Part shown: piece after piece, positions 1 through 64,000 of the stretch
How the letters are laid out: every line of letters starts with the position of its first letter
Numbering within the stretch: the first letter of the stretch is position 1
Virus record (IMG/VR): IMGVR_UViG_3300033144_005375
Span: 18,296-82,295 of that record
Length of the DNA: 64,000 bases
Source: a virus
Direction: 5' to 3' (one strand)
Program-made: the position numbers and the translations under genes
Notes under the pieces: generated by a model
Told to the model about the DNA's origin: nothing
The model's database searches: none
The model's input: the letters and a program-made list of their open reading frames with translations, nothing else

Positions 1-1
1 T

Positions 2-1213
2 CGTGATTCCCGAAGAAATCAGGAAAGCGGTTCCCCAGACGACGAGGTCGTCCTTGAGGATGAAATCCGCGCCTTCGATGAAATCGTTGTTGAGCGGAAC
101 GATGCCGCACCGGATGACTTCCGTGACGTTGATGTTCGCCAGGTAGTCGAAGGTGTCCTGCCAGGTGTTGAAGTAGTACTCGATCGTGACGCTGGCACCG
201 ACCTCGGGTGCGAACGGAAGAGTCACGGCCCGGTTTTGACCATCAACCTCGGTCGGGATGACCTGGATGCCATCCACCCGAACCGTCACTTTTGACGTAT
301 CGGTGGTGGTGATGCCGCCATTGGTGCCATCGACGATGGGACCGTTGAACGTGAAGTAGGTCTGGTTGCGGTTGGTGTCTTGACCCTGCGTGAAGCCCAA
401 GATGACGTTGGAAGAGCCGTCACCCATGAGCAGATCGCGGTCTGCAACGAGTCGAACAGCCGTGAGGCCGAAGTTGTTGGTGTACTCCGAGGCCACCAAG
501 GAGGTGCCCGTAGCAGCACCATTGATCAGCGAGACAATGGTGGCAGCGGTGACAGAGCCCGTGGGGAAGACGGTTGTGACGATCTGCTGAGTAGCCAGCG
601 TCGAGTCAAAGTCCACGGTGACACTGAACTGGTTGGTCTCCGAGGTGAACTCGTACTGGTTGCCGATCGCACCATCGAGGATGGCGCTGATCTGAGTCGT
701 CTGGTTCGACAGGTCATCAGTGACCAGCGTGTCCGTGCGCTTGAAGAAGTACGTGATCCGCACATCGTCCCCAAAATTGGGGGCGGTGCTGATCTCGATG
801 ACTCCAACGTCTGCGCGGGCCACGCTCAGGACCACGTCGGCCTGACCGTTGATCGTGACGAAGATCGAGCTTGGGTCTGTGGCGATGATGCCGGCGCCGT
901 CCCCGTTGGTGATCGGGAAGTTGCGCACCTGGATGCGACGACGCTCACCGTTGAAGTCACCAAGGAGGACCTCACCCGTGTCGGTGATCTGAACGACCGA
1001 ACGGCCGGTCTCGTCTTCTTGTGGGACCTGCTGGTCTACCGAGCTCGATGAGCCACGGATGATCTCGAGGTCTTGCTGTTGGAGAAGCTCATTGCCCGTC
1101 CCGATGAGTACCGGAATGCGTACACCAGCCAGCACCGCAGAGACAGGGCTCTGGAATAGCGTTCTCGTGTAAATTCCTGGTGGCGAATAAATGTTGCCCG
1201 GAAAATCTGCCAT
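2..1213 (-). CDS. Tail sheath-like protein, N-terminal part (runs off the window start)
   Basis: Not in the ORF track; I translated it by hand from the ATG at 1213: MADFPGNIYSPPGIYTRTLFQSPVSAVLAGVRIPVLIGTG..., open to the window edge. The YxxPG(I/V)Y start followed by a beta-strand and xIG is typical of contractile sheath N-termini. GGAG is not evident upstream, but GAGG is. Confidence 0.7.
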   Translation of the reverse strand, partial: MADFPGNIYSPPGIYTRTLFQSPVSAVLAGVRIPVLIGTGNELLQQQDLEIIRGSSSSVDQQVPQEDETGRSVVQITDTGEVLLGDFNGERRRIQVRNFPITNGDGAGIIATDPSSIFVTINGQADVVLSVARADVGVIEISTAPNFGDDVRITYFFKRTDTLVTDDLSNQTTQISAILDGAIGNQYEFTSETNQFSVTVDFDSTLATQQIVTTVFPTGSVTAATIVSLINGAATGTSLVASEYTNNFGLTAVRLVADRDLLMGDGSSNVILGFTQGQDTNRNQTYFTFNGPIVDGTNGGITTTDTSKVTVRVDGIQVIPTEVDGQNRAVTLPFAPEVGASVTIEYYFNTWQDTFDYLANINVTEVIRCGIVPLNNDFIEGADFILKDDLVVWGTAFLISSGIT

Positions 1214-1355
1214 GATGGAGTTACCTCTTCGGTCTTAGGGCGCACGAGTCCAGTGGAGCTCAAAGCCCTGGTTGCAGTCGCTGGTTGCGCTAGAAAAGCG
1301 CTGAGGTTCACATTTGAATCGCGTCCACGTTCGTCTATCGATTTCAATTTGGCCG

Positions 1356-1450
1356 TCTCCCGAAGGAGAGGAATTCTGCTTGGTGCTCCGAGGAGCTGCG
1401 TTTCAATTGGGTCTGTGGATCTAGTTCAATCTGGGTCCTCCCGAAGGAGG
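1356..1450 (-). promoter_or_regulatory. Two C(UUCG)G tetraloop hairpins in the sheath-gene leader
   Basis: Minus strand TCTCC-TTCG-GGAGA (1356-1369) and CCTCC-TTCG-GGAGG (1437-1450), in a 258-bp intergenic region. Confidence 0.6.
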
Positions 1451-1471
1451 CCGGGTGTAGCGACAGCTCCC

Positions 1472-1954
1472 TTAAGAAGCAGCCTCGTCTGGAAGCTCAA
1501 CGGCACCGGCGGACCGGCCGCCCTCTCGCTTCCACTCTTGAATTCGTTGCATCGCCTCTTGGTTCTTGAGGCGCGCTTTCTTCGCGCCGATGCGCTCCTG
1601 CTCCGTCATGACGAAGTACTCGCCACCATCGAGGCGGCTCAGGTTGTCGCCAGTCGTTTCGTTGGCGGTAATCACGCGACGCTTGTAGTCGGATCGTTTT
1701 TGGAACTCGAGCAGGTTGGCCTTGGCGCTTCGGCCGATCACCACATCCACGTCATGATCGACGGAGGTCGCTCCCGTGTTCTGGGGACCTGGGGCACCAG
1801 GCCGATGCGCGAACGTGAAACTCGGAGCCGAAACTGCTCGGGACGCACTTTCACCGCACCTCTTGCAAGGAAGCGTTTCCTTGGCAGCCGTCTTGGACTG
1901 CATCGATCCGAACTGCAAACCACAGTCGGAACAGTGGTACTTGAAAATAGGCAA
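1472..1954 (-). CDS. FmdB-family zinc-ribbon protein
   Basis: MPIFKYHCSDCG...CKRCG...RAVSAPSF matches the FmdB pattern MP.YxYxCxxCG...CxxCG. Confidence 0.75.
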   Translation of the reverse strand: MPIFKYHCSDCGLQFGSMQSKTAAKETLPCKRCGESASRAVSAPSFTFAHRPGAPGPQNTGATSVDHDVDVVIGRSAKANLLEFQKRSDYKRRVITANETTGDNLSRLDGGEYFVMTEQERIGAKKARLKNQEAMQRIQEWKREGGRSAGAVELPDEAAS

Positions 1955-1995
1955 CGCGCGCGGGCTCCGTCTATATGTGCGCCTCTATAGGCCCA

Positions 1996-3232
1996 CTATC
2001 GAAGCATCGGCCCTGTGTTCTTCTTGCCAGAGAACCCAGGCTTGCCTCCGTACCAGGGATCGGAGGTCTGACTCAGACCCAAGTCGGCCATCAGTTTGAT
2101 GTTGTCCTGGATCTGAGCGATCTGCTCGTCCGTCAGGCCACCAATCTGCTCGATGAAGGGAGGCGTGAGAGGAGCTTGGCTCGGCCCCGTAAGATCGAGA
2201 GGAGCTCCTCCGCTCGGTTCGACACCACGGATACAGATCCCGAGCGGTACGTGAATACTCCAGTCGGTCTGGAGCTGGAGACTGAAACTGGCGTTGTAAT
2301 ACCAGTCGTCCGCATTGTCGTCGTAAACCTCTTCCGTCTCCCCACCCATGCTGATCGACAAAATCTCGATCCCGGCCGTCGAAAGTCGAGGACGAGCTTT
2401 CACGTTGAGCCAAAGGGTCCCGAGCGATCACGTCCACGTCCATCGTCAAATCCCAGCGACCCCCGTACTCCATCGCGGAAATCGACCGTTTGCGTTGAAC
2501 CACGACCGCAAGACGGTCTCCCGCCGTGACCCGACGACCAAACGCCAAGATCGCACCCGGGATGGGCTCCGTCAGAGCTCGTTCCTCCATCACCGCCCAT
2601 GGACCTGTGGTCTCACCAGGCACCTTGTAGTCGGCTGAAATGAAATCCTCCTCCGACACGAGATCGTCGAGAAGGGTGATCTCTCCAGTCTCGGCATCGA
2701 CGTTGTAGTTCACCCCTTCGTACAACTGGATGTTTCCGGGCATCCGGTACAACCGAAGCGTCCCGGCCAGGAAACCTCCGTTTTCGAGTTGGTACTGCGT
2801 GTCGTTGATCTTGAGCGGGGTTTCGTCCACGACCTCAAGCAACGGGTCAAGGTAAAACGCCTTGTCCGTGGGGTTCCCGTTCGCATCACAGAAATCCACG
2901 TAGTAGATCCCCGGAGCCGTCGGGAAAATCCCTCCGTTGTTCTGGATCGCGACGCTGTTCTCCTTGACCCACTCGATGGAAAGACCAGGCTTCCCTTCGA
3001 CGTTGGCCAAATAGATGTAGCTATCGACGTGCCCTTGGAAGTTGTCCGCAGCGAGCTGCACCTGGTTGCCGGAACTGTTCTTGAGAACGATGCCGTACTG
3101 CGGGCGCTCGCGGAACGAGTACTTGCCTTCGATGTGATCGACGATGTCCTGGTACCGAGGGTGGTACGACCAGTAGTTACGAAGTTCTTCGATGAAAACG
3201 CGATGAATTTGTTGGGTGAGGAAATAGTACAC
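1996..3232 (-). CDS. Putative virion neck or tail-completion protein, split by a frameshift at about 2403
   Basis: The frame from 3232 is protein-like up to DVIARDPLAQRE and then turns into junk. A second frame (ARPRLSTAGIEILSISMGGE...LQTDWSIHVP) is protein-like from the same point. Located in the structural module. Confidence 0.55.
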
Positions 3233-3277
3233 AGCTCAAAGCCCCCTATAAATTGGGGAGTCCATAGAAGGCTTTGG

Positions 3278-3292
3278 CATAGGACGAAAACC
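3278..3292 (-). promoter_or_regulatory. Putative late promoter motif GGT-N7-CNAT
   Basis: GGTTTTCGTCCTATG, about 45 nt upstream of the 3232 start. The motif recurs at other structural gene boundaries. Confidence 0.5.
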
Positions 3293-3300
3293 GTTTCGCC

Positions 3301-4204
3301 CTACTCGTCGTCCTCGACGTACTCCTGCATGGCCTGCACCAGGAGCCCTCGAGCCACGGCATCCAACGGCTCTTTCGCCGCCCGGACTTCGCTGATCTCG
3401 ATGGGGAACTTTTTACGTTTCTCCTTGAAGACCTCAGTGAAGAATTCGAGGAACCCTCCAGCTTTGCTGGTGCCACCCGACACGACGATGGGGATCGGCT
3501 TGGGCAACGAGAACTTGCCTTGGATCTTCTTGAACTCACTCGCCACGTTGTCGATGGAGTACTCAATCAAGTTCTTGTAGTACATGGCCATCGCCTCCTG
3601 CTCACGCCCCTCGGGACGCATGAGGTTGAGCCCTTTCTCCTTGAGCGTGCACATGCGAGCCTGAGTTGAGTTCACCGACTTCGCAGCACCCCGCGCACTC
3701 GGAGTAGATGATCGCCAACGCCTCGTTGCTCGGGTACGCCTTGTAGCCGCACTCAGTCACGATGCGTTCGAGCACACCACGGTGGTAGACCACGTCGCGA
3801 TCTGGGTCATCGACAGGGGCTGCCGGCACCGAGATGTAGCAGACTTCTTTCTCGCTCTTCGGCGTCCCAAGGACGTGCTTGACGAGGATGCCCAGGATCT
3901 CGAGCGCGTCGATCTCCCCGGCCGCGATGAGACCGGACTGGAGAGGGCGCCGCACTTCTCGGCTGAACATGTTCGCCATGTCGTAGGCGGCATCCCCAAC
4001 GATGACGAGACCGTCATCCGTCTGGACATAGTTGACCCCGCTGAGTTTGAGCATCTTGCGGTGCTCAGCAGGAAGATCGAGGAAAGCATCACGAATACGG
4101 TTCGTGATGACGCCCTCTTTGGTGCGTCGGGCGGCCACGATGTTCATCGTGCCCATATCGAGCCCAACTCCCAGGACCAGCTTTTCACTATCGGTTTCGC
4201 TCAT
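3301..4204 (-). CDS. Actin-fold (MreB/FtsA-like) ATPase, split by an apparent internal deletion and frameshift at about 3690
   Basis: Phosphate-1 loop VGLDMGTMN and connect-1 SNEALA lie in ORF 3602-4204. Adenosine loop IVVSGGTS and connect-2 EPLDAVARG lie in ORF 3301-3675. The phosphate-2 loop is absent. Confidence 0.75.
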
Positions 4205-4929
4205 GACTTCTCCTCGTTCACATTCTTTTTACCGCGCCGTTTGCTTCGCAGTGCACGGAGAGCTGCATCAGCGTCGTCGAGGTCGCCCGCGCCTTCGCTG
4301 GTTTTCTGTTTCACGTCGATCTTGGCCTTGGTGTCCTTGGACACGATGGTCTTCGGAATGAAGACCGGTTCTGCGGGCCCAGAGGACCTGCGTGCGCCAG
4401 GAGCGGCCCCGGTGCCTCCACTGGGCATCCCCACGCGCCGTAGGACGTTCTCCATGGCCGCCTCAAGCTGAGCGGGGTCCACAGGGGCCGGCGCCGCTAG
4501 GGCCTCCTGGGGCGCCGGTGGGACCATCTGAGCAGCCATCTTCCCCATCTCGGCTGCGATGGCGGATTGAAGTCCTGGCAGGAGATCTCCCAATAGCTCG
4601 GCCTTGAGCTTTTCGGTATCCACCTCCTGGACCACCGTCTTCTCAATCACCGTTTCAGTGTGCTTTTCAACCACCGTGTTGGTCAGTGGAGGGTTGTTCT
4701 GTGGACGGCTGTGAGCCACGAACGGAGGAGCGGGACGCCTGGGGTTTTGAGTACCCCGACGGGGCTTGCGACTTACGCGGACATTCCCCTTTCCTTGCTC
4801 CTTGCGAAGATCAACCGAAGCTCGAGCCGAGGCTTCGGACACCCAGCGCTGTTCGCCACGCCGCAAACCGACGATCCCCAGATCGGGGATGTCGCAGGGG
4901 TGGCAACAGATAATCTGGGCTTCGATCAT
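4201..4929 (-). CDS. Hypothetical protein
   Basis: ATG at 4929 overlaps the upstream stop (ATGA); its own stop overlaps the actin-like ATG. Confidence 0.7.
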   Translation of the reverse strand: MIEAQIICCHPCDIPDLGIVGLRRGEQRWVSEASARASVDLRKEQGKGNVRVSRKPRRGTQNPRRPAPPFVAHSRPQNNPPLTNTVVEKHTETVIEKTVVQEVDTEKLKAELLGDLLPGLQSAIAAEMGKMAAQMVPPAPQEALAAPAPVDPAQLEAAMENVLRRVGMPSGGTGAAPGARRSSGPAEPVFIPKTIVSKDTKAKIDVKQKTSEGAGDLDDADAALRALRSKRRGKKNVNEEKS

Positions 4930-5504
4930 GCAATGGGGGTTTTCGTGAGAACCTTCTTGACCTGCTTGGCGAGCATCTTTTTCATCCGGCGTCGGGCCTT
5001 TTCGTACCCACGCCGCACGAACGTGTTTTTCTGGAAACCGGGGTGAATCCACGGTGCTTGGTCTTGGCCTGGGGCCATGCGGTATCCTATGTTACCGGAG
5101 TTGACCACCATGACTCGCTTCCATGCCGGACGGCGTACACCTTTCATTTCAAAGGGTCTACGCCCCTTACCGTCAGAAATGGCACCTGCCACACTGTTGG
5201 CAGGATCGATCTTCGCTTCGTGTTTTGAGTTGAGGTACGTGTCCCAGTCCGAATAGATCTCGACCACGGTGCCTTTGATCTTGTATTTGAACGAATCGAA
5301 AAACCTAACCGAACGTGGAATTCCTTCCGGACTCCCAACCGGAGTCGGCTTGTTCCCCTGTTTCGCAAAATCCTTAGCCGCCTCGTAGACGATGCTCTCC
5401 ACGAGCAGTTTGCCAATCTCGTTCAGGAACGCATCGTCGATAAAATCGTCCGACTCAAGATTCGCCCAAGTTTTGCCCGCAGTTTTCTTGATCCGAAATT
5501 CCAT
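4926..5504 (-). CDS. Putative virion morphogenesis or neck protein
   Basis: The layout (LVESIV...SFKYKI...VEIYS...WIHPG...FVRRGYE) resembles HK97 gp10-like or tail-completion proteins; structural context. Confidence 0.5.
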   Translation of the reverse strand: MEFRIKKTAGKTWANLESDDFIDDAFLNEIGKLLVESIVYEAAKDFAKQGNKPTPVGSPEGIPRSVRFFDSFKYKIKGTVVEIYSDWDTYLNSKHEAKIDPANSVAGAISDGKGRRPFEMKGVRRPAWKRVMVVNSGNIGYRMAPGQDQAPWIHPGFQKNTFVRRGYEKARRRMKKMLAKQVKKVLTKTPIA

Positions 5505-5507
5505 CAG

Positions 5508-5702
5508 CTACTCCACGTTGAAAGTCAGGGTGATAAATTCTGCGGCTGTTGGGGCTTTGCCCGTCACATCAGCTCGCAGCACCCCATCCTCCAGGCGGAG
5601 ATCGCCTTCAACATCTGTGAAACCGTACTCTCGCATCAGCGACATCTCGTCCCACATGTAGTCGGCTGTCGCCGACACGATCTTCTCGTCTCGCTCGTCC
5701 AT
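5508..5702 (-). CDS. Small hypothetical protein
   Basis: 64-aa ORF that fills the gap in the operon. Confidence 0.6.
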   Translation of the reverse strand: MDERDEKIVSATADYMWDEMSLMREYGFTDVEGDLRLEDGVLRADVTGKAPTAAEFITLTFNVE

Positions 5703-5717
5703 GGCTATTACACAACC

Positions 5718-7164
5718 TCAATAGGTTATGTTTTCGTATACTGGGGTGCGGCCTCTTTGCTCGCGCTCGTTGGGGACGTTGTCCTTCTCGGTTTGCATCG
5801 GGGTCTGCTGGTACTGCGCGCCAACAGGGTACGGACCCTCGGGCGGGTACTCGGTTTCCCAACCGCCGCCTTGCACAACGGCAGGGCGTCCACGACATTC
5901 CGGCCAGCAGAGCTCCGTCGTGTCGAACAACGGGATGGTGTACCTGATGTCGTTCTCATCGAAGTACTTCATCTGGAAGTGCTGCTGCATCGCATTGCCG
6001 CGGTTGGACGGCTTGCGAACAGGGCCAATCGAGTAACGCTCGTTGGTCTGCTTCACGATGAAATCACGCATGGAGAGCATCGGGCTTGGACCGGTCCACA
6101 CGTCCTGTGTGTGCTCCACATAGCGCCCAGTGGGACCTTGCTTCACAGCTCGCTCTGCATCATCAGGCGCGACGATGAGATCGTAAGGACCTTCGTAGCC
6201 GCCCACGAACCCGGTGCCGAAGCATACCTTGCAGCGGGAATCCGGCTGCTGCATGAACTCGAGCGTTTTCGGATCTCGGCGACAGAAGCACCGTTCGCCG
6301 CTCGTCTTTTTCACGAAGATCTTGACGCGCTCGCCACCCTGCTCGAGAATCCAGTTGTTGCGGCGCATGGCCTCACGCCAGATGTAGTCGATACGCTCGA
6401 CCGTCCGGTGCGTGATCGGCTCAGTGAAATCGAGAGGGGTCTCGCGGAACCCGGTAGGAGACGCAGGGTCCTGGGCCACCGTCGTGACTCGGTACCAGAC
6501 TTTCTTGTCCAGGTCGGTCCTGACCGCGTTCCGGTTGTAGCGGTAACTGATCGACACCGCACTTTCAGGGCCCGTCGGAAGCGTGGGCTCGATCCAGCGT
6601 TCCGTGGCGAAGTTGTAGCCACGCACGTTGATGAGAGTGATCTCCCCGGTGGGGCCGAACACCGCATGGACGGGCACGATCTTGTTGTCGATGACGAGTT
6701 GCACGTCCATCGGGCTGTTGGCCGCGACGGCTTGACCCGAGTTTTTCACGATCGGCAACTTCGACCTCAGAGTCCACGAACGCGTTGTCCGTGAAATCCC
6801 GGTAGAAGGTGCCACCTACAGGAGCGATGTTGAGGCGCTCGTAGGGGCCTCGTTCCGAGGTGTTACTGCGATAGATGTTGACGCCAAGAACGATGAACTT
6901 GCTGTTCTTGGCCAGAACGGCGGGATTGTCCCAACGAATGTCGAGCGTCCCCGTAAACAGCGGGCTGACGACCTCAGCGTTGATCGGTGGGGCCGGACAT
7001 TCGTTCGGCCCCACCTCCCAGCCGGGGCAGCCAGGACCGAAAGGCCCTAGCGGCGGATCGACGCATGGCGGCACCAACGGAGGATCTGGCGTAGCACATG
7101 AAACCGGCTCCAGCGGATTCGCTTTTGCAGCCCATGGTTCAGATCCCTTGTTGATGCACGTCAT
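5718..7164 (-). CDS. Putative head-closure or neck protein with an FN3-like N-terminus and zinc finger, frameshifted at about 6765
   Basis: ORF 6565-7164 is protein-like up to FVDSEV (LDIRWDNP...GVNIYRS). ORF 5718-6815 is protein-like from KLPIVKNS (CFC...CKVCFGTGFVGGY). Confidence 0.6.
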
Positions 7165-7177
7165 AGTTACCTACTCA

Positions 7178-7600
7178 TCATGAAGACGCGGGAGCGCCTC
7201 CTTGAGTCTGACCCGCCTGGGGCGGGTTGACCAGTCGAACGGTTCCGTCTTGCAACGCAACCCATTGGGTTCCACCTTCCAAACCGAAACGCTTGGAGAT
7301 GGCGTTGATGTGTCCTTGACCCTGCTCGTCGAGTTCGTCAAGTTTCGCGATGACGCGCATCTTGAGAACCTCGTGCTCACCGACCTTGGCGAGGAGCTGT
7401 TGGGACTGCTGCTTGATCGACATCAGCGCCTGTTGCTCTTCGGGGGTCAGCTTGCCCAGAACTCCGGGCATCTGGGCTTGCGCCTCAGCCGCCGGGGTTT
7501 CAGGAGTCTCCGCAGCCGCTGCCTCGGGAGCAGGGGTCTGGGGGGCGGGATCGGTGTTGGAAGTGGTGTCTTGTTCTGTTTCCATTTGAGTCTCCGGCAC
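7178..7600 (-). CDS. Hypothetical coiled-coil protein
   Basis: 140-aa ORF; GGGTAGAGT lies 6 nt before the GTG start. Confidence 0.7.
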   Translation of the reverse strand: MPETQMETEQDTTSNTDPAPQTPAPEAAAAETPETPAAEAQAQMPGVLGKLTPEEQQALMSIKQQSQQLLAKVGEHEVLKMRVIAKLDELDEQGQGHINAISKRFGLEGGTQWVALQDGTVRLVNPPQAGQTQGGAPASS

Positions 7601-7609
7601 GTTCGTACT

Positions 7610-7849
7610 CTACCCACGCCCCATAACTTTGGCGGCTTCGTCTTCGAGCAGGATCCGACGATGGGCCCGAAGATCCGACAAGAAACTGTCGAAGTGGGTG
7701 CCCACCCGGTCGCCCAGGGTGAGGGTCCGAGCGTGTTTGACTACACTGGGGAATTTCTCGAAAGACCAGAACACGTTGCCGTCCTGGTCGGTGTACTGGT
7801 ACATGCGGAGCCCCTTCGTCGAGGATCCTTCTTTCGTGGAATCCGTCAT
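7610..7849 (-). CDS. Hypothetical protein
   Basis: 79-aa ORF with ATGA coupling and a GGAAG RBS. Confidence 0.65.
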   Translation of the reverse strand: MTDSTKEGSSTKGLRMYQYTDQDGNVFWSFEKFPSVVKHARTLTLGDRVGTHFDSFLSDLRAHRRILLEDEAAKVMGRG

Positions 7850-8424
7850 GGTCTTCCACCCTTCTTGGCCTGCGCTTCTTCTCTCTTTTCGTCTTGAAGC
7901 TGTTCGATCATCTCGTCGAGGTCGTCCTCGGTTTTGTCCATCTGGGCGATCTGCTGTTCGATCAAGTCATACGCAGCGTCCGCAACCTGCTCGGGCTTGT
8001 GCGCCTTCTGGGCTTTGGCCATAGCAGCCAAAGACCGCTCGTCAAGGATCTTGGACACCTTTCGCTTGTCGAGGCACTTGCCTTCAAAACGCATGGAACC
8101 GAGGTAACAACCGTCTTTCTGCTTCCTCTTTTTTTTCTTCTTTGACGCAGTTGGGAGCGGCTCTTCACCAGTAGTCGTTGCCTCTACGGAGCCACCATCG
8201 TCGTCAGCAGCCTCGGGGAACCCAAAAAGCTCTTCGCCAGACTCCCCACCGGAAGACATACCGGCAAGCCCTGCTCCAGCCTCATCCTCGTACGCGTCTT
8301 CCGGCTTGTCACCGTCGTCCGATGAAGCCACCACAGCCGCTGCAGTCGGCGAGTCTCTCTCATCGACCTTCGTGCTCTGCGACGAAAGGCAGGAAATCAA
8401 GAGCAGCAAAAAGCTACTGCCCAC
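7846..8424 (-). CDS. Putative lipoprotein with C-terminal coiled coil (possible o-spanin-like)
   Basis: SSFLLLLISC lipobox-like start; overlaps the upstream TM protein gene. Confidence 0.5.
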   Translation of the reverse strand: MGSSFLLLLISCLSSQSTKVDERDSPTAAAVVASSDDGDKPEDAYEDEAGAGLAGMSSGGESGEELFGFPEAADDDGGSVEATTTGEEPLPTASKKKKKRKQKDGCYLGSMRFEGKCLDKRKVSKILDERSLAAMAKAQKAHKPEQVADAAYDLIEQQIAQMDKTEDDLDEMIEQLQDEKREEAQAKKGGRP

Positions 8425-8719
8425 GACGGTCGCGTAGTAGCTTTTTGATCTCATCAATCTTCTCAACCACGTTGTCGAGCTTGCCCTCGAGTCGTACGAG
8501 CGCAAGCGAGTTGTTCTGGACGGAGTCCGTCACATCGGAGAGTTTCATGAAATCCTCCTGGAGTTCCGTGATGCGCTCGTCCTGGATCGCGTTGTTCACC
8601 TCCAGCGTGCCGCCCCAGATGATCAATGGAATGACAAGTGCCGACAGCACCTTCAAGATGATGTCGAGAAACTTCGCTGCGCCGTCTTTTGACGAACTGG
8701 AACTAGAAGAGGAAGGCAT
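8414..8719 (-). CDS. Single-TM coiled-coil protein (holin or i-spanin-like)
   Basis: Hydrophobic segment IILKVLSALVIPLIIWGG followed by a heptad coiled coil. Confidence 0.6.
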   Translation of the reverse strand: MPSSSSSSSSKDGAAKFLDIILKVLSALVIPLIIWGGTLEVNNAIQDERITELQEDFMKLSDVTDSVQNNSLALVRLEGKLDNVVEKIDEIKKLLRDRRGQ

Positions 8720-8759
8720 GGAGAACCCGTGCTCTGGTAAAGGGGACCCTATAGGGCCT

Positions 8760-9149
8760 CTACCGAGCCTTTAGAATGCTAGCCATCAGGTAGCGCGCAG
8801 TGACGCGTGCCACCTTGTTGAGCTCAAGTTCGTCTCCGTCCGTCTTGACCCAGCCTGACTCCTTGAGCGCGTCCACCGCCTGGCGGAAGAACTCGGGGCC
8901 TTCGTTGTGGAAAGGGTAATGGCGGCTGATGTCGCTGCTCATGGTCTCGAGGTTCACCGTGCCTTGGGCAGGGAGATTCTCGAGATACCGTAGAACGATA
9001 CTCTGCGCTTGCTTCATCGAGTCCCCGCCGAAATCGTTGCGGAGATCGGTCCACTCGACGCGACGAGGCTCGAGATCGCCTCTAAGAAATTGCCAGGTTT
9101 GTGGTTCACGAAGTGGCATGGTTGGTCTCCAGTCTGAGGGCCCACTCAA
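8760..9149 (-). CDS. Small winged-helix-like protein with RVxxRYL tail (start uncertain)
   Basis: FRQAVDALKESGWVKTDG resembles a wHTH wing; ends in KVARVTARYL. Confidence 0.55.
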   Translation of the reverse strand: MSGPSDWRPTMPLREPQTWQFLRGDLEPRRVEWTDLRNDFGGDSMKQAQSIVLRYLENLPAQGTVNLETMSSDISRHYPFHNEGPEFFRQAVDALKESGWVKTDGDELELNKVARVTARYLMASILKAR

Positions 9150-9193
9150 GGGGTTGTGATAGGGGTTTCACCGGCACAGCTCAATACGTGAAA

Positions 9194-9427
9194 TTAGAGG
9201 TTTCCCTCAGCGTGTTTGTAGACGGCATCATGACGTTTGCAGGCCGCATCCAGTTCATCCTTGGCGCCCACATCTGGACCACCATGACCGGGACCGCAAT
9301 GGTTCCCGTACCATTGGAAATCAAATCCTTTGGGGACAGCTTCGGTGTAGTCGCACACAAACACACGGACGCTGAACACCACAGCAACTCCGAACGTGGC
9401 CCAAAAAAGCGTCTTGCGACTCCACAC
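9194..9427 (-). CDS. Membrane-anchored or secreted phospholipase A2-like mini-protein
   Basis: Hydrophobic N-terminus, then WYGNHCGPG (Ca-binding loop) and DELDAACKRHDAVY (DxxCxxHD catalytic motif). Confidence 0.65.
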   Translation of the reverse strand: MWSRKTLFWATFGVAVVFSVRVFVCDYTEAVPKGFDFQWYGNHCGPGHGGPDVGAKDELDAACKRHDAVYKHAEGNL

Positions 9428-9500
9428 AAGTTTTTCGCTGTTGAAGCCAACTCTTCATCTGACTCCCGCCGCTCCTCGGCTCCTTTTTGACTGATTTTAG

Positions 9501-10139
9501 TCATCCTTTTGAAAAAATGCTGAAAGACGCGTAGCGAATCTCGGCAGAGGTTGCGGCGGTAACCATCTCCCCCTCGACAAAATATCGCTGAAGATCGAGG
9601 ACTGGATCGGTGTTTGAAATCATCGTGAACGGCACCCAAACGCCCGCAGTGTCGGGCTGCACGAAGTCTGCCGAAAGCGGCACGGTCGGATTGCCGGGCT
9701 CGTCGTCGCCCATCATAAGGCGCAGATTGCAATCGCCGCCCGCTACCTTGATCTCCCCCGTAACGCTACCCACTGCATCCGCCGGATCGTCGAACCAAGT
9801 CAAAAGTCTACTGCGCAAACCGTCCAGGACGACGGTTGTTGTTGTCGTGAGCGTCGCCTCGGTAACAAAGCGAGAAGCCTGAAAAACGAAGGTCAACGGC
9901 TTATCGACTTCGACGAGAACCGGGTCGGGCACCGCGTCTCGGTCGACGTGCCATTGCTTATGGTTAGCCGCGTCAACGTAAGCGGTCCAGGCCGTATCGA
10001 TCCCAGCGTAGCCCGTCACGGGCACAGCATGCTCGTTCTCAAATTGTGTCACCGCAGTGGCCACGTCTGCGCGCTTTCGAAATTCCTCTACCCGCACGGT
10101 ACCTCCCGCGCCTGCGTCGTTATAGATTGCGACCCACAT
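9501..10139 (-). CDS. Putative virion or tail-fibre-associated protein
   Basis: Coupled to the upstream gene (TGATG); beta-rich composition. Confidence 0.6.
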   Translation of the reverse strand: MWVAIYNDAGAGGTVRVEEFRKRADVATAVTQFENEHAVPVTGYAGIDTAWTAYVDAANHKQWHVDRDAVPDPVLVEVDKPLTFVFQASRFVTEATLTTTTTVVLDGLRSRLLTWFDDPADAVGSVTGEIKVAGGDCNLRLMMGDDEPGNPTVPLSADFVQPDTAGVWVPFTMISNTDPVLDLQRYFVEGEMVTAATSAEIRYASFSIFSKG

Positions 10140-10804
10140 CACGAAGGCTCCATGATGAAGTACATTGTGCATTCTCCCGGTTTATCATCATCGTCGTATT
10201 CAATTTCCACGTAATCCCCCGCCACCACACTCACACTGATCGTTTCCACGCCGCCAAAGTTTGCGTTGATGTTGGCGAGCACGACGGTCGCTTCCACGGA
10301 CCCGTTGATGTGGACCTTCATTTGGGTCGTACTGGTCGCCTCCTTCGTTTTGTAGACTAACTTAGTCAGCGTCCCGGTGAGCCCGATCGGCTGGCGGGTT
10401 TTCGGCTTTGTGGAATCATCAGCATCGCTTGATTTCCCATTAGCGACTAGAAATTTGGTTGTACTGTCACTTTTGGCTCCAAAGGGACAGCACGCAATGC
10501 GGTCAGTTCCTCCTCCTCCTCCGTTAGCTATCGACGCAGCATCCTCGGGGCTCGGGATGTTTGCAAAAACGTAATCCGTGTCAAACACAAGGATCTCGCC
10601 GGTCTGTGAGCTGGTCAATTCGACGACGACCTCATTGCGCGGGTCACCGATAGATGGCGCGACCGTATTTATGAGGTCGTTCCGCGCGGCGTTTCCAATT
10701 CGCACGATGATCCCGACCTGCATGCGCCCAAGGTTGTGGGTCACCGTGATGCTACTGACCCCAGAAAAGGTCTGCGAAAACAAAGGATAGAACTGGCCTG
10801 CCAT
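10139..10804 (-). CDS. Putative virion protein
   Basis: SITVTHNLG motif common in phage minor structural proteins, a Gly linker and a beta-sandwich-like C-terminus. Confidence 0.6.
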   Translation of the reverse strand: MAGQFYPLFSQTFSGVSSITVTHNLGRMQVGIIVRIGNAARNDLINTVAPSIGDPRNEVVVELTSSQTGEILVFDTDYVFANIPSPEDAASIANGGGGGTDRIACCPFGAKSDSTTKFLVANGKSSDADDSTKPKTRQPIGLTGTLTKLVYKTKEATSTTQMKVHINGSVEATVVLANINANFGGVETISVSVVAGDYVEIEYDDDDKPGECTMYFIMEPS

Positions 10805-13360
10805 TTATAGAGTCCCTCCGTCGCTGAAGGCGACGCCTTCAAGGATCATCGTCCACATCGTTAGATCCTGATTCGGCGTTCCGTCCGAATCTAGCTCGAA
10901 CCGAATCATCACCAGATCGCCGCCGTAATATCCATTAATGTCAAAAGAGCCAAAAACCATTGAAAGAGCAAAATTGCTGGTCGTGGTCGTTCCCGTTAGC
11001 GCTGTCGGGCCAATGGCCTGACCCGCATTTGCGGTCAGCGTGTCGGTGTTGGCGAGCACCCGAGGAATGGGCACGAGTCCGCCTGACGGGTCGGCAACAC
11101 CTACCCCTTGCACTTCCACCGGGAGCACAGAAACAGTCCCGGTTGGCGCGGTGGTCACGGGCTGCGAACCCGTAACCGAATACACCGGGGTTATTTTCAA
11201 AGGGAACGCGGTGCAGAGACCCTCGGGGAGAACCAACTGAGTATATATGGCGTCCCCTGAGCTGTTCATCCGGCTGTTTGGCGCATTCTGCGTCCACCCT
11301 GTCGGCAACCCTCCGCTGCCAACAATGATGTTTCCTGATTGGACGCCGCCGCTCTCACCGAAGACGTTTCCTCCGATGATCAGCGTTTTTCGCCAAAGGG
11401 CCAAACCTAACGCACGACGACGACCCAATTTGTTGAGTTGGACGTGGCTCGGAGAAAGCCAAACCGTCTCGAAAGTCGGAAGCGTGGTGACCGTGCCGGT
11501 GATCCTCCACCGGACCCAATAGGACGGGCCGATCACAGTGCCAGCCCCGTCCACCGTGGCGAGCCCCCACGTCGTCTCCGTGTCTATTCCGTACTGGAGA
11601 AACTCGCTAGACGCTGCGCGCAGGAATACGTCGCTCGAATAGCGGTAGGTCTCGACCTCTGACGATGCCTGTACACCCACGCCTACCCACGCCGCGCCGT
11701 CCCATATCTCGATGGCGTATGTGCCATCGACGCCTGCCGCCACTTGAGCGACCTTGGCGCCCCAGTGTTTCAAGGCTGCGCCGGCCGTTGTCTCGCGCGA
11801 CGAAGCGAAGTAGATCGCGTTACCAACTCCGACCCCTTGGAATGTCAGCGTCGAACCCGATCGGCTCTGCGCCGCTGCCGTCTCGTCGGTCTGCGATCCG
11901 CCGGTCACAACTGACCCGACCATCGTCTCGCTGCCGTCCGTCGATATGACTTTTATCCCGTCAGAATAGGACGATCCTTCTCCGACCAGCAGGGCCGACC
12001 CGAGTTCGGGGAATCCCGTCACTAGGTCCGCACCGACAACGCGAGACTCAGCGTCCCGCGTGGACGTGAGCGTCTGGTGGAAAGTGGCGTTTAGCTGCAT
12101 TGTCCCGATGGCGGCGGACGGAAAACTAAACAGCGGCTGCACCGTCGTGCCGCTCACCGTAATCGACGTACCTACCCCGGTGAGCGCGGGGTCGACCAGC
12201 AGACTTACGACCGTCGGGTCGATTTTTCCGCCGATCACCGTGACGGCTACGCCGTCCGAGGCAATATGGGCTCCTACGGGAATCCCGAACCAGTTCGGGC
12301 TGTAGATGATGCAGGTCGATGTTCCTGCTACGTGGATGCAATCACCCACGTTGGAGTTGCCGACGTTATGCGCCTGGCCTTGAAATCGTCCAGTGCCCTC
12401 CGTCAACGTGACGTTAGCGATCGTGCCCGCCGACTGTGGAACGTGGACATCATCAAGGGCAAGCACTGCCGCGCTCACGCGTAACAGATTCGTCATGCCT
12501 CCAAGCGAGCACCTTATGTTTCCACCTACGACCTTGCCCGTCCCCGTCTTGACGAGGCCATCGCCTGAGCCCGTCGCCCCGTCGCCTCGAAAATCTAGGT
12601 TATACACAGTGCCGGTGCCGGCGCTGTGGGCAACGCCTGCCACTGATGCCGTGGTCGGCACCGTGACGGCGAATCCTTGCATGTAGCTGCCATCCAATAG
12701 CGTGATCACGTGCGAGACCGCAGCGGCATCGCCTAGGGTGGTGACGAGGAAACTACCCTCGCCGATTAGTGACACCCCCACGGGTACTGTGAGGCCGGAT
12801 TCGGCATAGGTCCCAGGCCGCACCATCACCACGTCCCCGGATGTGGATGCCGTGAGAGCTGCGCCGATCGTCAGCCACGGCAGATCGAATCGATCTGATG
12901 TGGCCGTGCCATCGTTGCCAGCCTTGTCGACCCAATTGATCGACGTGGTAGTGATTGCAGGCGGTGGGCCTGCGGGCACCCAAACGGCTGCGCCATTGGT
13001 CGCATCCACACAGATGTAGGCCGAATCGTTTGTGGTGTCGATCCACATCGACTTTACGCGGTAGCCGGCGTCCGCATCGTCATTGACGGTAGGGGCTGCC
13101 GCCGCCGAATCATTGTCGAGCACGCGGTCATACCCGATGTAAGCCTTGGACTGCTCCTCCGTAAGCACTACGGCGTCCACGGTGAGGGTGATGTCTCCCG
13201 CGTCGATAAAAGCGTTGAGTTCGGGGTCGTTCACCACGTCATCAACAAGCACGCTGTCCGTTGCCAGAATGCTGCCGCTGGCGGGCACGTCGATCCCAAG
13301 CTGTACGAGTGGGATGAGCGACGCCGTGGCGTTATCTAGTTGAATAGCTGGGTTCGACAT
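10805..13360 (-). CDS. Tail fibre or spike protein with a pectin-lyase-like beta-helix
   Basis: PTVNDD..GYxVxSxWxDT and AVW fibre motifs; WVDKAGND...PWLTIGAAL...GDVVMVRPGTYAE is a beta-helix N-cap. Confidence 0.7.
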   Translation of the reverse strand: MSNPAIQLDNATASLIPLVQLGIDVPASGSILATDSVLVDDVVNDPELNAFIDAGDITLTVDAVVLTEEQSKAYIGYDRVLDNDSAAAAPTVNDDADAGYRVKSMWIDTTNDSAYICVDATNGAAVWVPAGPPPAITTTSINWVDKAGNDGTATSDRFDLPWLTIGAALTASTSGDVVMVRPGTYAESGLTVPVGVSLIGEGSFLVTTLGDAAAVSHVITLLDGSYMQGFAVTVPTTASVAGVAHSAGTGTVYNLDFRGDGATGSGDGLVKTGTGKVVGGNIRCSLGGMTNLLRVSAAVLALDDVHVPQSAGTIANVTLTEGTGRFQGQAHNVGNSNVGDCIHVAGTSTCIIYSPNWFGIPVGAHIASDGVAVTVIGGKIDPTVVSLLVDPALTGVGTSITVSGTTVQPLFSFPSAAIGTMQLNATFHQTLTSTRDAESRVVGADLVTGFPELGSALLVGEGSSYSDGIKVISTDGSETMVGSVVTGGSQTDETAAAQSRSGSTLTFQGVGVGNAIYFASSRETTAGAALKHWGAKVAQVAAGVDGTYAIEIWDGAAWVGVGVQASSEVETYRYSSDVFLRAASSEFLQYGIDTETTWGLATVDGAGTVIGPSYWVRWRITGTVTTLPTFETVWLSPSHVQLNKLGRRRALGLALWRKTLIIGGNVFGESGGVQSGNIIVGSGGLPTGWTQNAPNSRMNSSGDAIYTQLVLPEGLCTAFPLKITPVYSVTGSQPVTTAPTGTVSVLPVEVQGVGVADPSGGLVPIPRVLANTDTLTANAGQAIGPTALTGTTTTSNFALSMVFGSFDINGYYGGDLVMIRFELDSDGTPNQDLTMWTMILEGVAFSDGGTL

Positions 13361-13361
13361 A

Positions 13362-14351
13362 TCACGCCCTCCATTTCACACGGGTCCAGACAATCCCGTT
13401 GCTCAATTGGTTTACTCCGTCATTACGCATCCCCAAAACACCACCCTGACTGAAATCGTCGTTGAGCGTCGTGTCCTGACCAGAGACGGCGGTTGAGGCC
13501 ACCGATGAAATCGTGATGCCGTCTTCAGTTACAGCAAAACTGGCGGCATCCGTGTCCGAACGCGTGTACGCAAGGCTCACCACCGTCCCGTCAAACATAG
13601 CCGTGTATCCACGCGTAGAAGACATACGGAGAGTCCCGACCTGAAAGTAAGACCCGCTGTTGAGACCCCCTTGATCAGAAGCATTGAGAATGCAGGTTTC
13701 GACGCTCAACCATTTTGAGCGGCTGCCGTCGTAACGCATTTCCATTTCAAGGACCGTATTGTAGTAACGGTCTCCTTCCGCCGGGGCTGGAGCTGTTGGA
13801 TCAGTTGCAGAATCCGCGTAATGCTTGGGACCGTTGACTTGAACAATGCCGCTGTCCCCTGTCCCGAAACCCGAACCAGGATTGATGACAACATCCCCAC
13901 CATCGTTGTTACCGGCAGTGGCATTACCAGCCGTAATGGGGAGGTCACCCCCAGCTCCGGCTCCGTTATCTTCCCCAACGATGGAATCTCCACTGGAAAT
14001 CTCCGCGTCCGTCCCCCCAGTTGAATTTCCAATGGCGAGAACAGCGGACCAAGCAGGCGTGGTGCCAGAACTGGTGAGCAACTGGGACCACCCAGTGGTC
14101 GTCCCATCCGTATTGACCCACGTTTGACCTGTAGACGCCAACGTCCGTTGGTAGATGTCTCCTTCGTTGCCAGCCAGGAGAGCGACGTTAGGATCTGCGG
14201 TCCCCCTCTTGATATTGTCCGCTGTGAGAACACCGCCGGACTGAAGGGTGAGATCGACCGAAATGAACAAGTCATCGGACGACACGTCGATGGTGCGGTT
14301 AAGCCCCAACGTGTCGTCATTGATGACGAGGTTATCGATCTGGTTCGCCAT
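13362..14351 (-). CDS. Tail fibre-like protein
   Basis: Gly/Thr-rich; contains PAEGDRYYNT...MRYDGSRSKW. Confidence 0.6.
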   Translation of the reverse strand: MANQIDNLVINDDTLGLNRTIDVSSDDLFISVDLTLQSGGVLTADNIKRGTADPNVALLAGNEGDIYQRTLASTGQTWVNTDGTTTGWSQLLTSSGTTPAWSAVLAIGNSTGGTDAEISSGDSIVGEDNGAGAGGDLPITAGNATAGNNDGGDVVINPGSGFGTGDSGIVQVNGPKHYADSATDPTAPAPAEGDRYYNTVLEMEMRYDGSRSKWLSVETCILNASDQGGLNSGSYFQVGTLRMSSTRGYTAMFDGTVVSLAYTRSDTDAASFAVTEDGITISSVASTAVSGQDTTLNDDFSQGGVLGMRNDGVNQLSNGIVWTRVKWRA

Positions 14352-14357
14352 TCAGAC

Positions 14358-14573
14358 TCACTTCACCTTGCTTGTTCCTGCAACTTCGACAGCTTTAACT
14401 GTCACTCCCCAACCCACATCCTTCTGATCCCCACCAAGGTGTTGACCCACCAACGCCCCCAGCCGACGCCGCGAGTAGCGGGCCAACATCCCTGTGATGT
14501 TGGCCTTCTCTTTGGCGGTGAGTTCCGCCTTATCCGGCTCGACTTCAAACTCGACTGTGAGTGTTACTTTCAT
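14358..14573 (-). CDS. Small hypothetical protein
   Basis: GGAG RBS; fits the gap between neighbours. Confidence 0.6.
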   Translation of the reverse strand: MKVTLTVEFEVEPDKAELTAKEKANITGMLARYSRRRLGALVGQHLGGDQKDVGWGVTVKAVEVAGTSKVK

Positions 14574-14584
14574 GGTTCAAACTC

Positions 14585-17467
14585 CTATGGGCGGACAGCA
14601 ATGAACTGTGGCTGGAACAGGACCAGCGGAGAGGTGTCAGCCCCGTCCGCACCCTGGAGGATGCCCAGGAGGTAGATGACGTTGCCGGACCCCGTGGGGG
14701 CCGTCAGCGTGGCTTCTCCGGCCGTAGCGCTGACGAAGACAGGACTTCCATTGCTGGCAGCAGCCGGTGCCGCGGCGAAAGACATCGCCACCAGAGAGCC
14801 TGCTACGGTGAAGACTTTGACCGGAGTGGTGTCGGCGGCTGTGAAAGCAACGATGCCGACAGCCAGGCCATCCAGGGTCGTACCCGTATTAGAATCCGCC
14901 AAAATGGCATCACCTGTGGTGGCTTCGATGGTCACAATGTCTCCCACCGTAAGGGCCTCACCTGCGGTAAGGGTGAGTCCGGCACCACTTGCCACGATGT
15001 CAACGAACTGACCCATATCAACGGACGGAGAGGCCGCCGTTGAGTCAAACGTCATGTACGTGTTCGCACCATCGTCGATCACCATTGCCGTTGAGTTGGC
15101 AGCTTCAAATGTGACCGTGATGTCGTCAGCCGAATTGATGTCAATCGTGCCCGACGTGGTGGTTTCCAGGGTCAGGCTGGCAGCAGCAACCGAGAAGTTC
15201 GATGCGGCACCAGCGTCGAGAGAGATGGCCTCCGTGCCAGATACATCGAAATCACCTTCAGCAGCCGAAGTGGTGATCGTGTTTCCAGCCACATACGCCT
15301 CTTGCAAGGTCTCAGTCGTATCCCCTGTTGCAATCTGCTCCCAAGTTGAGCCGTCATCTCCCGCACCGTTGGCATCCACCTGAATGTACGCACGACCACC
15401 AGTTGCAGCAGTCGTTCCGTCGTTGAAGAAGAACACCGAACCAGCAGTTGCTGTGTGACTCGGCACCGTAGACCCGGCATAGAGGTCAGAGTTACCTCCA
15501 CCCCCACTGCCCGTCAGGCCCAGCATGATCTCATCGGCATCGAATGCCCCGGTGATGTCCACGCTTCCGTGAACACCGGTCGTGAAACCATCGCCGGGCG
15601 CCAGGGTGATGCTCGCACCATCCGCAGTGCCAGCCGTCGAGCTACCTGCGGTAATGGTGATGTCGTTACCCGAGGCATCAGCCAGGTCAGCGGTATCCAC
15701 CGTGACGGTCGTGCCGGCGTTGATGTCTACGGTCGTGGCCGCTGTGACATCTACCTCGGCTGCCGAAGACAGAAGCAAATCACCACTTGTTGCGGTGGAG
15801 ACCGTCAGGTTGCCGCTTGTGGCTGTGACATTGGATACCCCAGTACCGTCAATGCTGAAAGCGCCCGTCGACAACATGTCGAACGTGCCCGTCACGTCGA
15901 TGTCCATACCCGCACCAGCGTTCATGTCCACCAGAGCGACACCATCAAGGAGAAGCGTTCCACTGGTTGTGGTGCTCAGGGTCAGGGAAGCCGCATCAAC
16001 CGTGAAATTGGAGGCGCTAGAAGCATCAAGGCTGATTGCCTCAGTACCAGAAACATCCAGAGAACCATTTACAGCATCCGTGACGATGGTATTGCCCGCC
16101 ACGTAGGAGAGCTGAAGCGAATTGCCAGCACCCGTGCCTACAACGGTCCAAGCCGTCGCAGCGGCACCGGTCTTGATGTACATTTCACCGGAAGTGCCGG
16201 CGTTTGCAACATCGCGGTGATAGATCGATCCGACAACGGCTGCGACGCCTGCGGCGGCCGTTGGGTCAACCCCACCAACGAAAACGCTGTAACTGTCTCC
16301 GCCCGTGCCGGAGTTCGTGTAAGTAGCAAACGCCGTCACCTGATCCACGGTGGAGTCAAACGTGAAAGCGCCTGTGCCCGCATCGAAGTTCACCGAAGTA
16401 GCGCCTGTGACGTTACCCATCGTGATGGTTCGTGCTGCGGCCCCAGTGCCGATGTCGATAGCAAAAGCGTCAGCATCGTTTCCGATGCTCAAAGCTCCAG
16501 CCGAAGAGTTGATCTCAACTCCGTCGATGCCATCAATCAGGGCGCTGCCTGATGTGGTCGTCGAAAGCGTTAAATCCCCGGCGTCTACGGTGACGTTTGA
16601 TGCTGCCGTACCGTCGATGGAGAACCCATTGGTCCCCGTCATCTGAACATCAAAAATCGTGCTATCGAAATCGAACGGGGAATCGAGATCGATCCCACCC
16701 GAAGTCGTGATGACGAAAGTTTCGGTGCCGGCAAAAGTGACGTTGCCTTCACCCGCCGAGGTGGTGATGGTGTTGCCTTGGATATAGGCTTCCTGAAGGT
16801 CCACCACCCCCTGCATCGTGATGGTCGTGTACGTGAGGCCCGTGGTCGTGGCCCCTGTGTACGACTCCCAATCTCCACTGGAGTTGCCACGCAAGACGTT
16901 GACGTTGACGAGTGTGATCCCGCCCGCGACCGTCGTGTCCGTCACAAAATCGTTCGTGAACCAATCCTGTGTATTGGCGAAAGTTCCCAGACCGCGAATC
17001 GTGAGGACATTGGCGGCATGGCTCTCGACCTCAAAAAGACCATCGTTGGAGGGGTTATCCGCCCCATCCACCTGGATGATGTCACCCGCCGAGAAAGTCG
17101 CACCACCCGTCGTACTCACCGTTGCATTCGCAGCGCCCGCACGCGCAACGAAACCAGTAGCCGCCACCGTGTCGGTCGTCGCGGTCGGCAGCACGTTGAC
17201 GACAAAACCGCCAGTTTGCGCCACAGCAACGGTGTAGTCCGCATTCAGGTACAGATGGTTGTCTCTGATGTTGACTGCTTCGGAGTGGACCGTGAAAGTC
17301 GTACCGTTGACGGTCAAATTCCCGGCGATGACCACACTCGCCCCGGACACCCACGCCCAGTCATTGCTGGTTTCGATGATGTCAGGTGTTCCTCCCGTCT
17401 CAGGAGTCCGAGACAGACCTGTCGTAAGATCTAAAAGGAGAAGGTTATCGGTTTGTGTGCCAGCCAT
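14585..17467 (-). CDS. Long tail fibre-like protein
   Basis: 960 aa, Thr/Gly/Ala-rich, three LQxxYxxGNTIxT repeats; C-terminal domain shared with the adjacent gene. Confidence 0.7.
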   Translation of the reverse strand: MAGTQTDNLLLLDLTTGLSRTPETGGTPDIIETSNDWAWVSGASVVIAGNLTVNGTTFTVHSEAVNIRDNHLYLNADYTVAVAQTGGFVVNVLPTATTDTVAATGFVARAGAANATVSTTGGATFSAGDIIQVDGADNPSNDGLFEVESHAANVLTIRGLGTFANTQDWFTNDFVTDTTVAGGITLVNVNVLRGNSSGDWESYTGATTTGLTYTTITMQGVVDLQEAYIQGNTITTSAGEGNVTFAGTETFVITTSGGIDLDSPFDFDSTIFDVQMTGTNGFSIDGTAASNVTVDAGDLTLSTTTSGSALIDGIDGVEINSSAGALSIGNDADAFAIDIGTGAAARTITMGNVTGATSVNFDAGTGAFTFDSTVDQVTAFATYTNSGTGGDSYSVFVGGVDPTAAAGVAAVVGSIYHRDVANAGTSGEMYIKTGAAATAWTVVGTGAGNSLQLSYVAGNTIVTDAVNGSLDVSGTEAISLDASSASNFTVDAASLTLSTTTSGTLLLDGVALVDMNAGAGMDIDVTGTFDMLSTGAFSIDGTGVSNVTATSGNLTVSTATSGDLLLSSAAEVDVTAATTVDINAGTTVTVDTADLADASGNDITITAGSSTAGTADGASITLAPGDGFTTGVHGSVDITGAFDADEIMLGLTGSGGGGNSDLYAGSTVPSHTATAGSVFFFNDGTTAATGGRAYIQVDANGAGDDGSTWEQIATGDTTETLQEAYVAGNTITTSAAEGDFDVSGTEAISLDAGAASNFSVAAASLTLETTTSGTIDINSADDITVTFEAANSTAMVIDDGANTYMTFDSTAASPSVDMGQFVDIVASGAGLTLTAGEALTVGDIVTIEATTGDAILADSNTGTTLDGLAVGIVAFTAADTTPVKVFTVAGSLVAMSFAAAPAAASNGSPVFVSATAGEATLTAPTGSGNVIYLLGILQGADGADTSPLVLFQPQFIAVRP

Positions 17468-17479
17468 GGTCTTGTTCCT

Positions 17480-19168
17480 TTATCGGCGTTGCGCGATGAA
17501 CTGAGGACGGAACACGACGGTTGGAGTCGTCGTGGCTCCGTCGGCACCTTGCAAGGTGCCGATGGTGAAAATCGTATTGCCCGAAGTGGTGGGCGGGGTG
17601 GGGGTTGCGAATCCTGAAATTGCTGAGATAAAAACGAGGCTTCCGTTCAACGCTCCTGCGGGAGCGGCGCTGAATCTCACAACCGGGCAAGTGCCTGATT
17701 TGGTGACAACCTCTACAGAGGCACCTAGAAGAACGGTCTCGTTTGCGACGCCAATCACCTCCCAATTAGCCCCGGCAATAGAGGAATCCGCGCGGATGGC
17801 ATCTCCTGCGGCGTCGAGAGCCACCAGATCCCCTATTGTGAGGGCTTCTCCGGCAGTAAAGGTCTTGACCTCCAGATTGCCGAGCGCGTTATCGAGGCCC
17901 GCCAGGTGCGCCGTCAGTTCTTCAACACTCGTGACTTCCGGGGGAGTGGTGTCTCGCGTGTAATTCGTCGGGATATACGTGATGTCGAGGATGTCCCCGT
18001 CAATCTCGTCCGTTCCATTGTGAACATGTGTGGGGGCATGAGGCGCAGGGATCGGATTGCCGAAACTCAGGATCCCAAAACTGTCCGTGATGATGGCTTG
18101 CCCCGCGGTGCCGTCCGCATTCGGCCAAGTCAGCCCATCAATGATCACATTGTCACCAACGCCGGCTCCTGGATCGAGCACCAGATCGGTAACACCGATG
18201 ATGCTGTCCCCAGTGGACACGCTAATGTTAGTGCCTCCTGTGACGTTCCCTAGTATGAGCGTCTGAGCCAGAGTCTCTCCGCCACCACCACCACCAGGGA
18301 TGGTGATGTCCACGGCACCAGCACCCGCCGTGCTTGCGGTGACTCCAGCGCCAATGAAATCGAACGACGTGACCGCAGCATCGACAAGGACACCTTCGTC
18401 GAACACCGCAACCGAACCGCCCCCACCACCTCCAGCGTTGGGGAAGAACTGGCCGCCGATGTAACCGAAGACGTTGGTCCCGAAACCCCCAACATCCCCT
18501 GTCGAGTTGAACTGGGAAACGACCCGACCTTCGGTGAGGCACAGATTGATCCCCGTGAGCGTAACCAAAGGGAGAGGAGCTCCCGTTGGGAGGGGAACTT
18601 CAATGAGGTAAGAGCCCGGATCAGCACCACTCAAACCGTCCCCTGGAATGGCTGCCGAGATGACGTACTCGCCGTCGAACTCCCGATACGCAGCCGGCAC
18701 CCCTGGGGCCGAGAACCCAGTGATGGTGACGGGCTCGCCGACCATGAACCCGATCGAGTCAAGGAGGGTGGGGATCACGTTGTCGGGAATGACGAACCGA
18801 AGCGTCTCCGCCCCTCGTTCGACATTGAGAACCGCAGGCCGGAGGGCTTGCCCCGTTCCTGCTGGGCCGCCACAATTCCCTTTGTCACGAAACTGGAGGA
18901 TGATCTCCGTCGTGATCAGCCCCTGCTTTGTGAAAATGCAGATGTCCCCTTCGTGCCAGGACACGAAAGTGCGCGTGGACATGGGGATGTCCACCGGTGG
19001 CAACGTCGTACCGGCGCCAAACGGAATTGGAACCGCTCGAGTACGATTCTTCTGAATCGTGATCTCGTCGAGATCGTAAAGAGTCACCGACGCCGGATTA
19101 GGGCGCCCGTCGGCGTAGACCCCTGTGTGGGTACACCGGACGATCAGAACGGCGACAATGTTGCTCAT
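17480..19168 (-). CDS. Tail fibre or decoration-like protein
   Basis: HAPTHxxxGTDEI motif; the C-terminal TAGEALTIGD...FRPQFIA domain is paralogous to 14585-17467. Confidence 0.65.
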   Translation of the reverse strand: MSNIVAVLIVRCTHTGVYADGRPNPASVTLYDLDEITIQKNRTRAVPIPFGAGTTLPPVDIPMSTRTFVSWHEGDICIFTKQGLITTEIILQFRDKGNCGGPAGTGQALRPAVLNVERGAETLRFVIPDNVIPTLLDSIGFMVGEPVTITGFSAPGVPAAYREFDGEYVISAAIPGDGLSGADPGSYLIEVPLPTGAPLPLVTLTGINLCLTEGRVVSQFNSTGDVGGFGTNVFGYIGGQFFPNAGGGGGGSVAVFDEGVLVDAAVTSFDFIGAGVTASTAGAGAVDITIPGGGGGGETLAQTLILGNVTGGTNISVSTGDSIIGVTDLVLDPGAGVGDNVIIDGLTWPNADGTAGQAIITDSFGILSFGNPIPAPHAPTHVHNGTDEIDGDILDITYIPTNYTRDTTPPEVTSVEELTAHLAGLDNALGNLEVKTFTAGEALTIGDLVALDAAGDAIRADSSIAGANWEVIGVANETVLLGASVEVVTKSGTCPVVRFSAAPAGALNGSLVFISAISGFATPTPPTTSGNTIFTIGTLQGADGATTTPTVVFRPQFIAQRR

Positions 19169-19214
19169 GAGAGGGTCCGAAGGCGGGATACACGAATCCC
19201 TACCTACGCCCTGC

Positions 19215-19229
19215 TATCGAGCGAAAACC
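19215..19229 (-). promoter_or_regulatory. Putative late promoter motif
   Basis: GGTTTTCGCTCGATA upstream of the 19168 start. Confidence 0.5.
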
Positions 19230-19271
19230 GAGCAAAACGGCCCTTGCGGGCCAGGCGCATTCTAGAGCGAC

Positions 19272-20954
19272 TTACGTCAAGAATTCAGCCAACCGTGTTT
19301 TCACGTTCCCAGGAACGGTCTTGACCTCGGATTCCCAGATCACCAGGCACTCGAGCCCAACCTCAGCGTACGCCTCGATGAGTTCTTGCTCGTGCTCCTC
19401 GGGCCACATATCGGTGAACTTTTCACTATGCCAGTAGTCCCCGTTGACTTCCACTACCTTGCGGAGATCGCGAAAAGGGTGATCAGGGACCGGTCCGCGC
19501 AGCACAAAATCAGGGTTCTTGTGTCGCCCTAGCCGCGGGAGCCATCGCCAAAACCTCCGATCTCCCGTGTACATGAGCCGAGGTTCGAGCTCTTGGACTA
19601 AGCGTTCCGGAACGTTTGGGCCTCGTTGATTGGCCTGGGCATGCAACATCAGTCGAGCGTATTCCCGATCCTGCATCGGGTGCGTCATCCCGTAACGCTC
19701 AACCAGGTCCTCAACCGTCTCGGCGTCCTCGTCGTACGTGGGGAATTCGTGGCCTACTTTGGAAAAGCACTCCCGCAGGATCTTCTCCTTCACCCGCGGC
19801 CATGCAAACGGGTTGTCGTCTCCCCGAAGAACCGGACGCTTGCCTACCAACGCTTCTTGAATCTGGACATAGAGCCGAGATCCCCGCGAGAAGATCTCGG
19901 GATCTCCATATCGTTCAGTGTTTGTCCGACCAGTCTTCCCTCGTGTTTCTTTGTCTTGCTGGGGGTTCTCAACTCCCCACCGGTCCAACATCGTACGCAT
20001 TCGACGAAACCGCGCCACGGCACCAAAATCACGCACCATCCACGCGATACATATCTGCCGGTGACGCTTCATCTGCGTGAGACTTGTACTCTCGTGGCCG
20101 CACAGGCACAGCTCAGGGACCTCTGTGTTAGGCCACCCCTCACAAATCGCCTTGTGGCGACTCGTGACCTTCGTGAAAGCCTCGTCGCAGTGAGGGCAAA
20201 TCTCGTAACTCCCAGAAGCAATCAGGGCTTCTCGATGACGCCGCTCACGCTCGCCACGTTTCCGCGACAACTCCAGAAACCATGCAGGAGCCCGTAAGAA
20301 AGACCGCGCCCCGTGGCGCTCCAAGGTGGTCTGCTCGGTACGTGCCCGAATCTCAGGTACCTGCTGGGGATTCTCGGCGCCGTGCCGCTCCTTCATGGTG
20401 CGCCGGATCTTGGTTTTGATCGGTTCAGAGGCGAAGACGTTCTCGGCCCCGTACCGCTCGAGGTTCGTCTTGGCTCGGCGCCGCTTCACCGCCTTCGCCT
20501 GAAGATGGTGATCGACGCCGTACTTCTTCTGCGCGGCCTGACGGGTCTTCTCTTTAACCTCGTCACTTTGACCGACGTTATCGACGCCGTACTTCTTCTG
20601 CGTCGTCTTCTTACGCTTGGCGCCTGACGACCGAGCAACGACAGGAGCCCTGGGGAACTGAGCTTCGTACTCTTTCCGTTTCATGCCCTCGTGGGCCCGT
20701 TTGAGATGATCACTCAGACGTTTCACACGAATTTGTGTGCCCTCAGCCGCACAGAGAAGGCACCCGACGTAGTCCTCGTTCTCGACCTTCTCAGAAGCCC
20801 ACAGGCCGCGCTGAAAGTGCCTGTCGAAGTTGAACTCCGACGGAGACACCCCAATCACCTCGTCCCATTTGGAGCAGCCGTTCGTGTGCTTCGGGATAGC
20901 CTTGGAAGACGAAAGGACTTTCTGACAAGCGGGGCAGCACACTACCGAAAGCAA
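19272..20954 (-). CDS. Homing-endonuclease-like protein (zinc fingers, YGVxN repeats, Vsr/DUF559-like nuclease)
   Basis: C2H2/C2HC motifs, several (K/R)YG(V/A)xNPxQ repeats, and C-terminal PDF...EVNGDYWH...LVIWESE. Confidence 0.75.
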   Translation of the reverse strand: MLSVVCCPACQKVLSSSKAIPKHTNGCSKWDEVIGVSPSEFNFDRHFQRGLWASEKVENEDYVGCLLCAAEGTQIRVKRLSDHLKRAHEGMKRKEYEAQFPRAPVVARSSGAKRKKTTQKKYGVDNVGQSDEVKEKTRQAAQKKYGVDHHLQAKAVKRRRAKTNLERYGAENVFASEPIKTKIRRTMKERHGAENPQQVPEIRARTEQTTLERHGARSFLRAPAWFLELSRKRGERERRHREALIASGSYEICPHCDEAFTKVTSRHKAICEGWPNTEVPELCLCGHESTSLTQMKRHRQICIAWMVRDFGAVARFRRMRTMLDRWGVENPQQDKETRGKTGRTNTERYGDPEIFSRGSRLYVQIQEALVGKRPVLRGDDNPFAWPRVKEKILRECFSKVGHEFPTYDEDAETVEDLVERYGMTHPMQDREYARLMLHAQANQRGPNVPERLVQELEPRLMYTGDRRFWRWLPRLGRHKNPDFVLRGPVPDHPFRDLRKVVEVNGDYWHSEKFTDMWPEEHEQELIEAYAEVGLECLVIWESEVKTVPGNVKTRLAEFLT

Positions 20955-20992
20955 ATCTAGCTTGCTTCTAAGTTGTTGAAATCATTGAGTTT

Positions 20993-21901
20993 TTACACAA
21001 ACGAGCGGGGCGATAAAATTCCCCGGCCGACCTGGGGACCGAAGGCAGATCGCACACCGAAGCCAAACTTCGGCTGCTGCAACCCACGAATGAATTTCAC
21101 GGTACGCGCCTTGGCCTCTGTGGCCTTGTCGAGCTGCCCCTCAGCGTTCTGCTTCAAACTCTCGTACTTGCTAGACTTCTCGATGCTGAGGCTGATCCCG
21201 CCAATGCTGTAGTCAAACTCGTCGTGCACCCAATTGATGCTGAGCGCGAACAGGGCATGGACGGCAGCACCCCACAGGATGAACGTGCGCCACACCGGCT
21301 TGCGGGCGCACAGATCGTTCAGGGTGCGGATACCCTCCGTCTCCGGCGGCATCGCGTTGAACCAGTCCAGGGCCATCTCGAGGTAGCACAGAAGCTCGTG
21401 GTCCTCCCAGACGTACCCGAAAACCCGGTTGTACTTCTTGATGACCCCCTCCTGCGTAGGAGGGCGGAAATGGTAGTTCCGGTCGGGGTTATTGTCCCGA
21501 AGCATGATCCGGAGTTTTTCGATCAAATCCTTCTCGCACTTCGACAAAAGTCGCTGCCCCAAGGTGCTGGTCGCAGGGTCGATGACCCCAAACTCCTGCA
21601 CGACCTCTTGGACCTCATCCATCAAGGACTTGCGGAACGACCAACGGATTCGGTAGTCGCCCGCAGTGACCCCAGGAGGCACCATGATGGCCGCGTAGTA
21701 CTCGCCCACCGCAGGGTTCTGAGGAGCCCTCTCGGCCGGTCCTACGAGCACCTCGATGCCTGGTGGGCCCTGGCTCTGATCCACGTAGTACAGCGCGTAG
21801 TTGATTTCGGCCGCGTTGCAAGGGACGCCGAGTTCGTCCACCAGGAAGATCTTGAGATCGTTCCTACCGAGTTCTTGCCCAACAGTGAAGCATACGGCCA
21901 C
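20993..21901 (-). CDS. Putative head-tail adaptor or neck protein
   Basis: Ig-like N-terminus (GDYRIRW) and LRIMLRD...EMALDWFN...YSIGGISLS, an adaptor-like layout. Confidence 0.55.
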   Translation of the reverse strand: MAVCFTVGQELGRNDLKIFLVDELGVPCNAAEINYALYYVDQSQGPPGIEVLVGPAERAPQNPAVGEYYAAIMVPPGVTAGDYRIRWSFRKSLMDEVQEVVQEFGVIDPATSTLGQRLLSKCEKDLIEKLRIMLRDNNPDRNYHFRPPTQEGVIKKYNRVFGYVWEDHELLCYLEMALDWFNAMPPETEGIRTLNDLCARKPVWRTFILWGAAVHALFALSINWVHDEFDYSIGGISLSIEKSSKYESLKQNAEGQLDKATEAKARTVKFIRGLQQPKFGFGVRSAFGPQVGRGILSPRSFV

Positions 21902-21904
21902 GGC

Positions 21905-22420
21905 CTACAACCTTATGTCGCCGAGCTCGAAAGTGTCGGCCACCGAGATCGGCAATTCTTCGCCACTCGAGGTGTCTTTCACTTCAATTTCGACCCCTTT
22001 CCCGGTTTCGGTTTTCACGTTGACTTCGGATTCGACCTCGATCTTGACCTTCATCTCGTGAGGTGCGGCCGGAGGGCCGTCGTCGAGGAGGTTCTTGCTC
22101 TTGGTCACCCACTCGTCCATGACGTGCAGGAGGTCGTCCAGGAACTGCTCGTCCGATTGGTCGATCGATTTGTACTGAATGAGCCGCGTGTAGATCTCGG
22201 TCTTCCCTTTGAAGGCCGCCTCGATCCCTTCTTTGGTGGTCTTCCCGAGGTCGTCGATCACACCCACGCTTGTCACAGCCGCATCAAGCTGGGGGAGAAC
22301 TTCTTGCTCGATCGCCTTGCGCGCCAAAGGTGACACGGCCAGAAGCGCCGTCTTCTCCCGTTCGGAGGCGACGTGCTGCTGGACCGAATCGTCCCCTTGG
22401 ATGAACTGCTCAAGGCGCAT
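21905..22420 (-). CDS. Hypothetical protein
   Basis: 171-aa ORF in the operon. Confidence 0.65.
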   Translation of the reverse strand: MRLEQFIQGDDSVQQHVASEREKTALLAVSPLARKAIEQEVLPQLDAAVTSVGVIDDLGKTTKEGIEAAFKGKTEIYTRLIQYKSIDQSDEQFLDDLLHVMDEWVTKSKNLLDDGPPAAPHEMKVKIEVESEVNVKTETGKGVEIEVKDTSSGEELPISVADTFELGDIRL

Positions 22421-22426
22421 TGAAAA

Positions 22427-22675
22427 TCACTTGTCCTCGTGAGTCAGGGCCTTCATGACCTTGATCTCGTCAGCGTACGTGAGAGCCGAGACCTTGCTGG
22501 TGCGGTTGTAATACTGATCCCGAAGGTCACGCATGGACGCGCTGTCCGCTTCCCCAAAAAGGAAGTAGACACGTCCCCCATCTCGTTGCGTGCCAGTCAG
22601 TTTCACTCCTGCGACCTTGAGGTATGCGCCGTAATACAGGTCCGAAGTCCTGTAGCCGGTCTTTTCGTCTGTCAT
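22427..22675 (-). CDS. DUF5659-like small protein
   Basis: YRTSDLYYGAYLKVAG...RVYFLF pattern; GGAG RBS. Confidence 0.6.
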   Translation of the reverse strand: MTDEKTGYRTSDLYYGAYLKVAGVKLTGTQRDGGRVYFLFGEADSASMRDLRDQYYNRTSKVSALTYADEIKVMKALTHEDK

Positions 22676-22747
22676 TTTCCATCTCCGTTCGTATGTTTGG
22701 TTATTTGACCGTCCCAGAAAGGGAGGAAGACGTAGGCCGATGACGAC

Positions 22748-23440
22748 CTACGGGAAGACCGTGCCGGTTTCGTCGTAGACCCCGACAGCCGACCCCGTGG
22801 TGGGGACGCCGAGCACGTTGTCGTACGTGAAATTCGCGGACTTGAGCAGCGAGATATTGCCGTTCAAGTTCGAGACCTTGAACCGACCAATGTCGTAGAG
22901 CGGCGTGTAGGTGCCTTGCACGAAAGCGCCAGCGCCTCCGTCAAAATCACCAGCGCCGTCAGAGATCGCCGCACCCGCCGGAATCACGTACTGATTGCCC
23001 GCCAAGACGCTCAAAAGCTCGCTCAGAACACCCGTCGAGCCTCCACCGGTCAAAGAGGTGCCGCCCACAACAGCCGCCAGGACGACATTCACAGCCGCGA
23101 GATCCAGAATGGTGCCCGCCTGTGCGATCACCACGAGCGCCGCCGCAGCAGTGTCAGCTTCGGTACCGCTGAACACGGCAGAAGTCGCAACACCAGTCGT
23201 GTCGATGTTGCCAATCAGATAGGCCGCGACACCTGTCAGATCGACGGCCGCAACGAGCGGAGGACCGGCCGTAACACCAGCCGCGATCAAAGGCTGCGGG
23301 ATGTTGTGGATGTACCCCGTCTGGCCAGGACCAGGCGTGTAGATCTGGTTCCGGCTCGAGGTGTTCGGCCAAAGGTCGACCACCTGGAGAGTCCCAGAGG
23401 GAATGTCAGTCCGACGCATGATGAGAAACATTTGGGCCAT
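22748..23440 (-). CDS. Putative virion protein, paralogue 4 of 4
   Basis: IMRRTDIPxGxLQVxDLxPNxSxRN N-terminus and VYDxxGT C-terminus. Confidence 0.75.
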   Translation of the reverse strand: MAQMFLIMRRTDIPSGTLQVVDLWPNTSSRNQIYTPGPGQTGYIHNIPQPLIAAGVTAGPPLVAAVDLTGVAAYLIGNIDTTGVATSAVFSGTEADTAAAALVVIAQAGTILDLAAVNVVLAAVVGGTSLTGGGSTGVLSELLSVLAGNQYVIPAGAAISDGAGDFDGGAGAFVQGTYTPLYDIGRFKVSNLNGNISLLKSANFTYDNVLGVPTTGSAVGVYDETGTVFP

Positions 23441-23460
23441 TGTCTTGTCTCCTTGGGTTT

Positions 23461-24510
23461 TTACGGGGTGAAAAAGGTTCCGTCGTCGTTGTAAACGACT
23501 ACAGCTTCGCCATTGGGGTTTCCGGCTACACCCCCGTAGACGAAACCATTGTCAGTGAACCCGAGAAGTTCACCTTGTGCGAAAGAAAGAGGGAGCCCGT
23601 CATTGAGGAACAGAGCTCGTAGGGTGCCAACGATGAAACCAGGACCCCCTGCCGTGCCGACCGGAGGTTGCACATCGAAAGTCGTGCCATCCGAATCGAT
23701 CTGGGTGTTGTTGGGGACGAAGTACTGACGCCCCGCAAGGATGTCGAGAACGTCATCGAGCTGCACTGCCGTGATGGCACCCGTAGTCAACGCACCATTG
23801 ATCGCACCCAAAGTGAGAACACCAGCCGCTGAAGTCAGGTCACCAAAAGCGAGAAGCCCCAACACGTCCGACGCATTGGCGTTGGCCTCCACTGCCGTGA
23901 GGGAGTCCGCATCCGCACCACCAGCCATCGGCGTGGAAGTCAGGCTCGCGCTTGTCTGTGCAATCGCAATACTGTTGCCGGCGGTCCCCACAACGTTCGC
24001 CGTGATAGTCACAACGCCCGCAACAGGAACTGCCGTAACGAGCCCCGTCACGGTGCCTGGAGGCGTGCCGTTCAGAGGATCGTTGATGGCTGCAGCGATC
24101 TCCGTCGCAATAGCTGCGACGGAGCCACCGGAAGTGTCCCAGTCATTCGACCCCGGCGTACGTGGAACCGCAGCTCCAGTGTAAAGCTGACCATCCACCG
24201 TGAACGTGTCACCGGGCATCGCAGGGAACGCAATGGCGGTGATGTCACCAACCGCCGCCGCACCGCCCCCATCGTTGACGTTCGTGGCGAACCACCCCGC
24301 CAACCCACGCGCCTCCCGACGCATGATAATGGGTGTGCCGCCGCCTCCCGGCTGCATCACGACGACCGGGTCGTTCTGAACTGGGTCCACGTACTTCGTC
24401 TGGCCTACTGGCTCGAGCGTCAGGTTCCGCAACGAAGTGTTCGGGTCCATATCCAGAATCTGGAGAACCCCAGCCGGAACATCGCTCCGTTTCATGATGA
24501 TGTACGGCAT
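23461..24510 (-). CDS. Putative virion protein, paralogue 3 of 4 (with inserted domain)
   Basis: Same termini as the other paralogues, plus a ~120-aa insert (VTITA...GTAGNSI). Confidence 0.75.
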   Translation of the reverse strand: MPYIIMKRSDVPAGVLQILDMDPNTSLRNLTLEPVGQTKYVDPVQNDPVVVMQPGGGGTPIIMRREARGLAGWFATNVNDGGGAAAVGDITAIAFPAMPGDTFTVDGQLYTGAAVPRTPGSNDWDTSGGSVAAIATEIAAAINDPLNGTPPGTVTGLVTAVPVAGVVTITANVVGTAGNSIAIAQTSASLTSTPMAGGADADSLTAVEANANASDVLGLLAFGDLTSAAGVLTLGAINGALTTGAITAVQLDDVLDILAGRQYFVPNNTQIDSDGTTFDVQPPVGTAGGPGFIVGTLRALFLNDGLPLSFAQGELLGFTDNGFVYGGVAGNPNGEAVVVYNDDGTFFTP

Positions 24511-24957
24511 TGTCAGGGCTCCTTACGGCGTGAAGATGGTTCCGTCGTCGTTGTAAACAGCCACCGCTTCCCCGTTGGGGGTCCCTGCGACGCCTCCGTA
24601 AACGAACCCGCTGTCGAGGAAACCCTCGAGCTCCCCAACGGCGACCGACAGAGTCAGGCCATCGTTCAGGAACAGCACTCGGTTGGTCGCATCGATGAAC
24701 CGAGGCCCCTCGGGCGTACCCACTGCGGGAGCGATCTCGTAGACACCAGCATCTTCGACCAGCGTATCCGCAGGAACGAAATACCGACGCCCAGCCAGGA
24801 TGTCGAGGATATCCGTGAGTTGCCCGGCGACGATGGCACCAGCCGTCAGTGCACCATTGATCGCACCCAAAGTGAGAACACCAGCCGCTGAAGTCAGGTC
24901 ACCAAAAGCGAGAAGCCCCAACACGTCCGACGCATTGGCGTTGGCCTCCACTGCCGT
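23792..24957. repeat. 107-bp exact direct repeat (23792-23898 and 24851-24957)
   Basis: Base-by-base comparison from GCACCATTGATCGC to CCACTGCCGT; the flanks diverge. Confidence 0.9.
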
Positions 24958-25569
24958 CATGCCGCCTGCGTTGACACCACCCGAGAGAGCGGCACCAGAC
25001 ACCGTGAGGTTGGCACCCGTCTCGGCCAGCGTGATGCCGTTGCCTGCCGCACCGTCTTGAACTGCGGTGAGATCACAGGCTCCAGAACCACCGAACACCG
25101 CCGTCACGTAAAGAGACAGACCGACAGGGATGTTATTGATAACACCGGTGAGGTTGGCAGCAGTTGCGTCCTCGGTACTTCCGATCTGCACCTCGAAAAT
25201 CGAAGCTGGTGCATCCCGAAACGTGAGAGTCACATTCGGGCCACCCACAGTAGAAGTTCCGACGGTGGCAGTGTCGCCGTCGATCGCATTGCCAGCCCCT
25301 ACCGTGATGTCACCACTGGCCGCAGTGCCGGCTACGTCAGGGACATTGGTGAAAAACCAGGCAGCAAGTCCTTGAACATCACGGAACACGGTGCGCTCCA
25401 TCCCTGTCGGGATATACGCGACGACCGTTTCGTTGACGACAGGATTGACGTACTTGGTCTGGCCTGGAACGTCCAAGGTCAGGTTCCGGAGGGACGTATT
25501 GGGGTCCAGGTCGAGGACTTGGAGAGTGGCTCCCGGGATGTCACTCCGCTTCATGATGATGTACGGCAT
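24523..25569 (-). CDS. Putative virion protein, paralogue 2 of 4 (with inserted domain)
   Basis: MPYIIMKRSDIP...; insert ending GAAGNGITL...LSGG. Confidence 0.75.
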   Translation of the reverse strand: MPYIIMKRSDIPGATLQVLDLDPNTSLRNLTLDVPGQTKYVNPVVNETVVAYIPTGMERTVFRDVQGLAAWFFTNVPDVAGTAASGDITVGAGNAIDGDTATVGTSTVGGPNVTLTFRDAPASIFEVQIGSTEDATAANLTGVINNIPVGLSLYVTAVFGGSGACDLTAVQDGAAGNGITLAETGANLTVSGAALSGGVNAGGMTAVEANANASDVLGLLAFGDLTSAAGVLTLGAINGALTAGAIVAGQLTDILDILAGRRYFVPADTLVEDAGVYEIAPAVGTPEGPRFIDATNRVLFLNDGLTLSVAVGELEGFLDSGFVYGGVAGTPNGEAVAVYNDDGTIFTP

Positions 25570-25578
25570 CGTGTCTCC

Positions 25579-26244
25579 TTAGAGGACCGCACCATTGTCT
25601 GCGAGGATGGTGAGGGCCGGCCCGATCACTCCGTTATATTCGAAGTCCGCGCGTTTGTAGTTGAACAGGTCCCCCGCGCCGTTGGACACGTTGAAAGCAC
25701 CTGTCGCCAGGATGTTCTTGACGCCGGGCAGCGTCGCGAAGAAACCGTTCCGAACGGGGTTGAACACGTTGCCACCATCTTCAACCGTGCTGCCAGCCGG
25801 AAGTTGATACTTCGCTCCGGAAAGGATCGACAGCACTTCCGTCAAAACACCCGTCGAAGGACCGGCCGTGAAATCGGTACCGGCGGTGGCGCCTGCAGCA
25901 ATGAGTGCAGCATTCACGTCCGCCACCGTGATCGAAAGGCCGCCTTCCGCGCGACCGATGACCGCAACCGCCGCATCGTTGGCGTCCGTAGCAGTGATCG
26001 CCGTGCCCGACGAATCCTCGGTGTTATCGATAAAATAGGCCCCGAGACCGCACGAGTCGCGCAGAGTCAGGATCGGGCCTGCGCCCGTCGTGAGCACTGC
26101 GACCTCGGTCGGAATGTCGCGGACATACCCGCTCTGACCTGGAGGATCGAGCGTGTAGTTCCGCTGGGAGTCGTTTGGCTTAAGGTCATCGACCTGAAGC
26201 ACCCCATTCGGGATGTCGGTCCGGCGCATGATGATGTATGGCAT
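25579..26244 (-). CDS. Putative virion protein, paralogue 1 of 4
   Basis: MPYIIMRRTDIPNGVLQVDDLKPN; GGAGG RBS. Confidence 0.75.
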   Translation of the reverse strand: MPYIIMRRTDIPNGVLQVDDLKPNDSQRNYTLDPPGQSGYVRDIPTEVAVLTTGAGPILTLRDSCGLGAYFIDNTEDSSGTAITATDANDAAVAVIGRAEGGLSITVADVNAALIAAGATAGTDFTAGPSTGVLTEVLSILSGAKYQLPAGSTVEDGGNVFNPVRNGFFATLPGVKNILATGAFNVSNGAGDLFNYKRADFEYNGVIGPALTILADNGAVL

Positions 26245-26295
26245 CGTGAAAATTCCTCCGGTACCCGGGTTGGGGGTCTCTCTATTGGAGAGGGC

Positions 26296-26310
26296 TATAG
26301 ACAGATAACC
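26296..26310 (-). promoter_or_regulatory. Putative late promoter motif
   Basis: GGTTATCTGTCTATA upstream of the 26244 start. Confidence 0.45.
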
Positions 26311-26322
26311 GATAGAGCGCTG

Positions 26323-27108
26323 CTAGCGCAGACCGGTCACGGTTGAGATCAGAAGCGAGAAATTGGGATTTCCGCCCGTAGAGCACAGGACGAGGTCGTC
26401 CTTCATGCCCGAAGCATGGGAAATACTGGTTGCCGGGTCGATCTGGATCAGAGGCTGATCTTCGGCAACGGCGAAATACAGCGGGAGGGCCGCATCGTGA
26501 TTCGTGATGACGATGGCATCGGCAAAAGCTGGGACACCGAACACCATGGCCCCTTGAGGAGCCGGGAGACCAGGTACAGCGGTGCCCAAGCTCGGAGCTG
26601 TCCCATACAGCGAAAGCGCTGGGCGTGGCACGCTCTGGAAATCGGGATCCCGCATGATGAGGATCTTCGACTGGTTCGTCCCGCTCGCCGTTCCTGGGAA
26701 AACGCCACCAGGGTAGCCAGCAGGAACGCTGCCTGCCGCTGCCGCCGAAGCCACCGTGGAAACCTGAGTCCGAACGAACCAGAGGTTGTTGTCGGGTGGG
26801 ACTTCCGGACTCAAACCGAAGAATTCATTCGGGTCGAACGTCGCTCGAGTCTGACCACGCGTGATGTCACCGGAGATTGCCGTTCCCTTTTGCCGGATCT
26901 CCTTGCTGATGAAGGTGCGGTCCCGAAGCACCTCGAACAGTGCAGTCGTACCCACACCACCAACACCGTTGAAAGCTCCGTAGGCGTTGTCCAACGTGTT
27001 GGCTACGCGAATTCGGTAGCCAAGGATGTCTTCATTGTTGATGAACTGGATCAGAGCGAACTGCTTCGCACGATCCAGAATGTTGGGAATAGGGATGCCG
27101 CTGCTCAT
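26323..27108 (-). CDS. Hypothetical, probably structural, protein
   Basis: 261-aa ORF with ATGA coupling. Confidence 0.7.
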   Translation of the reverse strand: MSSGIPIPNILDRAKQFALIQFINNEDILGYRIRVANTLDNAYGAFNGVGGVGTTALFEVLRDRTFISKEIRQKGTAISGDITRGQTRATFDPNEFFGLSPEVPPDNNLWFVRTQVSTVASAAAAGSVPAGYPGGVFPGTASGTNQSKILIMRDPDFQSVPRPALSLYGTAPSLGTAVPGLPAPQGAMVFGVPAFADAIVITNHDAALPLYFAVAEDQPLIQIDPATSISHASGMKDDLVLCSTGGNPNFSLLISTVTGLR

Positions 27109-27497
27109 GCCGAACTAGCCTTGTCTTTCCGAGCCAGCCGCTCGTAGCCGCTCGAGTCTTTGCCTTTGGACTTCGCGAGCTTGGCAGCATCGCTCCAAGA
27201 ATCGGTACGCTCACCACCCACGTTGGGAGCCAGCTTCGGGATCGCCCCGTCCATCTTCAGCTCATGTTGCTTGGCACCGGCACGTTTGCGGTTCGCAGCC
27301 ATCTGACCCGCGACCCGACCATTCTTGGTGCCCCACGAATCCCCTTTGAAAATGGTGCCAGGGAAACGATGGCCCAAAATCCGCTTCGACATCGTCTCGC
27401 ACTCGGGACAAGGCTGAGGATCTTGGTAAAACTTCAAAGGAACGAGTTCGTCGAACTCGATCTCACAGGCTTCGCATTCGTAGGTGTAAGTCGGCAT
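27105..27497 (-). CDS. FmdB-family zinc-ribbon protein
   Basis: MPTYTYECEAC...CPECE...FKGDSW. Confidence 0.8.
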   Translation of the reverse strand: MPTYTYECEACEIEFDELVPLKFYQDPQPCPECETMSKRILGHRFPGTIFKGDSWGTKNGRVAGQMAANRKRAGAKQHELKMDGAIPKLAPNVGGERTDSWSDAAKLAKSKGKDSSGYERLARKDKASSA

Positions 27498-27498
27498 C

Positions 27499-29280
27499 TC
27501 AGGATTCCTTTCCTTCAAAATACCGACGAAGCACACGACGACTGATCTGTCGTTCCAAATGCCGTTGCGCCACGCGCGCTGCGATTCGTGCTTCCACAGG
27601 TTCGATCTCAATTTGGTAAGAGCTATCGACGAAAAACCGCGAACCCAGCTTCCGGAGCGGGCTCTTCTTGGGTCGCACGAAAAAGTCCTGGGATTTATCC
27701 AGCACCGCGTAGGCGTGCTTGCAGACCGGTCTCCAACGCGCAGGGTCTCGAATCTTGGGGTAGGCGGCCGTCCCCTGGAGTTTCCCCTTCTGGTAGTCGC
27801 TTTTGGTTCCCCAGTGCTCAGGGCCCCACCAACGCCAGAAGGGGCAACTACATGAAATTCGCAGATTGAGTTTCGGGAAATTAGTCGCGTTGCCCCGTTT
27901 GAACGCCTGGACCTTCACCGTGTGGTCCCCAGACTTCCATGTCCAGATCCAGTTCTTGGTGTCGATACGGCTCAGCTTGGGGATCCGCTTCTTCGCCCGC
28001 TGTTTGATCTTCTTGTCGCACCGCTTGAGGATGTCGCCGACCGTGAAAGCCTTCCGTTCGAGCCCGAACTTGCCACGCTCACCAACACCGAAGTGCGGGT
28101 GCGTGAGCTGGTGGATGAACTGCGCCGTGGCCTGCTTCACCTGGAAGTTGTTGTTGCGCTCGTAGCGATCCTGGCGACCGTCAGGAATGGCCTGGGTGTT
28201 GTTGACCATGTCCGTGTACCAGGACATCGGCAGGACCTTCCCTGAACCATCCGTCGGGTTCGAGGTCGAAACATCCGGGTAATCAAGACCTCCGGACGCT
28301 GGCGGCTCGAGCTGCCACTGGAGACCCTTCTGCTCTTTCCCTGGTAGATCAGGAGCCCGCAACGACTCGCCCTGCTGCACGGCCTTGTCCTTGCGCGGGG
28401 TGCCGATGTCACGGCTCTGGCCTTTCCCGAAGTTCTGGTCGAGTTGTCCAGGGGGCACCGTCTTCTTGGTGTGCGTGTTCCAGTTGGAGGGCCAGTTGGC
28501 CGCGTCCAGCTCGATCCCCAGCATCTCCATCACTTCGCCCAGGAGCTCCATCCCGGCCTGCCTCTGTCCCTCCTCGATACGCCACTCCTTGGTCTTCTGG
28601 GCCGGCGTACGCGGATCGATGCCTCGACGCGTGTACCGCGTCGGGTACTCACGCCGGTACTTCCGCTCGAGCTTCTCCTTCGGGAGCCGTTTCCCCCGAG
28701 TTTGGTACTCTACCCTCTCCTCGCGCTTCTTCTTGGGGTTGCGCGCGTACCAACGCTTGGAACGCAAACGTCCTACGTTGCCCTGGTTCTTCTGACGCTC
28801 ATCCGGGAAAATCCCCCCGGTCGTAAGCTGATCGTCGATCGGGTCCTCTTCGTAGATGTCGTCTACGGGTCCAAGCTCGAAGGAATCCTCGCCGGGATCC
28901 TCCGACATACCGAGCGTCTCGTTCCGACGCGTTGGCATGTTGTAGTCGAACTTGGTCGGGTGCCCGTACTCCTCACCAGGAACGGACAGGGTTCGGTCCG
29001 GAACCTTGCGAGGCTTGTTGTAAGTGGTCGGACCGATCCGCTTCTCTCGCTTCTTGTCGTGGTTGGACGGAAGCGGGAGGGCGCGTTGTTTCTCGTGAGA
29101 CTGTGGGAGTTCGACGGGCCACGTCGAATCCAAATTCGACTGGCCTTGATCGATCGAACCGTTGTCGAACTGAGCAGGGAAAATCCCATCATGGGAGTCC
29201 TGATCGACAACGGTTTGGTAGCCAGGAGTATCCTGCCACCGAGGGCGATACGCCTTCTTCTTGATGCCAAAGTCGGGCAC
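27499..29280 (-). CDS. Largely disordered protein with a C-terminal SWIM-like zinc finger
   Basis: ISCSCPFW...VCKHAYAV; RVAxRHL motifs at the C-terminus. Confidence 0.7.
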   Translation of the reverse strand: MPDFGIKKKAYRPRWQDTPGYQTVVDQDSHDGIFPAQFDNGSIDQGQSNLDSTWPVELPQSHEKQRALPLPSNHDKKREKRIGPTTYNKPRKVPDRTLSVPGEEYGHPTKFDYNMPTRRNETLGMSEDPGEDSFELGPVDDIYEEDPIDDQLTTGGIFPDERQKNQGNVGRLRSKRWYARNPKKKREERVEYQTRGKRLPKEKLERKYRREYPTRYTRRGIDPRTPAQKTKEWRIEEGQRQAGMELLGEVMEMLGIELDAANWPSNWNTHTKKTVPPGQLDQNFGKGQSRDIGTPRKDKAVQQGESLRAPDLPGKEQKGLQWQLEPPASGGLDYPDVSTSNPTDGSGKVLPMSWYTDMVNNTQAIPDGRQDRYERNNNFQVKQATAQFIHQLTHPHFGVGERGKFGLERKAFTVGDILKRCDKKIKQRAKKRIPKLSRIDTKNWIWTWKSGDHTVKVQAFKRGNATNFPKLNLRISCSCPFWRWWGPEHWGTKSDYQKGKLQGTAAYPKIRDPARWRPVCKHAYAVLDKSQDFFVRPKKSPLRKLGSRFFVDSSYQIEIEPVEARIAARVAQRHLERQISRRVLRRYFEGKES

Positions 29281-29283
29281 GGG

Positions 29284-29700
29284 CTACCCCTCTCCGAGGT
29301 GCCGTCGCGCAACTTGACGCGCCATGTGTCGCTCCAACACCCGCTGCGTAGTTTGTCGAAGCATGGGAGCCGAAAAGGAACTCGTGCCTTCCACCGTCTC
29401 ATCGACACGGTTACGTCGGGTGATCGGGAGACGCTCACGAAGATGGTCCTTGCCCATCAAAGAGAGCGCGTAATTGATCTCGTCGAGCTGCTCCTCAAGG
29501 ATCTCGAGCCGCTTCGGAAAGTTCACGATGATGTCCCCGGCAACCTGATAGAGATGCTCTTTTTCTGGGGAACTCTCGACGAGCTTGAGCACTTTCGACA
29601 AAAGTTGGTGCAACCGGTGGGCTTCCACCCGTGCGGCACTTACGCCTCCAGTGATCAGGGCCCAGCCGGCCTGGCTTCCTGCGCTTCGTGAAATCGACAT
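29284..29700 (-). CDS. Hypothetical helical protein
   Basis: AAGG RBS; C-terminal RVLERH and QVARRHL. Confidence 0.7.
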   Translation of the reverse strand: MSISRSAGSQAGWALITGGVSAARVEAHRLHQLLSKVLKLVESSPEKEHLYQVAGDIIVNFPKRLEILEEQLDEINYALSLMGKDHLRERLPITRRNRVDETVEGTSSFSAPMLRQTTQRVLERHMARQVARRHLGEG

Positions 29701-29722
29701 GGCGCCTTCACAAGGGGCGCCT

Positions 29723-29737
29723 CATTGGCCGAAAACC
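29723..29737 (-). promoter_or_regulatory. Putative late promoter motif
   Basis: GGTTTTCGGCCAATG, 22 nt upstream of the 29700 start. Confidence 0.5.
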
Positions 29738-29747
29738 GAAACCCAAC

Positions 29748-31367
29748 CTAATTGTCGTCTTTTTTGGCCTCAGCCCGCTTTTTGAGGGCCGCTGCCATGG
29801 CCTTCTTGATGTCCTCACGGGCCAAGTTCGTCTCCACGGCCAGAATCCCCTTGAGATACTGAGGATCCTTCGTCAGATACTTCAAAGCAGCAGCGACGCG
29901 CACCTTGACCGGCCGATCCTTGTCCCAGTTGAAATCGGGGATCAGCATCTTCACAGCCTCGTAGGCCGGATCGTGTTCCGGACGCCGATGGACCTCCGGC
30001 ACAGGACTGCTCACAGCGTCTGGGAGCACATCTTGAAGCGTCTCCCCACTCTGGGCCTCCTGCACGTCCCCAGTGGCCACGACCGTCACTGGGGCTCCCT
30101 GGGACACGTTCCCAACGACCACCCCATCCTCTTCGTACTTCTCGACCCGAAGGCGCTTGCCACCGGCGGCACGCTCGATCGCAGTGCTCGAGGTGTTCGC
30201 ATCGCTGGCCACGAAACTCTGCTTGGCTGGCGAAAGGATCCGACTCACGGCAACCCCACCGTCGATGGTGACAGGAGGCGCAGCACTGGCTGTCTTCCGA
30301 GTACCGACCTGCGCGCCATCGCCCATCATGATCGACTCTCGGTTCCCCGAGGTGACCTTGGCCGACTCGTCCAACCGAATCGGGGCGCCCGCGGTATTGG
30401 ACAATTTGATCCGAGAAACTTCACGTTGCTCGTCCACGACAATCGCACCGCTGATGCCGGGGCGCTTGGGGGCGCGTGCCTTTTGGGGGACCGCAGGACT
30501 CACACGCATGGCGATCTCCTCCTCACGCTCGATGATGGTGCGCTTCTGGTCACCAACGTTTCCGACGACGGTGCCTTCGGTCTCCGTCGTGTCCTGCACG
30601 ATAGGCATCGTCAGACGCTCATCCTGCATGTCCACGGGAAGGCGACGAGCGCTCGTAGGTTTGGCAACGGCCTTGCGCTTCGCGACCTTCTTGGACTTCC
30701 TCTTCAGAGGGGGCGCCGGATCGTCTTCCGCCCAGTTGAGGAGCGCGATGATGTCGGAATCGACCTCGGCCCTCATCTCGGCCTGTCGCTCTTCCTCTTC
30801 GGTGTCGTCCTCTTCCTCGGGCTCCGTCTCGAAGAGAATCATCTCCTCTTCGATCTCGCTGAAGATCTCGTCAAGCTCTTCGTCACCGGTGCTCTCGACG
30901 TAGTACTCCTCGCCATCCGCCACGGCTTCACGAGCTTCCGGACTTTCGAGTGGCACCCGTCGCGTCGCCTCGAGATTGGTAGCTTCACGCGCAGCCTTGC
31001 GATCTGCGATCGAACCCACCATGCGCTCGTCGTCTTGCTCGAGAGTGATCGTGGTGCGAACCACCCGCTCATCACCACGCGTCTCGGTTGGACGCACCTT
31101 GATGCCGGCAGCCTTGGGACGAACACTCATCACCTGCTTGCCGACTGGCACAAGCCAGTTCGAGTTGAGGATCGCAGTACGAAGCTGCGGCACATCAGGG
31201 AACTCCCGGCCATCCTTGAGGATGACGGTGGACCCGTCGTACTTGAGTTCTTCACCGAGCGCTGGCGTGTAGCCACCTCCGCTGGTGTTGATGAATCCGA
31301 GGGACAGTCCCTCGACTCTCACTTCGTAGGTCCGGAATTCGTTTACTTGAAAGTCGATTGCAGGCAT
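29748..31367 (-). CDS. Hypothetical protein with an acidic central region
   Basis: 539-aa ORF; GGAG RBS. Confidence 0.75.
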   Translation of the reverse strand: MPAIDFQVNEFRTYEVRVEGLSLGFINTSGGGYTPALGEELKYDGSTVILKDGREFPDVPQLRTAILNSNWLVPVGKQVMSVRPKAAGIKVRPTETRGDERVVRTTITLEQDDERMVGSIADRKAAREATNLEATRRVPLESPEAREAVADGEEYYVESTGDEELDEIFSEIEEEMILFETEPEEEDDTEEEERQAEMRAEVDSDIIALLNWAEDDPAPPLKRKSKKVAKRKAVAKPTSARRLPVDMQDERLTMPIVQDTTETEGTVVGNVGDQKRTIIEREEEIAMRVSPAVPQKARAPKRPGISGAIVVDEQREVSRIKLSNTAGAPIRLDESAKVTSGNRESIMMGDGAQVGTRKTASAAPPVTIDGGVAVSRILSPAKQSFVASDANTSSTAIERAAGGKRLRVEKYEEDGVVVGNVSQGAPVTVVATGDVQEAQSGETLQDVLPDAVSSPVPEVHRRPEHDPAYEAVKMLIPDFNWDKDRPVKVRVAAALKYLTKDPQYLKGILAVETNLAREDIKKAMAAALKKRAEAKKDDN

Positions 31368-31433
31368 GGATGCGCTCCCCTGGGTTGGTGAAAACCGACC
31401 AGGATTACGTTACCCACCTAGATCGCAAGCGGA

Positions 31434-31745
31434 TCAATGAACTGTTTCCCCGTTTTTCCGCACCAAAACGGCTTTCGGGGGCTCTTCGGGGTCCTGGGCT
31501 GGAAATTCCTCCATTGCGCAGCTCAGGGTCTTCCGAATGTTGGGCAAAAATTCCCGCCGAACTCGGACTCGAGAGACCACTGTGGCTTCCTGGAGGTCCG
31601 CCGAGTAGATCATGAAATCCAAGAAACAGTCGTCGCCGATCTCTTTGACAACGCGAAACGCATTTGCGTACTGCCCGAACTTCACGTCCTCCTGGACGTT
31701 GACCTTCGTGATGCGTTGAGACTCAGCCATGCGTAAGACCTTCAA
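31434..31745 (-). CDS. DUF3467-like protein
   Basis: GQYANAFRV...CFLDF...VVSRVRV pattern. Confidence 0.55.
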   Translation of the reverse strand: MKVLRMAESQRITKVNVQEDVKFGQYANAFRVVKEIGDDCFLDFMIYSADLQEATVVSRVRVRREFLPNIRKTLSCAMEEFPAQDPEEPPKAVLVRKNGETVH

Positions 31746-31764
31746 GAACTACTGTACCCGTGGG

Positions 31765-32088
31765 TCAGATATCCACCTCACCAGGTTCGAAGCCCATCTC
31801 GAGCAACGAGGTGCGGTAACGGCGGGGGATCTGAAAAATGAAAACAAGACTACCATCGCAAAAATGAGTACCGACCGGGAAGGATGCGCTGGGGCATTCT
31901 TCAAAAAGAATAGCTAGATCATCGAACCGCTCTGCCACCCGCTGCATCGCAACCGCAACGTGCGACATCCCGACCGGCACGTCTTCGTGTTCCTGCAAGG
32001 TTTCACTCACGTTCGGGAACCGAACGTGGCAGGTAATCTTCTCATCCGGGGACGGGAAGCGGAGCACTTGGGCTTCCGATGCCATCAC
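31765..32088 (-). CDS. Hypothetical protein
   Basis: 107-aa ORF in the operon. Confidence 0.6.
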   Translation of the reverse strand: MMASEAQVLRFPSPDEKITCHVRFPNVSETLQEHEDVPVGMSHVAVAMQRVAERFDDLAILFEECPSASFPVGTHFCDGSLVFIFQIPRRYRTSLLEMGFEPGEVDI

Positions 32089-32102
32089 TGTCTTAGAGGT
32101 GG

Positions 32103-32681
32103 TTATAGGGTTACAACCGTCGCTTCCCGGAGGAATTCATGGATCTCCTCCGAATTCCTGAACCACTCGGCCTCTAAACGCAGGTGGGAAAAACGCGCGT
32201 GTAAGGCGGCTTCCCGATCCATCGTGCCGGGAACCGTTCCCAACAACGTCAACTTGTGCGCGTTCGCAGTTTGAAGTTCCCCAATGCGTCTTTCGATGTC
32301 CTGTGTCCAACCAATCTTGATCGGCCCACCCATACCGGCCTCGACGAAATACACGAGACCATCTCGATCTTTGAGCGCGATGTACTCTGGCTGGTAGCGG
32401 ATCGTTGTGACCCTCACTCGACCATGCACTTCGAATGACTGCCACAGTCCCGTCGAAAGTACGCTGTAGAGCGGCTCTTCCGTGACCGGGCCGTATGCGT
32501 ACGTGACGCCGGAGTTCGTCTTCGTTTCGTCCAGACGAACAAAGTCGGTTCGAAGCACACGCGATGATGCGTGCGTGTCCATCACACAAACGTGATGCGT
32601 CGGAACGAACTCAGCGCTCACAAGGATGTCGGAGTAACACTCCTCCACATCCGTCCGCGTGTAGATCGGTGGTCGGGCCAC
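32103..32681 (-). CDS. T5orf172/MUG113 (GIY-YIG-like) domain protein
   Basis: VYFV...IKIGWT...RRIGELQTAN...EAALHARF...EWF. Confidence 0.8.
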   Translation of the reverse strand: MARPPIYTRTDVEECYSDILVSAEFVPTHHVCVMDTHASSRVLRTDFVRLDETKTNSGVTYAYGPVTEEPLYSVLSTGLWQSFEVHGRVRVTTIRYQPEYIALKDRDGLVYFVEAGMGGPIKIGWTQDIERRIGELQTANAHKLTLLGTVPGTMDREAALHARFSHLRLEAEWFRNSEEIHEFLREATVVTL

Positions 32682-32714
32682 CCTTCTCTCTACCCACTAG
32701 TTGTTTGATAGGCC

Positions 32715-33359
32715 CTACGGACCTGGACTATCGAGCATCCAAATCTCGATGGCCTTCTCGATCGCGTACTCCTTGGGCATCGCACCCAGTTCGTAGCCCT
32801 CGTAAAGACTCTCGGCGCGCGGGCGCATGTGCCCACGGATCGCTTCTTCGGATGCCCCGAAAAGACGCTTCACCCGGTAGCTCTCTCGGTACGCCTGGAC
32901 CTCAAGCGCCCAACGACCTTCGGCGACGACGTACATGAGGCCCATCTTGAGCGGCGTGTGGGCGTCGTACTCACGGACGTGCACGATCTCATGCCACAGG
33001 ATCTCGGCCTGCGTGGCCTCCGCCATCTCGTCCCAGTGCTTGGCGACGTAGATCTTGCTGGGGAAGGTCGTCGTGAACTTCTCCCACTGCTCGATCCCCT
33101 CGGCCTTCGGGAGAATGCGGATGCCGTTGTCCTCGATCTCCTGCATGGCGAGCAGCCACGCTTCGTGTGAGTCCGAAGGGATGACCCCTTCTTCCGCCAT
33201 CTCCGATGTACGGTTGGCCAGCTCTTCGTAAAAAGGAGTCGAAGGGACGCCATTTTCGTCATAAGCCGGTGGGCCGACGATGTCGATGGACAGTCCGTGG
33301 GGACACCCTGTTGCGAAAAGAGTCAGTCCGAGTGTGAGCGACGTGAGTACGGTTCTCAT
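32715..33359 (-). CDS. Lipoprotein with a zincin-type metallopeptidase motif
   Basis: Signal peptide MRTVLTSLTLGLTLFATGC; HEIVH plus a downstream E in ALEVQAY. Confidence 0.7.
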   Translation of the reverse strand: MRTVLTSLTLGLTLFATGCPHGLSIDIVGPPAYDENGVPSTPFYEELANRTSEMAEEGVIPSDSHEAWLLAMQEIEDNGIRILPKAEGIEQWEKFTTTFPSKIYVAKHWDEMAEATQAEILWHEIVHVREYDAHTPLKMGLMYVVAEGRWALEVQAYRESYRVKRLFGASEEAIRGHMRPRAESLYEGYELGAMPKEYAIEKAIEIWMLDSPGP

Positions 33360-33442
33360 GATGCCTCCATCGAAGGGGCTCCTATAGAGAGAACAGCGCT
33401 TAGGGTCAAAGACAGCCATGGTCTCAGGGTGTGCCGGATGCC

Positions 33443-35608
33443 CTACACACGCAAAAACCAGCCCGTGTGTTTCTCGAAAGTGGGAACGAGCGCGTCCTTA
33501 GCGACTTTGTACTGACCCACGACATGCAACGCCCCGGATGCGTCCTTGGCCATGAACAGAATCTCGCATTGTCCCGGCTCATCTTCCATCATGGAAATCC
33601 CGCATTGGGTTCCCTTAGATGCCGTCCGGTTCGGCCAGCTAAACAGCAGCTCATTTTTGTAGAGTTTGAGGTCGCGAGCTCCAAGCATGCTTTCGAGCTT
33701 CCGACGACCACCCAAGGCTTCCAGAATTTCGTGGGCCTTCTTGTCACTGCCCCTTTTGAGACGGTCGATCAGTTTGCTGATCTCGGTCTCGGACATCTTC
33801 TCCAGGGAACTCTTGGACGGCGACTTCCGGCCAGCTTGTTCGAGCAAACTGTGGGCATACGAAACCTGCTTCGAGGAAGCAACCGTCTTCTCTCCCTGCA
33901 TTTTCTCAATGAGCGAGGAAATCTCAGCCTTGGTCTTTTTGGCCAATTCGGATTTCGTATGGTTTTTGCCCTTCTCCTCCGAGAGATCGAGGGCGAACTG
34001 GACCTGAGCCGCAGTCGCATTGTCGATCTTTTCTTCGGCTTCGGCCGCGAGCTTGGAGTGAACGAGCTTGAGTTTGAGGACCGGAAAACCGAGCCCACTA
34101 CCAGACTCCCACACCAACGGCATTCCCTGACCACGATCAGCCAGCATCTCTTGCTCAGGATTGACGCCCTGCAAAAGAACTCCCGGAATGTCAGGGTCGA
34201 AATCAGAATCCACGAGACGTGTCGCGACCTGTTGGGGGTGAAGCTCGTTGGGCGAGTAGAGGATCTCGATCAGGTCGCCTGCACGGAGGTTCCGCAGCAT
34301 CTGGTGCTGGGAGAACTCGTCCATGGCGAAGTCCCGGATGTTGATGTTGATGTTCCCCTCCTTGACGACCTCGCCCAGCAGGGCCTGCCGGAAGCTCGAA
34401 TCTTTTTTGGCAAGATCGATGATGGCACGGGTGGCGTTTTTGGTTGTCATGGCTTTATCCTTTTTGCTGCGCTTCTTGGGGAGGCTGTCCCAGATCTTAT
34501 TCAGGATCTGCATCTCAGTCTTGTCGAGCTGTGGCGCACGCTCGACTTTTTCAGAACCCTTGTTCTTGCCTCGGCTCTTCTCCGAAGCGTTGTGGAGAAA
34601 CTGACCGACCGTCTTCCCATCAGCCTTGGCTTTTCGATCAACGTATTTCTGGAGAACCTGGTCCCTACCGACGGGGAGCTCAAGTTCGATCTCAGAACCT
34701 TGTTCGAACCAGTACTTGCGCCCTTCCGGGAAAGACATCAATTCACTGATGCGGAAAGGGTCCCCAGGCTCTGAAAAAGAACTCGTGTCCTCAAGCTCTT
34801 CGATGAGCCACTTCGGCATCTGACTCACGTCGTTCTCTGGGATATCCCCGTCAAACCCGAGCAGAGGCCAGACGTAGTAGCCCACGTAGTCACCGTCAAA
34901 GCTCCCGGCTCCTACCGTCTTGATGTAGCTATCCGGGGCTACTTCTTTCATGCTGGCCACCTGGGTCGCCAACATCCGCGTCCCCATCCCTTTGGGCGCA
35001 CCACTATCAAGCTCCAGGTGCTTATTCTGGATACTGCCGAGACGACCGTTGAGGAAAAACATCTCCCGGTCCATCTCCACAATATCGTCGCCCTCTGCGG
35101 TGACCATCACAGCAGACCGGTTACCCCTCTTCAAGGTCATGAGTTTCACCGCCTTGAGACCTGGGACGCCGCCGCCTCCGGCCAGATCGAGAGCCAACTG
35201 CTCGGGGGTCATGCCGGCCTTTTTTGCGGCCTCCCCCAAGATGCTGTGAAGCTCCTGTTTGATCTCGTCAGAGTCTTCCCCAAAGGAGCCGTACTCCACC
35301 TCGACGCCCTTGTACCGGTCAGGGTCCTTGTTGGGCGTGAGAGTCGTAGCCTGGAGGGCCTCTTCCGGGATCTGCCGTTGGGGCTTCTTCGGCTCTTCCT
35401 GGGGACGCTGACGACTACGCCTCCAGTACTCGTGGATGCGCTGTTGCTCTTCATCCGGCAAAGTTGCGAACGCGACCTCCACCTTCCGACCGTCAGGATT
35501 CGGGTTCCGGAACTTGCGCCCGCGCATCGCCTCCAGAAACTCCGGAGCGTACTTCGCCCTCCGGACCATCCCCGGGGGTCGAGAGAACAGATCGAGCACA
35601 GCAACCAT
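33443..35608 (-). CDS. Multidomain protein C with a GNAT-like domain
   Basis: LDLFSRPP; KGMGTRMLATQVA...GYYVWPLLGF; short SxxQ...K(A/T)EISxLI repeats. Confidence 0.75.
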   Translation of the reverse strand: MVAVLDLFSRPPGMVRRAKYAPEFLEAMRGRKFRNPNPDGRKVEVAFATLPDEEQQRIHEYWRRSRQRPQEEPKKPQRQIPEEALQATTLTPNKDPDRYKGVEVEYGSFGEDSDEIKQELHSILGEAAKKAGMTPEQLALDLAGGGGVPGLKAVKLMTLKRGNRSAVMVTAEGDDIVEMDREMFFLNGRLGSIQNKHLELDSGAPKGMGTRMLATQVASMKEVAPDSYIKTVGAGSFDGDYVGYYVWPLLGFDGDIPENDVSQMPKWLIEELEDTSSFSEPGDPFRISELMSFPEGRKYWFEQGSEIELELPVGRDQVLQKYVDRKAKADGKTVGQFLHNASEKSRGKNKGSEKVERAPQLDKTEMQILNKIWDSLPKKRSKKDKAMTTKNATRAIIDLAKKDSSFRQALLGEVVKEGNININIRDFAMDEFSQHQMLRNLRAGDLIEILYSPNELHPQQVATRLVDSDFDPDIPGVLLQGVNPEQEMLADRGQGMPLVWESGSGLGFPVLKLKLVHSKLAAEAEEKIDNATAAQVQFALDLSEEKGKNHTKSELAKKTKAEISSLIEKMQGEKTVASSKQVSYAHSLLEQAGRKSPSKSSLEKMSETEISKLIDRLKRGSDKKAHEILEALGGRRKLESMLGARDLKLYKNELLFSWPNRTASKGTQCGISMMEDEPGQCEILFMAKDASGALHVVGQYKVAKDALVPTFEKHTGWFLRV

Positions 35609-35613
35609 CTGGT

Positions 35614-38600
35614 CTAGGAGTCTTCCTTGCTCAGCTCGGTGAGCAACAGCTTACGGAACGCATCGTTGCCTGTAGCGAGATCCACGAGATTCCGCGCGGC
35701 CTCCTTCTTGTGCTTCTTCTTCTTTTTGTTTTTCTTACGAGTTTCGGCACCCATCGCGTCCCAGATGCGGTTAGAAATCTCCTCTTCCTCGGGACCGAAG
35801 GTCGGAGGCTCCTCGACACCCTTCTTCTTGGACTTGCCCTTGGACTTATCCTCGTTCTTGGCCGCCGCGCGGTTCAAGAACTGGTCCACACCGACATCCG
35901 CCTTCTTCTTGGCCACTTCCTGAACGTATTTCGTCAGGTACCCGAGATTCCGAGAACCCTCACTCAAATCGAATTTCATGTTGTCCTCCCCCCTCCCGTG
36001 ATCTTTCCACCAGTCTCGAGCTTCTTGACCGGCCTCCATGACATCGATATAGGTCAGACCGCGTGAGCCGGCAGAGTGGACCTCACGAATCGAATCCTTG
36101 ATGCTGTCAGGCATGCGGTTAAACTGGTCACTCGGGAAAGATTTGTTATAGCCGAACCGCGGCCACACGTAGTACCCGTTGAACTGACCGTCTCGCCAAG
36201 GGCCATTGCCGGCCGGCTGAGTCGAAAGGTACTTGAATCCCATCTCCCGAGCGGCAGCGACTTGAGTGGCAAATGCCTTGAGGCCCATCTGTTTGGGGGC
36301 CGAAGGCTCCAGCTTAAAAATGCTGTTGTAAATAGAGGACGGCTTGCCGCCCTCGAACTTGACCACCCGGCTCATCGTTTCGATGTGGGTCCCCCGAGTT
36401 CTCACAGTGAGCTCTTGGTTCCCACTGTAACCCTCCACAGAGATGCTGACGTGGGTCACCGAATTCGCGAGACCACCCGCGCCAACCAAATCGGCGATCA
36501 CATGCTTCGGATCTCTACCCGCAGCTTTGGGGCCCAAAAGATCCCTCAAAGTCTCTTCGGTTGCGCCATACAAAGTAAAACTAACGTCGTCGTAACGAGC
36601 CGCCTGCTGGTTGGTAGTCAGTTCGCCATGACCCGGCTCGGCAAAACCACCAGGAGGGGCCACGAGCGGAGGCAAAAGGGCCTCTGGAAGATTGCCCTTG
36701 GTGAGGTAAGCCCACTGTTTGAGGTCCGCCTTGCTGAGCTCCTCAGAGTCTCCCTCATTTTCTCCCGTGTTAGCGTTAATGGGCTGGAGTTTCATCGAGT
36801 CTGAACCGATCGACTCGACCCGAACCCACTTGGGGGTCCGGTGGTGCATCGCACGAACCACTTGACCTTGCCGCACGTCCGAAAAGGTCTTGACGCGGTC
36901 ACCCGTTTCCGCCTGCTGCGGAGTCACGGCGATCTTGTAGTCACCGTCGAGATCCGCTTTTCGGACCTTCGTGGGACGACCAACTCCTCGACCGTCATGG
37001 ACATCCTGGATGTGGATCGCGGTGGGCGTCCGATGAACCACTCGATAGGTCTTGTCGCCCTTGGTCACATAGCTCCCAGGGCCCACGTCCGCAGGTGACG
37101 TGATGACGTGGCCCGGACCGATCATCCGCGTGTACGGACCGCGTTGCTCGAAAAGGGTTTTGTTGAGGTCACTCGGAGCCGCCCTCTGGTGCCCCTGGGC
37201 ATCCATGACACGGGAAACAACCTGTCCATTCGGTTTGATCGCCACCACCTCACGGTGCTGGTTCTGGTCACGCAAATAGTTGTTCGAGAAAATGTCCCCA
37301 ATACGAAGCTGACGCGGTTCCGTGATCGTGTCTCCCACGGGGATGTGGGGGAGTTCCCGCTGCCGTTCTCGTTCTCGGTCCCGCCGTTCTTGTCGCTCTC
37401 GTTCTTCTTGTTGTATGCGTTCTTGACGTTGCTCGCGTTCCCGCTGGTCTCGCGCGGCAGCTCCTGTGGCCGGGTCCGCCACACGCTCGTACTGCCCACG
37501 CCCGCTGAAATCCCCTTCCCGAGTGATCCAGGCACGAGGTGTCGTCCGAGGGTCCCGAAGAGTCGCCCCTGTCTCAGCACTGACCTGCTGGGTCTTCATG
37601 TCGCCGTTCGGCAGCACCTCGAGGATCTTGCGCAGGCGCCCCAGACGGGTCAGCTCATCATTCTGGATGAAATCGCCAGCACGGAGCTGCTTGGTGTCAT
37701 CGACTTTGGTGCCGATCTCGACACGCGGTCCCTCATCGGCATGCTTGACAACCTTGTGGTCTTGGATGGAAGTGAATGGAAGGTTGTAGGAGCCATCAAT
37801 CAGGTTTCCGTTGTCGTCCACCTTCTGGACCTTAATCACCCGGCCTTCGTGGAGCAGCTCAAGAATCTTGCGACGAGGTTGACCGTCGTTCGCCTGAAGG
37901 AGGTCCCCCACGCGAACCCGGCTAGGCCGTACAGCCTTCTCGCCGATCTGAGCGCGAGGTCCGTCACCGACAGGTGAGTACTCCCTGAACGATGACTCGT
38001 TCATCGTCCGGGCACGTTCGCTCCAGGACCCGTTCTCTTTTTTCCACTGGTAAATAATCTCCCCGTTTGACGCGTCAACACGGGAGATTCGGATTTCGTT
38101 GCCATCCGAGTTCCGAAGGATGGTGCCAGTCATCATGGCGTCATACGCACTGATACCCTCCGACGGTTGCTGCTGTTCGGGAGCTTCTTGCTTCTTGTAC
38201 TGCATGTTGCGGAAACTGGCTGGGCTCATGGTCCGCGCCCGAGCACTCCAGTTCCCGTCCTCTGTCTTCCAATAGTAACGAATTCGTCCCTCACCATCGA
38301 TGTTCCGGAACTTCATCTCGTGGTTGTTCCGGCCCCGAAGGATGGTGCCCATCTCCAACTCATCTGCGTTTTGGAGAACCCCTCCAGACTGCTGCCCTTG
38401 CTGCTGTTTCCAGGCTGCGAATTCACGAGCGATTTCTTGCCGGAAGTTCTCGTAGTTCATCCCAGTGTTGAACCGGACACGAGGCTCTCGGCTGTTACGC
38501 CGACGACGACGCTGAACTGGATCGGGATGCTCAACAAGCTCACGACCACCCTCATGTTTCTCATCGAGAAACTGTTGCCACAGCTCCTCTCCCTCGAAAC

Positions 38601-39036
38601 CCTCACGGTCACGTCGAGGCCGACGAGCACGTCCCCGTCCTGGGGGAGTCGGGGCCGGCGTTGGGGTTGGGGCGGGCTGAACTGAAGGTCTTTGAGGGGA
38701 TTCTGGGGGCGGACTGAACAGGTCGCGACCGCCTGCGGGTGCCTCGGGCGCAGGTGTCGGAGCCGGGGTCGGAGCCGGTGTCGTCGCACCTGGTTCGGGA
38801 GGCCGAGTGAACAGGTCCAGGACCGGTGCCGCCGCAGGGGCAGCAGGAGCTTCGGCAGCCGGCTCCGGGGCAGCAGGAGCCGCTGGTGACGGCGTAGAGG
38901 CACCTGGTTCGGGAGGCCGAGTGAACAAATCGAGCGCTCCGGAAGAGCCGCCAGCGGGGGCCGCTGGAGCGGGCGCAGAACCACCCTGATCGTCATCCCC
39001 CGGAGGAGGTTGAAACAAATTGAAACTAGCGGCCAT
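35614..39036 (-). CDS. Multidomain protein B with SH3/KOW-like repeats and a GNAT-like domain
   Basis: Pro-rich DLFTRPP repeats; repeated VGD-beta units; KQMGLKAFATQVA...GYYVWPRFGY. Confidence 0.8.
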   Translation of the reverse strand: MAASFNLFQPPPGDDDQGGSAPAPAAPAGGSSGALDLFTRPPEPGASTPSPAAPAAPEPAAEAPAAPAAAPVLDLFTRPPEPGATTPAPTPAPTPAPEAPAGGRDLFSPPPESPQRPSVQPAPTPTPAPTPPGRGRARRPRRDREGFEGEELWQQFLDEKHEGGRELVEHPDPVQRRRRRNSREPRVRFNTGMNYENFRQEIAREFAAWKQQQGQQSGGVLQNADELEMGTILRGRNNHEMKFRNIDGEGRIRYYWKTEDGNWSARARTMSPASFRNMQYKKQEAPEQQQPSEGISAYDAMMTGTILRNSDGNEIRISRVDASNGEIIYQWKKENGSWSERARTMNESSFREYSPVGDGPRAQIGEKAVRPSRVRVGDLLQANDGQPRRKILELLHEGRVIKVQKVDDNGNLIDGSYNLPFTSIQDHKVVKHADEGPRVEIGTKVDDTKQLRAGDFIQNDELTRLGRLRKILEVLPNGDMKTQQVSAETGATLRDPRTTPRAWITREGDFSGRGQYERVADPATGAAARDQREREQRQERIQQEERERQERRDRERERQRELPHIPVGDTITEPRQLRIGDIFSNNYLRDQNQHREVVAIKPNGQVVSRVMDAQGHQRAAPSDLNKTLFEQRGPYTRMIGPGHVITSPADVGPGSYVTKGDKTYRVVHRTPTAIHIQDVHDGRGVGRPTKVRKADLDGDYKIAVTPQQAETGDRVKTFSDVRQGQVVRAMHHRTPKWVRVESIGSDSMKLQPINANTGENEGDSEELSKADLKQWAYLTKGNLPEALLPPLVAPPGGFAEPGHGELTTNQQAARYDDVSFTLYGATEETLRDLLGPKAAGRDPKHVIADLVGAGGLANSVTHVSISVEGYSGNQELTVRTRGTHIETMSRVVKFEGGKPSSIYNSIFKLEPSAPKQMGLKAFATQVAAAREMGFKYLSTQPAGNGPWRDGQFNGYYVWPRFGYNKSFPSDQFNRMPDSIKDSIREVHSAGSRGLTYIDVMEAGQEARDWWKDHGRGEDNMKFDLSEGSRNLGYLTKYVQEVAKKKADVGVDQFLNRAAAKNEDKSKGKSKKKGVEEPPTFGPEEEEISNRIWDAMGAETRKKNKKKKKHKKEAARNLVDLATGNDAFRKLLLTELSKEDS

Positions 39037-41857
39037 CGATCATTTCCTTCCGCATCTGCTTCCAGACATTGTCCAGAATCTTCTCGTCTTCATCGTCGAG
39101 TTCAGGGGCCTCTTCGACCTCGGCACCCGACTCGCCATCGTCTTTTTCTTGGGCAGCCAAGAACAGGGCCACCCGGCTCAGGCTCGCGGCACGCTGGAGA
39201 TATTCATCCGCACCAATGCCAGCAGCCTCGGCCTTTTCACGAGCGTACTTGGTCAGAGCCTCCACGCTCAGTGAATCCTCTCCCAACGGGAAAGTCATAC
39301 CGCGACCCGTTCCCCATCGGCGCCACCAATCTCGGACAGGTTTGCCCGCAGCCATGACGTGGACAAACTCCAGTCCGATAGGCATCGCACCCTCCTGCTG
39401 ATCCGCCTTTTGAGGGTAAACCTCGAGAACCTTAGCCCTCAACTCTTCCGGCATCGCATTCCAAGAACCACTGGGGTAGTTGGCGTTGTATCCAAGAGCG
39501 GGCCACGCGTAGTAACCCTTGTAGGTCCGGTCGTAAAAACTACCAGCAGCCGAGGTCGAAAGCTGCTCGAACCCAAGCTCTCGAGCCATCGCCACTTGGG
39601 TCGCCAACATCTTCGTACCGATGCCTCGGCCTTTTCGTCCTTTCACCTTGAAATGAGCATTGCTGATATTAGTCGGTTTCCCGTTGGCATCGAAATTAAT
39701 GTGGCGCGTCATCACGCTGACCCCAGGACCCCTCCCCTGGACCGTAATGCTCGAACCGTATGCAGTAATCGTGAGGCTCCGCAAAGAGTTAGCGATACCT
39801 CCAGCTCCGGCCAGATCCGCGGCGACCTCAAGAGGGTCCCGATCACCGAGCTTGTCCCCGAGCAACGTTCGGATCTTAGCCTTCGTCCCCGAAGTCGCGT
39901 TGATCTCCACATCTGCGTAACGATCAGGCTGGAAATTCGGAGTGAGATCTCCTTGACCCTTCTCGGCAAAGGACATCTCCCCACCATCAGGACCAGTGAT
40001 TTTCTTGGGAGGGGGTTGGAGTTTCCTGGGAAGCACGTTGATGCGCCGGACGTGGGCCCAATCCGAAAGCTCCGCACCCGTGAACTCTTCGGGCTCCCCG
40101 ATGTCGCGACCCGTCCGCGAGTTGACACGCTGGATAGTCATCCCCCCTGTGTCACGCGAAACGGAAACGATGCGAGCCCACGTCGGCTTCTTGTCCGAGT
40201 AGATCTTGACGATCTTCCCTTCCCGCACTCGGTGGTCCAGCCGGGAAAGCCGTGTTCCGGGAGGCTTGCGTTTCAGGGGCAGCGAGGGTTGAACGTAGAA
40301 GAACTCTTTGTCCTTAAGGGCCTGAGCTGGGATCTCTTTGGGACGACCGTAACGACGCTCGGACTTCGGGTCGTACTCCTGCGCCATCATCGTGTCGCCA
40401 TCCACCTTGGTGACGTAATACTGCTTGGCGTCGTCACCCTCCCCGACACGCATGATGCCCTTGCGGCGCATCTGTCGAGGTTCTTGAACGCGCTCATCTT
40501 TGATAGGCGCCAGACCCGACTCGAGCAATCGCTTGAACCGTCCGGTAATTTCTTCGGGCTTGAGGCGCTCCGCTTGGCGATTTGTGAGTAGCGTATCCGT
40601 AATCTCTTGGGGAGGGCCAAAGTTCCCGTGGTTGTACTCGGTGGCTATCAACTTGTCGCCGACACTGCGCACCATGACATACCGAGATTCGCCATAGCGG
40701 GCCTTGAACCTGAGAACGTCACCTTCCGCCACGTCCTTCGGATCTCGGACCTCCCCAAAAGGACGCTCGCGGTCAGGATCAGGCGTCGGTGCAGGCTCGG
40801 GCTCGGGTGTGGATTCTGGTGCCGCTTCCGGAGCAGGCTTCCGAAGGTACCCTCCGCCACGTTGTTTCTCGATTTCGTCCGGGTAGTACCAAGGGCCGCC
40901 GTCACCACGAATAGCGCCGTCTCGAATTTCCGTGACCTTGAGGAGCTCCTGGCCTCGGAAACCGTCCTCGTAGAACCCGTCGCCTACCTTGAAACCCGAT
41001 AGGTCATCGACGGTATCGAAACCTTCGGGTATTGCCTTCGAGCGAGGCATCTGTTGCCGTTCGGGCTCGGGTGTCTGCTCCGGTTGTGGCCGCTCCTTGA
41101 GCGTGTACTGGTCACGCACAAAAGTGGAGCGCCGCAACGACTGTCTTCTGTTGCTCCACTCCCCGTTTTGCTTTTTCCAGTGGTACTCCACGCGCCCGTC
41201 ATCGAACACGCGAGTCACCTTGATATCTCGACCCGTTCTCGAACGGAGGATATCTCCGCTTTGGACCTGGTGAGGGTCACGAATCGGACCTCCGCCACCA
41301 GGAGCCTGGCTTTGCTGGCTCTGTCGGAACCTCTGCAGCCACTCCTTCCGAACTCGAGCCTGCTCCGGATCTGGGAGCGAACCGAACTGCACGTCCTGTC
41401 GCGTGTCGGGGTTGCGGAATTTCTTGGGAGGCGCCGAGAACTGGTTGAACGCCGCACGCTCCTCATTGGAAAACTCAGCACCGGGTCCCGCCGGCTCACG
41501 AGGTGCACGAGGCGCTTCGGGCTCGGCTGCGGGACTAGATGGCTCCTCTGGAGGTCGGGTGAACAGGTCAGCGACCGGGGTGGGCTCCGGTGTGGGCTCC
41601 GGTGCCGGTTCCGGTGTGGGCTCGGGCTCCGGGGTGGGTTGAGCTTGAGACGGTTCCTCTGGAGGTCGGGTGAACAGGTCAAGAGGCTCGGGGGCTGCTT
41701 CCGGTTCTGGAGCTGCTTCGGGCTCGGGGGCTGCTTCCGGTTCCGCGTCGGAAGGCGGACGTGTAAACAGGTCCAACCCTCCCGATGGCGCCGAAGGAGG
41801 GGGCGACGCAGGAGGAGCCTCCGAAGTCGGAGCCGGCTGGAACAGGTTGAACGCCAT
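39026..41857 (-). CDS. Multidomain protein A with SH3/KOW-like repeats and a GNAT-like domain
   Basis: Three DLFTRPP copies, PEP repeats, GRGIGTKMLATQVA...GYYAWPALGY. Confidence 0.8.
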   Translation of the reverse strand: MAFNLFQPAPTSEAPPASPPPSAPSGGLDLFTRPPSDAEPEAAPEPEAAPEPEAAPEPLDLFTRPPEEPSQAQPTPEPEPTPEPAPEPTPEPTPVADLFTRPPEEPSSPAAEPEAPRAPREPAGPGAEFSNEERAAFNQFSAPPKKFRNPDTRQDVQFGSLPDPEQARVRKEWLQRFRQSQQSQAPGGGGPIRDPHQVQSGDILRSRTGRDIKVTRVFDDGRVEYHWKKQNGEWSNRRQSLRRSTFVRDQYTLKERPQPEQTPEPERQQMPRSKAIPEGFDTVDDLSGFKVGDGFYEDGFRGQELLKVTEIRDGAIRGDGGPWYYPDEIEKQRGGGYLRKPAPEAAPESTPEPEPAPTPDPDRERPFGEVRDPKDVAEGDVLRFKARYGESRYVMVRSVGDKLIATEYNHGNFGPPQEITDTLLTNRQAERLKPEEITGRFKRLLESGLAPIKDERVQEPRQMRRKGIMRVGEGDDAKQYYVTKVDGDTMMAQEYDPKSERRYGRPKEIPAQALKDKEFFYVQPSLPLKRKPPGTRLSRLDHRVREGKIVKIYSDKKPTWARIVSVSRDTGGMTIQRVNSRTGRDIGEPEEFTGAELSDWAHVRRINVLPRKLQPPPKKITGPDGGEMSFAEKGQGDLTPNFQPDRYADVEINATSGTKAKIRTLLGDKLGDRDPLEVAADLAGAGGIANSLRSLTITAYGSSITVQGRGPGVSVMTRHINFDANGKPTNISNAHFKVKGRKGRGIGTKMLATQVAMARELGFEQLSTSAAGSFYDRTYKGYYAWPALGYNANYPSGSWNAMPEELRAKVLEVYPQKADQQEGAMPIGLEFVHVMAAGKPVRDWWRRWGTGRGMTFPLGEDSLSVEALTKYAREKAEAAGIGADEYLQRAASLSRVALFLAAQEKDDGESGAEVEEAPELDDEDEKILDNVWKQMRKEMIDGR

Positions 41858-42135
41858 CAGCCTTTCCTCGTTTCCTTGAGGAGAGCTTCACGAAGTTCTG
41901 TATTTTCACGAGCGAGGTCGAGGATCAAGCCAGCCGACTTTTTACGATTCCGGGCCTCCTCACGACGACGCTTCTGGATGATCTCCCGACGCATCTGGTC
42001 CCACACCGAATCGAGGATCTTCTCGTCTTCCTCGGTTAGGACGATCTCCTCCACCAGCTTGCGCATCTGTGGCTTCGTCTTGGGGCGCGGTTTTCGGGAG
42101 TTGGCCATTGGATCGGGTCCAGCGAGAGGAAACAC
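41857..42135 (-). CDS. Small protein made of the C-terminal modules shared with proteins A-C
   Basis: LTEEDEKILDSVWDQMR and ILDLARENTELREALLKE. Confidence 0.7.
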   Translation of the reverse strand: MFPLAGPDPMANSRKPRPKTKPQMRKLVEEIVLTEEDEKILDSVWDQMRREIIQKRRREEARNRKKSAGLILDLARENTELREALLKETRKG

Positions 42136-42156
42136 CTCTCCCGTCCATGGAAGACC

Positions 42157-42171
42157 GATAGCCCGAAAACC
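42157..42171 (-). promoter_or_regulatory. Putative late promoter motif
   Basis: GGTTTTCGGGCTATC at the head of the multidomain-protein operon. Confidence 0.5.
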
Positions 42172-42182
42172 ACGCCCGACGA

Positions 42183-42380
42183 CTATTGCGCGTCTTGCGT
42201 CAACCAGTTTTCACGATCGAGTATCTCAAGCTCGACCTCTCGGTGCCACTGGCGCTTGAGATCGGCCTTGTACTTGCCCTTGAATCCTCGGGCTACCTTC
42301 TTGCCACACACCTCCTTGATCCAAACCCATCGGCAGCCCATGGTGGTGCACTGTTCTTTTCTCTTGTTGCTTTGTTGCAT
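42183..42380 (-). CDS. Small basic hypothetical protein
   Basis: GAGGA RBS; 65 aa. Confidence 0.5.
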   Translation of the reverse strand: MQQSNKRKEQCTTMGCRWVWIKEVCGKKVARGFKGKYKADLKRQWHREVELEILDRENWLTQDAQ

Positions 42381-42507
42381 TGCTGAATCCTCCGGCCCCT
42401 GCGTCGCAGCAGGAAGGCGGAAAGAGGTCGTCGAAGATTCAGCAGCCGCGGTCCTACGGGAGGGCGCGACCCGGGGAAACTACCGGATCCCTGGGTACGA
42501 TGCAAGC

Positions 42508-43155
42508 GTGGCCACCATCCTCCCCGGCAAATTCATCTTCCTCGCGCAGCCACACACGGGCTCGAGCGCCATGGTCCTGGCTTTCCAGGACGCTTTTCCC
42601 GAAGCCCTGGACCTGCGCCCTCATCACATGAGTATCTCCGACGTGAGGGGCCTTCCCGGGGCCACCCGGATGCAGCAGATCAGCCGGCAACGCACCCGCG
42701 TCTGGGACCACCGGCCCGCGAAACGAGCATCGATGTCTTCGATCAACGGGAGCGTCGATCCCGACATCGTGCACAAGTACATCACCGGGAAAGAGCATGT
42801 TTTCACGGTGATCCGAAATCCCTACGACTTCCTGGTGAGCTGTTTCGTGCGTCGGGGACAAGGACAGTCGTTCGAGTCCTTCGTCCGCAGCTACCACGCG
42901 TCTCCCTACATCGAAAACGGGAAACTCTACTACCACGCGCCCAACTGCAACTCAGTCCTGTATTGGGAGAAGATGCCGCTGTGCATCCACCGGATGATGC
43001 GCAAGCTCGATCTACCCGAGTTCGAGATCGGCACCCACAACGTCACCAAAGACAAAGAGCCCTGGCCGAGCTACTTCACGCCCGAGGCTTTCGAGATCGT
43101 GAACGAGCGCTTCGGCAAGGAGTTCTCACCGCACTACAAGATGCGGCACGCCTAG
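42508..43155 (+). CDS. Sulfotransferase (family 2-like)
   Basis: 5'-PSB-like FIFLAQPHTGSSA and 3'-PB FTVIRNPYDFLVS; GGGTACGAT lies 6 nt before the GTG. Confidence 0.75.
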   Translation: MATILPGKFIFLAQPHTGSSAMVLAFQDAFPEALDLRPHHMSISDVRGLPGATRMQQISRQRTRVWDHRPAKRASMSSINGSVDPDIVHKYITGKEHVFTVIRNPYDFLVSCFVRRGQGQSFESFVRSYHASPYIENGKLYYHAPNCNSVLYWEKMPLCIHRMMRKLDLPEFEIGTHNVTKDKEPWPSYFTPEAFEIVNERFGKEFSPHYKMRHA

Positions 43156-43700
43156 GGAACGACCACGTCTTTGCGTTCGTACGCGAACGCAGAAGGGGGC
43201 TCCGAAGCCATCGCCCTCCGTTGCCAGTCATCAGGCTCAGACGGCTCCATCATGCGCAGGAGGGCTCCTTCGTAGGCGACCGCTCGCGAACGTAGCTCAT
43301 CTTGTTGGCCCAACTTGCCGTTGTACGCATCCACAGCCTGGGAGACCACGAAAGTCACAGCCCCCAACTGTCGAGTTGGGTCCTCTGCCGCCATCACGGC
43401 CCAGTTGGGTGGGATCAAAATGACCGACTGCTGAACACCATCCCGGGCAATGACCGCCATGGTCAACGTCGTAACCTCGGCATGGATCGCTGTCAGGCAG
43501 TGCTCGTGTTCGATAACTTTCCAAGCATAAGCGCCCAGGTCGCTCAGGTCCGCGAGCTCAAGGCTACGGAGAGTCTCCACGCAACCGGTGAAAATACGCT
43601 CGACTCGGTGTGCCTGAGCACGCACGCCAGCATCCGGGCTGTCGTCTGCCTGGATGGCCTGGTCCCCGAAGAGATGGGAAATGATGTTCGTTGCATTCAT
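43152..43700 (-). CDS. Hypothetical protein
   Basis: ATGA-coupled to kptA. Confidence 0.6.
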   Translation of the reverse strand: MNATNIISHLFGDQAIQADDSPDAGVRAQAHRVERIFTGCVETLRSLELADLSDLGAYAWKVIEHEHCLTAIHAEVTTLTMAVIARDGVQQSVILIPPNWAVMAAEDPTRQLGAVTFVVSQAVDAYNGKLGQQDELRSRAVAYEGALLRMMEPSEPDDWQRRAMASEPPSAFAYERKDVVVP

Positions 43701-44281
43701 AGATGTGCTCCGTAACGGGGGTCTTCTGGCCACACGAGGAAATCAGTCGGGACGTGGTCCGTGTACCAAACGTCGTTGGCCGTCAGAAAAAACTGGTGGC
43801 CGTCATCGTGCATCTTCTTGGCCTCGACCTTGATGATGACGGGCTTGCCCCTGCGCTGCCCCACGTTCACCGCCGTCGCGTAGTCCCCAGACAGGTGGAC
43901 CGCGTGCCGGTTCATCTTGAGCAGGCCAGCCGACTTGATCGGTGTGACGAACTTGGTCGGCGTCCCATGGTACAGGGTCTCCGGCGGCTCGGTAGGCTTG
44001 TTCCCGAGATCGACCTGGACGCTGTGTCCCTGTCGAGCCCGGATCTTGGTGCCGTCTTCGCTGTACTCGAACCGCTTCTTGTTGTTGTCTCGAACGACCT
44101 CATCCACGATCTCGCGGTTGAGACCACGAGCTCGCTTCACCACCTGGCACTCCCGAAGGAGCGTCTTCACATCAGCCCAGCCGTTCTTGTCCAACTCGAT
44201 CCCGATCTTGCCGGGGTTGTGCCGCAGCACGAGGCTCAAGAACTTCGAGTACCCCTTTAATTGATTCTCTCTCGTATCCAT
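43697..44281 (-). CDS. kptA: RNA 2'-phosphotransferase (Tpt1/KptA)
   Basis: SKFLSLVLRH, KKRF, IRARQGHS, LYHGT, RHAVHLS and WYTDHVP motifs. Confidence 0.95.
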   Translation of the reverse strand: MDTRENQLKGYSKFLSLVLRHNPGKIGIELDKNGWADVKTLLRECQVVKRARGLNREIVDEVVRDNNKKRFEYSEDGTKIRARQGHSVQVDLGNKPTEPPETLYHGTPTKFVTPIKSAGLLKMNRHAVHLSGDYATAVNVGQRRGKPVIIKVEAKKMHDDGHQFFLTANDVWYTDHVPTDFLVWPEDPRYGAHL

Positions 44282-44415
44282 GTCTTTCTCTTTTCGGGCT
44301 GACTATACGCGGATTATGGTCGAGTCAACTCTAATCATGGACAGGAGTGTCTTGATGGTCAGGACGTAGGGAGGGTCGAGCTCCGACAACTCCCAGCGTT
44401 ATACGCTTGCGGGAT

Positions 44416-44745
44416 CTACGCGTCGGGTTCCAACGAACACATGAGCGGATGCCCGTGCTCGGTAGCGAAACCGTGGACCACCGAAACCTTCGTTTCGGCG
44501 ATTTCATGGGTGTAGACACCCGCGATGCCGACACCCTGTTTGTGGACCTGCATGGTGATCCTCATGGCCTCGTCCTCGGCCTTCCGAAACACATGCTTGA
44601 GCATGCCAGCGACCCACTCTACAGGAGTGAAATCGTCGTTGTGGATGAGGACCTTGTACATGGGCGGCCTGCGAGTCTTCTGCTCCTCGCGCTCCTTGAG
44701 CCCAACGCCGCTTTTTCGTTCTTCGTCCCGATCTCGTTCCGACAT
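44416..44745 (-). CDS. clpS: ATP-dependent Clp protease adaptor ClpS
   Basis: PPMYKVLIHNDDFTP...VHKQGVGIAGVYTHEIAETK...HPL. Confidence 0.95.
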   Translation of the reverse strand: MSERDRDEERKSGVGLKEREEQKTRRPPMYKVLIHNDDFTPVEWVAGMLKHVFRKAEDEAMRITMQVHKQGVGIAGVYTHEIAETKVSVVHGFATEHGHPLMCSLEPDA

Positions 44746-44781
44746 CTCTCTACTTCTACCCGATCGATAGGCTCGTCACCG

Positions 44782-44997
44782 TCACATGCGCCGAGCGATG
44801 GAGGCGTTGGCCCACATGCGGGTCTCCTCCAAACGCTCCATCGCCAGTGCCTGCTCATGAGAATCCGGGCACACCTCGGCGATGAGGTCCGCCAGTTCAC
44901 GGATCTTCGTACCGAGCTTCGTGTACCGCTCCTGCTGATCCCCCTTGGGAGGATGGTAAGTGAAACGGATGTCGAGTTCTTCCTTGGTGAGGGCCAT
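44782..44997 (-). CDS. Acb2/Tad1-like helical-hairpin protein (putative immune-signal sponge)
   Basis: RFTYHPP..DQQERY...CPDSHEQALAMERLEETRMWANASIAR pattern. Confidence 0.7.
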   Translation of the reverse strand: MALTKEELDIRFTYHPPKGDQQERYTKLGTKIRELADLIAEVCPDSHEQALAMERLEETRMWANASIARRM

Positions 44998-45005
44998 GCC
45001 CCACC

Positions 45006-45524
45006 CTACCCGAACACGTCAAACGCCGAAGGCTGATTCTCCCCAACGCCTTCCCGAATCTCATGTTCGGAAGCGACGGTGCCGTCCTTGAGGACATGGG
45101 CCAGCTCGATTCCGCGGTCTATGAGATCGGCCCCCACCAGACGGCGCCTGTGGCACCCAATGGGGTCGGCTTCGCTGCACATCAGGGCGACGGCCCCGAG
45201 CGCAGCATTCTTCTCCACGCCGCCCAGGAGCTCCTCGAGCGCTTCCTGGTACTGGGACGACGCCCGGATCTTGTCGTAGTCGATCTTGCCGTTGGTCAGA
45301 AGCGCCTTGTCCTCTGGAACGCCTCCCAGGGAGTGGCCCATCCACACGTAGGGAATCCCGGCTTCCTGGAGGTCTTCGGCGATCACGTACCGGTTGAACT
45401 GCGGGTTGTAGCGACTGAACGGTTTGCTCCGCACGTCCACCACGACGCCGATGCCGTTCTGCTTGAGCCGCTGGATCAGGTTCTCGGTGGGCACGTTGCT
45501 GTGCCCGATCGTGAAAAGTCTCAT
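45006..45524 (-). CDS. DUF488 family protein
   Basis: LFTIGHSN, VDVRSKPFSR..PQFN, LGG, ALMCSE...CHRR. Confidence 0.9.
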   Translation of the reverse strand: MRLFTIGHSNVPTENLIQRLKQNGIGVVVDVRSKPFSRYNPQFNRYVIAEDLQEAGIPYVWMGHSLGGVPEDKALLTNGKIDYDKIRASSQYQEALEELLGGVEKNAALGAVALMCSEADPIGCHRRRLVGADLIDRGIELAHVLKDGTVASEHEIREGVGENQPSAFDVFG

Positions 45525-46189
45525 CCGTTGAGCAGGTCCATGATGTTGGGGCCCTCGATCACCTTGGGCTTCTCGCGCCACGTCCAGGACTTGCGAGCCT
45601 CGAATGGCAGCTTCCCGTGTTTCTCTTCGTAGACCGCCAGGAAAGCACGAGTCCCCTTGTTGACGTAGCCGCCGCCAGTGATCTTGCCGAACTCGGGCTC
45701 GTACTTCCGGAGAATCTCGTCCATCGCACGGTCTCGCTCCACCTTGGCGATGATGGAGGCCGCCGACACGCAGGTATGCCTTTCGTCCGCCTTGTTCTCC
45801 GCTCGGAGGTTTCCCCATTTGGCTCGAAGGCGTCCGAAGATTGGCTCACCGTCACAGATGATGTCGTCCTCGGCAGTGGCCTCGAGTTCTTCGAGAAGCA
45901 TCATCACCCCTTTCCGTTCAAGGTCATCGAGGCGCCCTTCTTTCACGAACTCATCAATCTCAGCGGGGTGAAACGAGACGAGGGCCCAGTGGCAGCGGGC
46001 CCGGACCGCCGGGACCGCTGCGAGACGGGCCATCTTGGCCTTCTTGCCGCTGCCGTATTTTTTGCTGTCCTGGATGCCGAACTTTTGGAGCTCGGCTTCT
46101 TGTTCAAACGTGATAGCCACGCCAGCCATCACCAGCGGACCCAACACGGGCCCCCGTCCCGCCTCGTCGATTCCGATCAGCCTCTTCAT
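45521..46189 (-). CDS. rnhB: Ribonuclease HII
   Basis: IGIDEAGRGPVLGP, DSKK, DG, KAD, VSAASIIAKVERD, GY. Confidence 0.93.
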   Translation of the reverse strand: MKRLIGIDEAGRGPVLGPLVMAGVAITFEQEAELQKFGIQDSKKYGSGKKAKMARLAAVPAVRARCHWALVSFHPAEIDEFVKEGRLDDLERKGVMMLLEELEATAEDDIICDGEPIFGRLRAKWGNLRAENKADERHTCVSAASIIAKVERDRAMDEILRKYEPEFGKITGGGYVNKGTRAFLAVYEEKHGKLPFEARKSWTWREKPKVIEGPNIMDLLNG

Positions 46190-46722
46190 GGAATCCTCTC
46201 GTAGATGCCTTGGTCGGTGCCCCACTTGAGCCAGTGCCCGATGATCGGATCGAGCATCCCCGCGTGCTCCTCCGGGACCACGCTCTCACCGGTGATTTCG
46301 TGCAAGGCGCAGATGCACCCCCAGATCGACAAAGTGCTTGTCGAAGGGTCGTCACAATCAAGGACCTGGAGGAGTGCCGGCACGATAGCTTTCCCCATCT
46401 CCACCAGGTCTGTGTACTGCGGGTAGCCGATCGGCATGCTCGATAGGAACTTGGTCTCTTCGTACAAATCTCGGAGAACTTCCTCCACAACTTCTTGATG
46501 CGGGTAACGCCCTTCCGGAATGAATCTGCTGCTCTCCAACGCGGCCTTGGCTGCGTCTACGCAAGCGGGGCACGCCAGAAGACGCCCTTCGTTCAGTGCG
46601 TTGGCCGTCACATGATCGAGCCCGATGAATATGAACTCGCGCTGCCACTTGGTGTCGCACCAAAAGGCTCTCACCTCGATGGGGTGCTGGATGTGCTTGA
46701 CGTAACTTGGAAGTAATCTCAT
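46186..46722 (-). CDS. Hypothetical protein with a HEAT-like C-terminus
   Basis: ATGA-coupled at both ends; LVEMGKAIVPALL...ALHEITG. Confidence 0.6.
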   Translation of the reverse strand: MRLLPSYVKHIQHPIEVRAFWCDTKWQREFIFIGLDHVTANALNEGRLLACPACVDAAKAALESSRFIPEGRYPHQEVVEEVLRDLYEETKFLSSMPIGYPQYTDLVEMGKAIVPALLQVLDCDDPSTSTLSIWGCICALHEITGESVVPEEHAGMLDPIIGHWLKWGTDQGIYERIP

Positions 46723-47234
46723 GGCAGTTCCAGGATGAAGCAGCGGTCGTTCGGGGCCTCCGGGATGTAGATCGCGTTCCATCGAATGTTCCGGTTCGGC
46801 ACCATGGCCGTCTCGCCCTCAAGCTCGAAAGGACGTTCCGGCGGCCTCTCCCCCAAAACCAAACGCACACGCTCGGTCACGAGACCCTCTTCGACGCGGT
46901 AGTTGAGAACAGTGGCCACGTCGCCAGCCCATCCGACGACGAGCACACAATGAAGGTTGTGCCCGACCTCGGGATTGTAGACGGTGAGCAACACCGGGAT
47001 CTGACCTTGCACTCGAGCCGCGTCGATCGGGACCGCACGCAAGCCGAAGTGCTCAGCCATTCGTTCTTCCGATATGCCGGCCGAGCCATGACGGCATCCC
47101 GAAACCTCGATGATCTCCTCCCACTCTTCGGAGGAGGGATCGACACACGGGATGCCGTAGAAGCGACAGGCATTGACCATCGCCCGAGGGAGACAGTCAG
47201 CAAATTTGCTGTCTTTTTGGCCGACGTACTGCAT
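46719..47234 (-). CDS. Papain-fold (C39-like) cysteine peptidase
   Basis: Q..DC near the N-terminus, HCVLVVG, and a downstream N in VLN. Confidence 0.55.
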   Translation of the reverse strand: MQYVGQKDSKFADCLPRAMVNACRFYGIPCVDPSSEEWEEIIEVSGCRHGSAGISEERMAEHFGLRAVPIDAARVQGQIPVLLTVYNPEVGHNLHCVLVVGWAGDVATVLNYRVEEGLVTERVRLVLGERPPERPFELEGETAMVPNRNIRWNAIYIPEAPNDRCFILELP

Positions 47235-47245
47235 GGTCAGTCATT

Positions 47246-47503
47246 CTACGCTGCCATCTTTTCACGAAACGTGTTTCGTCCCACAGAGGTGTAGTCCCGG
47301 CGCCTACGGATGGGCTGCGTGAGGCTAGCAGCCAGTTTCGCGCGTCCCGCCGGGGTGTTGATGTACTCGGAGATGAGCTTCTGCTTGATCCTCTCCTTTT
47401 CGGTGAGGACCTTCCCGCGCCCTTTGCACACCTCACATTCCGCGAGGCTCGTGAAAAGCGGGATGACGCCCTTCCCCTTGCAGTCCTTGCACTCGGCCAT
47501 CAC
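47246..47503 (-). CDS. DnaJ-type zinc finger fused to a capsid-N-terminus-like peptide
   Basis: CKDCKGKG and CEVCKGRG, then KQKLISEYINTPAGRAKLAASLTQPIRRRRDYTSVGR. Confidence 0.65.
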   Translation of the reverse strand: MMAECKDCKGKGVIPLFTSLAECEVCKGRGKVLTEKERIKQKLISEYINTPAGRAKLAASLTQPIRRRRDYTSVGRNTFREKMAA

Positions 47504-48846
47504 GCATCCTCCCTGAGCCGCATCGAAAGCAGGTCCCGCGATGCGAGGAGCCCCTCGTCCACGAGGTCACGAACGAACTGCGGATACCATTCGGGGTGGT
47601 GGATCTTGATGGAGACGCGAAGCACCTTGTTCTCGGCGTCCTTCTCGGTGGGTTCAGGGAACTCCACCTCCATGCCGTTTTCCGGAGGCACTTTGACCCC
47701 AGCTTTTTTGGCCTTGACCCGAACCGCTGCGAGCAACTCTGAAATCCTCTCCAACATGGCGTCACGGATATCCCCGTTGTTCTCTTTGCCCTCGAACGCC
47801 GACAGCGTCTTGCGCATCTGAGTCTGGAGGTGCTCGGCCATGTACTGCTGCATCACCGTCGCGTTGTCCTTCTGCTCCCAGAACGTGACACCCGAGACCT
47901 CCAGCTTCTCGAAGGCTTCCTCGACGGTGATCTTCTCGTGCAGCCACTCCTGGAACACCTCGTCGAAATTGTCGTGCCCATCGTTCCCCGACTGGAGCGC
48001 CGCGTGCTGGGCATCGTGACGCGTCTTGTACGGGCCCTCGGACCCTTCGTCGGGGTATTCGGCATCGTGGAAGTACCAGCCAGCCGGGAACGGGCTCTCG
48101 ATCTGGATCACGTTCGGGCCGTCAAGAACCGTCGGCTGCCACATGTCGGGGCGAAGGCTCGTCGTCTTCAACCACCAATTGTCGTCCCTGTCGTAGAACG
48201 TCGGTGCGCGTCGGTCTGTAAACCCCGCATCGTCATCAAGCATCGTCACGACGTGGTGTTGTCCCCGAAGCTCAATGCTCTTGAGGACGTGGTCCACGAA
48301 CTCCTGGGGGAGACGCACGTTGTGCTTCTCGAGATAGTGAGCGAGACCTTCGGGCCACACGTACACGCCGTCCGTGAGCTCGCCACGCCCCATGTCCAGC
48401 GTTTCCTGGCGGCTCGAAAGGTTGGCGTCGGTGCTGTTCTTGGAAGCCGTTCGCCGAGCTGCCCGACGCTGCTCCCAGGTCAGAGACTCATCGGCCGTCC
48501 CGGCCCCGGCAAAGAAGTTCTTCCGGACCCCGAGAACGGTTGGGTCCGGGTCACAACCGAGACGGCACCAGCCGTACAGACCGTTGCCCTCAGCGATGCG
48601 CACGAGGGCACCGCCCCGGAGATAGCTGATCACCCTGCGACGCTCCTCGGGGTCCCAGGAGGCGTCCACGAGGTCCATGGGGTCAGGCCACTTCTGCTCC
48701 CAGTAGTGTTTCCAGAAACCGATCATGCGCAGCTTGACGGGCTTGTCGCGGCCGTCGTCCAGGACGCGACGGGCTTGCATGTAGGTCTCGCCCGTCTCAG
48801 CCATGCGGGCACGGACGCGCTTCTTGAATTGCTTGTTTTGGGTCAT
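47500..48846 (-). CDS. Multidomain protein with an N-terminal basic helical tag
   Basis: Starts MTQNKQFKKRVRARMAETGETYMQARR; internal TDGVYVWPEGLAHYLEKH. Confidence 0.75.
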   Translation of the reverse strand: MTQNKQFKKRVRARMAETGETYMQARRVLDDGRDKPVKLRMIGFWKHYWEQKWPDPMDLVDASWDPEERRRVISYLRGGALVRIAEGNGLYGWCRLGCDPDPTVLGVRKNFFAGAGTADESLTWEQRRAARRTASKNSTDANLSSRQETLDMGRGELTDGVYVWPEGLAHYLEKHNVRLPQEFVDHVLKSIELRGQHHVVTMLDDDAGFTDRRAPTFYDRDDNWWLKTTSLRPDMWQPTVLDGPNVIQIESPFPAGWYFHDAEYPDEGSEGPYKTRHDAQHAALQSGNDGHDNFDEVFQEWLHEKITVEEAFEKLEVSGVTFWEQKDNATVMQQYMAEHLQTQMRKTLSAFEGKENNGDIRDAMLERISELLAAVRVKAKKAGVKVPPENGMEVEFPEPTEKDAENKVLRVSIKIHHPEWYPQFVRDLVDEGLLASRDLLSMRLREDA

Positions 48847-49006
48847 CTTCGATCTTTCGTCTCCGATGAAAGGTGTCGATCCCGCGCTCGACCCCATCAT
48901 CTGACGAGGTTCGAAGATCCCTGCTCGAGGTTTGGTGGCCCCTCTGTCTCCGTTGCATCCTGTCCGCGGGGACAGGCTATGGAGATCAGGCGTGAACGGA
49001 TCGCCC
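48847..49006 (-). ncRNA. Candidate structured leader RNA 1
   Basis: Begins about 6 nt after GGGTAAGGT; at least six hand-identified stems, including one pairing with the start-codon region. Confidence 0.5.
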
Positions 49007-49038
49007 ACACCCACCTTACCCAGCTTTTTGGTTGGCGT

Positions 49039-49575
49039 CTACTCCATCCGCGAGATGAACCAAGCATCCGTGGTGGGGGACACGCGCCACAAGCCCCAGT
49101 GGCTCTTACCGTCCTCATCAGGGCGCCAGGCGACAACGTAGTCGTCACCCTCTCGCCGTACGACATGCCACTGGTGCTTGCAGATCGACACGGTGTCGGA
49201 CTCGACACCATCTTGCACGAACTCCTTCTCGACGACGGTGTCCCCCTTCTCGATGAGGGAGTACCAAGGACGCGAGAACGCCAACGGTGGCGTGTGCTCG
49301 AGCGGCTCTTTCCCATCGATCAGGAGACGAGCAAGAAGGCCGTCTCGTAGTGAGTGCCCAGCTTCAACCTGGAAATCACGACCGTCCTTGAGGGGAGCGT
49401 AACCACCTTGAACACGCAGCTCCATCCAGCGGCCGATGATCTCAACGGTCTTCCGTGCTTCCTCGAGGTCCATGTGGGGGTTCCTAGTTAGGGAGGACAT
49501 TAGGCGGAGTATTGAGTTCTCAGTTGCGTCCCTTGGAGACTTTCTTATGAGGTCCTCGGGGACTGTGTTCGCCAC
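49039..49575 (-). CDS. Hypothetical protein
   Basis: 178-aa ORF with an AGAG/GCAAG upstream region; continues the operon. Confidence 0.6.
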   Translation of the reverse strand: MANTVPEDLIRKSPRDATENSILRLMSSLTRNPHMDLEEARKTVEIIGRWMELRVQGGYAPLKDGRDFQVEAGHSLRDGLLARLLIDGKEPLEHTPPLAFSRPWYSLIEKGDTVVEKEFVQDGVESDTVSICKHQWHVVRREGDDYVVAWRPDEDGKSHWGLWRVSPTTDAWFISRME

Positions 49576-50630
49576 TCTTGCAGCGTCAGAGCGAACCCGG
49601 TGTCTTCGAGCAACCGGCGCAACGCAACCGTGACGTGGTCGCGCACTAGACCACGGATCTCGGGGTTCGCAAGGTGGCTCTTGGTCGGCTGTGTGTACCG
49701 GGGCTCTGGCACGAACACCGACAACGCGATTTTATGCCCCACGTCGTCGAGCCCAACCTCCCGCAGGGCTTCTTCGACTCCCAGGATGTGGGTGCCGCTG
49801 CTCGTACGGATGCTGTTGGCCCAGGACATGAACTTGGACTTGTCGTCTGGATTGTGCGTCCACTGGATCGCCAGATCGAACTCCAAACCCTCACTACGCA
49901 CGACGACCTGGAAAGGCTCAGTCGGGTGGTAGCCGTACTTCGGGAACGACACTTTCAGAAAATCGGACATGCCGCCGGGCATCGAGATGGCACGGATATC
50001 GTCATCAGATCGGATGGTCCCCTGGAGGTTGGTGCAGGTGGCAGCCATCGCTTCCATCCGTCCCTCAATCCCCGCTCGATTGAACGCCACTTCGTCGAAG
50101 ATCTCGGAGTCGGCCTCAAAAGACACAGAGAACGTGAACCCCTCCGGCAACGGGGTCACCTCGAACATCCAGTCATGTTCAGGCTCCCCACGTCGGTAAC
50201 TCCGCGTGTAGTATTTGCCCTCGTAGAGCGCCGTTACCCGGAGAGTCTCCGAAAGGGCTCGGACAATGACGAGCGAGCCACGGACCTGTTGCTCAGAGAT
50301 GAGTCCCCGGTCAAGCCCCCGGTCAAGCTCACCGAGCGCGCGGTCGAGGGCCTGGTGCACACCGCCGTCACCCATCTTGTCGAGAGAGAACGGCGGTTGG
50401 TTGTCGAGGATGGTGACCCGATTACCGTCCAGTTCCACGAGGAAACGATCGCCGCGACCCGCTCGAGCGTTCTCCAAAATGTTGTCGAGCACGGCGTAGA
50501 CGAGATGGTGCTGCATGCCCGCGTGCGTGCCCCCCAGGTACATGCCGGGACGCATGCGGATGTGCTGAGTCGGGCTCGCGATGATCTTGAGGGGGCTGTT
50601 GCCCCATCCCTCTTCTTTTTCGTCCGCCAT
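49545..50630 (-). CDS. Degenerate GyrB/ParE N-terminal (GHKL plus transducer) fragment
   Basis: HIRMRPGMYLG, HHLVY, WANSIRTSSGTH and PEPRYTQPTK are present. ATPase motifs are altered and there is no TOPRIM domain. Confidence 0.8.
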   Translation of the reverse strand: MADEKEEGWGNSPLKIIASPTQHIRMRPGMYLGGTHAGMQHHLVYAVLDNILENARAGRGDRFLVELDGNRVTILDNQPPFSLDKMGDGGVHQALDRALGELDRGLDRGLISEQQVRGSLVIVRALSETLRVTALYEGKYYTRSYRRGEPEHDWMFEVTPLPEGFTFSVSFEADSEIFDEVAFNRAGIEGRMEAMAATCTNLQGTIRSDDDIRAISMPGGMSDFLKVSFPKYGYHPTEPFQVVVRSEGLEFDLAIQWTHNPDDKSKFMSWANSIRTSSGTHILGVEEALREVGLDDVGHKIALSVFVPEPRYTQPTKSHLANPEIRGLVRDHVTVALRRLLEDTGFALTLQEWRTQSPRTS

Positions 50631-51190
50631 CAGGCTTCTTTCCGAAGCCTCTCCCGGGCTTCCATGAGTGCGAATCCCAGGAGATTCTCGCCCTTCCACT
50701 TGTTGGGGTCCTTCGAGTTGGCCTCTTCACGGCGAAGACCGATGCCCCACACCTTGTCATGCGGACTGGCCTCCACGAGCACCATGTCGAGAGTTCCGAG
50801 AAGGAAATCTCGCAGCTCAGGAACCTGACCGAACTTGGCGACGTTGCCGACAACCACGGCCTCGAACTTGTTTCGATCCCACTTGGCCTGGTCCCAGTTG
50901 CTTACCCGGCGACCGAGAAGTTTCGCCTCGTCGGGGCCCGGACTCGCAAGGATGGCTTGAAGAGACATGCCGTCCTCCATGAGACGGGCCTTCTGCGCCA
51001 TCATCCAGTGCTCGGCCGTCGGGTACTTGATGCCGTCGATCTCGAAGTCAGAAAAGTGCCACTGCGAGAAAACGTAAGGGCCGAGTTTGCTCGTGTCGCC
51101 CCCCTTGCGCCCCCAGAATTTGAGGAAGTCGGGACGGGTTCCTTCGTTCCATGCTTTGACGAGTGTGGCTCGATCGCGGAAGTCCATCAC
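50630..51190 (-). CDS. NADAR (YbiA-like) family protein
   Basis: FSQW...TAEHWMMAQKA...AKLLGR...LVEASPHDKVWGIG...WKGENLLGFALMEARE. Confidence 0.93.
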   Translation of the reverse strand: MMDFRDRATLVKAWNEGTRPDFLKFWGRKGGDTSKLGPYVFSQWHFSDFEIDGIKYPTAEHWMMAQKARLMEDGMSLQAILASPGPDEAKLLGRRVSNWDQAKWDRNKFEAVVVGNVAKFGQVPELRDFLLGTLDMVLVEASPHDKVWGIGLRREEANSKDPNKWKGENLLGFALMEARERLRKEA

Positions 51191-51251
51191 TCTTTCTACC
51201 CCTCTGAGACGCCCTCCGAATCCCTTTTCACGAACGGCCTCTGAGAACCAA

Positions 51252-51773
51252 CTACGCTTGTTTGGCCGCCCACGCCTGGATCTTGCGACGATCCTTGCCC
51301 TTGGCCCGGTCGCTCAGAAGAGTGCCCTCCAGGTGGTCGTACTCGTGCTGGAGGGCCACCGAGAGCAGATGGTTGTGGCTCGAATCCATCGTGACCTCTT
51401 TGCCTTCGCGATCGAAGGCTGTGATCTTCACCCACTCGGGACGGCCTACCTCCGCCAGTAATCCAGGAAAACTGAGACAGCCTTCGGGTCGCACCAGACG
51501 GTTGTCGTTCACGGGCTCGATCACCGGGTTGATGAAAACCCAAGGCTCCGTCCGCTTGTTTCCGTTGATGGGCTTCTGATCGAGGATGAAGATGCGAACG
51601 TTCTGCCCCACCTGGGGAGCGGCCAAACCGACTCCTTCGTGGTAGAACATCGTGTAAATCATGTCGTCGATCAGCCCTTGAAACTGATCGAGTTCGTCCA
51701 AATTCACGGGGATGCTCGCAGCCTTCAACGAGGCAACGGGGTACTCGAGGATGCTGAGCAATTTGCCGGACAC
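51252..51773 (-). CDS. def: Peptide deformylase
   Basis: GVGLAAPQVG, EGCLS and QHEYDHLEG motifs; GTG start 6 nt after GGGTACAGT. Confidence 0.95.
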   Translation of the reverse strand: MSGKLLSILEYPVASLKAASIPVNLDELDQFQGLIDDMIYTMFYHEGVGLAAPQVGQNVRIFILDQKPINGNKRTEPWVFINPVIEPVNDNRLVRPEGCLSFPGLLAEVGRPEWVKITAFDREGKEVTMDSSHNHLLSVALQHEYDHLEGTLLSDRAKGKDRRKIQAWAAKQA

Positions 51774-51876
51774 ACCACGACTGTACCCACATGTCCCACA
51801 ACTATGCGAACCCGACCCCACGATCTTCGCAGGGTCGTCTCCATTTTTGAATACCGGTCTTATGGCCGGTTCTTTA

Positions 51877-52653
51877 GTGACTGTGTCTGATGTAGTGCCC
51901 CTACGTGTTCTCCTCGGAGAGAGCAACCCCGGTGATGTTGCGATCCTGGAACACATTCTCACCGAGATGTCGGTCGAGCTTCGTCATTGCAATTCGTTGG
52001 CAGATCTCGAACAACACGGAAAAACCTGGGACCCCGACGTGGTGCTTCTCGACCTGCACCTCGAAAACAGTCAGGATTTCATGGTGACCGCTCGGAGCGT
52101 CGTCGCACTGTTTCCGAACATCCCCATCCTTGCGCTCACCAGTCTCGACAACGAATCCTTTGCCCTACGCGCACTGCAAGCCGGCCTCTCAAGGTACTTG
52201 ATCAAGGGCACGCTTTCAGGCGCGGACTTGATGCGGACCCTCAAAGAAGCACAGGCGAGACAACGAGCCCTGCAACTCTCGCTACCCCCAACGTTCAACC
52301 AAAACGATCTTCGAGAAATGATCCAGGATGCGGTCCGTACCGCGCTCAGCGAACCGGACGACCCCAAAGAAAAATCATCCGTCAGAATCGCAGTCTTGGT
52401 CGTCGTCTCGGTCTTCCTTCTTCTGGGAGGCGCCGTGGGCTGGGGCTACTACCAGATCCAGCAAGCCCACGACGCCAGGAAACCCGCCAAGAAGACTGAG
52501 CAGGACAAAAAGGCGGACCAGTTCCAGGAGTTCCAGAGCCTCCGCAACGCGCACTTCAAAAAGCTAACGCGTTGGGAGAGCAGTGGAAAACTAGGACCGG
52601 CTCCAAAGAAACCACCGCGCCTCGAACAGCTTGAGCAAGAGCTGTCTAAGTGA
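51877..52653 (+). CDS. Response-regulator receiver domain plus TM protein
   Basis: PDVVLLDLHL, PILALTS and YLIKG receiver motifs, then TM IAVLVVVSVFLLLGGAVGWG. Start uncertain. Confidence 0.75.
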   Translation: MTVSDVVPLRVLLGESNPGDVAILEHILTEMSVELRHCNSLADLEQHGKTWDPDVVLLDLHLENSQDFMVTARSVVALFPNIPILALTSLDNESFALRALQAGLSRYLIKGTLSGADLMRTLKEAQARQRALQLSLPPTFNQNDLREMIQDAVRTALSEPDDPKEKSSVRIAVLVVVSVFLLLGGAVGWGYYQIQQAHDARKPAKKTEQDKKADQFQEFQSLRNAHFKKLTRWESSGKLGPAPKKPPRLEQLEQELSK

Positions 52654-52654
52654 C

Positions 52655-53344
52655 CTAGTGAACCGGAGGGGCCCCTCCCGAACCGGAGCCCGAGCTGTCG
52701 TCGGAATCCGGCACGTCGCTCGTGCCGATGTCGAAGTTACCACCACCACGGTAGCTGGACATGACTTCGCTGACCCCGGCGGATGCAGCGCCCACGTCGG
52801 CCTTGTCGTACATGAGGCGCTTACCCTTGGTGCCCGCCATCATGCGAGCGCCGTCGTCGAACCCCTTCTGGTCCGCGGCCAGGAACAGGAACTCCCAGTT
52901 GTACTTGTCCGTCACGCGACCGATGGCTTCCTGCACATCCTGGGCACTGTTCTCGCGCGAAGAGTTCTCCTGACCGTCGGTGATCATGACGACCACGACC
53001 TTGCCAGGACGATCGGTCTTGGCCTCTTTGAGGATGCGGTCCTCGAGCGACGAAAGAGACTTGACGGCGGCATCGTTGAGCGCGGTTCCTCCACGCGGAA
53101 CGAGGCGGCAGTTGTCCTGCTGGATGTCTCCCGAAGGCTTGGCCTCGAAGACGGTCTCCCACTCGTTGTCGAACTGGTAGAGGCTGACACGGCAGCGGCC
53201 GGGCTGGCCGTGCTGCTCGGTGATGAGGGTCCACAGACCACCTTCCATGTCGTCCTTGATGGAGGACATGGAACCGCTGCGGTCGAGAATAATGGCGACC
53301 TCGGTGAGATCGCTGGTGGGGGGTACTCCGGTTACGTCTGTCAT
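52655..53344 (-). CDS. vWA domain protein
   Basis: MIDAS DRSGSM, GGTALNDA and ITDGQENSS. Confidence 0.9.
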   Translation of the reverse strand: MTDVTGVPPTSDLTEVAIILDRSGSMSSIKDDMEGGLWTLITEQHGQPGRCRVSLYQFDNEWETVFEAKPSGDIQQDNCRLVPRGGTALNDAAVKSLSSLEDRILKEAKTDRPGKVVVVMITDGQENSSRENSAQDVQEAIGRVTDKYNWEFLFLAADQKGFDDGARMMAGTKGKRLMYDKADVGAASAGVSEVMSSYRGGGNFDIGTSDVPDSDDSSGSGSGGAPPVH

Positions 53345-53562
53345 GATGTGTTTTCCTTGTTCCTTTGTTTTTGTTGTTGCCGAACCCAGCGAAGGACCAC
53401 GTATTTGGTTGCCCTCCCCGGAGACTCGAAGCCTTCATCGTGGGCCTCTTTGACCAGCTCGGCAAACTGATCATCGGTCAAATACAATGTCACTCGATTA
53501 CGAGCCGGGTTGTCCGAGTAGGGGCGTCCCATCTTTTCACGAACCGTCCTGCTCTCTGACAC
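53341..53562 (-). CDS. Ribbon-helix-helix-like DNA-binding protein
   Basis: MGRPxSDNP..RVTLYLTDDQFAELxxxA pattern. Confidence 0.55.
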   Translation of the reverse strand: MSESRTVREKMGRPYSDNPARNRVTLYLTDDQFAELVKEAHDEGFESPGRATKYVVLRWVRQQQKQRNKENTS

Positions 53563-53662
53563 AAATTTGGAAAGATTCCTCGATTAATCGATCCCACTCG
53601 GGGACCTCGATCTCGATGGAAAGATGCCGCTGCCAGACCAGTTTCCGTGCCATCTACCTGTT

Positions 53663-53980
53663 CTACCCCTCACGAAGCCCCTGGAGCGCCGTGAAGACCT
53701 CCCGGCCGACCCGGGCCGCGTCTGTGGGCTGATCGTCAATGACGACTGTGAGGGTCTCTGGGCCCATCAAGACGTGGATGAAGTCGTGGGGGACCTCCTC
53801 GGGCTCGAGTTCTCGACGAAACGAGTCCTGATCCCGGTAAACGAACATCTCGCCGGGCTCCGTCCGGTGGAGAATGGCGTCGGGCCACCGCTGCCGTACC
53901 TCAGAAATCAGGGTCCACCAATCATCTGCGCTGGTGGACCCTTCCAAAATGAGGTCTATGCCTCCTGGAGTCACGGCCAC
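53663..53980 (-). CDS. Hypothetical protein
   Basis: 105-aa ORF overlapping the end of the upstream gene. Confidence 0.55.
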   Translation of the reverse strand: MAVTPGGIDLILEGSTSADDWWTLISEVRQRWPDAILHRTEPGEMFVYRDQDSFRRELEPEEVPHDFIHVLMGPETLTVVIDDQPTDAARVGREVFTALQGLREG

Positions 53981-54327
53981 ATGCTACCGACGTTCGGGAA
54001 CTCTTTTTTGAGTCGAATCGCAGACTCCGTCGCTCTCATGAGCCCGACACGAGGTTTGACATTCCGATCGGACCACAAACAGTCGAGGATGAGGCTGGAC
54101 ATCCCATCCGCATCCAAGAGCAGGTACTCGTTTCGCAAAAAGTCGCGAAGCTCGGAGCCGTGCCACAAACCCCAGTTGTTCCGCATCCACATTCCGATTC
54201 CAAAATGCGCCAAAGCACCGGCCTTGCGTCGTGGGCGGCCACTCCACCGACGCAGCTCCTCCGGAGACATCATCTCTTGAAGAGCAACGACAGCTTCTTC
54301 CAATGTCGCCGGGGTCGTTTCATCCAC
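53971..54327 (-). CDS. DUF6794-like protein
   Basis: PATLEEAV...HFGIGMWMRNNWGLW...ADGMSSLIL. Confidence 0.65.
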   Translation of the reverse strand: MDETTPATLEEAVVALQEMMSPEELRRWSGRPRRKAGALAHFGIGMWMRNNWGLWHGSELRDFLRNEYLLLDADGMSSLILDCLWSDRNVKPRVGLMRATESAIRLKKEFPNVGSMWP

Positions 54328-54346
54328 ACCCCCATGCTACCGCGCC

Positions 54347-54601
54347 TCACCGACACTCGTCGCACCGGACCTTTTTGGGTGCCGGGACCACATCCTCCAG
54401 GGCTCGAATCGTCGTCCCCTGTTCTCGATCCCCACCCCGGCGCACCCCGGCCTTGTACACGTACGTCACGGGACGGATATCATCGTGACCGCACTCCAGT
54501 ACAAGGCACCACCAACGACCAAGTTTGTCGTCATCCTCGAGGATGGCTTCGGTGACTTGTCGAAACGGGTCTTTCCGATGCCTTCCACCCTTATACCCCA
54601 C
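54347..54601 (-). CDS. Small zinc-binding protein
   Basis: LECGH...PKKVRCDEC; start uncertain. Confidence 0.55.
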   Translation of the reverse strand: MGYKGGRHRKDPFRQVTEAILEDDDKLGRWWCLVLECGHDDIRPVTYVYKAGVRRGGDREQGTTIRALEDVVPAPKKVRCDECR

Positions 54602-54603
54602 AA

Positions 54604-55167
54604 TCAGGCCGGACGGTACTGAGTCTCTGCTTGGTCCACAAAAGCGTCGAAAGCTGCGTCATGCTGCTCTTCCGCCTGCTCCTTGAACCGCTGGAACACG
54701 GGATCCGGATCGCCCGCGACCACCTGCACCCCGTCTCCCTCTCCACGAACCCAGTTGACAGCCAAGGCGAACATGGCGTGGGTCACGGCCATCCACACGA
54801 GGCCGTCTCTCCACAAATCGCGGGCCTCCCCCTGGAGCTCCGTGTAGATCGCATCCCCCACCACTTGCTCGGGGTCCCCAGGAAGGAACCCGTTGATCTC
54901 CTCCCCTTCAAGTCGGGCGTTCATCCAGTCGAGGCTCATCTCGACGTACGCACGCAGCTCTTCTTCGGTGAAAACAGGATCGAACGCAAGAGGGTGGCCC
55001 TTCATGCGATCCTTGATGCCCCACTCCCGGAACTGCGAACGCATCGAGCCATAGAAATCCTCGAGCGGGATGAGGTTGTTCGCCGCCTCCGCAATGTTGG
55101 GCAGCATCGCCGCCGTGGCAGCAACTGGAAGAGCGACGATGGCTTTCAGAAGGGCGCGGCGGTGCAT
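54604..55167 (-). CDS. Tat-signal-bearing paralogue of the 20993-21901 neck-like protein
   Basis: MHRRALLK...AEA signal; the core aligns by eye with the C-terminal half of 20993-21901. Confidence 0.7.
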   Translation of the reverse strand: MHRRALLKAIVALPVAATAAMLPNIAEAANNLIPLEDFYGSMRSQFREWGIKDRMKGHPLAFDPVFTEEELRAYVEMSLDWMNARLEGEEINGFLPGDPEQVVGDAIYTELQGEARDLWRDGLVWMAVTHAMFALAVNWVRGEGDGVQVVAGDPDPVFQRFKEQAEEQHDAAFDAFVDQAETQYRPA

Positions 55168-55214
55168 GGTCAACTATACCCCACTCTCCCCCACGAAATA
55201 TCACCCACGTATTT

Positions 55215-55673
55215 TCACGAAGATGTCTCGTTCTTTTCCGTGTACTCGCGAAAAACAACCCCATCGACCTCGCACTTGCCTTCGCACAGTTTGCAGTTGC
55301 TCCGGTACATGAACAGTACCGTCCACCCCACCCCTTTGCAGGCCGGGCACGGAACGGGATCGTAGAAATCGGACGCAAAATTGGGGGAGTAGACGTTGGC
55401 CTCGGCGTCTTTGGGCTTCTCGTACTCGAGCCCGAGCTGCTCCGCGATCTTCTTGACCAAGTCCTCACCTTTGAGGGTCTCCGAGGCTTTGGAGTAGACC
55501 GACTTCAAAGCCTCCTTGAGTTCGTCGTCGTCCATCTCCTTCTCCAGAGCCTTCACGACATCCAGCTTTTTGAGTTCGAGCAGATCGCAGATCGTCTCGA
55601 AGGGCAGAGATTGCTTCACGTACAACCGGTACATGGCGTCCCAGGTGTCGTTCCGGCTGTTGTCGCAACTCAT
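55215..55673 (-). CDS. HTH-like plus DnaJ-type zinc-finger protein
   Basis: LPFETICDLL helix pattern; CPACKGVG and CKLCEGK. Confidence 0.65.
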   Translation of the reverse strand: MSCDNSRNDTWDAMYRLYVKQSLPFETICDLLELKKLDVVKALEKEMDDDELKEALKSVYSKASETLKGEDLVKKIAEQLGLEYEKPKDAEANVYSPNFASDFYDPVPCPACKGVGWTVLFMYRSNCKLCEGKCEVDGVVFREYTEKNETSS

Positions 55674-55682
55674 GCTGTCACT

Positions 55683-55862
55683 CTACCGCAACCACGCCGA
55701 GCGCCGGTCGGGGTTCGACACTTGGCCCTCCCAGACGTGCTTGCAGTCCTTGCAGATGATCTTGGCCTTCACGTTGAGCGCGTGATTGTTCTGCTCCAGG
55801 CGCTCCGTCTCGACGGAGATGCTGCCGCACTCGGGACACTTGATTTGTCGAACGCTGGTCAT
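55683..55862 (-). CDS. Small zinc-ribbon protein
   Basis: CPECGS...CKDCKHVW; ATGA coupling. Confidence 0.6.
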   Translation of the reverse strand: MTSVRQIKCPECGSISVETERLEQNNHALNVKAKIICKDCKHVWEGQVSNPDRRSAWLR

Positions 55863-56152
55863 CGCACACCGTCCGGAACGGCCACCCACACGGTCGTGAT
55901 GGTTTCCTTCTGCTCGACCTCGGGAAGCCTGAGCACCTTGTCGTCACTCCACCCCTCGGTGGTGTAGATCCCGTGCTCGGAGTTGCACCCGTACTCGAAC
56001 TCGTAGAACTTCCCGTCGTCCTTCGCTCGGAAGATCACGGTGATGGGGGAGTACCCGCTACCGGAATCGTAGGCCCCTTCTTCACGATGCACGGTGTCGT
56101 CCTGCTCGAAGACCACGTCCTTGATGTACTCGAATCGAAATTGCCTGGACAT
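55859..56152 (-). CDS. Hypothetical phage protein
   Basis: VIFRAKDDGKFYEFEY...EVEQKETITTVW; GGAG RBS. Confidence 0.65.
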   Translation of the reverse strand: MSRQFRFEYIKDVVFEQDDTVHREEGAYDSGSGYSPITVIFRAKDDGKFYEFEYGCNSEHGIYTTEGWSDDKVLRLPEVEQKETITTVWVAVPDGVR

Positions 56153-56157
56153 GCCGT

Positions 56158-56373
56158 CTACTCCTTGGCCTCAACGGCAGTAGCGAGAGTTTCCAACCCT
56201 TCCTTCACGGCGATCCCGAGAAACTCCACCGCCCCAGGCTCCTGCTGAGAACCCTTCCCGAGCGCACGAAGCTCGAACGCCACCGCAAAAAGGGCACCTG
56301 CGATCAACGCACAGCCTCGTTCAGTGGGATCTTCGGACTCGAGATATTCCTGGACTTTGTCTTCCGTCAACAT
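56158..56373 (-). CDS. Hypothetical protein
   Basis: ATG at 56373; contains GAVEFLGIAVKEG. Confidence 0.55.
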   Translation of the reverse strand: MLTEDKVQEYLESEDPTERGCALIAGALFAVAFELRALGKGSQQEPGAVEFLGIAVKEGLETLATAVEAKE

Positions 56374-56428
56374 CAAGGCTTCTACGCGGCCACTTTTCAC
56401 GAAAGAGATTGACTCTCGACAACCTCGG

Positions 56429-56911
56429 CTACCGTGGCCCACGCGCGCACCTGGTGGACCCGCGCAAAGTACGTTTCACTTTAGAGAGCGATCCGTATCC
56501 ATTCGTGCGAAGCCACGCGTCCACGGCCGTCCAAGTGGTCTTGTACCCCAGGTACGCCGTCGCATCTCCAGACCCGACAGACGGTTGGTTCTCTGTCGCT
56601 CTGTGGAACCGGAAAATCCCCTTCTTGATGATTTCAAGATCATGGGTAGCCCGGAGAGGTTCGATCCCCATCTCCCGACAGAGCTGGGGGAGAGAACTTT
56701 GTCTATTACGGAGCCACGCGTTCACGGTCGACCAAGTGGCCTTGTAACCCACGTACTCCGTCGCATCTCCAGAGTTCACAACCGGGCGTTTCCCCGTCAC
56801 CTGGCGATGCCGACGAATCCCCTCCTTGATGTCCTCAAGATTGTGAGTCTTGTAGATCCCGAGGAGAGTCCCCAGTTCGGCACAGTTGCGGGCCTGTTGT
56901 GCGCCTCTCAC
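56429..56911 (-). CDS. Helical-repeat protein (2 repeats)
   Basis: Two THxLExIKxGI...P...SGDATxYxGYKxTWxxVxAWLR units. Confidence 0.75.
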   Translation of the reverse strand: MRGAQQARNCAELGTLLGIYKTHNLEDIKEGIRRHRQVTGKRPVVNSGDATEYVGYKATWSTVNAWLRNRQSSLPQLCREMGIEPLRATHDLEIIKKGIFRFHRATENQPSVGSGDATAYLGYKTTWTAVDAWLRTNGYGSLSKVKRTLRGSTRCARGPR

Positions 56912-58629
56912 CGTGCCACCCCCGAAATCTTGTTGCGTCCTTTCTTGGGGAGTCCAAGCTCGTCACAGAATTTTGAGACCGAGGACCCGTGATGGTTGCG
57001 GAGCCACCCGTCCCAGGCTTGGAGATCCAACTGTACGGGGCGGTGACCGTGCTTCTTGAAAAAATCCATCATCACGATACGCGCCTGCTCCAAAGTCCTG
57101 CTGTACTGCCACTCCTTCGGCAGACCGAGTGCATCGCAGAACTTGCGCAATGATGACCCACGATACTCAAGCCATCCCTGCCAAGCTGGCAGGTCCTTTT
57201 TCCGCGGTCGTTTTCCGTTCTCCTTGTAGAACCCGAAGACGACTTTGCGCGCTTCCTCCTCGGTTCGGTCCATTCGCAAGAGAGGGGCGTATCCCATTTC
57301 GTCACACACCGCAGGCAAATTCGTGCCGCGAGTCCGGAGCCACCCGTCAACCTTCTGCATGTCTTTGACCCCGGGCCGACGACCATACTTCTCGGCAAAT
57401 TTACGAATCTCGGTTCGGACTGAGCCCATCGTCCTGCCTCGTACCTCGGGACGTTTCGCTGAGAACCCCATCTCTTCACCGAGTCGGGGTAACGAGATGT
57501 CCTGCGACCGAAGCCACCGCGCGAGCTTGGGGAGATCCCGATGTCTCGGCCGATGCCCGTGGGTCTCGTTAAATTCCCCGACTTCGTGTCGAGCAATCTC
57601 CATGGTGTAGCCGTCTACGGGAAGTCCCATTTCATCGCACAGCTCCCGAAGACTGCTGTCATGTCGCTTGAGCCAGTCGGCTCCTTTTCGTACCTCCTTA
57701 TTCATCGGGCGCCGCTTCTCACGGTCGTAGAACTTTTGGACCTCTTGGGTCACCTGCTTTTTGGAAAGCCTCACACTGGCCTTCCCGGGGTGCGCAACCC
57801 GGGAAGACAGTCCCATATCATTACAGACGCCGTGGAGCGTAATGCCTTTGTGGTGTGCTCGGAGCCAACTACACCAGGCCCCCATCTCTTTGTTCGTTGG
57901 ACGGCTCCCGTGCTCGTTGAAAAATGCCTGAAGATCCTCACGGAGGCGAAGCATGGAACGACGCTTTCTGCGACCTTCAGGAAGCCCCATTTTGTCACAG
58001 AGCTTCGATAGGGTCGTACCCCTTCTCCTCAAGAAGTTGACCCACTCAATCATCTCCTTGTTCGTTGGACGGCGCCCTTCCCGGTCGTAGAGCCGCTGGA
58101 TTTCCTCACGGACCCGTTTGATCGTGCGTGGGGTCTTTCCTGTGGGGAGCCCCATTTCGTCGCACAAATCGTGGAGCGACATCTTGTGGTGGTGGGCAAG
58201 CCACTGGTTTTCGCCCGTCATCTCCCGATTCTTGGGCCGTCTACCCTCCCGGTCGTAGAACTTCCTGATCTTCCGTTCGATGCCCCCCTTCGTGCGCCCG
58301 AAATTCCGACCTCCGGGAAGTCCAAATTTCTCGCAGACCTTGTGAATCGAACTGCCGCGCCGCATCAACCACGCGTCCACGTTACGGAACCCATCTTGAT
58401 CTCTCGGGCGACGCCCGTGCCTCTTGAAGAAAGCGAGAATTTTGGTCTCCACACTTCCCATCGTTCTTTTCACGCTCTCCTTGCGATTGCGAGGCTCCGC
58501 GAGTCCCAACAAGACCGCCACACCATGGCAAGTCCGAGCTTGCGGACTTTCCAGCTTTGCCAGATCGAAACCGTCGATCTCCCCCTCGGCTCCTTCGTCA
58601 CTCATGTGGTCGGTCTTGTCGAAAGTCAC
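56908..58629 (-). CDS. Helical-repeat array protein (9 repeats of about 55 aa)
   Basis: RT..V...I..F...HGRRP...D.....WL...G.SL...CDEMGLP repeated nine times; GTGA overlap with the helicase stop. Confidence 0.8.
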   Translation of the reverse strand: MTFDKTDHMSDEGAEGEIDGFDLAKLESPQARTCHGVAVLLGLAEPRNRKESVKRTMGSVETKILAFFKRHGRRPRDQDGFRNVDAWLMRRGSSIHKVCEKFGLPGGRNFGRTKGGIERKIRKFYDREGRRPKNREMTGENQWLAHHHKMSLHDLCDEMGLPTGKTPRTIKRVREEIQRLYDREGRRPTNKEMIEWVNFLRRRGTTLSKLCDKMGLPEGRRKRRSMLRLREDLQAFFNEHGSRPTNKEMGAWCSWLRAHHKGITLHGVCNDMGLSSRVAHPGKASVRLSKKQVTQEVQKFYDREKRRPMNKEVRKGADWLKRHDSSLRELCDEMGLPVDGYTMEIARHEVGEFNETHGHRPRHRDLPKLARWLRSQDISLPRLGEEMGFSAKRPEVRGRTMGSVRTEIRKFAEKYGRRPGVKDMQKVDGWLRTRGTNLPAVCDEMGYAPLLRMDRTEEEARKVVFGFYKENGKRPRKKDLPAWQGWLEYRGSSLRKFCDALGLPKEWQYSRTLEQARIVMMDFFKKHGHRPVQLDLQAWDGWLRNHHGSSVSKFCDELGLPKKGRNKISGVAR

Positions 58630-60650
58630 GGCGTGGCCTCCATGTTCTTCTGACGCCACGCCATGACAGTTTCCTTGGAGACCGGATGGGCTTGAAGGTA
58701 CGCGTTGACCACACGCCAACTGGTTTCGTACCCCACGTAGGGCGTGGCATCACCGGACGAACTCGTGGGAGGTTTGCCGTGTTCCTCGATGTACTTCACG
58801 GTGCCGGCCATGATGTTGTCGGTGCGGTGTAAAATCCCGACAGTCCTACGCATACTCCGCTCGATCTCTTTGGCGTCACGCCCCGTCAACCGGGAAACCA
58901 TGCGCCAGTTCTTCTTCGACATCGGAGGATCGAATTTGATCTTCCCCCTGTGCTCGCGCACGACGTACTCATCGAACAAGGCGTTGAAAGCCCCCGGAAT
59001 GAGGTCCACAGGGCTCCCCACCGAAGACTTTCGAGACTTGTCCGCAGGGTCCGGCTTCTTTGGCTTGAACATCCTGCGATACGCCAGAGCAAGGGCCTCC
59101 AGCATCGCCTCCCGAGTGTCCTCATCCTTGACGACCGCCGTCACCCGAAGACGCAACAACATTTTCCCTCGGTCATCGAGCCCGAATTTCTCCGCAACAC
59201 GATCCATTTCCGCGAGGCTCAGACTGTCTTCTTCGGGCCGAAGGAACTTGAACGCCACATCAACAGCTTGCATCTCCTCATCCGTGGGCTGGAGCTTGGA
59301 CTCGATCTCGTCGAGGTCCACAGACACAGGTGCCGCAGGAGTGTTGAATTTCACCACGTCCCGGATCACCGACACGAGCATCTGCCCGGCCTCATGGTCC
59401 TCGAGATGCCCAGCCATGAGCAACGCCATCCGAAGGTGGGCGGACTCGAAGGCAGGACGCGCCATCTTGACCTTCATCTCTTTCGTGAACTCCGGCACGA
59501 AGAACGTGATCCGAGCGATCTCAGGATGAAGATGCCCCGTGATGCCCTCCTTGGTTCGGAAAGCGCGACCCCAACGCTGGTTGGTGCGTCGAATCGATTT
59601 CGGGAATCCAACGTGATAGACGTGGCTGCACAGAGGCCAGTCGGTGCCCTCGTTGAACCGCGCGCAAGCAACGATCACATCCGCCTCTGAGTCGTCGATG
59701 TGGGTCACCTCGCGCTCCGTGGCCAGGAGAGCAACCAAACTGTCCTGGAACGCTTTACCGGTGCCCACCGCGTTGTGGACCCTGGCCTTGTCGCCGCCGC
59801 GGTACGGAACGCGCTCCTTCTGGAACGCCTCCACAACACGATGACTCCACGACTTGGATTTTCCGGGAGGAACGATCACAATTACCTTCGGGTAACCATC
59901 CCTGCGCCACTCGCGAACCATTTTCTTGATCGCCCCGGTGCTGATGCGCCTGGGGAGCTTCCGCCCGTAAAGCTCATCGTTGGTACGCACCCGATAACCG
60001 GAAAGCCCCACCGCGTGGATCTCAAAGTACTTCGGGGCGTAGCGTTTCCCATCCACATCCGGCAACGAATGCTGGGCGATGGAGCGGCGCACCTGGACGA
60101 AACTTTCGTCGTACACCCGTAGACCATCCGTTCGGTAAGGCGACGCGGATACTATGGCCAAACACCCTCCACGGTCTGTCCACTCCTTGCGCTTCTTGCT
60201 GATAAGAGGCGCATCGTCTGTGGTTTCCACGGTACTCCCGTGAGCCTCGTCCACGAACAACACCCACCCCGTCAAATCCTTGGGTAGCGAAATGCCGGTG
60301 AAAGACTGACGACAGACCACCGCAGCGAACGGCCGATCCTGCCAGTGTTTCCGGAGCCATTTCCCGACAACCCGTTTGGTGCTTGGCGCCCCGTTGTAAA
60401 TGGTGGGCTCGAACAGACTTTCCGGAGCAGCCCCGTTCTTCATGAAACTGTCTCGGATCGTCACCATCGGAACCGTCACCACGGCGCCGTTCCAGTCCCC
60501 TCGACTCAACTCGGCAATAACGGAGGAGACCACGGTGGACTTCCCGGCCCCGGTCGGGGCGTTGTAAAGCACATCCCGACCATCGTGAAGGGCCCCGAGA
60601 AGGGCTTTGCGGTGCTTGACTTGGTATGGGCGGAGTTTGAACTTCGTCAT
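58626..60650 (-). CDS. Superfamily 2 helicase/ATPase with a C-terminal helical repeat
   Basis: LRPYQ, APTGAGKS, VDEAH, SASPYRTD, FNEGTDWP and QRWGRAFR. Confidence 0.88.
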   Translation of the reverse strand: MTKFKLRPYQVKHRKALLGALHDGRDVLYNAPTGAGKSTVVSSVIAELSRGDWNGAVVTVPMVTIRDSFMKNGAAPESLFEPTIYNGAPSTKRVVGKWLRKHWQDRPFAAVVCRQSFTGISLPKDLTGWVLFVDEAHGSTVETTDDAPLISKKRKEWTDRGGCLAIVSASPYRTDGLRVYDESFVQVRRSIAQHSLPDVDGKRYAPKYFEIHAVGLSGYRVRTNDELYGRKLPRRISTGAIKKMVREWRRDGYPKVIVIVPPGKSKSWSHRVVEAFQKERVPYRGGDKARVHNAVGTGKAFQDSLVALLATEREVTHIDDSEADVIVACARFNEGTDWPLCSHVYHVGFPKSIRRTNQRWGRAFRTKEGITGHLHPEIARITFFVPEFTKEMKVKMARPAFESAHLRMALLMAGHLEDHEAGQMLVSVIRDVVKFNTPAAPVSVDLDEIESKLQPTDEEMQAVDVAFKFLRPEEDSLSLAEMDRVAEKFGLDDRGKMLLRLRVTAVVKDEDTREAMLEALALAYRRMFKPKKPDPADKSRKSSVGSPVDLIPGAFNALFDEYVVREHRGKIKFDPPMSKKNWRMVSRLTGRDAKEIERSMRRTVGILHRTDNIMAGTVKYIEEHGKPPTSSSGDATPYVGYETSWRVVNAYLQAHPVSKETVMAWRQKNMEATP

Positions 60651-60653
60651 GAC

Positions 60654-61517
60654 CTACTCCCCGTCCTTTCCAGTTCCTGTTGCCAAGGGACGTGTTCCGT
60701 GCTCCTTGTAGTATTTCCGGATGCCCTTCTCGATGTCCTTGAGGTTGTGGGTTCCCACCCCCCGTTCAGGAAACAATTCGTTGAGATACAGAGGGATCTC
60801 CCGATCCTCACTGCGCAGCACCAATGAGGTCTTCAAAAGAAACTTCATCTGCTCGAGGGTTTCCGCGAAGGTCACTTTGGAGGAGTTACTCTCCCACTGA
60901 CGCAGTAAACGACCGAGCGTTTGAGTCACCCCGCGCCGATAGGCACGTTCCGCGGGACTCTGGGGAGCGAGCCCAGAGGTAGCCGTCTCTTTGGCAACTT
61001 TCCACCTGTTTCCGTTGAACACGTCGCCGAGAGCAACACGTCGCATAGGGGCCATGCTCTTGACCGCCTCCTGCAACGGCTGCCATGCCGCTTCCAAATC
61101 CTCCTTTGAATAGCAAATCGCCATCAACCGAGACGCCAAAATGTGAGGGAGCTCCTCTCCCCGGCAAAGGGCCTCATGGAGACTCACCGCATCAGGGTCT
61201 CCAGAGACTCCCTCACCGTCCTCGTCCAGAAAACTGCGACCAAAATAGTCAATGGGATCGTGAAGCATCGGATCACCAGACCACTCCGCACGCATCAGGA
61301 TGACGCAATAAGGAGCACCCTCCGGCACCGTGCCAGTCGGGAACTTCGAACTGTGCACCGCCTTCGCAATGTTCCAGTTCTTGTAGCCGTGACTTGATGC
61401 TACAGCATGGAGACAGTTGACGTGACCGAGCTCGATGCCCTGTTCCGCGAGATGCTGACGCAGCAGCTTGGCCTGAGTTTTGAGAGATGGGATGGTAGAC
61501 GAATTTGTGCTGTCCAT
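60654..61517 (-). CDS. Protein with an N-terminal Glyoxalase_8-like helical domain and a C-terminal half repeat
   Basis: LKTQAKLLRQHLAEQGIELGHVNCLHAVASSHGYKNWN; ends THNLKDIEKGIRKYYKEHGTRP. Confidence 0.75.
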   Translation of the reverse strand: MDSTNSSTIPSLKTQAKLLRQHLAEQGIELGHVNCLHAVASSHGYKNWNIAKAVHSSKFPTGTVPEGAPYCVILMRAEWSGDPMLHDPIDYFGRSFLDEDGEGVSGDPDAVSLHEALCRGEELPHILASRLMAICYSKEDLEAAWQPLQEAVKSMAPMRRVALGDVFNGNRWKVAKETATSGLAPQSPAERAYRRGVTQTLGRLLRQWESNSSKVTFAETLEQMKFLLKTSLVLRSEDREIPLYLNELFPERGVGTHNLKDIEKGIRKYYKEHGTRPLATGTGKDGE

Positions 61518-61683
61518 GATCGTGATCCTTCCTGGTGAGACCCTTAAGAGTTCCGTGCTCGCGTTACGGGGTCTGGGTCTCGAGGAGTGGTCAACGACCA
61601 GGGTTGGAGACGCAGGGTTCGTCAGCGGAGCTTTACCGAGTCTCCCGGGGGAGATGCGAGCGGTAGGCGCTCCTGATGCCTTC
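61518..61683 (-). ncRNA. Candidate structured leader RNA 2 (possible pseudoknot)
   Basis: Stems AGGC/GCCT, TCTCC/GGAGA, TGGTC/GACCA, GAGACCC/GGGTCTC and CCGT/ACGG; the last loop contains GCGAGC, complementary to upstream GCTCGC. Confidence 0.5.
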
Positions 61684-61760
61684 ACCCCTTCTACCCCATC
61701 TTTTTTCACGAACAGCTCAACGAACGATCAACTGCCCCATCCGGGCTGTCCGAGCCCAGT

Positions 61761-61796
61761 CCCTCTTGATCCCGGGGTGACCCTCTTGATCCCCGG
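61761..61796. repeat. Tandem 13-bp direct repeat CCCTCTTGATCCC, 20-bp period
   Basis: Copies at 61761 and 61781, in the divergent intergenic region. Confidence 0.7.
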
Positions 61797-61878
61797 ATCA
61801 GCGGCTTTTTTCGTGAAAATCCCAGTTTTGCTGTCAGGTGCTGTCAGCTCTCGGTGTCTACGGAGTGGACCTAATGAA

Positions 61879-62406
61879 ATGGGAATCACGAACGACCTAC
61901 ACACGCGCTGCCACCTCAACCGCCTACGCCGGCACCACGATGCCATGATGGCCCTGAGAGACGACTCGAGGGCCCAGGAGGAGTTCGAGCTCCACGCCTG
62001 GGCCTTCGCCCGGATACTCATCACGTCGGACTACATGAAGCACCTGCTCGATGACATGGTCCAGTGCCATCACCGGCAGACCACCATCTGGGAGATCGAC
62101 GCCGAGTTGGACCGAGACCAGTACCCCAACGCGATCCCTCCCATCTGGGCTCTCGAACTCGTCGAGCTCATCCTCCGTGCCTGCTCCGTCATGAGCAGCG
62201 TCGACTCCAACCACAACACCGAGTTCTACGGAGTCTGGGACGCCTTGAACATGATCGAAGAGTGGAGGCCCTTCGGCAACTACACCAACGCGATCCTCAC
62301 CACCATCTCTGAGGAGGACTACACGAAATGGAGTCGCGGGGGGCTCAACCCCAACTCGTGGCTTGGGTTCCCCATGTTCCTGAAAAAGATCCCCGACGCC
62401 AATTAG
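61879..62406 (+). CDS. Hypothetical protein
   Basis: Protein-like from MGITNDLH; GGAG upstream; GC3-rich codons. Confidence 0.65.
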   Translation: MGITNDLHTRCHLNRLRRHHDAMMALRDDSRAQEEFELHAWAFARILITSDYMKHLLDDMVQCHHRQTTIWEIDAELDRDQYPNAIPPIWALELVELILRACSVMSSVDSNHNTEFYGVWDALNMIEEWRPFGNYTNAILTTISEEDYTKWSRGGLNPNSWLGFPMFLKKIPDAN

Positions 62407-62435
62407 AAAACCCCCGCTCCCGAAGGAACGAGGGT
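62407..62435. terminator. Hairpin with a minus-strand UUCG loop and U-tract; possible intrinsic terminator
   Basis: AAAACCCCCGCTCC-CGAA-GGAACGAGGGT immediately after the 62406 stop. Confidence 0.5.
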
Positions 62436-62510
62436 CTTCACTGGCCGAAGCCGCTATTTCTAGCGGGTGACGGTCAGCCTGGTGAGGCCGCGCGGGTTGT
62501 AGGCCAAAAC

Positions 62511-63044
62511 ATGTTAGAAAGAATGATGACGATGACGGCAGCCTCATACCAAAACGAGTCTCTTTCTTGGGAAGAGCGGTACGCTCAACTTGAGAAACAC
62601 CACGAAGAAGAGACTGCGCGGCTCGCCACGGAAATCGAAAACTACAAGAAGCCCCCTTACGCCAGAACTACCATCATGAAAAGCGCGGAGGTTGACGAGT
62701 TGATCGAAAAGGGAATCAAATTTCCCATTCGTACGCTCCACGGCCTTGAGTTCCGTGGGCTGCTCGGGGACATCGTAAAAGAAGTCACCTTGGAGCCTAC
62801 GGGTGAAAAAGACCAATACCAAGCCAGAGTTGTCATCGTTGTCCGATGCGTCGAATCTGGATTCGCTAATCGGGAGGTCATTTTTGAAACTCAGGTCGAT
62901 GCCTCCACGCAGTCTCTCCAAAGAGGGCTCACCGTAGAACAAGAGATCGTCCTGGGTCTGCTCCAGCATCTTGTCTCCCACGAAATACAGGAAGACCTGC
63001 GCCTCGACGGAAAGCACATCGTTACCCCGAAACACGAAATTTGA
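62511..63044 (+). CDS. Hypothetical protein
   Basis: N-terminal coiled coil; C-terminal HEIQExLRLDGxxIxxPxH; start uncertain. Confidence 0.6.
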   Translation: MLERMMTMTAASYQNESLSWEERYAQLEKHHEEETARLATEIENYKKPPYARTTIMKSAEVDELIEKGIKFPIRTLHGLEFRGLLGDIVKEVTLEPTGEKDQYQARVVIVVRCVESGFANREVIFETQVDASTQSLQRGLTVEQEIVLGLLQHLVSHEIQEDLRLDGKHIVTPKHEI

Positions 63045-63206
63045 AGTCTGGACGCTCTCCATCCTTCTGATCTCGCTACCCCTTCTTCGGACGCCGACGA
63101 ACCCAAGGCTCCGACCATCGGGTTCTCGGTCTTTGAAAACTTGACCGGGATCCGACCGAACGTCGCGATAACCGGATTCAAGGGCTTGGATCACCGCTAG
63201 ATCGAT

Positions 63207-63998
63207 CTAAGCCCTGCGGAACACGAGGATCGGCTCCGTGGCGCGCTCCTTCACCCGGTTCAGTCGAGCAAGCGGCATCCCCAAAGTCCTCTCGTACTCG
63301 AACCCCACTTCCAGAGCCAGAGCCTTCACGCGATCCGGCAACGGGAACACCTCTTTGCGGTGCCGAACATCAGCCACGTTCAGCGCCAGCACCCCACCCT
63401 TCCGAAGCCCCTCGTGTGATCGTTGGATGAGCGGCTTCATGAACCCCTCGATCCACTTCTCGAACGTGGAAAAGCTGCGGAAGGACTGCGCCTCACTTTC
63501 ACCGTAGTGCTCCACGTTGAAATACGGAGGCGACGTGAACACCATGTCCACCTCGGGCACCTTGAAAGTCTGGGCCGGCTGGAGAACCACCTGGGCCTCG
63601 TAGCCCAGAGCTTCCGCCAACTTCTGGTTCCCCACCACGGTCTCGGGCTCGACATCGGTGCCGACGTACTCGACCCCAGCCGCAGCCGCCCCCATGAGGC
63701 GTCCTCCCCATCCCGCACAAGGGTCCCAGACGCGCCCTCCCTTCGGACAGTACGTTTCGTACATGAGTTTTGCCACGGCTGGACGGAACACTCCTGGGGT
63801 CCGGCAGCCCATGGTGAGCGCCTGGAGGACGCGATCTGGAAGTACCGGATCCCCGTAGCGGAGCTGAAAACGGGCCGCCTTGAACAATGCCTTGTCCTCA
63901 TGCCATTTTTCGTAAGCGGAGGCACGACCTCGATAGGAGCTTCGATACCGGTGGGGAAAAAAGGAAGCACAGGCCCTCGTCCCCCTCCAAGACTGCGA
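63207..63998 (-). CDS. Amino (N4-C/N6-A) DNA methyltransferase, 5'-truncated by the window end
   Basis: WDPCAGWGGR SAM-binding motif and FTSPPYF catalytic motif; frame is open to the window end. Confidence 0.88.
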   Translation of the reverse strand, partial: SQSWRGTRACASFFPHRYRSSYRGRASAYEKWHEDKALFKAARFQLRYGDPVLPDRVLQALTMGCRTPGVFRPAVAKLMYETYCPKGGRVWDPCAGWGGRLMGAAAAGVEYVGTDVEPETVVGNQKLAEALGYEAQVVLQPAQTFKVPEVDMVFTSPPYFNVEHYGESEAQSFRSFSTFEKWIEGFMKPLIQRSHEGLRKGGVLALNVADVRHRKEVFPLPDRVKALALEVGFEYERTLGMPLARLNRVKERATEPILVFRRA

Positions 63999-64000
63999 GC

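Follow-up and report, generated by a model that had tools for sequence, protein, structure and literature searches.

Autogenous translational operators are known for ribosomal protein S15, which acts on the rpsO pseudoknot, for L20 and ThrRS, and for T4 gp32 and RegA. The N protein of phage lambda, an antiterminator of one family, has its boxB/nutL site in its own leader, and boxB is a short hairpin of ~15 nt with a GNRA-like pentaloop. The target RNAs of ANTAR proteins consist of two hexaloop hairpins. Published descriptions, here cited from excerpts, cover rpsO in mycobacteria (PMC8470358), riboswitch aptamers with kissing loops or pseudoknots such as guanidine-II and guanidine-IV (PMC9094411, PMC7736828), and the ANTAR regulators of Actinobacteria with their dual-hairpin target RNAs (bioRxiv 10.1101/660928).

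The leader described here lies in a 64,000-nucleotide stretch of viral DNA, which was analysed as a whole and is called the window. It occupies positions 49006-48847 of the minus strand (~160 nt) and is the 5' untranslated leader of a gene for a protein of 448 aa (48846-47500, minus strand). The leader is a member of a widespread, uncatalogued class of leader RNAs of ~140-240 nt with a compact fold (median length 159.5 nt in 54 model matches), and the RNA and the first ~30 codons of the gene, which encode a basic two-helix peptide, the tag, are passed on together as a single unit. Positions of all features are listed in Table 1.

Table 1. Features of the leader, the tag and the remaining protein, in window positions
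Feature	Positions	Strand	Details
-35-like hexamer	49041-49036	minus	TAGACG; 17 nt upstream of the -10
Extended -10-like element	49021-49013	minus	GGGTAAGGT (TANNNT type); core TAAGGT 49018-49013
P1 hairpin	49005-48989	minus	GGCG 49005-49002 with CGCC 48992-48989
Pseudoknot PK1		minus	P1-loop GUUC 48997-48994 with GAGC 48926-48923
P2, encloses P3	48985-48947	minus	UCUCC 48985-48981 with GGAGA 48951-48947
P3		minus	CCUGUC 48976-48971 with GACAGG 48964-48959; loop L3 CCCGCG 48970-48965
Purine-rich junction, P4 and PK1 3' strand	48946-48923	minus	junction CAGAGGGG; 3' strand GAGC
P4, small hairpin		minus	GGGG 48942-48939 with CCUC 48930-48927
3' domain, long hairpin (P5 and apical P6)	48921-48840	minus	RNAalifold consensus
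Closing helix		minus	GGGAUCUUCGA 48921-48911 with UCGAAGAU 48852-48845 (takes in AU of the ATG) and CCC 48842-48840
P5 (consensus fold)	48921-48903 with 48861-48840	minus	covers post-Shine-Dalgarno spacer, AU of the ATG, codons 2-3
Apical P6	48901-48888 with 48879-48865	minus	
Inner stem		minus	GUCGA/UCGAC; loop L6 GCGCGGGA 48887-48880
Shine-Dalgarno region	48864-48853	minus	GGAG at 48864-48861; paired in consensus fold
Start codon and tag	48846-48760	minus	start codon (48846-48844) and 29 tag codons MTQNKQFKKRVRARMAETGETYMQARRVL
Window cargo	48759-47500	minus	weak DUF7919-like stretch and conserved C-terminal module

The leader lies 3' of a conserved promoter-like -35/-10 pair. The -35 has the form T[AGT]GAC[GA] in 8 of 9 phage homologues, and the -10-like element, first noticed in this one sequence, is conserved as GGGTAnnnT in all nine phage leaders; across the class, 46 of 54 members have a TANNNT 3-14 nt 5' of P1, compared with 145 of 5006 control windows. 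At phage loci with differing upstream genes, similarity begins sharply at the -35. A scan for the strict sigma-70 consensus lists no promoter at the leader and our promoter call is made because of the conservation: the leader is probably transcribed from this pair just upstream, with a predicted transcript start at ~49006. The sequencing runs that contain window DNA come from metagenomes of marine sediment, cold seeps and seawater, and three RNA-labelled runs were examined as contigs. An RNA-library contig of 864 nt, from a relative that is <90% identical, covers 48496-49044 and proves no transcription; a second partial leader is found 285 letters away on it. Two small identical contigs from RNA-labelled runs span 48697-48839 and 49013-49274, which shows neither a transcript nor its start or strand.

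That the leader is coding, with the protein starting at GTG 49014 or, according to one gene caller, at ATG 48900, is hardly credible. The window frame is indeed open from 49014, a start that the sequence-only reading had named as fatal to its own proposal, and three database entries (P0001, P0007 and P0010) begin 18-19 residues upstream. However, 7 of the 9 homologous phage leaders have in-frame stops, GTG 49014 sits within the -10 element, and translation from it is excluded as a conserved feature. The short upstream ORF lacks conservation, as its start, ATG 48900, is missing in L018 and L019, and what looks like a conserved upstream 'peptide' is a translation of the P6 stem-loop. The protein starts exactly at 48846 (MTQ) in 20 of 24 homologues.

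The minimum free energy of the leader is -84.7 kcal/mol, compared to -64.1 +/- 4.7 kcal/mol for shuffled sequences (z = -4.44), and none of 200 shuffles folds as well. Leaders of homologous genes share 80-98% of their nucleotides, and the identity of the respective proteins is as low as 37%. Nine distinct homologous leaders fit a consensus of 53 pairs (97.3% paired) with compensatory changes in 7 pairs; shuffles have 1.8 on average (0/500 reach 7) and slid controls 0-3. The structured leader that had been read from the letters is thus real by both measures, including covariation upstream of homologues, the check that had been named for it. The closing helix was rightly drawn into the ATG, as the AU is paired in the consensus fold. 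In contrast, a local CTTTC/GAAAG stem around the Shine-Dalgarno sequence is present in the window but reads CTGTC...GAAGG (unpairable) in 7 of 9 homologues, and in the consensus fold this stretch pairs instead with GAUGAUGG; the remaining 8 phage leaders have AAGGA or GAGGA in place of the AAAGA in the window's Shine-Dalgarno region. Since 13 of the 18 P5 pairs never vary among the nine phage leaders, phage covariation is uninformative about the closing helix.

Covariance models extend the fold to bacteria. A first model (R1), with a seed of phage leaders exclusively, matches 29 of 80 bacterial tag loci, on the sense strand and directly 5' of the tag start; with a second model (R2), the window reaches 63.3 bits, which holds by construction because the window is in the R2 seed. 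The architecture of the class consists of P1, P2 enclosing P3, a purine-rich junction, P4, PK1 and a 3' hairpin with an apical loop that forms a kissing contact with that of P3. Among 34 aligned 5' domains, double changes are found in 20 of 24 pairs, with 141 cells altered on both sides compared to 38.5 in shuffles (0/500) and at most 45 in slid controls; with 54 rows the figures are 266 and 76.5. All pairs of P2 (5/5), P3 (6/6) and PK1 (4/4) covary, as do 3 of the 4 pairs of P1 (54 rows), and the fraction of paired cells is 96.7% for P1, 96.9-98.8% for P2, 91-93% for P4 and 96.3% for PK1 (34 rows). The junction is conserved, unpaired and purine-rich, and reads GCAAAGGGGA in most class members.

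Both long-range contacts are present in the window, GUUC/GAGC and CCCGCG/CGCGGG, the latter formed by L6 bases 48886-48881 that are complementary to L3. This loop-loop contact had been suggested as a possibility and is supported by class covariation: the L3 loop has at least 10 different sequences across the class, and a perfect reverse complement of at least 6 nt is present downstream in 50 of 54 rows, compared with 21% of mismatched locus pairs, and, in a separate check, in all of 15 rows (13 from genomes not chosen by tag and the two phage copies L169 and L171). Orthogonal kissing loops among paralogues were considered and rejected: one phage relative has two different loop pairs, yet the two cassettes of one bacterial genome share their loop, and there is therefore no loop-orthogonality rule.

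No match at gathering scores was obtained from Rfam 15 (4227 models) on the whole window or on 20 related loci; permissive Rfam scans, run on the phage leader and on two bacterial ones, returned chance-level matches alone (E 1-5.5). A description of the RNA or the peptide was not found in the literature searched, which includes an excerpt of PMC5737381; supplements of RNA-discovery studies could list the RNA under another name. A weak R1 match in L133 (994-1160, 14.9 bits) was discarded as a false positive, as the ORF after it has no tag.

Copies of the cassette occur in fragments of phages with an estimated size of ~0.5 Mb. A related 213-kb record contains a second, divergent copy (63.6 bits, E about 1e-12) in which both kissing loops are altered together (CCCGCAC/GUGCGGG) and the closing helix is altered too; a tag-like N-terminus follows, on different cargo. 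Within the 64-kb window, searches with the peptide motif, with BLASTN/TBLASTN and with the two covariance models identified no further copy; R1 has just one additional match at the locus (33.2 bits), in which the same near-palindromic hairpin is read on the other strand. The stretch at 61518-61696, which the sequence-only reading had taken for copy 2, turned out not to be a homologue by either covariance model: it has a different leader and a different N-terminal module.

The window protein begins MTQNKQFKKRVRARMAETGETYMQARR at 48846 and fits the tag consensus MTxxxxFKxxVRARMxxTGExYxxAR, which is found ~60-150 nt 3' of the RNA 5' domain. Amino acids of the tag are fixed and synonymous codons vary, indicating that it is selected as a peptide; K8, R12, R14 and Y22 are among its invariant residues. 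AlphaFold models the tag as two helices (residues 5-18 and 22-29, pLDDT 63-75). It heads at least 4,224 protein clusters at 50% identity and is positioned at residue 1-2 in 131 of the best 150 of these clusters. Searches for a named family of the tag returned nothing from Pfam (E <= 5), NCBIfam (E <= 1) or, by profile search, the PDB (E <= 10), and thus no match to these three that would mark the tag as RNA-binding; there was also no usable match in the ESM Atlas and none in GenBank phages (tblastn), and seven plasmid records with the tag have uninformative annotation.

The link between RNA and tag is strict. A tag start lies downstream of all 54 model matches in the examined loci. In whole-genome scans, 12 of 12 RNA matches precede a tag ORF, three of them at loci other than the one that had led to the genome. 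In a sample of 121 genomes that were not chosen by tag, 109 have no RNA match and all 13 new matches precede a tag ORF (11 of 11 when the unpublished genomes G032 and G041 are left out). All genome scans together thus give a tag ORF after 25 of 25 RNA matches among the best 34-150 candidates scored per genome, and, with this number of candidates and rough model E-values, tag-less copies of the RNA could have been missed. The tag occurs without the RNA in four viral contigs (L003-L006). The proposed coupling of the leader to a basic two-helix N-terminal tag is borne out by these matches, and the 'portable RNA plus tag cassette' holds as co-inheritance. By eye, residue variants of tag and RNA follow cargo clades and relatedness therefore confounds any tag-RNA covariation.

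Portability across unrelated cargo, also part of the original proposal, is evident from the Pfam families, which differ among tag proteins: a sample of 20 includes KH_2, ClpS, AHSA1+DUF4287, BtrH_N+DUF4872, DUF2087, WD40 and Lar-like proteins, and 7 of the 20 have no family; Prok-JAB is also among the Pfam families of tag cargo. One genome has three cassettes, each with different cargo. A metabolite-specific switch does not fit such diverse cargo, and the 20 proteins show no coherent downstream pathway or transport function for one ligand, as would be expected of a metabolite riboswitch. The window protein matches DUF7919 with E = 2.3e-4 and 21.8 bits, below the cut-off of 27, and homologues differ from one another in whole domains; Foldseek found no fold match to the PDB at E <= 0.001 with an AlphaFold model of mean pLDDT 66.7.

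In the class as a whole, the stretch that follows PK1 pairs more strongly with the Shine-Dalgarno/AUG region of its own locus than with that of another (means of -14.9 kcal/mol in cis and -11.9 kcal/mol in trans; p = 2e-5), and in minimum free energy folds an average of 4.4 of the 14 bases of the Shine-Dalgarno window are unpaired. The structured leader thus overlaps the Shine-Dalgarno sequence and start codon in the consensus fold as well as by the cis-versus-trans duplex test, as is typical for an autogenous operator. Because the folded state hides the ribosome-binding site, control of translation initiation is the most likely role of the RNA.

The idea that the leader is bound by its own product comes from the observation that RNA and tag are strictly inherited together. 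In the reading that we prefer, tentatively and as a nearly balanced judgement, leaders of the class hide the ribosome-binding site and the tag docks on the leader and stabilises the closed state, resulting in self-limiting translation. The leader would fold with the basal helix of the 3' hairpin paired to the Shine-Dalgarno and start-codon region, the tag peptide, nascent or mature, might then dock on the folded leader, and the autogenous control would travel with the cassette whatever the cargo. It is possible, and we hold it with some reserve, that RNA and peptide are a co-evolved, self-contained RNP switch, with the first 30 residues docking on the double-pseudoknotted leader of their own mRNA, either co-translationally in cis or in trans among the cassette mRNAs of the cell, and closing the ribosome-binding site. 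The RNA could also sense something else (a small molecule, an ion, temperature or a dedicated trans-acting protein or RNA) and the tag could have a separate job: the double-pseudoknot, kissing-loop fold with its invariant purine-rich junction resembles ligand-binding aptamers, the Shine-Dalgarno sequence and AUG are sequestered, the viral contigs with tag and no RNA indicate that the tag can act alone, and three cassettes with different cargo in one genome would fit a shared regulon signal. We regard this as unlikely, if far from outlandish, as the downstream proteins, unlike those of known metabolite riboswitches, have no common function save the tag, and as the failure to observe the RNA without a tag in any of the genome scans is hard to explain if the tag is irrelevant. 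Jobs proposed for such a tag are nucleic-acid anchoring, assembly, localisation and turnover; RNA and tag would then stay together solely for the convenience of a joint 'expression plus address' cassette.

Two further explanations do without switching or without RNA function. With P1 at the predicted 5' end, right after the -10, and a conserved unpaired purine-rich tract, the leader might be a constitutive element, either a 5'-terminal stabiliser against RNase or a standby or enhancer platform for ribosomes; this is improbable, since a stabiliser needs no covarying kissing loop, second pseudoknot or helix that buries the Shine-Dalgarno sequence and AUG, and since the strict link to the peptide is left unexplained. 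Finally, the conserved stretch may act as DNA, for example as the end at which a small mobile cassette recombines or inserts, which would agree with the abrupt onset of similarity at the -35 of phage loci and with the presence of promoter, leader and 30 codons as a unit on unrelated genes. However, the compensatory changes keep a G-U-tolerant pairing of the sense strand and the element is always in sense orientation at a fixed distance ahead of the start codon, and we consider a DNA element very improbable.

The class RNA has two covariation-supported tertiary contacts and, if its pairing with the peptide is functional, it represents a class of bacterial and phage RNA that is new and has a complex fold, and a good structural target; to our knowledge, it would then be the first cis-regulatory RNA whose partner in inheritance is a short peptide and not a family of proteins. 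A functional pairing would also account for an N-terminal motif that is very common yet unnamed (at least 4,224 clusters) and provide a compact natural part for self-limiting expression. The RNP switch, if real, would be a natural transplantable module for dosage control (or mRNA tethering) that could be attached to any gene, and one that has made its way into at least five bacterial phyla and was captured more than once by marine phages of ~0.5 Mb. Giant marine phages would thus reuse a cassette of bacterial gene control, and they do so at the front of a cluster of accessory genes.

Like the guanidine-II and guanidine-IV riboswitches, as far as the excerpts cited above describe them, the leader has a loop-loop contact between two hairpins of a 5' leader, with a covarying tertiary pairing that, in the leader, probably governs access to the expression platform; the leader, however, has no Rfam match, its loops are 6-8 nt long and sequence-variable, and the genes downstream have no common pathway and only the N-terminal peptide in common. 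ANTAR proteins likewise join a portable RNA-binding module (putative in our case) to variable domains, and their target RNAs at ORF starts repress translation. According to the ANTAR excerpt cited above, ANTAR is a C-terminal domain that acts in trans on other genes, whereas the module described here is N-terminal and on the putatively regulated gene itself; the RNA also has a different and larger fold than ANTAR targets. With autogenous operators the leader shares a structured, often pseudoknotted RNA over the ribosome-binding site and, as proposed ligand, the product of the gene itself. There is no sequence or Rfam relationship to these operators and binding is in our case a proposal; moreover, their RNA is tied to one protein family, while here the same RNA and 30-residue peptide are found on many unrelated proteins. 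Phage lambda N is similar in layout: it, too, is a phage gene product that has a short, basic and helical peptide at its start, and the RNA to which this peptide could bind lies in the gene's own leader. The class has no conserved boxB-like hairpin, the class loops in the window being CCCGCG and GCGCGGGA, and in place of the ~15 nt of boxB the leader has ~160 nt with two long-range contacts; and while N belongs to one family, the tag heads thousands of bacterial protein clusters.

All the structural elements that the sequence-only reading had listed ahead of the tagged gene lie in the 192 nt that separate its start from the stop codon of the upstream ORF (49039), and this gap stands out because the adjacent minus-strand ORFs overlap or sit only a few bases apart. 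The following ORF, of 85 aa, overlaps the stop codon of the tagged gene and is probably translationally coupled to it. The cassette (leader RNA plus tag, a basic N-terminal peptide of ~30 residues) is found at the head of, or inside, a run of accessory genes which, by the look of their translations, we take to resemble peptide deformylase, NADAR, a GyrB-like ATPase, RNase HII, DUF488, ClpS and Tpt1. CheckV completeness is 16% for the 82-kb IMG/VR virus record holding the window, and the nearest relative that shares the element, a 213-kb record, is rated 40% complete; if these figures are right, both records are pieces of phage genomes of ~0.5 Mb.

Positions of the leader-associated features (window coordinates unless a record is named)
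Feature	Position	Strand	Details
Tagged gene, 448-aa ORF	start ATG 48846	minus	N-terminus MTQNKQFKKRVRARMAETGETYMQARR
85-aa ORF, DnaJ-type zinc finger	47246-47503	minus	two CxxCxGxG motifs; weak DnaJ_CXXCXGXG match, E = 1.2e-4
Accessory-gene run	43697-51962	minus	
P1-loop pseudoknot	GUUC 48997-48994 with GAGC 48926-48923	minus	RNAalifold and covariation
Hairpin P2	48985-48981 / 48951-48947		
Proposed copy 2	61518-61696	minus	~165-nt gap behind -10-like GGGTAGAAG; gene start ATG 61516
Two cassettes, 213-kb record	G001:C1:5462-5635 (= L171:1501-1674); G001:C1:9588-9759		differing kissing loops and cargo

The 5' end of the mRNA carries a conserved and complex fold. At -84.7 kcal/mol, the 201-nt stretch has a lower minimum free energy than any of 200 dinucleotide shuffles (-64.1 +/- 4.7; z = -4.44). 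A protein search returned 24 relatives with identities down to 37%: 20 start exactly with MTQ or MTR, three are called 18-19 residues upstream and one is an N-terminally cut fragment; a scan for the tag gave five loci in viral contigs and 80 in metagenome contigs. By BLASTN, 14 further loci have the leader upstream (12 from metagenomes, two on a single viral contig); counting the window copy, the distinct phage leader sequences number nine, with 80-98% identity. Similarity sets in at a -35-like T[AGT]GAC[GA], followed 17 nt on by an extended -10-like GGGTAnnnT, and the genes upstream of it vary from locus to locus. Because in-frame stop codons close the frame across seven of the nine leaders, the leader is conserved as non-coding sequence.

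RNAalifold folds the nine leaders into hairpin P1, P3 inside P2, P4 and a long 3' hairpin, the basal helix of which joins GGGAUCUUCGA with UCGAAGAU (taking in the AU of AUG) and the CCC of codons 2-3; with its additional pairs to the Shine-Dalgarno stretch, this helix occupies both the ribosome-binding site and the start codon. The 53 pairs of the phage set are 97.3% paired, and seven are compensatory, compared with 1.8 in shuffles (0/500 reach this number) and 0-3 in slid controls; covariation is silent on the closing helix in this set, as 13 of its 18 pairs are invariant. The structured leader proposed from the sequence is confirmed, apart from a CTTTC/GAAAG stem that is not retained in seven of the nine leaders. 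An Rfam search, which the same reading had suggested, was run and gave no match for phage or bacterial copies.

The 213-kb relative has a second full-length match to R1, a covariance model made from phage leaders only, at a distance of 4 kb from the first copy and with a score of 63.6 bits (E about 1e-12). The ORF downstream starts with MSREQDFKKRVREHAEKHGMSYQAAREQL and differs in its cargo, the remainder of the protein. Between the two copies the kissing loops are altered jointly (CCCGCG/CGCGGG to CCCGCAC/GUGCGGG), and the closing helix carries a compensated change from AUCUUCGA/UCGAAGAU to UCCUCG/CGAGGA. The protein of this second cassette has ~290 aa and a Cys-rich C-terminus. A contig of 864 nt from a sediment metatranscriptome library (X19), less than 90% identical to window 48496-49044, covers leader and gene start and has a partial second promoter-plus-5'-domain 285 letters further on; its sequence suggests tandem cassettes in the relative that it represents. 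The homologous copy 2 that had been proposed within the window did not hold up: it matches neither R1 nor the broader model R2, and its protein begins with MDSTNSSTIPSLKTQAKLLRQHLAEQG, an N-terminal module unlike the tag. Possibly it forms an unrelated leader-plus-module pair of its own, the second in the window.

The RNA extends far beyond phages. Of 238 candidate stretches in a species-genome collection, 204 hold relatives by the tag profile, with Actinomycetota, Chloroflexota, Gemmatimonadota, Planctomycetota and a 'Deltaproteobacteria' MAG among the record titles. At E <= 1, R1, which holds no bacterial sequence at all, matches the 80 bacterial tag loci 31 times; 29 of these matches are on the sense strand immediately 5' of the tag start, and of the remaining two one is a false positive. 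In a MAFFT alignment of 34 5' domains, on which R2 was built, 89.8% of cells are paired over 24 pairs, double changes occur at 20 pairs, and 141 cells are changed on both sides, versus 38.5 in shuffles (0/500) and no more than 45 in slid controls. Unprompted, RNAalifold exposed a pseudoknot between the P1 loop and the four bases immediately 3' of P4, which is 96.3% paired and covaries at 4/4 pairs. R2 has 54 matches in 77 sources, all of them in the same orientation as the tag gene; the resulting alignment (25 pairs, 91.1% paired, 266 cells changed on both sides versus 76.5) is biased towards the model in its nested pairs, the pseudoknot lying outside the model. P2 has the class-wide sequence (A)CCUCC x GGAGG, that of an anti-Shine-Dalgarno/Shine-Dalgarno duplex, and is followed in the class consensus by a conserved unpaired GCAAAGGGGA; such a helix might imitate the pairing made by the ribosome itself or compete with it.

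A loop-loop contact had been raised as a possibility, and the wider class bears it out. When the P3 loop was taken from the R2 alignment and its perfect reverse complement sought in the next 170 nt, a complement of at least 6 nt was present in 50/54 rows and one of at least 7 nt in 43/54, compared with 21% and 6.2% of 2,430 mismatched locus pairs. There are at least ten distinct loop sequences, each with its own partner (for example CCCACGC, CCCGCGC, CCUGCGC, CUCACGC, CUCGCGC, CCCGCAC, CCCCAGC and CCUACGC). A cruder finder of hairpin pairs gave 39/47 versus 222/940 shuffles, and the complement was found in all 15 rows of a further set, made up of 13 rows whose genomes were selected independently of the tag, plus the phage copies L169 and L171.

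At the 3' end, the distance from P1 to the start codon has a median of 159.5 nt (range 140-237). The 22 nt that follow the pseudoknot form more stable duplexes with the final 20 leader nucleotides and the start codon in cis than in trans (means -14.9 and -11.9 kcal/mol; 53 cis and 2,746 trans duplexes; Mann-Whitney p = 2e-5); in minimum free energy folds, a mean of 4.4 of the 14 bases of the Shine-Dalgarno window are unpaired and the start codon is fully paired in 15/54. The RNA probably starts at P1, as a TANNNT hexamer precedes it by 3-14 nt in 46/54 rows, compared with 2.9% of control windows. A strict sigma-70 scan listed no promoter in the window.

Leader RNA and tag are strictly co-inherited. 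Scans of 15 bacterial genomes with R2 found a single match in each of 12, with a tag ORF downstream of it in 12/12, three of these at loci other than the one that had led to the genome. Among 121 evenly drawn genomes of one class there were 14 matches in 12 genomes, and all 13 new ones have a tag ORF 68-89 nt downstream (11/11 without two genomes flagged unpublished); untagged copies could have been missed, as scoring was limited to the top 34-150 candidates in each genome. The reverse direction is looser, with tags lacking the RNA in four viral contigs (L003-L006).

The amino acids of the tag are fixed while synonymous codons vary (Arg12 is encoded by five codons), indicating selection on the peptide. 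Of 1.84 billion representatives, 4,224 match its 33-position profile at E <= 0.001 and 500 do so at E <= 1e-10. Among the best 150 of the 4,224, the tag match begins with residue 1 or 2 in 131; the remaining 19 have it 10-130 residues from the N-terminus, which is what gene callers extending the ORF into the leader would produce. AlphaFold predicts two helices (residues 5-18 and 22-29) at moderate confidence, and no entry in Pfam, NCBIfam or PDB names the tag. Cargo is diverse among 20 sampled proteins, seven of which have no family, and within the phage family whole domains are gained or lost behind one constant leader and tag. A very common family of soil Actinomycetota (L020-L087 and most of L090-L125; ~195 aa, GTG start) joins the tag to a KH_2 domain similar to the one in ribosomal protein S3, with an NCBIfam rpsC_bact match far below cut-off (E = 6e-7); here an RNA-binding cargo stands behind an RNA-linked tag. 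R1 had made this family appear to lack the RNA, a reading we rejected: it has its own divergent, conserved leader of ~150 nt with the same parts, including CCCGCGC/GCGCGGG, and R2 gives weak in-place matches in 5 of 16 such loci.

We conclude that this is very probably a real cis-regulatory leader of a new class, the fold of which would limit translation initiation. The peptide may further be the partner of the RNA, since the downstream genes share nothing else and both parts have invariant positions; that it binds the leader and gives autogenous control is a tentative proposal, which we rate somewhat short of an even chance. The main rival is an RNA sensed by another ligand or factor, with the tag doing another job. 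The portable cassette of the sequence-only reading stands in part: co-inheritance and diverse cargo support it, while binding keeps the tentative standing just described. No description of the RNA or peptide was found in the literature searched, which included the text of the 224-motif paper. Autogenous translational operators come closest as working analogues, together with the lambda N/boxB pair; in contrast to both, one RNA-peptide pair is here grafted onto many protein families.

What the first reader, a model, noticed from the sequence alone, without database searches (positions are those of the whole stretch)
54604..55167. Tat-signal-fused copy of the phage's own neck-like protein in the accessory region
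Seen: FTEEELRAYVEMSLDWMNA...WRDGLVWMAVTHAMFALAVNWV...FKEQAEEQHD aligns with WEDHELLCYLEMALDWFNA...WRTFILWGAAVHALFALSINWV...LKQNAEGQLD of 20993-21901. The Ig-like N-terminus is replaced by a twin-arginine-like signal (HRRALLK, hydrophobic stretch, AEA) and the C-terminal tail is lost. Inference: an exported or membrane-tethered decoy that could poison assembly of competing phage, mediate exclusion, or bait host sensors.
Basis: partly seen in the sequence, partly recalled or inferred. Interest (0 to 1): 0.7.

Follow-up and report, generated by a model that had tools for sequence, protein, structure and literature searches.

The report
Export-tagged copy of phage neck adaptor
A fragment of a huge marine phage carries, away from its particle genes, a small conserved gene that joins a folded-protein (Tat) export signal to a stripped-down copy of the phage's own head-to-tail adaptor; this gene design was not found in the papers searched, and its job is still unknown.

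Summary
The ORF at 54604-55167 (minus strand, 187 aa from the conserved ATG) is homologous to the core of the 302-aa protein at 20993-21901 (BLASTP E 7e-15; profile-profile 98.8%). Its model matches phage head-to-tail adaptors (best Z 11.1; the best 24 rows are all phage tail or neck entries).

It lacks the adaptor's Ig-like N-domain and its conserved C-terminal tail. Instead it has MHRRALLK, a hydrophobic stretch and AEA.

A profile search of 1.84 billion proteins found a small family. 12 of 15 aligned members carry RR-type leaders ending in small-x-Ala. The other three are N-terminally short. 4 of 15 hit Pfam TAT_signal, but the window's own copy does not.

The gene is under purifying selection. 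Its gene neighbourhood is conserved in four related contigs.

A complex model puts the mature domain against the true adaptor core (score 0.85, best control 0.01). This may only reflect likeness to solved adaptor rings.

Export is well supported but untested, and the function is open. This scan noted similar export-tagged copies of virion parts in other phages, some of them huge. Six literature searches found no description.

The parts
54604..55167 (-). Gene for the 187-aa Tat-leader plus adaptor-core protein (stop codon 54604-54606)
   Evidence: ORF list. Five relatives at 54-97% identity and more distant ones. dN/dS is 0.012/0.066 against L001, 0.236/0.754 against L002, and 0.010/0.096 between L003 and L004.
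55084..55167 (-). Predicted signal peptide, residues 1-28: MHRRALLK, uncharged h-region, PNIAEA, with cleavage predicted after A28
   Evidence: Sequence. RR leaders ending in small-x-Ala in 12 of 15 aligned family members and in P0138. PF10518 hits 4 of 15 members and TIGR01409 4 of 15, but not this copy. pLDDT is under 50 for residues 1-25.
54607..55083 (-). Mature domain, residues 29-187: helical adaptor core with two small hairpins
   Evidence: AF2 model with mean pLDDT 81.9. VIA-align Z 11.1, rmsd 3.2 over 114 residues to the KHP30 tail chain, and all 24 best rows are phage tail, neck or portal-adaptor entries. The alignments start at model residues 25-36 and at chain residues 1-20, mostly 1-2.
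55173..55181 (-). GGGTATAGT element, 5 nt upstream of the ATG
   Evidence: GGTA-N3-(T/G)-N5-ATG is kept in 5 of 5 loci. The motif [GC]GGTANNNT occurs 20 times on the minus strand and 7 times on the plus strand of the window. Its role as promoter or translation signal was not tested.
20993..21901 (-). 302-aa parent-type protein: the phage's head-to-tail adaptor/neck protein (Ig-like domain 1-110, helical core about 115-264, conserved tail 265-302)
   Evidence: 1697 relatives at E <= 0.01. The Tunturi_5 homolog is annotated head-tail connector and lies upstream of the tail terminator and sheath genes. Model residues 120-225 match cyanophage adaptor chains at Z 7.0-7.5, and residues 1-110 match Ig/macroglobulin sandwiches at Z up to 9.3.
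20996..21109 (-). C-terminal tail of the adaptor (residues 265-302), absent from the paralog
   Evidence: Rich in invariant columns across 29 adaptor sequences. The paralog ends at the position aligned to about residue 264. The portal-embracing role is inferred from solved adaptors (recalled, not tested).
55215..55673 (-). Conserved upstream neighbour, 152 aa, with CxxCxGxG-type zinc-finger motifs
   Evidence: A homolog lies upstream of the paralog gene in 4 of 4 related loci, directly in L001 and L002 and about 830 nt away in L003 and L004. Pfam hits are only sub-threshold (DUF1871, DnaJ_CXXCXGXG E 0.028). Membership in the same functional unit is not shown.

Best explanation
This is a functional, conserved accessory gene of a huge marine myophage. 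It encodes a precursor with a twin-arginine (Tat) signal peptide of 28 residues, followed by a 159-residue copy of the helical core of the phage's head-to-tail adaptor.

The copy has lost what seem to be the adaptor's virion attachments. These are the Ig-like N-domain, the conserved RxxLRDxxPDxxYxFRPP and FxYSIGGxSL segments, and the conserved C-terminal tail.

Proposed course of events:
- The protein folds in the cytoplasm.
- The host Tat system carries it across the inner membrane.
- Signal peptidase I cuts it after Ala-Glu-Ala.
- It then acts in the periplasm as a non-virion protein.

It keeps the two helices that carry most of the residues shared with the adaptor. In the complex model these helices form the side-by-side subunit contact, so it probably still self-associates or binds adaptor-type subunits.

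Shown here: homology, fold, loss of the end domains, conservation of the leader, purifying selection and conserved gene context.

Inferred: actual export and cleavage, and the oligomeric state.

Guessed: the role. My best guess (about 0.25-0.3) is envelope-level interference with incoming related phages, in the manner of periplasmic superinfection-exclusion proteins.
For: Homology and fold:
- BLASTP E 7e-15 and hhalign 98.8%.
- The family profile hits only two places in the own record.
- The AF2 model has pLDDT 81.9.
- All 24 best VIA rows are phage tail, neck or portal-adaptor entries, with a top Z of 11.1, rmsd 3.2 over 114 aligned residues.

Leader:
- MHRRALLK plus an uncharged stretch plus AEA.
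- Distant relatives at about 30% identity carry DRRTFVK, NRRSFVK, IRRSFLK and QRRAFV, each followed by a Gly/Ala-rich stretch and small-x-Ala.
- 12 of 15 aligned members have such a leader. The three without are N-terminally shorter calls, and a full-length member of the cluster of one of them, P0138, has the leader.
- The residue before the predicted cut is always Ala. The residue two before it varies (E, R, K, S, A, N, Q, H). This fits signal peptidase I and not a Glu-specific prohead protease (protease rules recalled).
- PF10518 hits 4 of 15 members (best E 8.6e-4) and TIGR01409 hits 4 of 15 (best 0.0045).
- The Atlas feature search lists Tat-signal protein clusters in 4 of 5 rows shown. 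Scores are 0.79-0.84, so this is a lead only.

Real gene:
- dN/dS is about 0.1-0.3, in the leader as well.
- Gene order is conserved in 4 of 4 metagenome loci.
- The same ATG start is used in 5 of 5 loci.

Non-virion setting:
- Neighbours are Tpt1, RNase HII, NADAR, peptide deformylase, VWA, RHH and DUF6794 proteins.

Contact with the adaptor:
- Complex prediction with adaptor residues 115-302 and paralog residues 29-187 scored 0.85, against 0.01 for the best of 3 controls.
- That mark was reached by 58 of 80 solved complexes and 2 of 110 mismatched pairs. The counts hold only roughly because my own alignments were used.
- The runs agree in at least 55% of contacts, and the partner's pLDDT is at least 83.
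- Residues of that interface are more conserved in the paralog family than the rest of the mature domain: mean BLOSUM pair score 2.50 against 1.27, permutation p 0.0027.
Against: - The window's own leader is not reported by PF10518 or TIGR01409 even at E <= 10. It has Leu where the consensus has Phe.
- No dedicated predictor (SignalP, TatP) was available.
- The host is unknown, so the presence of a Tat system cannot be checked. No TatA-type gene was found in the record, which is only about 16% complete.
- Foldseek found no PDB or BFVD match at E <= 0.001. Z 11 is below the roughly 13 that the tool's note asks of helical bundles, so the fold call leans on the uniformity of the hit list and on sequence homology.
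- The complex pass may come from likeness to the many solved adaptor rings. Interface helices are also core helices, which inflates the conservation test.
- No periplasmic target for an adaptor-type domain is known. If the protein binds the phage's own adaptor before export, it would harm the phage's own assembly unless the two are separated in time.
- An earlier claim of this scan of the same type (Tat export of capsid-piece decoys, e1-3266402) was marked down on later checking.
Confidence: 0.5

Rival explanations
1. The protein acts on the adaptor in the cytoplasm, before or instead of export. It would bind adaptor subunits through the retained side-by-side interface. It would then either carry them out as a Tat 'hitchhiker' cargo or cap and poison growing adaptor rings, of the phage itself as a timing device or of co-infecting relatives.
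For: - The complex model scored 0.85, against 0.01 for the best of 3 controls. That mark was reached by 58 of 80 solved complexes and 2 of 110 mismatched pairs. The runs agree in at least 55% of contacts and partner pLDDT is at least 83.
- The interface is enriched in family-conserved residues.
- All 13 leaders seen are of the Tat type, the one pathway that moves folded proteins and complexes (pathway property from established knowledge).
- The adaptor is 60-93% identical among the relatives listed, so one binder could reach many related phages.
Against: - The pass may only reflect likeness to solved homomeric adaptor rings.
- Binding its own adaptor would cost the phage.
- There is no evident use for an adaptor in the periplasm.
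- The paralog lacks the tail and hairpin segments that are invariant in adaptors.
- Expression timing is unknown.
Confidence: 0.2
2. The leader is not cleaved. It works as an N-in signal anchor, as in Rieske-type Tat substrates, and holds the adaptor-like domain on the periplasmic face of the inner membrane.
For: - The segment right after the predicted cut (NLIPLE) is invariant among the close relatives, and LPN just before it is too. This is unusual for a region that is simply removed.
- The AF2 model places a short helix at residues 24-31 across the predicted site.
- The Atlas feature list includes a Rieske Tat-signal cluster at score 0.79, a lead only.
Against: - The small-x-Ala motif is kept at the same place in all 12 leaders of the alignment, although the rest of the c-region varies.
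- The h-region is short (about 13-15 uncharged residues), contains Pro and is Gly/Ala-rich in distant members. That is typical of cleaved Tat signals and poor for a stable membrane span (general knowledge).
Confidence: 0.12
3. The N-terminal segment is not an export signal at all. The protein would be a cytoplasmic or virion-associated second neck subunit, with the hydrophobic segment serving as a propeptide or interaction helix.
For: - The window's own copy is not recognised by the Tat-signal HMMs.
- T4-type necks use two related neck proteins (recalled; PDB 9lu4 appears at Z 6.0).
- The complex model would also fit a mixed ring.
Against: - The RR pair is invariant, followed by F/L then L/V and often K/R, and 4 of 15 members hit the Tat HMMs.
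- The cut-site residues fit signal peptidase, not a Glu-directed prohead protease.
- The gene lies among non-structural genes, 33 kb from the neck module.
- It has no portal-binding tail.
- Only about 16 relatives were found, against 1697 for the adaptor. The profile finds no second copy in one 485-kb relative and no match at all in a 309-kb phage, so the gene is not a core virion part.
Confidence: 0.1
4. It is a decaying duplicate without a function of its own.
For: Low identity to the parent (31%) and loss of both end domains.
Against: - Purifying selection across pairs from 2% to 46% protein divergence.
- Intact frames in all five loci.
- A confident compact fold.
- The leader is kept down to about 30% identity.
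Confidence: 0.03

Closest known systems
Phage head-to-tail adaptor proteins (T7 gp11 / P22 gp4 / HK97 gp6 / SPP1 gp15 type; solved examples: KHP30 7wmp_m, cyanophage A4 9k09_d, Pa223 9nwi_A, HRP29 8es4_C, Sf6 gp7, P22 gp4, HK97 gp6 3jvo, T4 gp13/gp14 9lu4)
   Same: The helical-bundle core is the same (Z 11.1 down to about 6). The alignments begin at the very N-terminus of the solved adaptors and at the predicted mature N-terminus of this protein. There is clear sequence homology to this phage clade's own adaptor family.
   Different: It carries an N-terminal export-type signal. It has no C-terminal tail; in solved adaptors that tail embraces the portal (recalled). It lacks the other segments that are invariant in the 302-aa family. 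It is encoded among accessory genes, and it is rare where the adaptor is universal.
Bacterial Tat signal peptides (Pfam PF10518 TAT_signal, NCBIfam TIGR01409; consensus S/T-R-R-x-F-L-K, recalled)
   Same: An RR pair followed by hydrophobic-hydrophobic-K/R, a moderately hydrophobic Gly/Ala-rich h-region, and a small-x-Ala end. Some members have a basic residue in the c-region. 4 of 15 family members score with each HMM.
   Different: It is phage-encoded and attached to a virion-protein fold, not to a redox enzyme or hydrolase. The window's own copy falls below HMM reporting. At 28 residues it is short for a Tat signal (length norm recalled).
Tat 'hitchhiker' carriers such as the E. coli hydrogenase-2 small subunit HybO with HybC, or DmsA with DmsB (established knowledge, recalled)
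   Same: A signal-bearing subunit predicted to bind a signal-less partner in the cytoplasm. The top Atlas feature row is a periplasmic [Fe] hydrogenase small subunit cluster, at score 0.84, a lead only.
   Different: There is no cofactor and no evidence that the partner leaves the cytoplasm. The predicted partner is a virion protein needed inside the cell.
Periplasmic or envelope superinfection-exclusion proteins of phages (T4 Sp and Imm, T5 Llp, TP-J34 Ltp; recalled)
   Same: A small, phage-encoded, non-virion protein sent to the envelope.
   Different: No sequence or fold likeness was found. Those proteins use Sec or lipoprotein signals, and none is a copy of a virion part. No function was tested here.
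Earlier notes of this scan on other phages, some huge: e1-5358394 (Tat-tagged portal-clip plus gp13-core protein), e1-3266402 and e1-3437571 (Tat-type leader plus capsid pieces)
   Same: The same design: a twin-arginine-type leader joined to a trimmed copy of one of the phage's own virion proteins, encoded away from the virion genes.
   Different: These are different protein families and phage lineages, and their sequences were not compared here. One of the notes lost part of its claim on later checking.

Membership tests
Phage head-to-tail adaptor (gp4/gp6/gp11/gp15-type) | Adaptor helical-bundle fold | tested here: met
   VIA-align over 48,161 chains. The 24 best rows are all phage tail, neck or portal-adaptor entries. 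Top Z is 11.1, rmsd 3.2 over 114 aligned residues. Foldseek alone found nothing at E <= 0.001.
Phage head-to-tail adaptor (gp4/gp6/gp11/gp15-type) | Sequence homology to an adaptor family | tested here: met
   BLASTP E 7e-15 and hhalign 98.8% to the 302-aa family. That family is called an adaptor from the Tunturi_5 annotation and gene order and from fold rows at Z 7.0-7.5.
Phage head-to-tail adaptor (gp4/gp6/gp11/gp15-type) | C-terminal extension that binds the portal | tested here: not met
   The protein ends 10 residues after the end of the aligned last helix. The 38-residue tail that is rich in invariant columns in 29 adaptors has no counterpart.
Phage head-to-tail adaptor (gp4/gp6/gp11/gp15-type) | Encoded in the head/neck/tail module and universal in the lineage | tested here: not met
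   It lies 33 kb from the neck gene, among Tpt1, NADAR, deformylase, VWA and RHH genes. About 16 relatives were found against 1697. No second copy was found in LR745208 and no match in Tunturi_5.
Phage head-to-tail adaptor (gp4/gp6/gp11/gp15-type) | Present in the virion between portal and tail | not testable with these tools
   This needs virion proteomics or cryo-EM.
Tat (twin-arginine) signal peptide | Twin-arginine motif close to S/T-R-R-x-F-L-K near the N-terminus | tested here: met
   H-R-R-A-L-L-K at residues 2-8. The RR pair is invariant in 12 of 12 leaders of alignment A3, and distant members read RRTFVK, RRSFLK and RRSFVK. The consensus is recalled.
Tat (twin-arginine) signal peptide | Uncharged h-region of 13 or more residues after the motif, and a small-x-small cleavage site | tested here: met
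   My own rule-based scan found an uncharged run with mean Kyte-Doolittle hydropathy 1.95. A-E-A at residues 26-28, with small-x-Ala at the aligned place in all 12 leaders.
Tat (twin-arginine) signal peptide | Recognition by the curated models PF10518 / TIGR01409 | tested here: inconclusive
   The window's copy has no hit at E <= 10. 4 of 15 family members hit each model, with best E 8.6e-4 and 0.0045. Short models are often lost to HMMER's filters.
Tat (twin-arginine) signal peptide | Tat-dependent export and cleavage in a host | not testable with these tools
   The host is unknown and the record is about 16% complete. No SignalP or TatP was available.
Tat hitchhiker carrier subunit | Binds a signal-less partner before export | tested here: inconclusive
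   The complex model with the true adaptor scored 0.85 against a best control of 0.01, but likeness to solved adaptor rings may explain the pass. Co-export was not tested.
Superinfection-exclusion proteins | Blocks entry of related phages when expressed | not testable with these tools
   No assay was possible. PADLOC (host defence models, not exclusion proteins) gave 0 hits for 6 of 6 proteins of the neighbourhood.

The most novel reading that the evidence does not exclude
Huge phages use the host Tat pathway to place folded, trimmed copies of their own head-tail connector parts in the periplasm. This copy is the adaptor's ring-forming core; other phages, according to earlier notes of this scan, do the same with portal clip, gp13, gp15 and capsid pieces. 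In the periplasm these copies would assemble through the retained subunit interface into a structure that intercepts the tails, or the proteins ejected through the neck channel, of superinfecting relatives. That would be a new class of virion-mimicking exclusion device.
Probability: 0.2. Interest if true: 0.85.

Novelty: new variant of a known kind. Interest (0 to 1): 0.66.

Why it matters
Virion proteins are normally thought of as cytoplasmic building blocks. A conserved, selected gene that puts a trimmed adaptor core behind a folded-protein export signal would mean that phages reuse connector parts outside the cytoplasm.

With the similar notes from other phages in this scan, it points to a recurrent and undescribed design: a Tat leader plus a piece of the phage's own particle.

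It is directly testable with standard tools, namely leader-reporter fusions in tat mutants, fractionation, pull-down with the adaptor, and plating of related phages. It could uncover a new way in which large phages defend an infected cell against competitors or remodel the envelope. It also gives annotators a concrete family to separate from true adaptors.

Tried and rejected
Family and defence libraries:
- Pfam, PHROGs and NCBIfam on the two proteins gave nothing useful. The only rows were DUF624 at E 0.06 and a connector PHROG at E 0.43.
- PADLOC gave 0 hits for 6 of 6 neighbourhood proteins.
- A PDB sequence search with the adaptor profile gave 0 hits at E <= 1.

Fold searches:
- Foldseek against PDB and BFVD had no row at E <= 0.001 for the paralog model. 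Weak rows included Sf6 gp7, the T1 adaptor, phage G Gp165, 'Tail accessory factor GP4' and the SP-15 neck protein.
- Foldseek for the adaptor model mostly returned Ig-like domains.

Context of relatives:
- Viral-contig scans with A1 and A4 found no relative.
- The genome-contig scan with the adaptor profile found 9 loci in MAGs labelled as eight different phyla-level groups. I read these as mis-binned phage contigs, so they give no host clue.

Host Tat genes:
- No TatA/B/E family match in the own record, which is about 16% complete, so this says nothing.

Expression:
- No RNA holder was listed among 21 runs.
- The stretch is held at half or more of its sampled words by 7 runs from 3 studies of marine sediment, cold seep and unlabelled samples, and by 2 seawater runs exactly at half. 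The best holder may be the source sample.

Prohead-protease propeptide idea:
- Rejected, because the residue before the predicted cut is always Ala and Glu at the -2 position is not conserved.

Haloarchaeal host idea (a Tat-rich secretome):
- Dropped, because neighbouring proteins are strongly basic. This is reasoning only.

Literature:
- Six full-text searches found no paper on phage-encoded Tat-tagged copies of virion proteins. 'huge phages' plus 'twin-arginine' returned 0 papers.
- I read matched passages only in three papers. The preprint 10.64898/2026.10.24.761521 had no occurrence of Tat, twin-arginine, adaptor or periplasm. The review PMC13673990 had four 'phage' passages, none on phage Tat substrates. 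The preprint 10.64898/2026.09.13.751334 concerned host fimbriae.
- All other papers were seen as search listings only. Supplements were not opened.
Full report
**Setting.** The window is bases 18296-82295 of an 82,295-base linear virus record. CheckV rates the record about 16% complete, so this is a fragment of a much larger phage genome. G+C is 58.7% and nearly all plausible genes are on the minus strand. Earlier notes of this scan on the same record describe a giant tail-sheath gene (e1-6131430, not rechecked here). The stretch around the finding occurs in several marine sediment, cold-seep and seawater data sets.

**The observation.** The ORF tool lists 54604-55173 (minus strand, 189 aa from a TTG). 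The ATG at 55167 is the start used by all relatives. In 5 of 5 loci it is preceded by GGTA-N3-(T/G)-N5, so the protein has 187 residues.

BLASTP against the 302-aa product of 20993-21901 gives 31% identity over 124 columns, E 7e-15. Profile against profile gives 98.8% probability and E 4.4e-17. A six-frame search of the whole record with the paralog-family profile finds only these two genes.

**What the 302-aa protein is.** It has 1697 relatives at E <= 0.01, many above 60% identity. They include a gene annotated 'head-tail connector protein' in the 309-kb Tunturiibacter phage Tunturi_5. That gene lies upstream of the tail terminator and tail sheath genes. Relatives also include gp165 of Bacillus phage G and a gene in the 485-kb record LR745208.

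Its AF2 model is mediocre (pLDDT 68). Residues 1-110 form an Ig/macroglobulin-type sandwich (Z up to 9.3). Residues 120-225 match cyanophage portal-adaptor chains (Z 7.0-7.5). Residues 265-302 are rich in invariant columns. From recalled knowledge of solved adaptors, I read this tail as the part that embraces the portal.

I therefore accept 'neck-like' and sharpen it to head-to-tail adaptor. This rests on annotation, gene order and fold, not on an experiment.

**What the 187-aa protein is.** Its AF2 model is good (mean pLDDT 81.9, with residues 1-25 below 50). Foldseek finds nothing at E <= 0.001. The exhaustive VIA-align search returns phage tail, neck or portal-adaptor entries in all 24 best rows:
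- KHP30 at Z 11.1, rmsd 3.2 over 114 residues.
- Then cyanophage A4, Pa223, HRP29, Carin-1, SU10, GP4, VP1, P74-26, PhiM1 and others.
- Further down, Sf6 gp7, P22 gp4 and T4 gp13/gp14, with HK97 gp6 at rank 29.

The alignments run from model residue 25-36 and from chain residues 1-20, mostly 1-2. The predicted mature protein therefore begins where ordinary adaptors begin.

Z 11 is below the tool's caution mark for helical bundles. The fold call stands on the uniform hit list together with the sequence homology.

Against the adaptor family, the paralog keeps the residues of two helices (ELxxYxEMxLDWxNA and WxxxxxWxAxxHAxFALxxNW). It has lost the Ig-like domain, the invariant RxxLRDxxPDxxYxFRPP and FxYSIGGxSL segments, and the tail.

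**The leader.** Residues 1-28 read MHRRALLK, then AIVALPVAATAAML, then PNIAEA. The close relatives (54-97% identity, 5 proteins) keep MHRR(A/S)LL(K/R), vary the hydrophobic stretch, and keep LPNI(A/S)xA.

A profile search of 1.84 billion representatives found 15 proteins at E <= 0.001. Two of these are repeat-rich, probably spurious hits, and one is a true adaptor. The remaining distant members, at about 30% identity, begin with:
- MDRRTFVK
- MHRRALLR
- MQRRAFVT
- MQRRTFVT
- MNRRSFVK
- MIRRSFLK

Each is followed by a Gly/Ala-rich stretch and ASA, VEA, SAA, ANA, AQA or AHA.

In alignment A3, 12 of 15 members have such a leader. The three without are shorter at the N-terminus:
- P0003 starts inside the leader.
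- P0135 has a full-length cluster mate, P0138, that carries the leader.
- P0137 comes from a 665-base contig.

P0130 has about 150 extra residues between the leader and the core.

PF10518 and TIGR01409 each hit 4 of the 15 members (best E 8.6e-4 and 0.0045). They do not hit the window's own copy. The ESM Atlas feature search lists Tat-signal clusters in 4 of the 5 rows shown, at scores of 0.79-0.84, which the tool rates as leads only.

The residue at the cut is always Ala, while the residue two before it varies freely. This fits signal peptidase I and argues against a Glu-directed prohead protease (protease rules recalled).

I could not run SignalP or TatP.

**Is it a live gene?** Nei-Gojobori estimates give the following:
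- dN/dS 0.012/0.066 against the 97% relative.
- dN/dS 0.236/0.754 against the 65% relative.
- dN/dS 0.010/0.096 between the two 54% relatives.
- Similar values within the leader codons.

The neighbourhood is kept in four metagenome contigs: a 152-aa zinc-finger-like protein upstream, then small proteins downstream (84 aa, DUF6794, 105 aa, an RHH-like protein and a VWA protein). Extra genes are inserted after the paralog in two lineages.

The wider region encodes Tpt1, DUF488, RNase HII, a GyrB-like protein, NADAR and peptide deformylase.

The gene is rare. There are about 16 relatives against 1697 for the adaptor. The family profile finds only the adaptor in LR745208 and nothing in Tunturi_5.

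**Contact with the true adaptor.** Complex prediction was run with adaptor residues 115-302 and paralog residues 29-187, both given as alignments. Results:
- It scored 0.85 in three runs, against 0.01 for the best of 3 controls.
- That mark was reached by 58 of 80 solved complexes and 2 of 110 mismatched pairs. The counts hold only roughly because my own alignments were used.
- The runs agree in at least 55% of contacts, and partner pLDDT is at least 83.

The interface uses the two conserved helices on each side. Its paralog residues are more conserved in the family than the rest of the mature domain (2.50 against 1.27, permutation p 0.0027).

Two cautions apply. Many adaptor rings have been solved, so the pass may show likeness and not binding by this copy. 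Interface helices are also core helices.

**Reading.** The shown facts are an old, selected, rare paralog of the adaptor core, without what seem to be the adaptor's virion attachments, behind a family-wide twin-arginine-type signal.

The most economical mechanism has three steps:
- The protein folds in the cytoplasm.
- It is exported by the host Tat system and cleaved.
- It acts outside the cytoplasm, with the adaptor-type side contact retained for self-association or for binding adaptor-like partners.

The role is a guess. I favour envelope-level exclusion of related phages at about 0.25-0.3.

The rivals are:
- Cytoplasmic binding of the adaptor, as hitchhiker or assembly brake (0.2).
- An uncleaved membrane anchor (0.12).
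- No export at all (0.1).
- A decaying duplicate (0.03).

**Relation to earlier notes and to print.** This scan has noted the same design on other DNA. One phage, described there as huge, has a Tat-type leader on a portal-clip/gp13-core protein (e1-5358394). Others have Tat-type leaders on capsid pieces (e1-3266402, e1-3437571). The bold reading of e1-3266402 was marked down on a later check. I did not test those notes; they are context, not support.

Six full-text searches found no paper describing such genes.

**Verdict.** I class this as a new variant of known kinds (adaptor fold plus Tat signal). It is moderately to highly interesting because it is conserved, recurrent across phages and directly testable.

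Noticed in passing
window 7846-8505 (-): A 219-aa ORF whose N-terminus has RR, a hydrophobic stretch and a lipobox-like L-I-S-C. It is a candidate phage lipoprotein and the only other coding-strand hit of my signal scan.
   Followed up: no
window 19272-20954 (-): A 560-aa protein with homing-endonuclease PHROG hits (E 2.5e-24) and DUF7487 (E 3.5e-26). It sits directly downstream of the adaptor gene, inside the neck/tail module.
   Followed up: no
window 23461-24510 and 24523-25569 (-): Two adjacent proteins of 349 and 348 aa, both with weak tail-sheath PHROG hits (phrog_165, E 0.003 and 0.0002). They look like tandem paralogs.
   Followed up: no
window 55215-55673 (-): The 152-aa upstream neighbour has CxxCxGxG-type zinc-finger motifs (DnaJ_CXXCXGXG, E 0.028, sub-threshold). 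It is kept upstream of the Tat-tagged gene in 4 of 4 related loci. It could be a dedicated chaperone, but this was not tested.
   Followed up: partly
window minus strand, e.g. 55181, 55688, 54342, 51788, 45011: [GC]GGTANNNT occurs 20 times on the minus strand and 7 times on the plus strand, several times 5-6 nt before start codons. The copy before this gene is conserved in related loci. This matches first-reader note e1-6131446. The leaderless-mRNA idea was not tested.
   Followed up: partly
protein P0130 (305 aa): A family member with about 150 extra residues inserted between the Tat-type leader and the adaptor core. This suggests the leader plus first strand acts as a portable module.
   Followed up: no
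L002 5603-6481 and L003 1684-3144: In two related lineages, a gene of 292 or 486 aa is inserted right after the Tat-tagged gene. A stretch of 49-59 residues is 55% identical to part of the product of window 60654-61709.
   Followed up: no
window 51252-51962 (-) and 52655-53344 (-): A phage-encoded peptide deformylase (E 2.1e-41) and a VWA-domain protein (E 1.9e-9) lie in the same accessory block.
   Followed up: no

What the first reader, a model, noticed from the sequence alone, without database searches (positions are those of the whole stretch)
56429..61517. Four-gene operon: SF2 helicase plus a helical repeat distributed over all four proteins
Seen: four tightly coupled genes all carry the same 55-65-aa repeat (I..F...HG.RP......WL....SL..LC..MG). 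There is a half copy at the end of gene 1, one at the helicase C-terminus, nine in gene 3 and two in gene 4. Two subtypes exist, with and without SGDATxYVGY. Genes 3 and 4 both begin with QARxCxxxxxLLG. Residues between RP and WL vary on a fixed basic scaffold. Known: similar helical units occur as helicase-associated or homing-endonuclease-associated repeats. No nuclease motif is visible. Inference: a modular nucleic-acid-recognition array coupled to a translocase, possibly for phage-phage conflict or transcription control.
Basis: partly seen in the sequence, partly recalled or inferred. Interest (0 to 1): 0.7.

Follow-up and report, generated by a model that had tools for sequence, protein, structure and literature searches.

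The report
Phage helicase with split-off repeat proteins
A large uncultured phage encodes a DNA-motor protein next to proteins built from copies of a small, already catalogued three-helix module that is probably DNA-binding; related phages fuse these modules to the motor, so this is an unusual split layout of a known design whose function is still unknown.

Summary
Four tightly coupled minus-strand genes at 56429-61517 all carry one repeat family. Profiles built only from relatives find nine full units in gene 3, two in gene 4, one truncated unit at the helicase C-terminus and a first-helix fragment at the end of gene 1, and nothing else in the 82-kb genome.

The unit is Pfam HNH_repeat (PF18780; 57 bits against a cut-off of 26). 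The subtype with the SGDAT insert is the same unit plus a 12-residue insert (hhalign 99.2%).

This is not a decayed single gene:
- Gene 3 is under purifying selection (dN/dS 0.07-0.40).
- Gene 1 and the helicase have orthologs that keep the same truncated tails.
- Seven of 22 helicase loci are split in this way and nine are fused.

Most likely the repeat proteins are detachable DNA-binding tails of a nuclease-free SF2 helicase. Possibly they dock through a conserved N-terminal motif onto the helicase's truncated unit. DNA binding, docking and biological role are all inferred. The one complex prediction could not be run because the queue was full. No recognition code is shown.

The scan has already reported this design on a related phage (e1-5704944, e1-5704926). 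It is a new variant of a known kind, of moderate interest.

The parts
60654..61517 (-). Gene 1: 287-aa protein with a Glyoxalase_8-type N-terminal helical module, an unknown middle part and a repeat fragment at its C-terminus
   Evidence: ORF. Pfam PF20066 E 4.3e-11, covering only profile positions 3-56 of 143. Orthologs P0139 (80% identity) and P0140 (68%) keep a partial repeat at the C-terminus. The Atlas search added nothing.
60657..60749 (-). Gene 1 C-terminal fragment: first helix of an SGDAT-type unit
   Evidence: Relatives-only SGDAT profile: i-E 2e-6, profile positions 2-25 of 66. tblastn gives 50-65% identity over 25-28 residues to first helices of units in L017, L001 and L016.
58626..60650 (-). 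SF2 helicase, 674 aa, with no nuclease domain
   Evidence: ResIII 25.6 bits (cut-off 22.5) and Helicase_C 22.7 bits. PHROG 16 'DNA helicase' E 1.5e-14. Motifs I, II (DEAH), III and VI are present. Nine orthologs of 56-75% identity were aligned.
58686..58829 (-). Truncated SGDAT-type unit at the helicase C-terminus (helix 1, insert, helix 2; no helix 3)
   Evidence: i-E 2.5e-15, profile positions 2-49 of 66. The same truncation is present in 9 of 10 unfused orthologs in alignment A1 and in all 7 unfused loci.
56908..58629 (-). Gene 3: repeat-array protein, 573 aa from the GTG that overlaps the helicase stop (565 aa from the ATG at 58605)
   Evidence: P0039 is 573 aa. Pfam HNH_repeat E 2.3e-15, 57.1 bits. 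dN/dS against the L001 ortholog is 0.07-0.40.
58501..58542 (-). N-terminal motif of gene 3
   Evidence: Regular-expression hit. This helix has low confidence in the monomer model (pLDDT blocks 57-62).
56944..58467 (-). Nine canonical units at 58312-58467, 58144-58296, 57976-58128, 57805-57960, 57619-57765, 57460-57609, 57286-57435, 57115-57267 and 56944-57099
   Evidence: Relatives-only profile: 9 domains, i-E 1e-14 to 2e-19. Unit alignment. Three helices per unit in the AlphaFold2 model.
56429..56911 (-). Gene 4: 160-aa protein with the N-terminal motif and two SGDAT-type units
   Evidence: The profile finds 2 domains, 3e-24 and 2.9e-20. AlphaFold2 mean pLDDT 87.0.
56855..56896 (-). N-terminal motif of gene 4
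   Evidence: Regular-expression hit. This helix is modelled with pLDDT 53-59.
56462..56848 (-). Two SGDAT-type units (56657-56848 and 56462-56647); the second has a degenerate last helix

Best explanation
This is a split version of a known design, an SF2 helicase that carries a tail of small three-helix HNH_repeat / helicase-associated modules.

Shown:
- The units are members of Pfam PF18780.
- The same units are fused to the same helicase in related phages.
- In this lineage the tail is spread over separate, translationally coupled genes that are under purifying selection.
- The helicase and gene 1 each end in a conserved truncated unit.
- Every array protein of the close clade that could be checked begins with one conserved motif.

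Inferred: the array proteins (nine units and two units, pI about 10) bind DNA and act as detachable, exchangeable tails that tether or direct the nuclease-free helicase on DNA during phage DNA metabolism.

More speculative (about 35%): they attach in trans, the N-terminal motif supplying the helix that is missing from the truncated unit at the helicase C-terminus, and perhaps from gene 1's tail. This would be a gene fission inside a domain that turned into a docking joint.
For: Family:
- Pfam HNH_repeat scores 57.1 bits against a cut-off of 26.
- phmmer with gene 3 reaches textbook HNH_repeat proteins. One, P0129, also carries an HNH nuclease domain.
- The SGDAT subtype matches the canonical unit at 99.2%.

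Link to the helicase:
- P0043 is a 938-aa helicase of this family followed by seven units.
- Of 22 helicase loci, 9 are fused, 7 are unfused with a truncated terminal unit, 1 is a fused gene broken by a frameshift inside a unit, and 5 have no detectable unit.
- In L024 and L036 (about 30% helicase identity) the unfused helicase is followed by stand-alone arrays of bona fide Pfam HA domains (E 3.8e-24 to 1.7e-76).

The genes are functional:
- GTGA start/stop overlaps.
- dN/dS 0.07 in scaffold columns, 0.24 in variable columns and 0.40 in linkers, at dS about 0.75-0.79.
- Gene 1's orthologs keep the partial unit.

DNA binding:
- pI 10.2-10.3.
- A preprint says HA domains were 'previously shown to bind DNA', citing Mills 2013 (passage).
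- HA is fused to TniQ target selectors (figure legend).
- The best fold matches are HTH DNA-binding domains of TetR, AraC and sigma (Z 4.5, rmsd 3.4, 62 residues aligned; Z 4.2).

Docking:
- 9 of 10 unfused orthologs end right after helix 2.
- In 6 of 7 unfused loci the next gene starts with a short helix-plus-G-hydrophobic-x-x-P motif.
- The motif helix is not confidently packed in cis (pLDDT 53-62).
Against: - No experiment or calculation here shows DNA binding by these units. All structure matches are below the tool's significance bar: 0 chains with Z of 5 or more, and no Foldseek hit at E 0.001 or better.
- A profile search of the PDB with the unit alignment found nothing significant (best E 0.11).
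- Likeness of the N-terminal motif to helix 3 is by eye only. The unit profiles give it scores of 0 or less (several of my slices in that call were also wrong).
- In L024 and L036 the N-terminal stretch resembles the last helix of their own HA-type units. An ordinary cis cap of the first repeat explains that equally well.
- L034's next gene, read by eye as a zinc-finger array, has no such motif.
- P0011 is an unfused helicase whose terminal units look complete.
- No partner genes are conserved around the helicase, so nothing points to a pathway.
- The only relation to Pfam HA is below threshold (17.3 bits against 28.4; hhalign 22%).
Confidence: 0.6

Rival explanations
1. The array proteins work on their own as abundant basic DNA-coating or DNA-organising proteins of the phage. 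They sit by the helicase only because they descend from its tail. The N-terminal motif is simply a cap for the first repeat.
For: - The proteins have a high pI and many independent three-helix beads joined by flexible linkers (pTM 0.24).
- Copy number and gene number differ freely between relatives: a fragment, one truncated unit, 9 and 2 units here against 3, one truncated unit, 9, 5 and 10 in L015.
- In L024 and L036 the N-terminal stretch looks like the last helix of the array's own unit type.
Against: - It does not explain why the helicase and gene 1 keep a truncated unit at the C-terminus in nearly all orthologs.
- The adjacency holds down to 30% helicase identity.
- The motif helix is not confidently packed on repeat 1 in either monomer model.
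Confidence: 0.2
2. This is a decayed or frameshifted single gene: an originally fused helicase-array gene broken by mutations or assembly errors, or still made as one protein by ribosomal frameshifting at the GTGA overlaps.
For: - L020 shows a fused gene split by a frame change in the middle of one unit (profile positions 2-26, then 25-51).
- Gene 3's frame is open for about 40 codons upstream of the helicase stop.
- Fused forms exist.
Against: - The break points are the same in 9 of 10 orthologs of 55-74% identity and in 7 loci.
- Each downstream gene has its own start codon overlapping the preceding stop.
- dN/dS is far below 1 in gene 3.
- Reading by eye, I saw no slippery heptamer before the helicase stop.
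- Gene 1's body is unrelated to the helicase or the arrays.
Confidence: 0.05
3. It is a selfish or conflict module: a nuclease-less relic of a homing endonuclease, or a defence or anti-defence system in which the arrays recognise foreign or modified DNA and the helicase acts on it.
For: - The repeat family is typical of HNH homing endonucleases (P0129 carries HNH).
- LAGLIDADG or T5orf172 genes lie next to the helicase in L015, L021 and L023.
- Array content turns over quickly between relatives.
- A DNA methylase lies 1.5 kb upstream.
Against: - No nuclease domain is found in any of the four proteins.
- PADLOC matched only short helicase-motif stretches (best 3.4e-6 over residues 321-366).
- The variable columns are under purifying, not diversifying, selection (dN/dS 0.24).
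- The neighbouring endonuclease genes differ from locus to locus.
Confidence: 0.12

Closest known systems
Pfam PF18780, HNH_repeat (homing endonuclease associated repeat)
   Same: Gene 3 scores 57.1 bits against the family cut-off of 26. The unit is about 51-54 residues with three helices in tandem. phmmer links gene 3 directly to proteins with 6-14 textbook copies.
   Different: No HNH or other nuclease is attached. The units are spread over four proteins around a helicase. A subtype carries a 12-residue insert that Pfam's model does not detect in gene 4.
SF2 helicases with C-terminal helicase-associated (HA, Pfam PF03457) domain repeats
   Same: The overall design is the same: a ResIII/Helicase_C motor plus a tail of small three-helix modules. 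Distant members of this very helicase family are followed by true HA arrays (L024 and L036). One HA domain has a solution structure said to indicate DNA binding (Mills 2013; I saw only the reference title and a citing sentence).
   Different: The window's units do not reach the HA threshold (17.3 bits against 28.4; hhalign 22%). The tail is split into separate genes, each starting with a conserved motif, and the helicase keeps only a truncated unit.
Fused relatives of the same helicase (P0043, 938 aa; L021/L022, 966 aa with seven units)
   Same: The helicase core is homologous (33% identity in A1) and the unit type is the same.
   Different: There the first unit is complete and the array is in one polypeptide. 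Here the chain stops after helix 2 of the first unit.
The related phage already reported by this scan (e1-5704944, e1-5704926; probably the L001/L015 contig)
   Same: The helicase is 74% identical. It has the same nine-unit gene 3 ortholog (78% identity) and the same N-terminal motifs.
   Different: That phage has a three-unit gene upstream of the helicase in place of gene 1, and two further arrays (5 and 10 units) in place of gene 4. That is 28 copies counting the helicase's truncated one, against nine in gene 3, two in gene 4, the helicase's truncated one and gene 1's fragment here.
TALE, PPR and zinc-finger arrays (code-bearing modular readers)
   Same: All are tandem small modules with variable surface positions on a fixed scaffold.
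   Different: No rigid superhelix is predicted (pTM 0.24). There are no one or two hypervariable positions. All classes of columns are under purifying selection. The Foldseek matches to PPR proteins are not significant (E 0.07-0.3).

Membership tests
Pfam PF18780 HNH_repeat | Sequence score above the curated gathering cut-off | tested here: met
   Gene 3 scores 57.1 bits against 26, E 2.3e-15. Gene 4 alone has no Pfam hit to the family, but its units align to the canonical units at 99.2% by hhalign.
Pfam PF18780 HNH_repeat | Tandem units of about 54 residues, each a small helical domain | tested here: met
   Nine units with a period of about 56 residues. Three helices per unit at pLDDT about 80-95.
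Pfam PF18780 HNH_repeat | Association with an HNH or other homing nuclease (the name-giving context) | tested here: not met
   No nuclease family is found in any of the four proteins. A crude motif scan of the helicase is negative for PD-(D/E)xK and GIY-YIG. Pfam does not require this context for membership.
Pfam PF03457 HA (helicase associated domain) | Sequence score above the gathering cut-off | tested here: not met
   Gene 3 scores 17.3 bits against 28.4, E 0.006. hhalign of SGDAT-type units against HA units from L024 and L036 gives probability 22%.
Pfam PF03457 HA (helicase associated domain) | Occurs as repeats attached to or beside SF2 helicases | tested here: met
Superfamily 2 helicase | Motifs I (Walker A), II (DExH), III and VI in two RecA-like domains | tested here: met
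   The four motifs are found at residues 34, 134, 168 and 358. ResIII is above its cut-off and Helicase_C just below. ATPase or unwinding activity cannot be tested here.
HTH-type DNA-binding domain | Fold match to solved HTH domains well above background | tested here: inconclusive
   The best matches are TetR, AraC and sigma HTH domains, but only at Z 4.5 (rmsd 3.4, 62 residues aligned) and Z 4.2. No chain reaches Z 5.
Code-bearing repeat readers (TALE / PPR type) | Rigid superhelical array, with one or two specificity positions per repeat evolving under diversifying selection | tested here: not met
   pTM 0.24 with low-confidence linkers. Variation is spread over about 20 of 51 columns. dN/dS of the variable columns is 0.24. 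One ortholog pair only.
Known anti-phage defence systems (PADLOC-DB 2.0) | Match of the proteins to a system's models | tested here: not met
   There were only short helicase-motif matches (DpdF 3.4e-6 over residues 321-366), and none for gene 1, gene 3 or gene 4.

The most novel reading that the evidence does not exclude
The truncated repeat at the C-terminus of the helicase (and of gene 1) and the conserved N-terminal motif of every array protein are two halves of one small domain, separated by gene fission, that reassemble in trans. On this reading the motor has a socket into which interchangeable DNA-binding arrays plug. Different phages would then re-target or re-tether one helicase by swapping array genes (9 and 2 units here; 9, 5 and 10 units in L015; HA-type arrays in distant relatives).
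Probability: 0.3. Interest if true: 0.7.

Novelty: new variant of a known kind. Interest (0 to 1): 0.45.

Why it matters
HNH_repeat and HA modules are widespread and are attached to helicases, homing nucleases and transposon target selectors. In the papers I could search, their function rests on one structural-genomics study. A phage lineage has cut the repeat tail off its helicase at a fixed point inside a domain and kept several alternative tails under selection. That gives a natural two-part system for asking what these modules bind and how a helicase is tethered or directed. If the plug-and-socket reading is right, it is a simple, portable way to attach DNA-binding arrays to a motor. If it is wrong, this is one more split gene of a known family.

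Tried and rejected
- **Complex prediction.** It was never accepted because the queue was full (real tries; the hand-ins in between were not sent on). No result exists.
- **Fold searches.** Foldseek of the whole gene 3 model against the PDB gave only generic helical repeats (E 0.07 or worse). The gene 4 model gave calmodulin-like two-lobe matches (E 0.066 or worse) and nothing at E 0.001 or better among viral models. VIA-align gave Z of 4.5 or less. I did not see the solved HA domain among the rows shown.
- **PDB sequence searches.** Gene 3 alone found nothing. The unit profile's best hit was E 0.11. The helicase and its profile gave only motif-level hits to XPB and Brr2.
- **Named phage records.** blastn of the locus and tblastn of the helicase and of gene 3 against 50,697 GenBank phage records found no match.
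- **Family libraries.** NCBIfam and PADLOC gave nothing beyond helicase motifs.
- **N-terminal motif as helix 3.** Scoring the motif with the unit profiles gave scores of 0 or less, and some of my automatic slices were wrong.
- **Gene 1 as a deletion remnant.** I first read gene 1's tail as a remnant of the three-unit gene seen in L001. I rejected this because orthologs keep the tail.
- **DNA-level features.** Tandem Repeats Finder found no DNA-level repeat. The promoter and terminator scan found nothing useful between the genes. No tRNA is present.
- **Atlas search.** The search with gene 1 added nothing.
- **Literature.** PF18780 appears in 1 paper, as a table row only. 'Homing endonuclease associated repeat' appears in 0 papers. 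PF03457 appears in 3 papers. 'Helicase associated domain' with 'repeat' and 'phage' appears in 3 papers, none on such operons. Mills 2013 itself is not held.
Full report
**What is there**

The window is the last 64 kb of a single 82,295-base contig. It looks like part of a large uncultured phage. Almost all long ORFs are on the minus strand. The few family matches include a tail-sheath PHROG, DNA methylase, GyrB-like, peptide deformylase and VWA domains, and Tpt1.

At 56429-61709 four minus-strand ORFs follow each other:
- The helicase is 58626-60650, 674 aa.
- Gene 3 is an ORF at 56908-58719.
- Gene 4 is 56429-56911, 160 aa.

The junctions are tight. Gene 1's stop is 3 nt before the helicase ATG, with a GGAG just upstream. 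The helicase TGA overlaps a GTG at 58629 (GTGA). That GTG gives the 573-aa form of gene 3 held in the protein database (P0039). Gene 3's TGA overlaps gene 4's GTG in the same way.

**Checking the repeat**

To avoid circularity I built profiles only from relatives.
- A profile of 15 canonical units from two paralogous arrays of a related phage finds exactly nine units in gene 3 (i-E 1e-14 to 2e-19). Its best hit on residue-shuffled ORFs is 0.17.
- A profile of 36 units of the subtype with the SGDAT insert, taken from other loci, finds two units in gene 4 (3e-24 and 2.9e-20).
- It finds one unit at the helicase C-terminus (2.5e-15). That unit stops at profile position 49 of 66, so it lacks the last helix.
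- It matches the last ~24 residues of gene 1 (2e-6, positions 2-25, first helix only).
- It gives no other hit with i-E below 1 outside these four genes among 1683 six-frame ORFs of the genome; gene 3's own canonical units cross-match weakly. Its shuffled control is 1.0.

The two subtypes are one family. hhalign gives 99.2%, E 1e-19, over the whole unit, with a 12-residue insert between the RP and the conserved W. There is no repeat at the DNA level.

The refinement is that the helicase's copy is truncated.

**What the unit is**

Pfam places gene 3 in HNH_repeat, PF18780 (57.1 bits, cut-off 26). HA (PF03457) is only a sub-threshold hit at 17.3 bits against 28.4.

A full search of 1.84 billion representative proteins with gene 3 gave 96 hits at E 0.001 or better. 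I scanned 30 of them with Pfam. They include proteins with 6-14 textbook HNH_repeat copies, one with an HNH nuclease domain (P0129) and one with a ResIII helicase domain (P0133).

AlphaFold2 models each unit as three helices.
- Gene 3: mean pLDDT 75.2 but pTM 0.24, with low-confidence linkers, so it is modelled as beads on a string.
- Gene 4: mean pLDDT 87.0, with the insert forming a short bridge and turn between helices 1 and 2.

Fold searches gave nothing significant. Foldseek found no hit at E 0.001 or better. VIA-align's best matches were Z 4.5 (rmsd 3.4, 62 residues aligned, a TetR DNA-binding domain) and Z 4.2. The top of those lists is dominated by HTH DNA-binding domains (TetR, AraC/Rns, sigma), but by the tool's own standard such Z values can mean only a common helical arrangement.

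The claim of DNA binding therefore rests on weaker support:
- the high pI (10.2-10.3);
- a preprint's sentence that helicase-associated domains were 'previously shown to bind DNA', citing Mills 2013 (passage read; the cited paper is not held);
- a figure legend showing HA fused to TniQ target selectors.

**The helicase**

It has motifs I, II (DEAH), III and VI. ResIII is above its cut-off and it matches PHROG 16 'DNA helicase' (1.5e-14). It has no nuclease domain.

It has no close solved relative. NCBIfam and PADLOC gave no match beyond short motif stretches. tblastn found no match among 50,697 GenBank phage records.

**Relatives: fused and split forms**

The helicase has orthologs of 56-75% identity and 601-759 residues. 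I aligned nine of them, the window's helicase and the fused P0043. Nine of the ten unfused sequences end just after helix 2 of a single SGDAT-type unit. The exception, P0011, carries two fuller units. P0043 (938 aa) continues with helix 3 and further units, seven in all.

Across 22 loci:
- 7 have an unfused helicase of 661-680 residues ending in the truncated unit (window, L015, L016, L017, L024, L034, L036).
- 9 have 1-7 units fused (L019, L021, L023, L025, L027, L028, L004, L006, L011).
- 1 (L020) is a fused gene broken by a frame change inside a unit.
- 5 show no unit (L029, L033, L008, L026, L030).

The content of the split arrays differs between relatives.
- The closest relative (L001/L015, 74% helicase identity) has a three-unit gene upstream of the helicase. 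After it come a nine-unit ortholog of gene 3 (78% identity) and two further arrays of 5 and 10 units.
- L016 has a four-unit SGDAT-type protein and then a canonical array. L017 has the reverse order.
- In L024 and L036 (about 30% helicase identity) the truncated-tail helicase is followed by stand-alone arrays of true Pfam HA domains (E 3.8e-24 to 1.7e-76; sequences).

No other neighbour is conserved. LAGLIDADG, T5orf172, integrase and Macro genes vary from locus to locus.

**Not a decayed gene**

Between the window and L001, gene 3 has dS of about 0.75-0.79. dN/dS is 0.07 in scaffold columns, 0.24 in the roughly 20 variable columns and 0.40 in linkers. This is purifying selection everywhere and diversifying selection nowhere, though it rests on one ortholog pair.

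I first took gene 1 for a deletion remnant, because its body has no counterpart in the relatives' loci. It has two orthologs, P0139 (80%) and P0140 (68%). Both keep a partial unit at the C-terminus, and P0140's extends through helix 2. P0139's contig has the same length (12,957 bases) as that of helicase P0008. This suggests, but does not prove, the same neighbourhood.

**The N-terminal motif and the docking idea**

Genes 3 and 4 share a motif near the N-terminus: R/K-A-R/H/Q-N/S-C, then x-E/D-V-A-x-L-L-G. A regular expression for it hits only these two places in the genome's six frames. It also hits 10 further distinct repeat proteins from relatives, starting at residues 5-17 of the eight that are held as protein records.

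By eye its hydrophobic pattern resembles helix 3 of a unit, which is exactly the helix missing at the helicase C-terminus. In the fused forms that helix sits at the junction. This suggests a fission between helices 2 and 3, with the two halves reassembling in trans.

The support is comparative only:
- the conserved truncation;
- a comparable N-terminal stretch in the first downstream gene of 6 of 7 unfused loci;
- low confidence for the motif helix in both monomer models (pLDDT 53-62).

Against it:
- The unit profiles do not score the motif.
- In L024 and L036 the N-terminal stretch resembles the last helix of the array's own unit type, which fits an ordinary cis cap.
- L034's downstream gene lacks the motif.

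The controlled complex prediction that would have tested this was never accepted by the queue (see Tried and rejected).

**Comparison with what is known, and novelty**

'Helicase plus helicase-associated repeats' is a catalogued architecture and the unit is a catalogued Pfam family. What I did not find in print is the conserved split into several array genes with a fixed break point and a shared N-terminal motif. The searches were:
- PF18780: 1 paper, a table row only;
- 'homing endonuclease associated repeat': 0 papers;
- PF03457: 3 papers;
- 'helicase associated domain' with 'repeat' and 'phage': 3 papers, none on this.

This scan has already described the same design on a related phage (e1-5704944, e1-5704926) and similar ones elsewhere. 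The window's locus adds three things: a smaller variant (nine units in gene 3, two in gene 4, plus the helicase's truncated unit and gene 1's fragment), the conserved gene 1 with a truncated tail, and the break-point analysis.

**Verdict**

This is a real, functional, moderately interesting new variant of a known kind. The mechanism beyond 'accessory DNA-binding tails of a helicase' is unproven.

Noticed in passing
window 3304-4204 (-): Two overlapping ORFs (3605-4204 and 3304-3675) match the N-terminal and C-terminal parts of Pfam Volactin, PF25216 (E 4.8e-34 for profile 3-162; E 1.6e-18 for profile 213-321). This is an actin-like gene of a phage in two pieces, split either by a frameshift or by design.
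   Followed up: no
window 43700-44281 (-): Tpt1/KptA RNA 2'-phosphotransferase (E 1.4e-47). Peptide deformylase is at 51252-51962 (2e-41), DUF488 at 45006-45818 and a GyrB-like protein at 49545-50699.
   Followed up: no
L020:74-2807: A distant fused helicase-array gene is interrupted by a frame change in the middle of one repeat unit (profile positions 2-26 in one ORF, 25-51 in the next). It could be a sequencing error, a pseudogene or a programmed shift; this was not resolved.
   Followed up: partly
L034:5915-7081: An unfused helicase with the truncated tail is followed by a 389-aa protein that, by eye, looks like an array of DUF4379-type treble-clef zinc fingers. P0026 has three DUF4379 copies fused to a helicase of this family. 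The motor therefore seems to accept several kinds of small nucleic-acid-binding modules.
   Followed up: partly
L001:4201-5175 and L021:5833-7806: LAGLIDADG homing endonuclease genes lie just upstream of the helicase module in two relatives, and a T5orf172 gene in L023. The window has a T5orf172 gene at 32106-32681 and a DUF7487 / 'homing endonuclease' PHROG protein at 19272-20954.
   Followed up: no
window 61518-61709 (-): Gene 1's frame stays open for 64 codons upstream of the chosen Met, back to a GTG, and this stretch translates to low-complexity sequence. In P0142, a protein sharing only gene 1's N-terminal module, a similar upstream stretch is included in the called protein.
   Followed up: no
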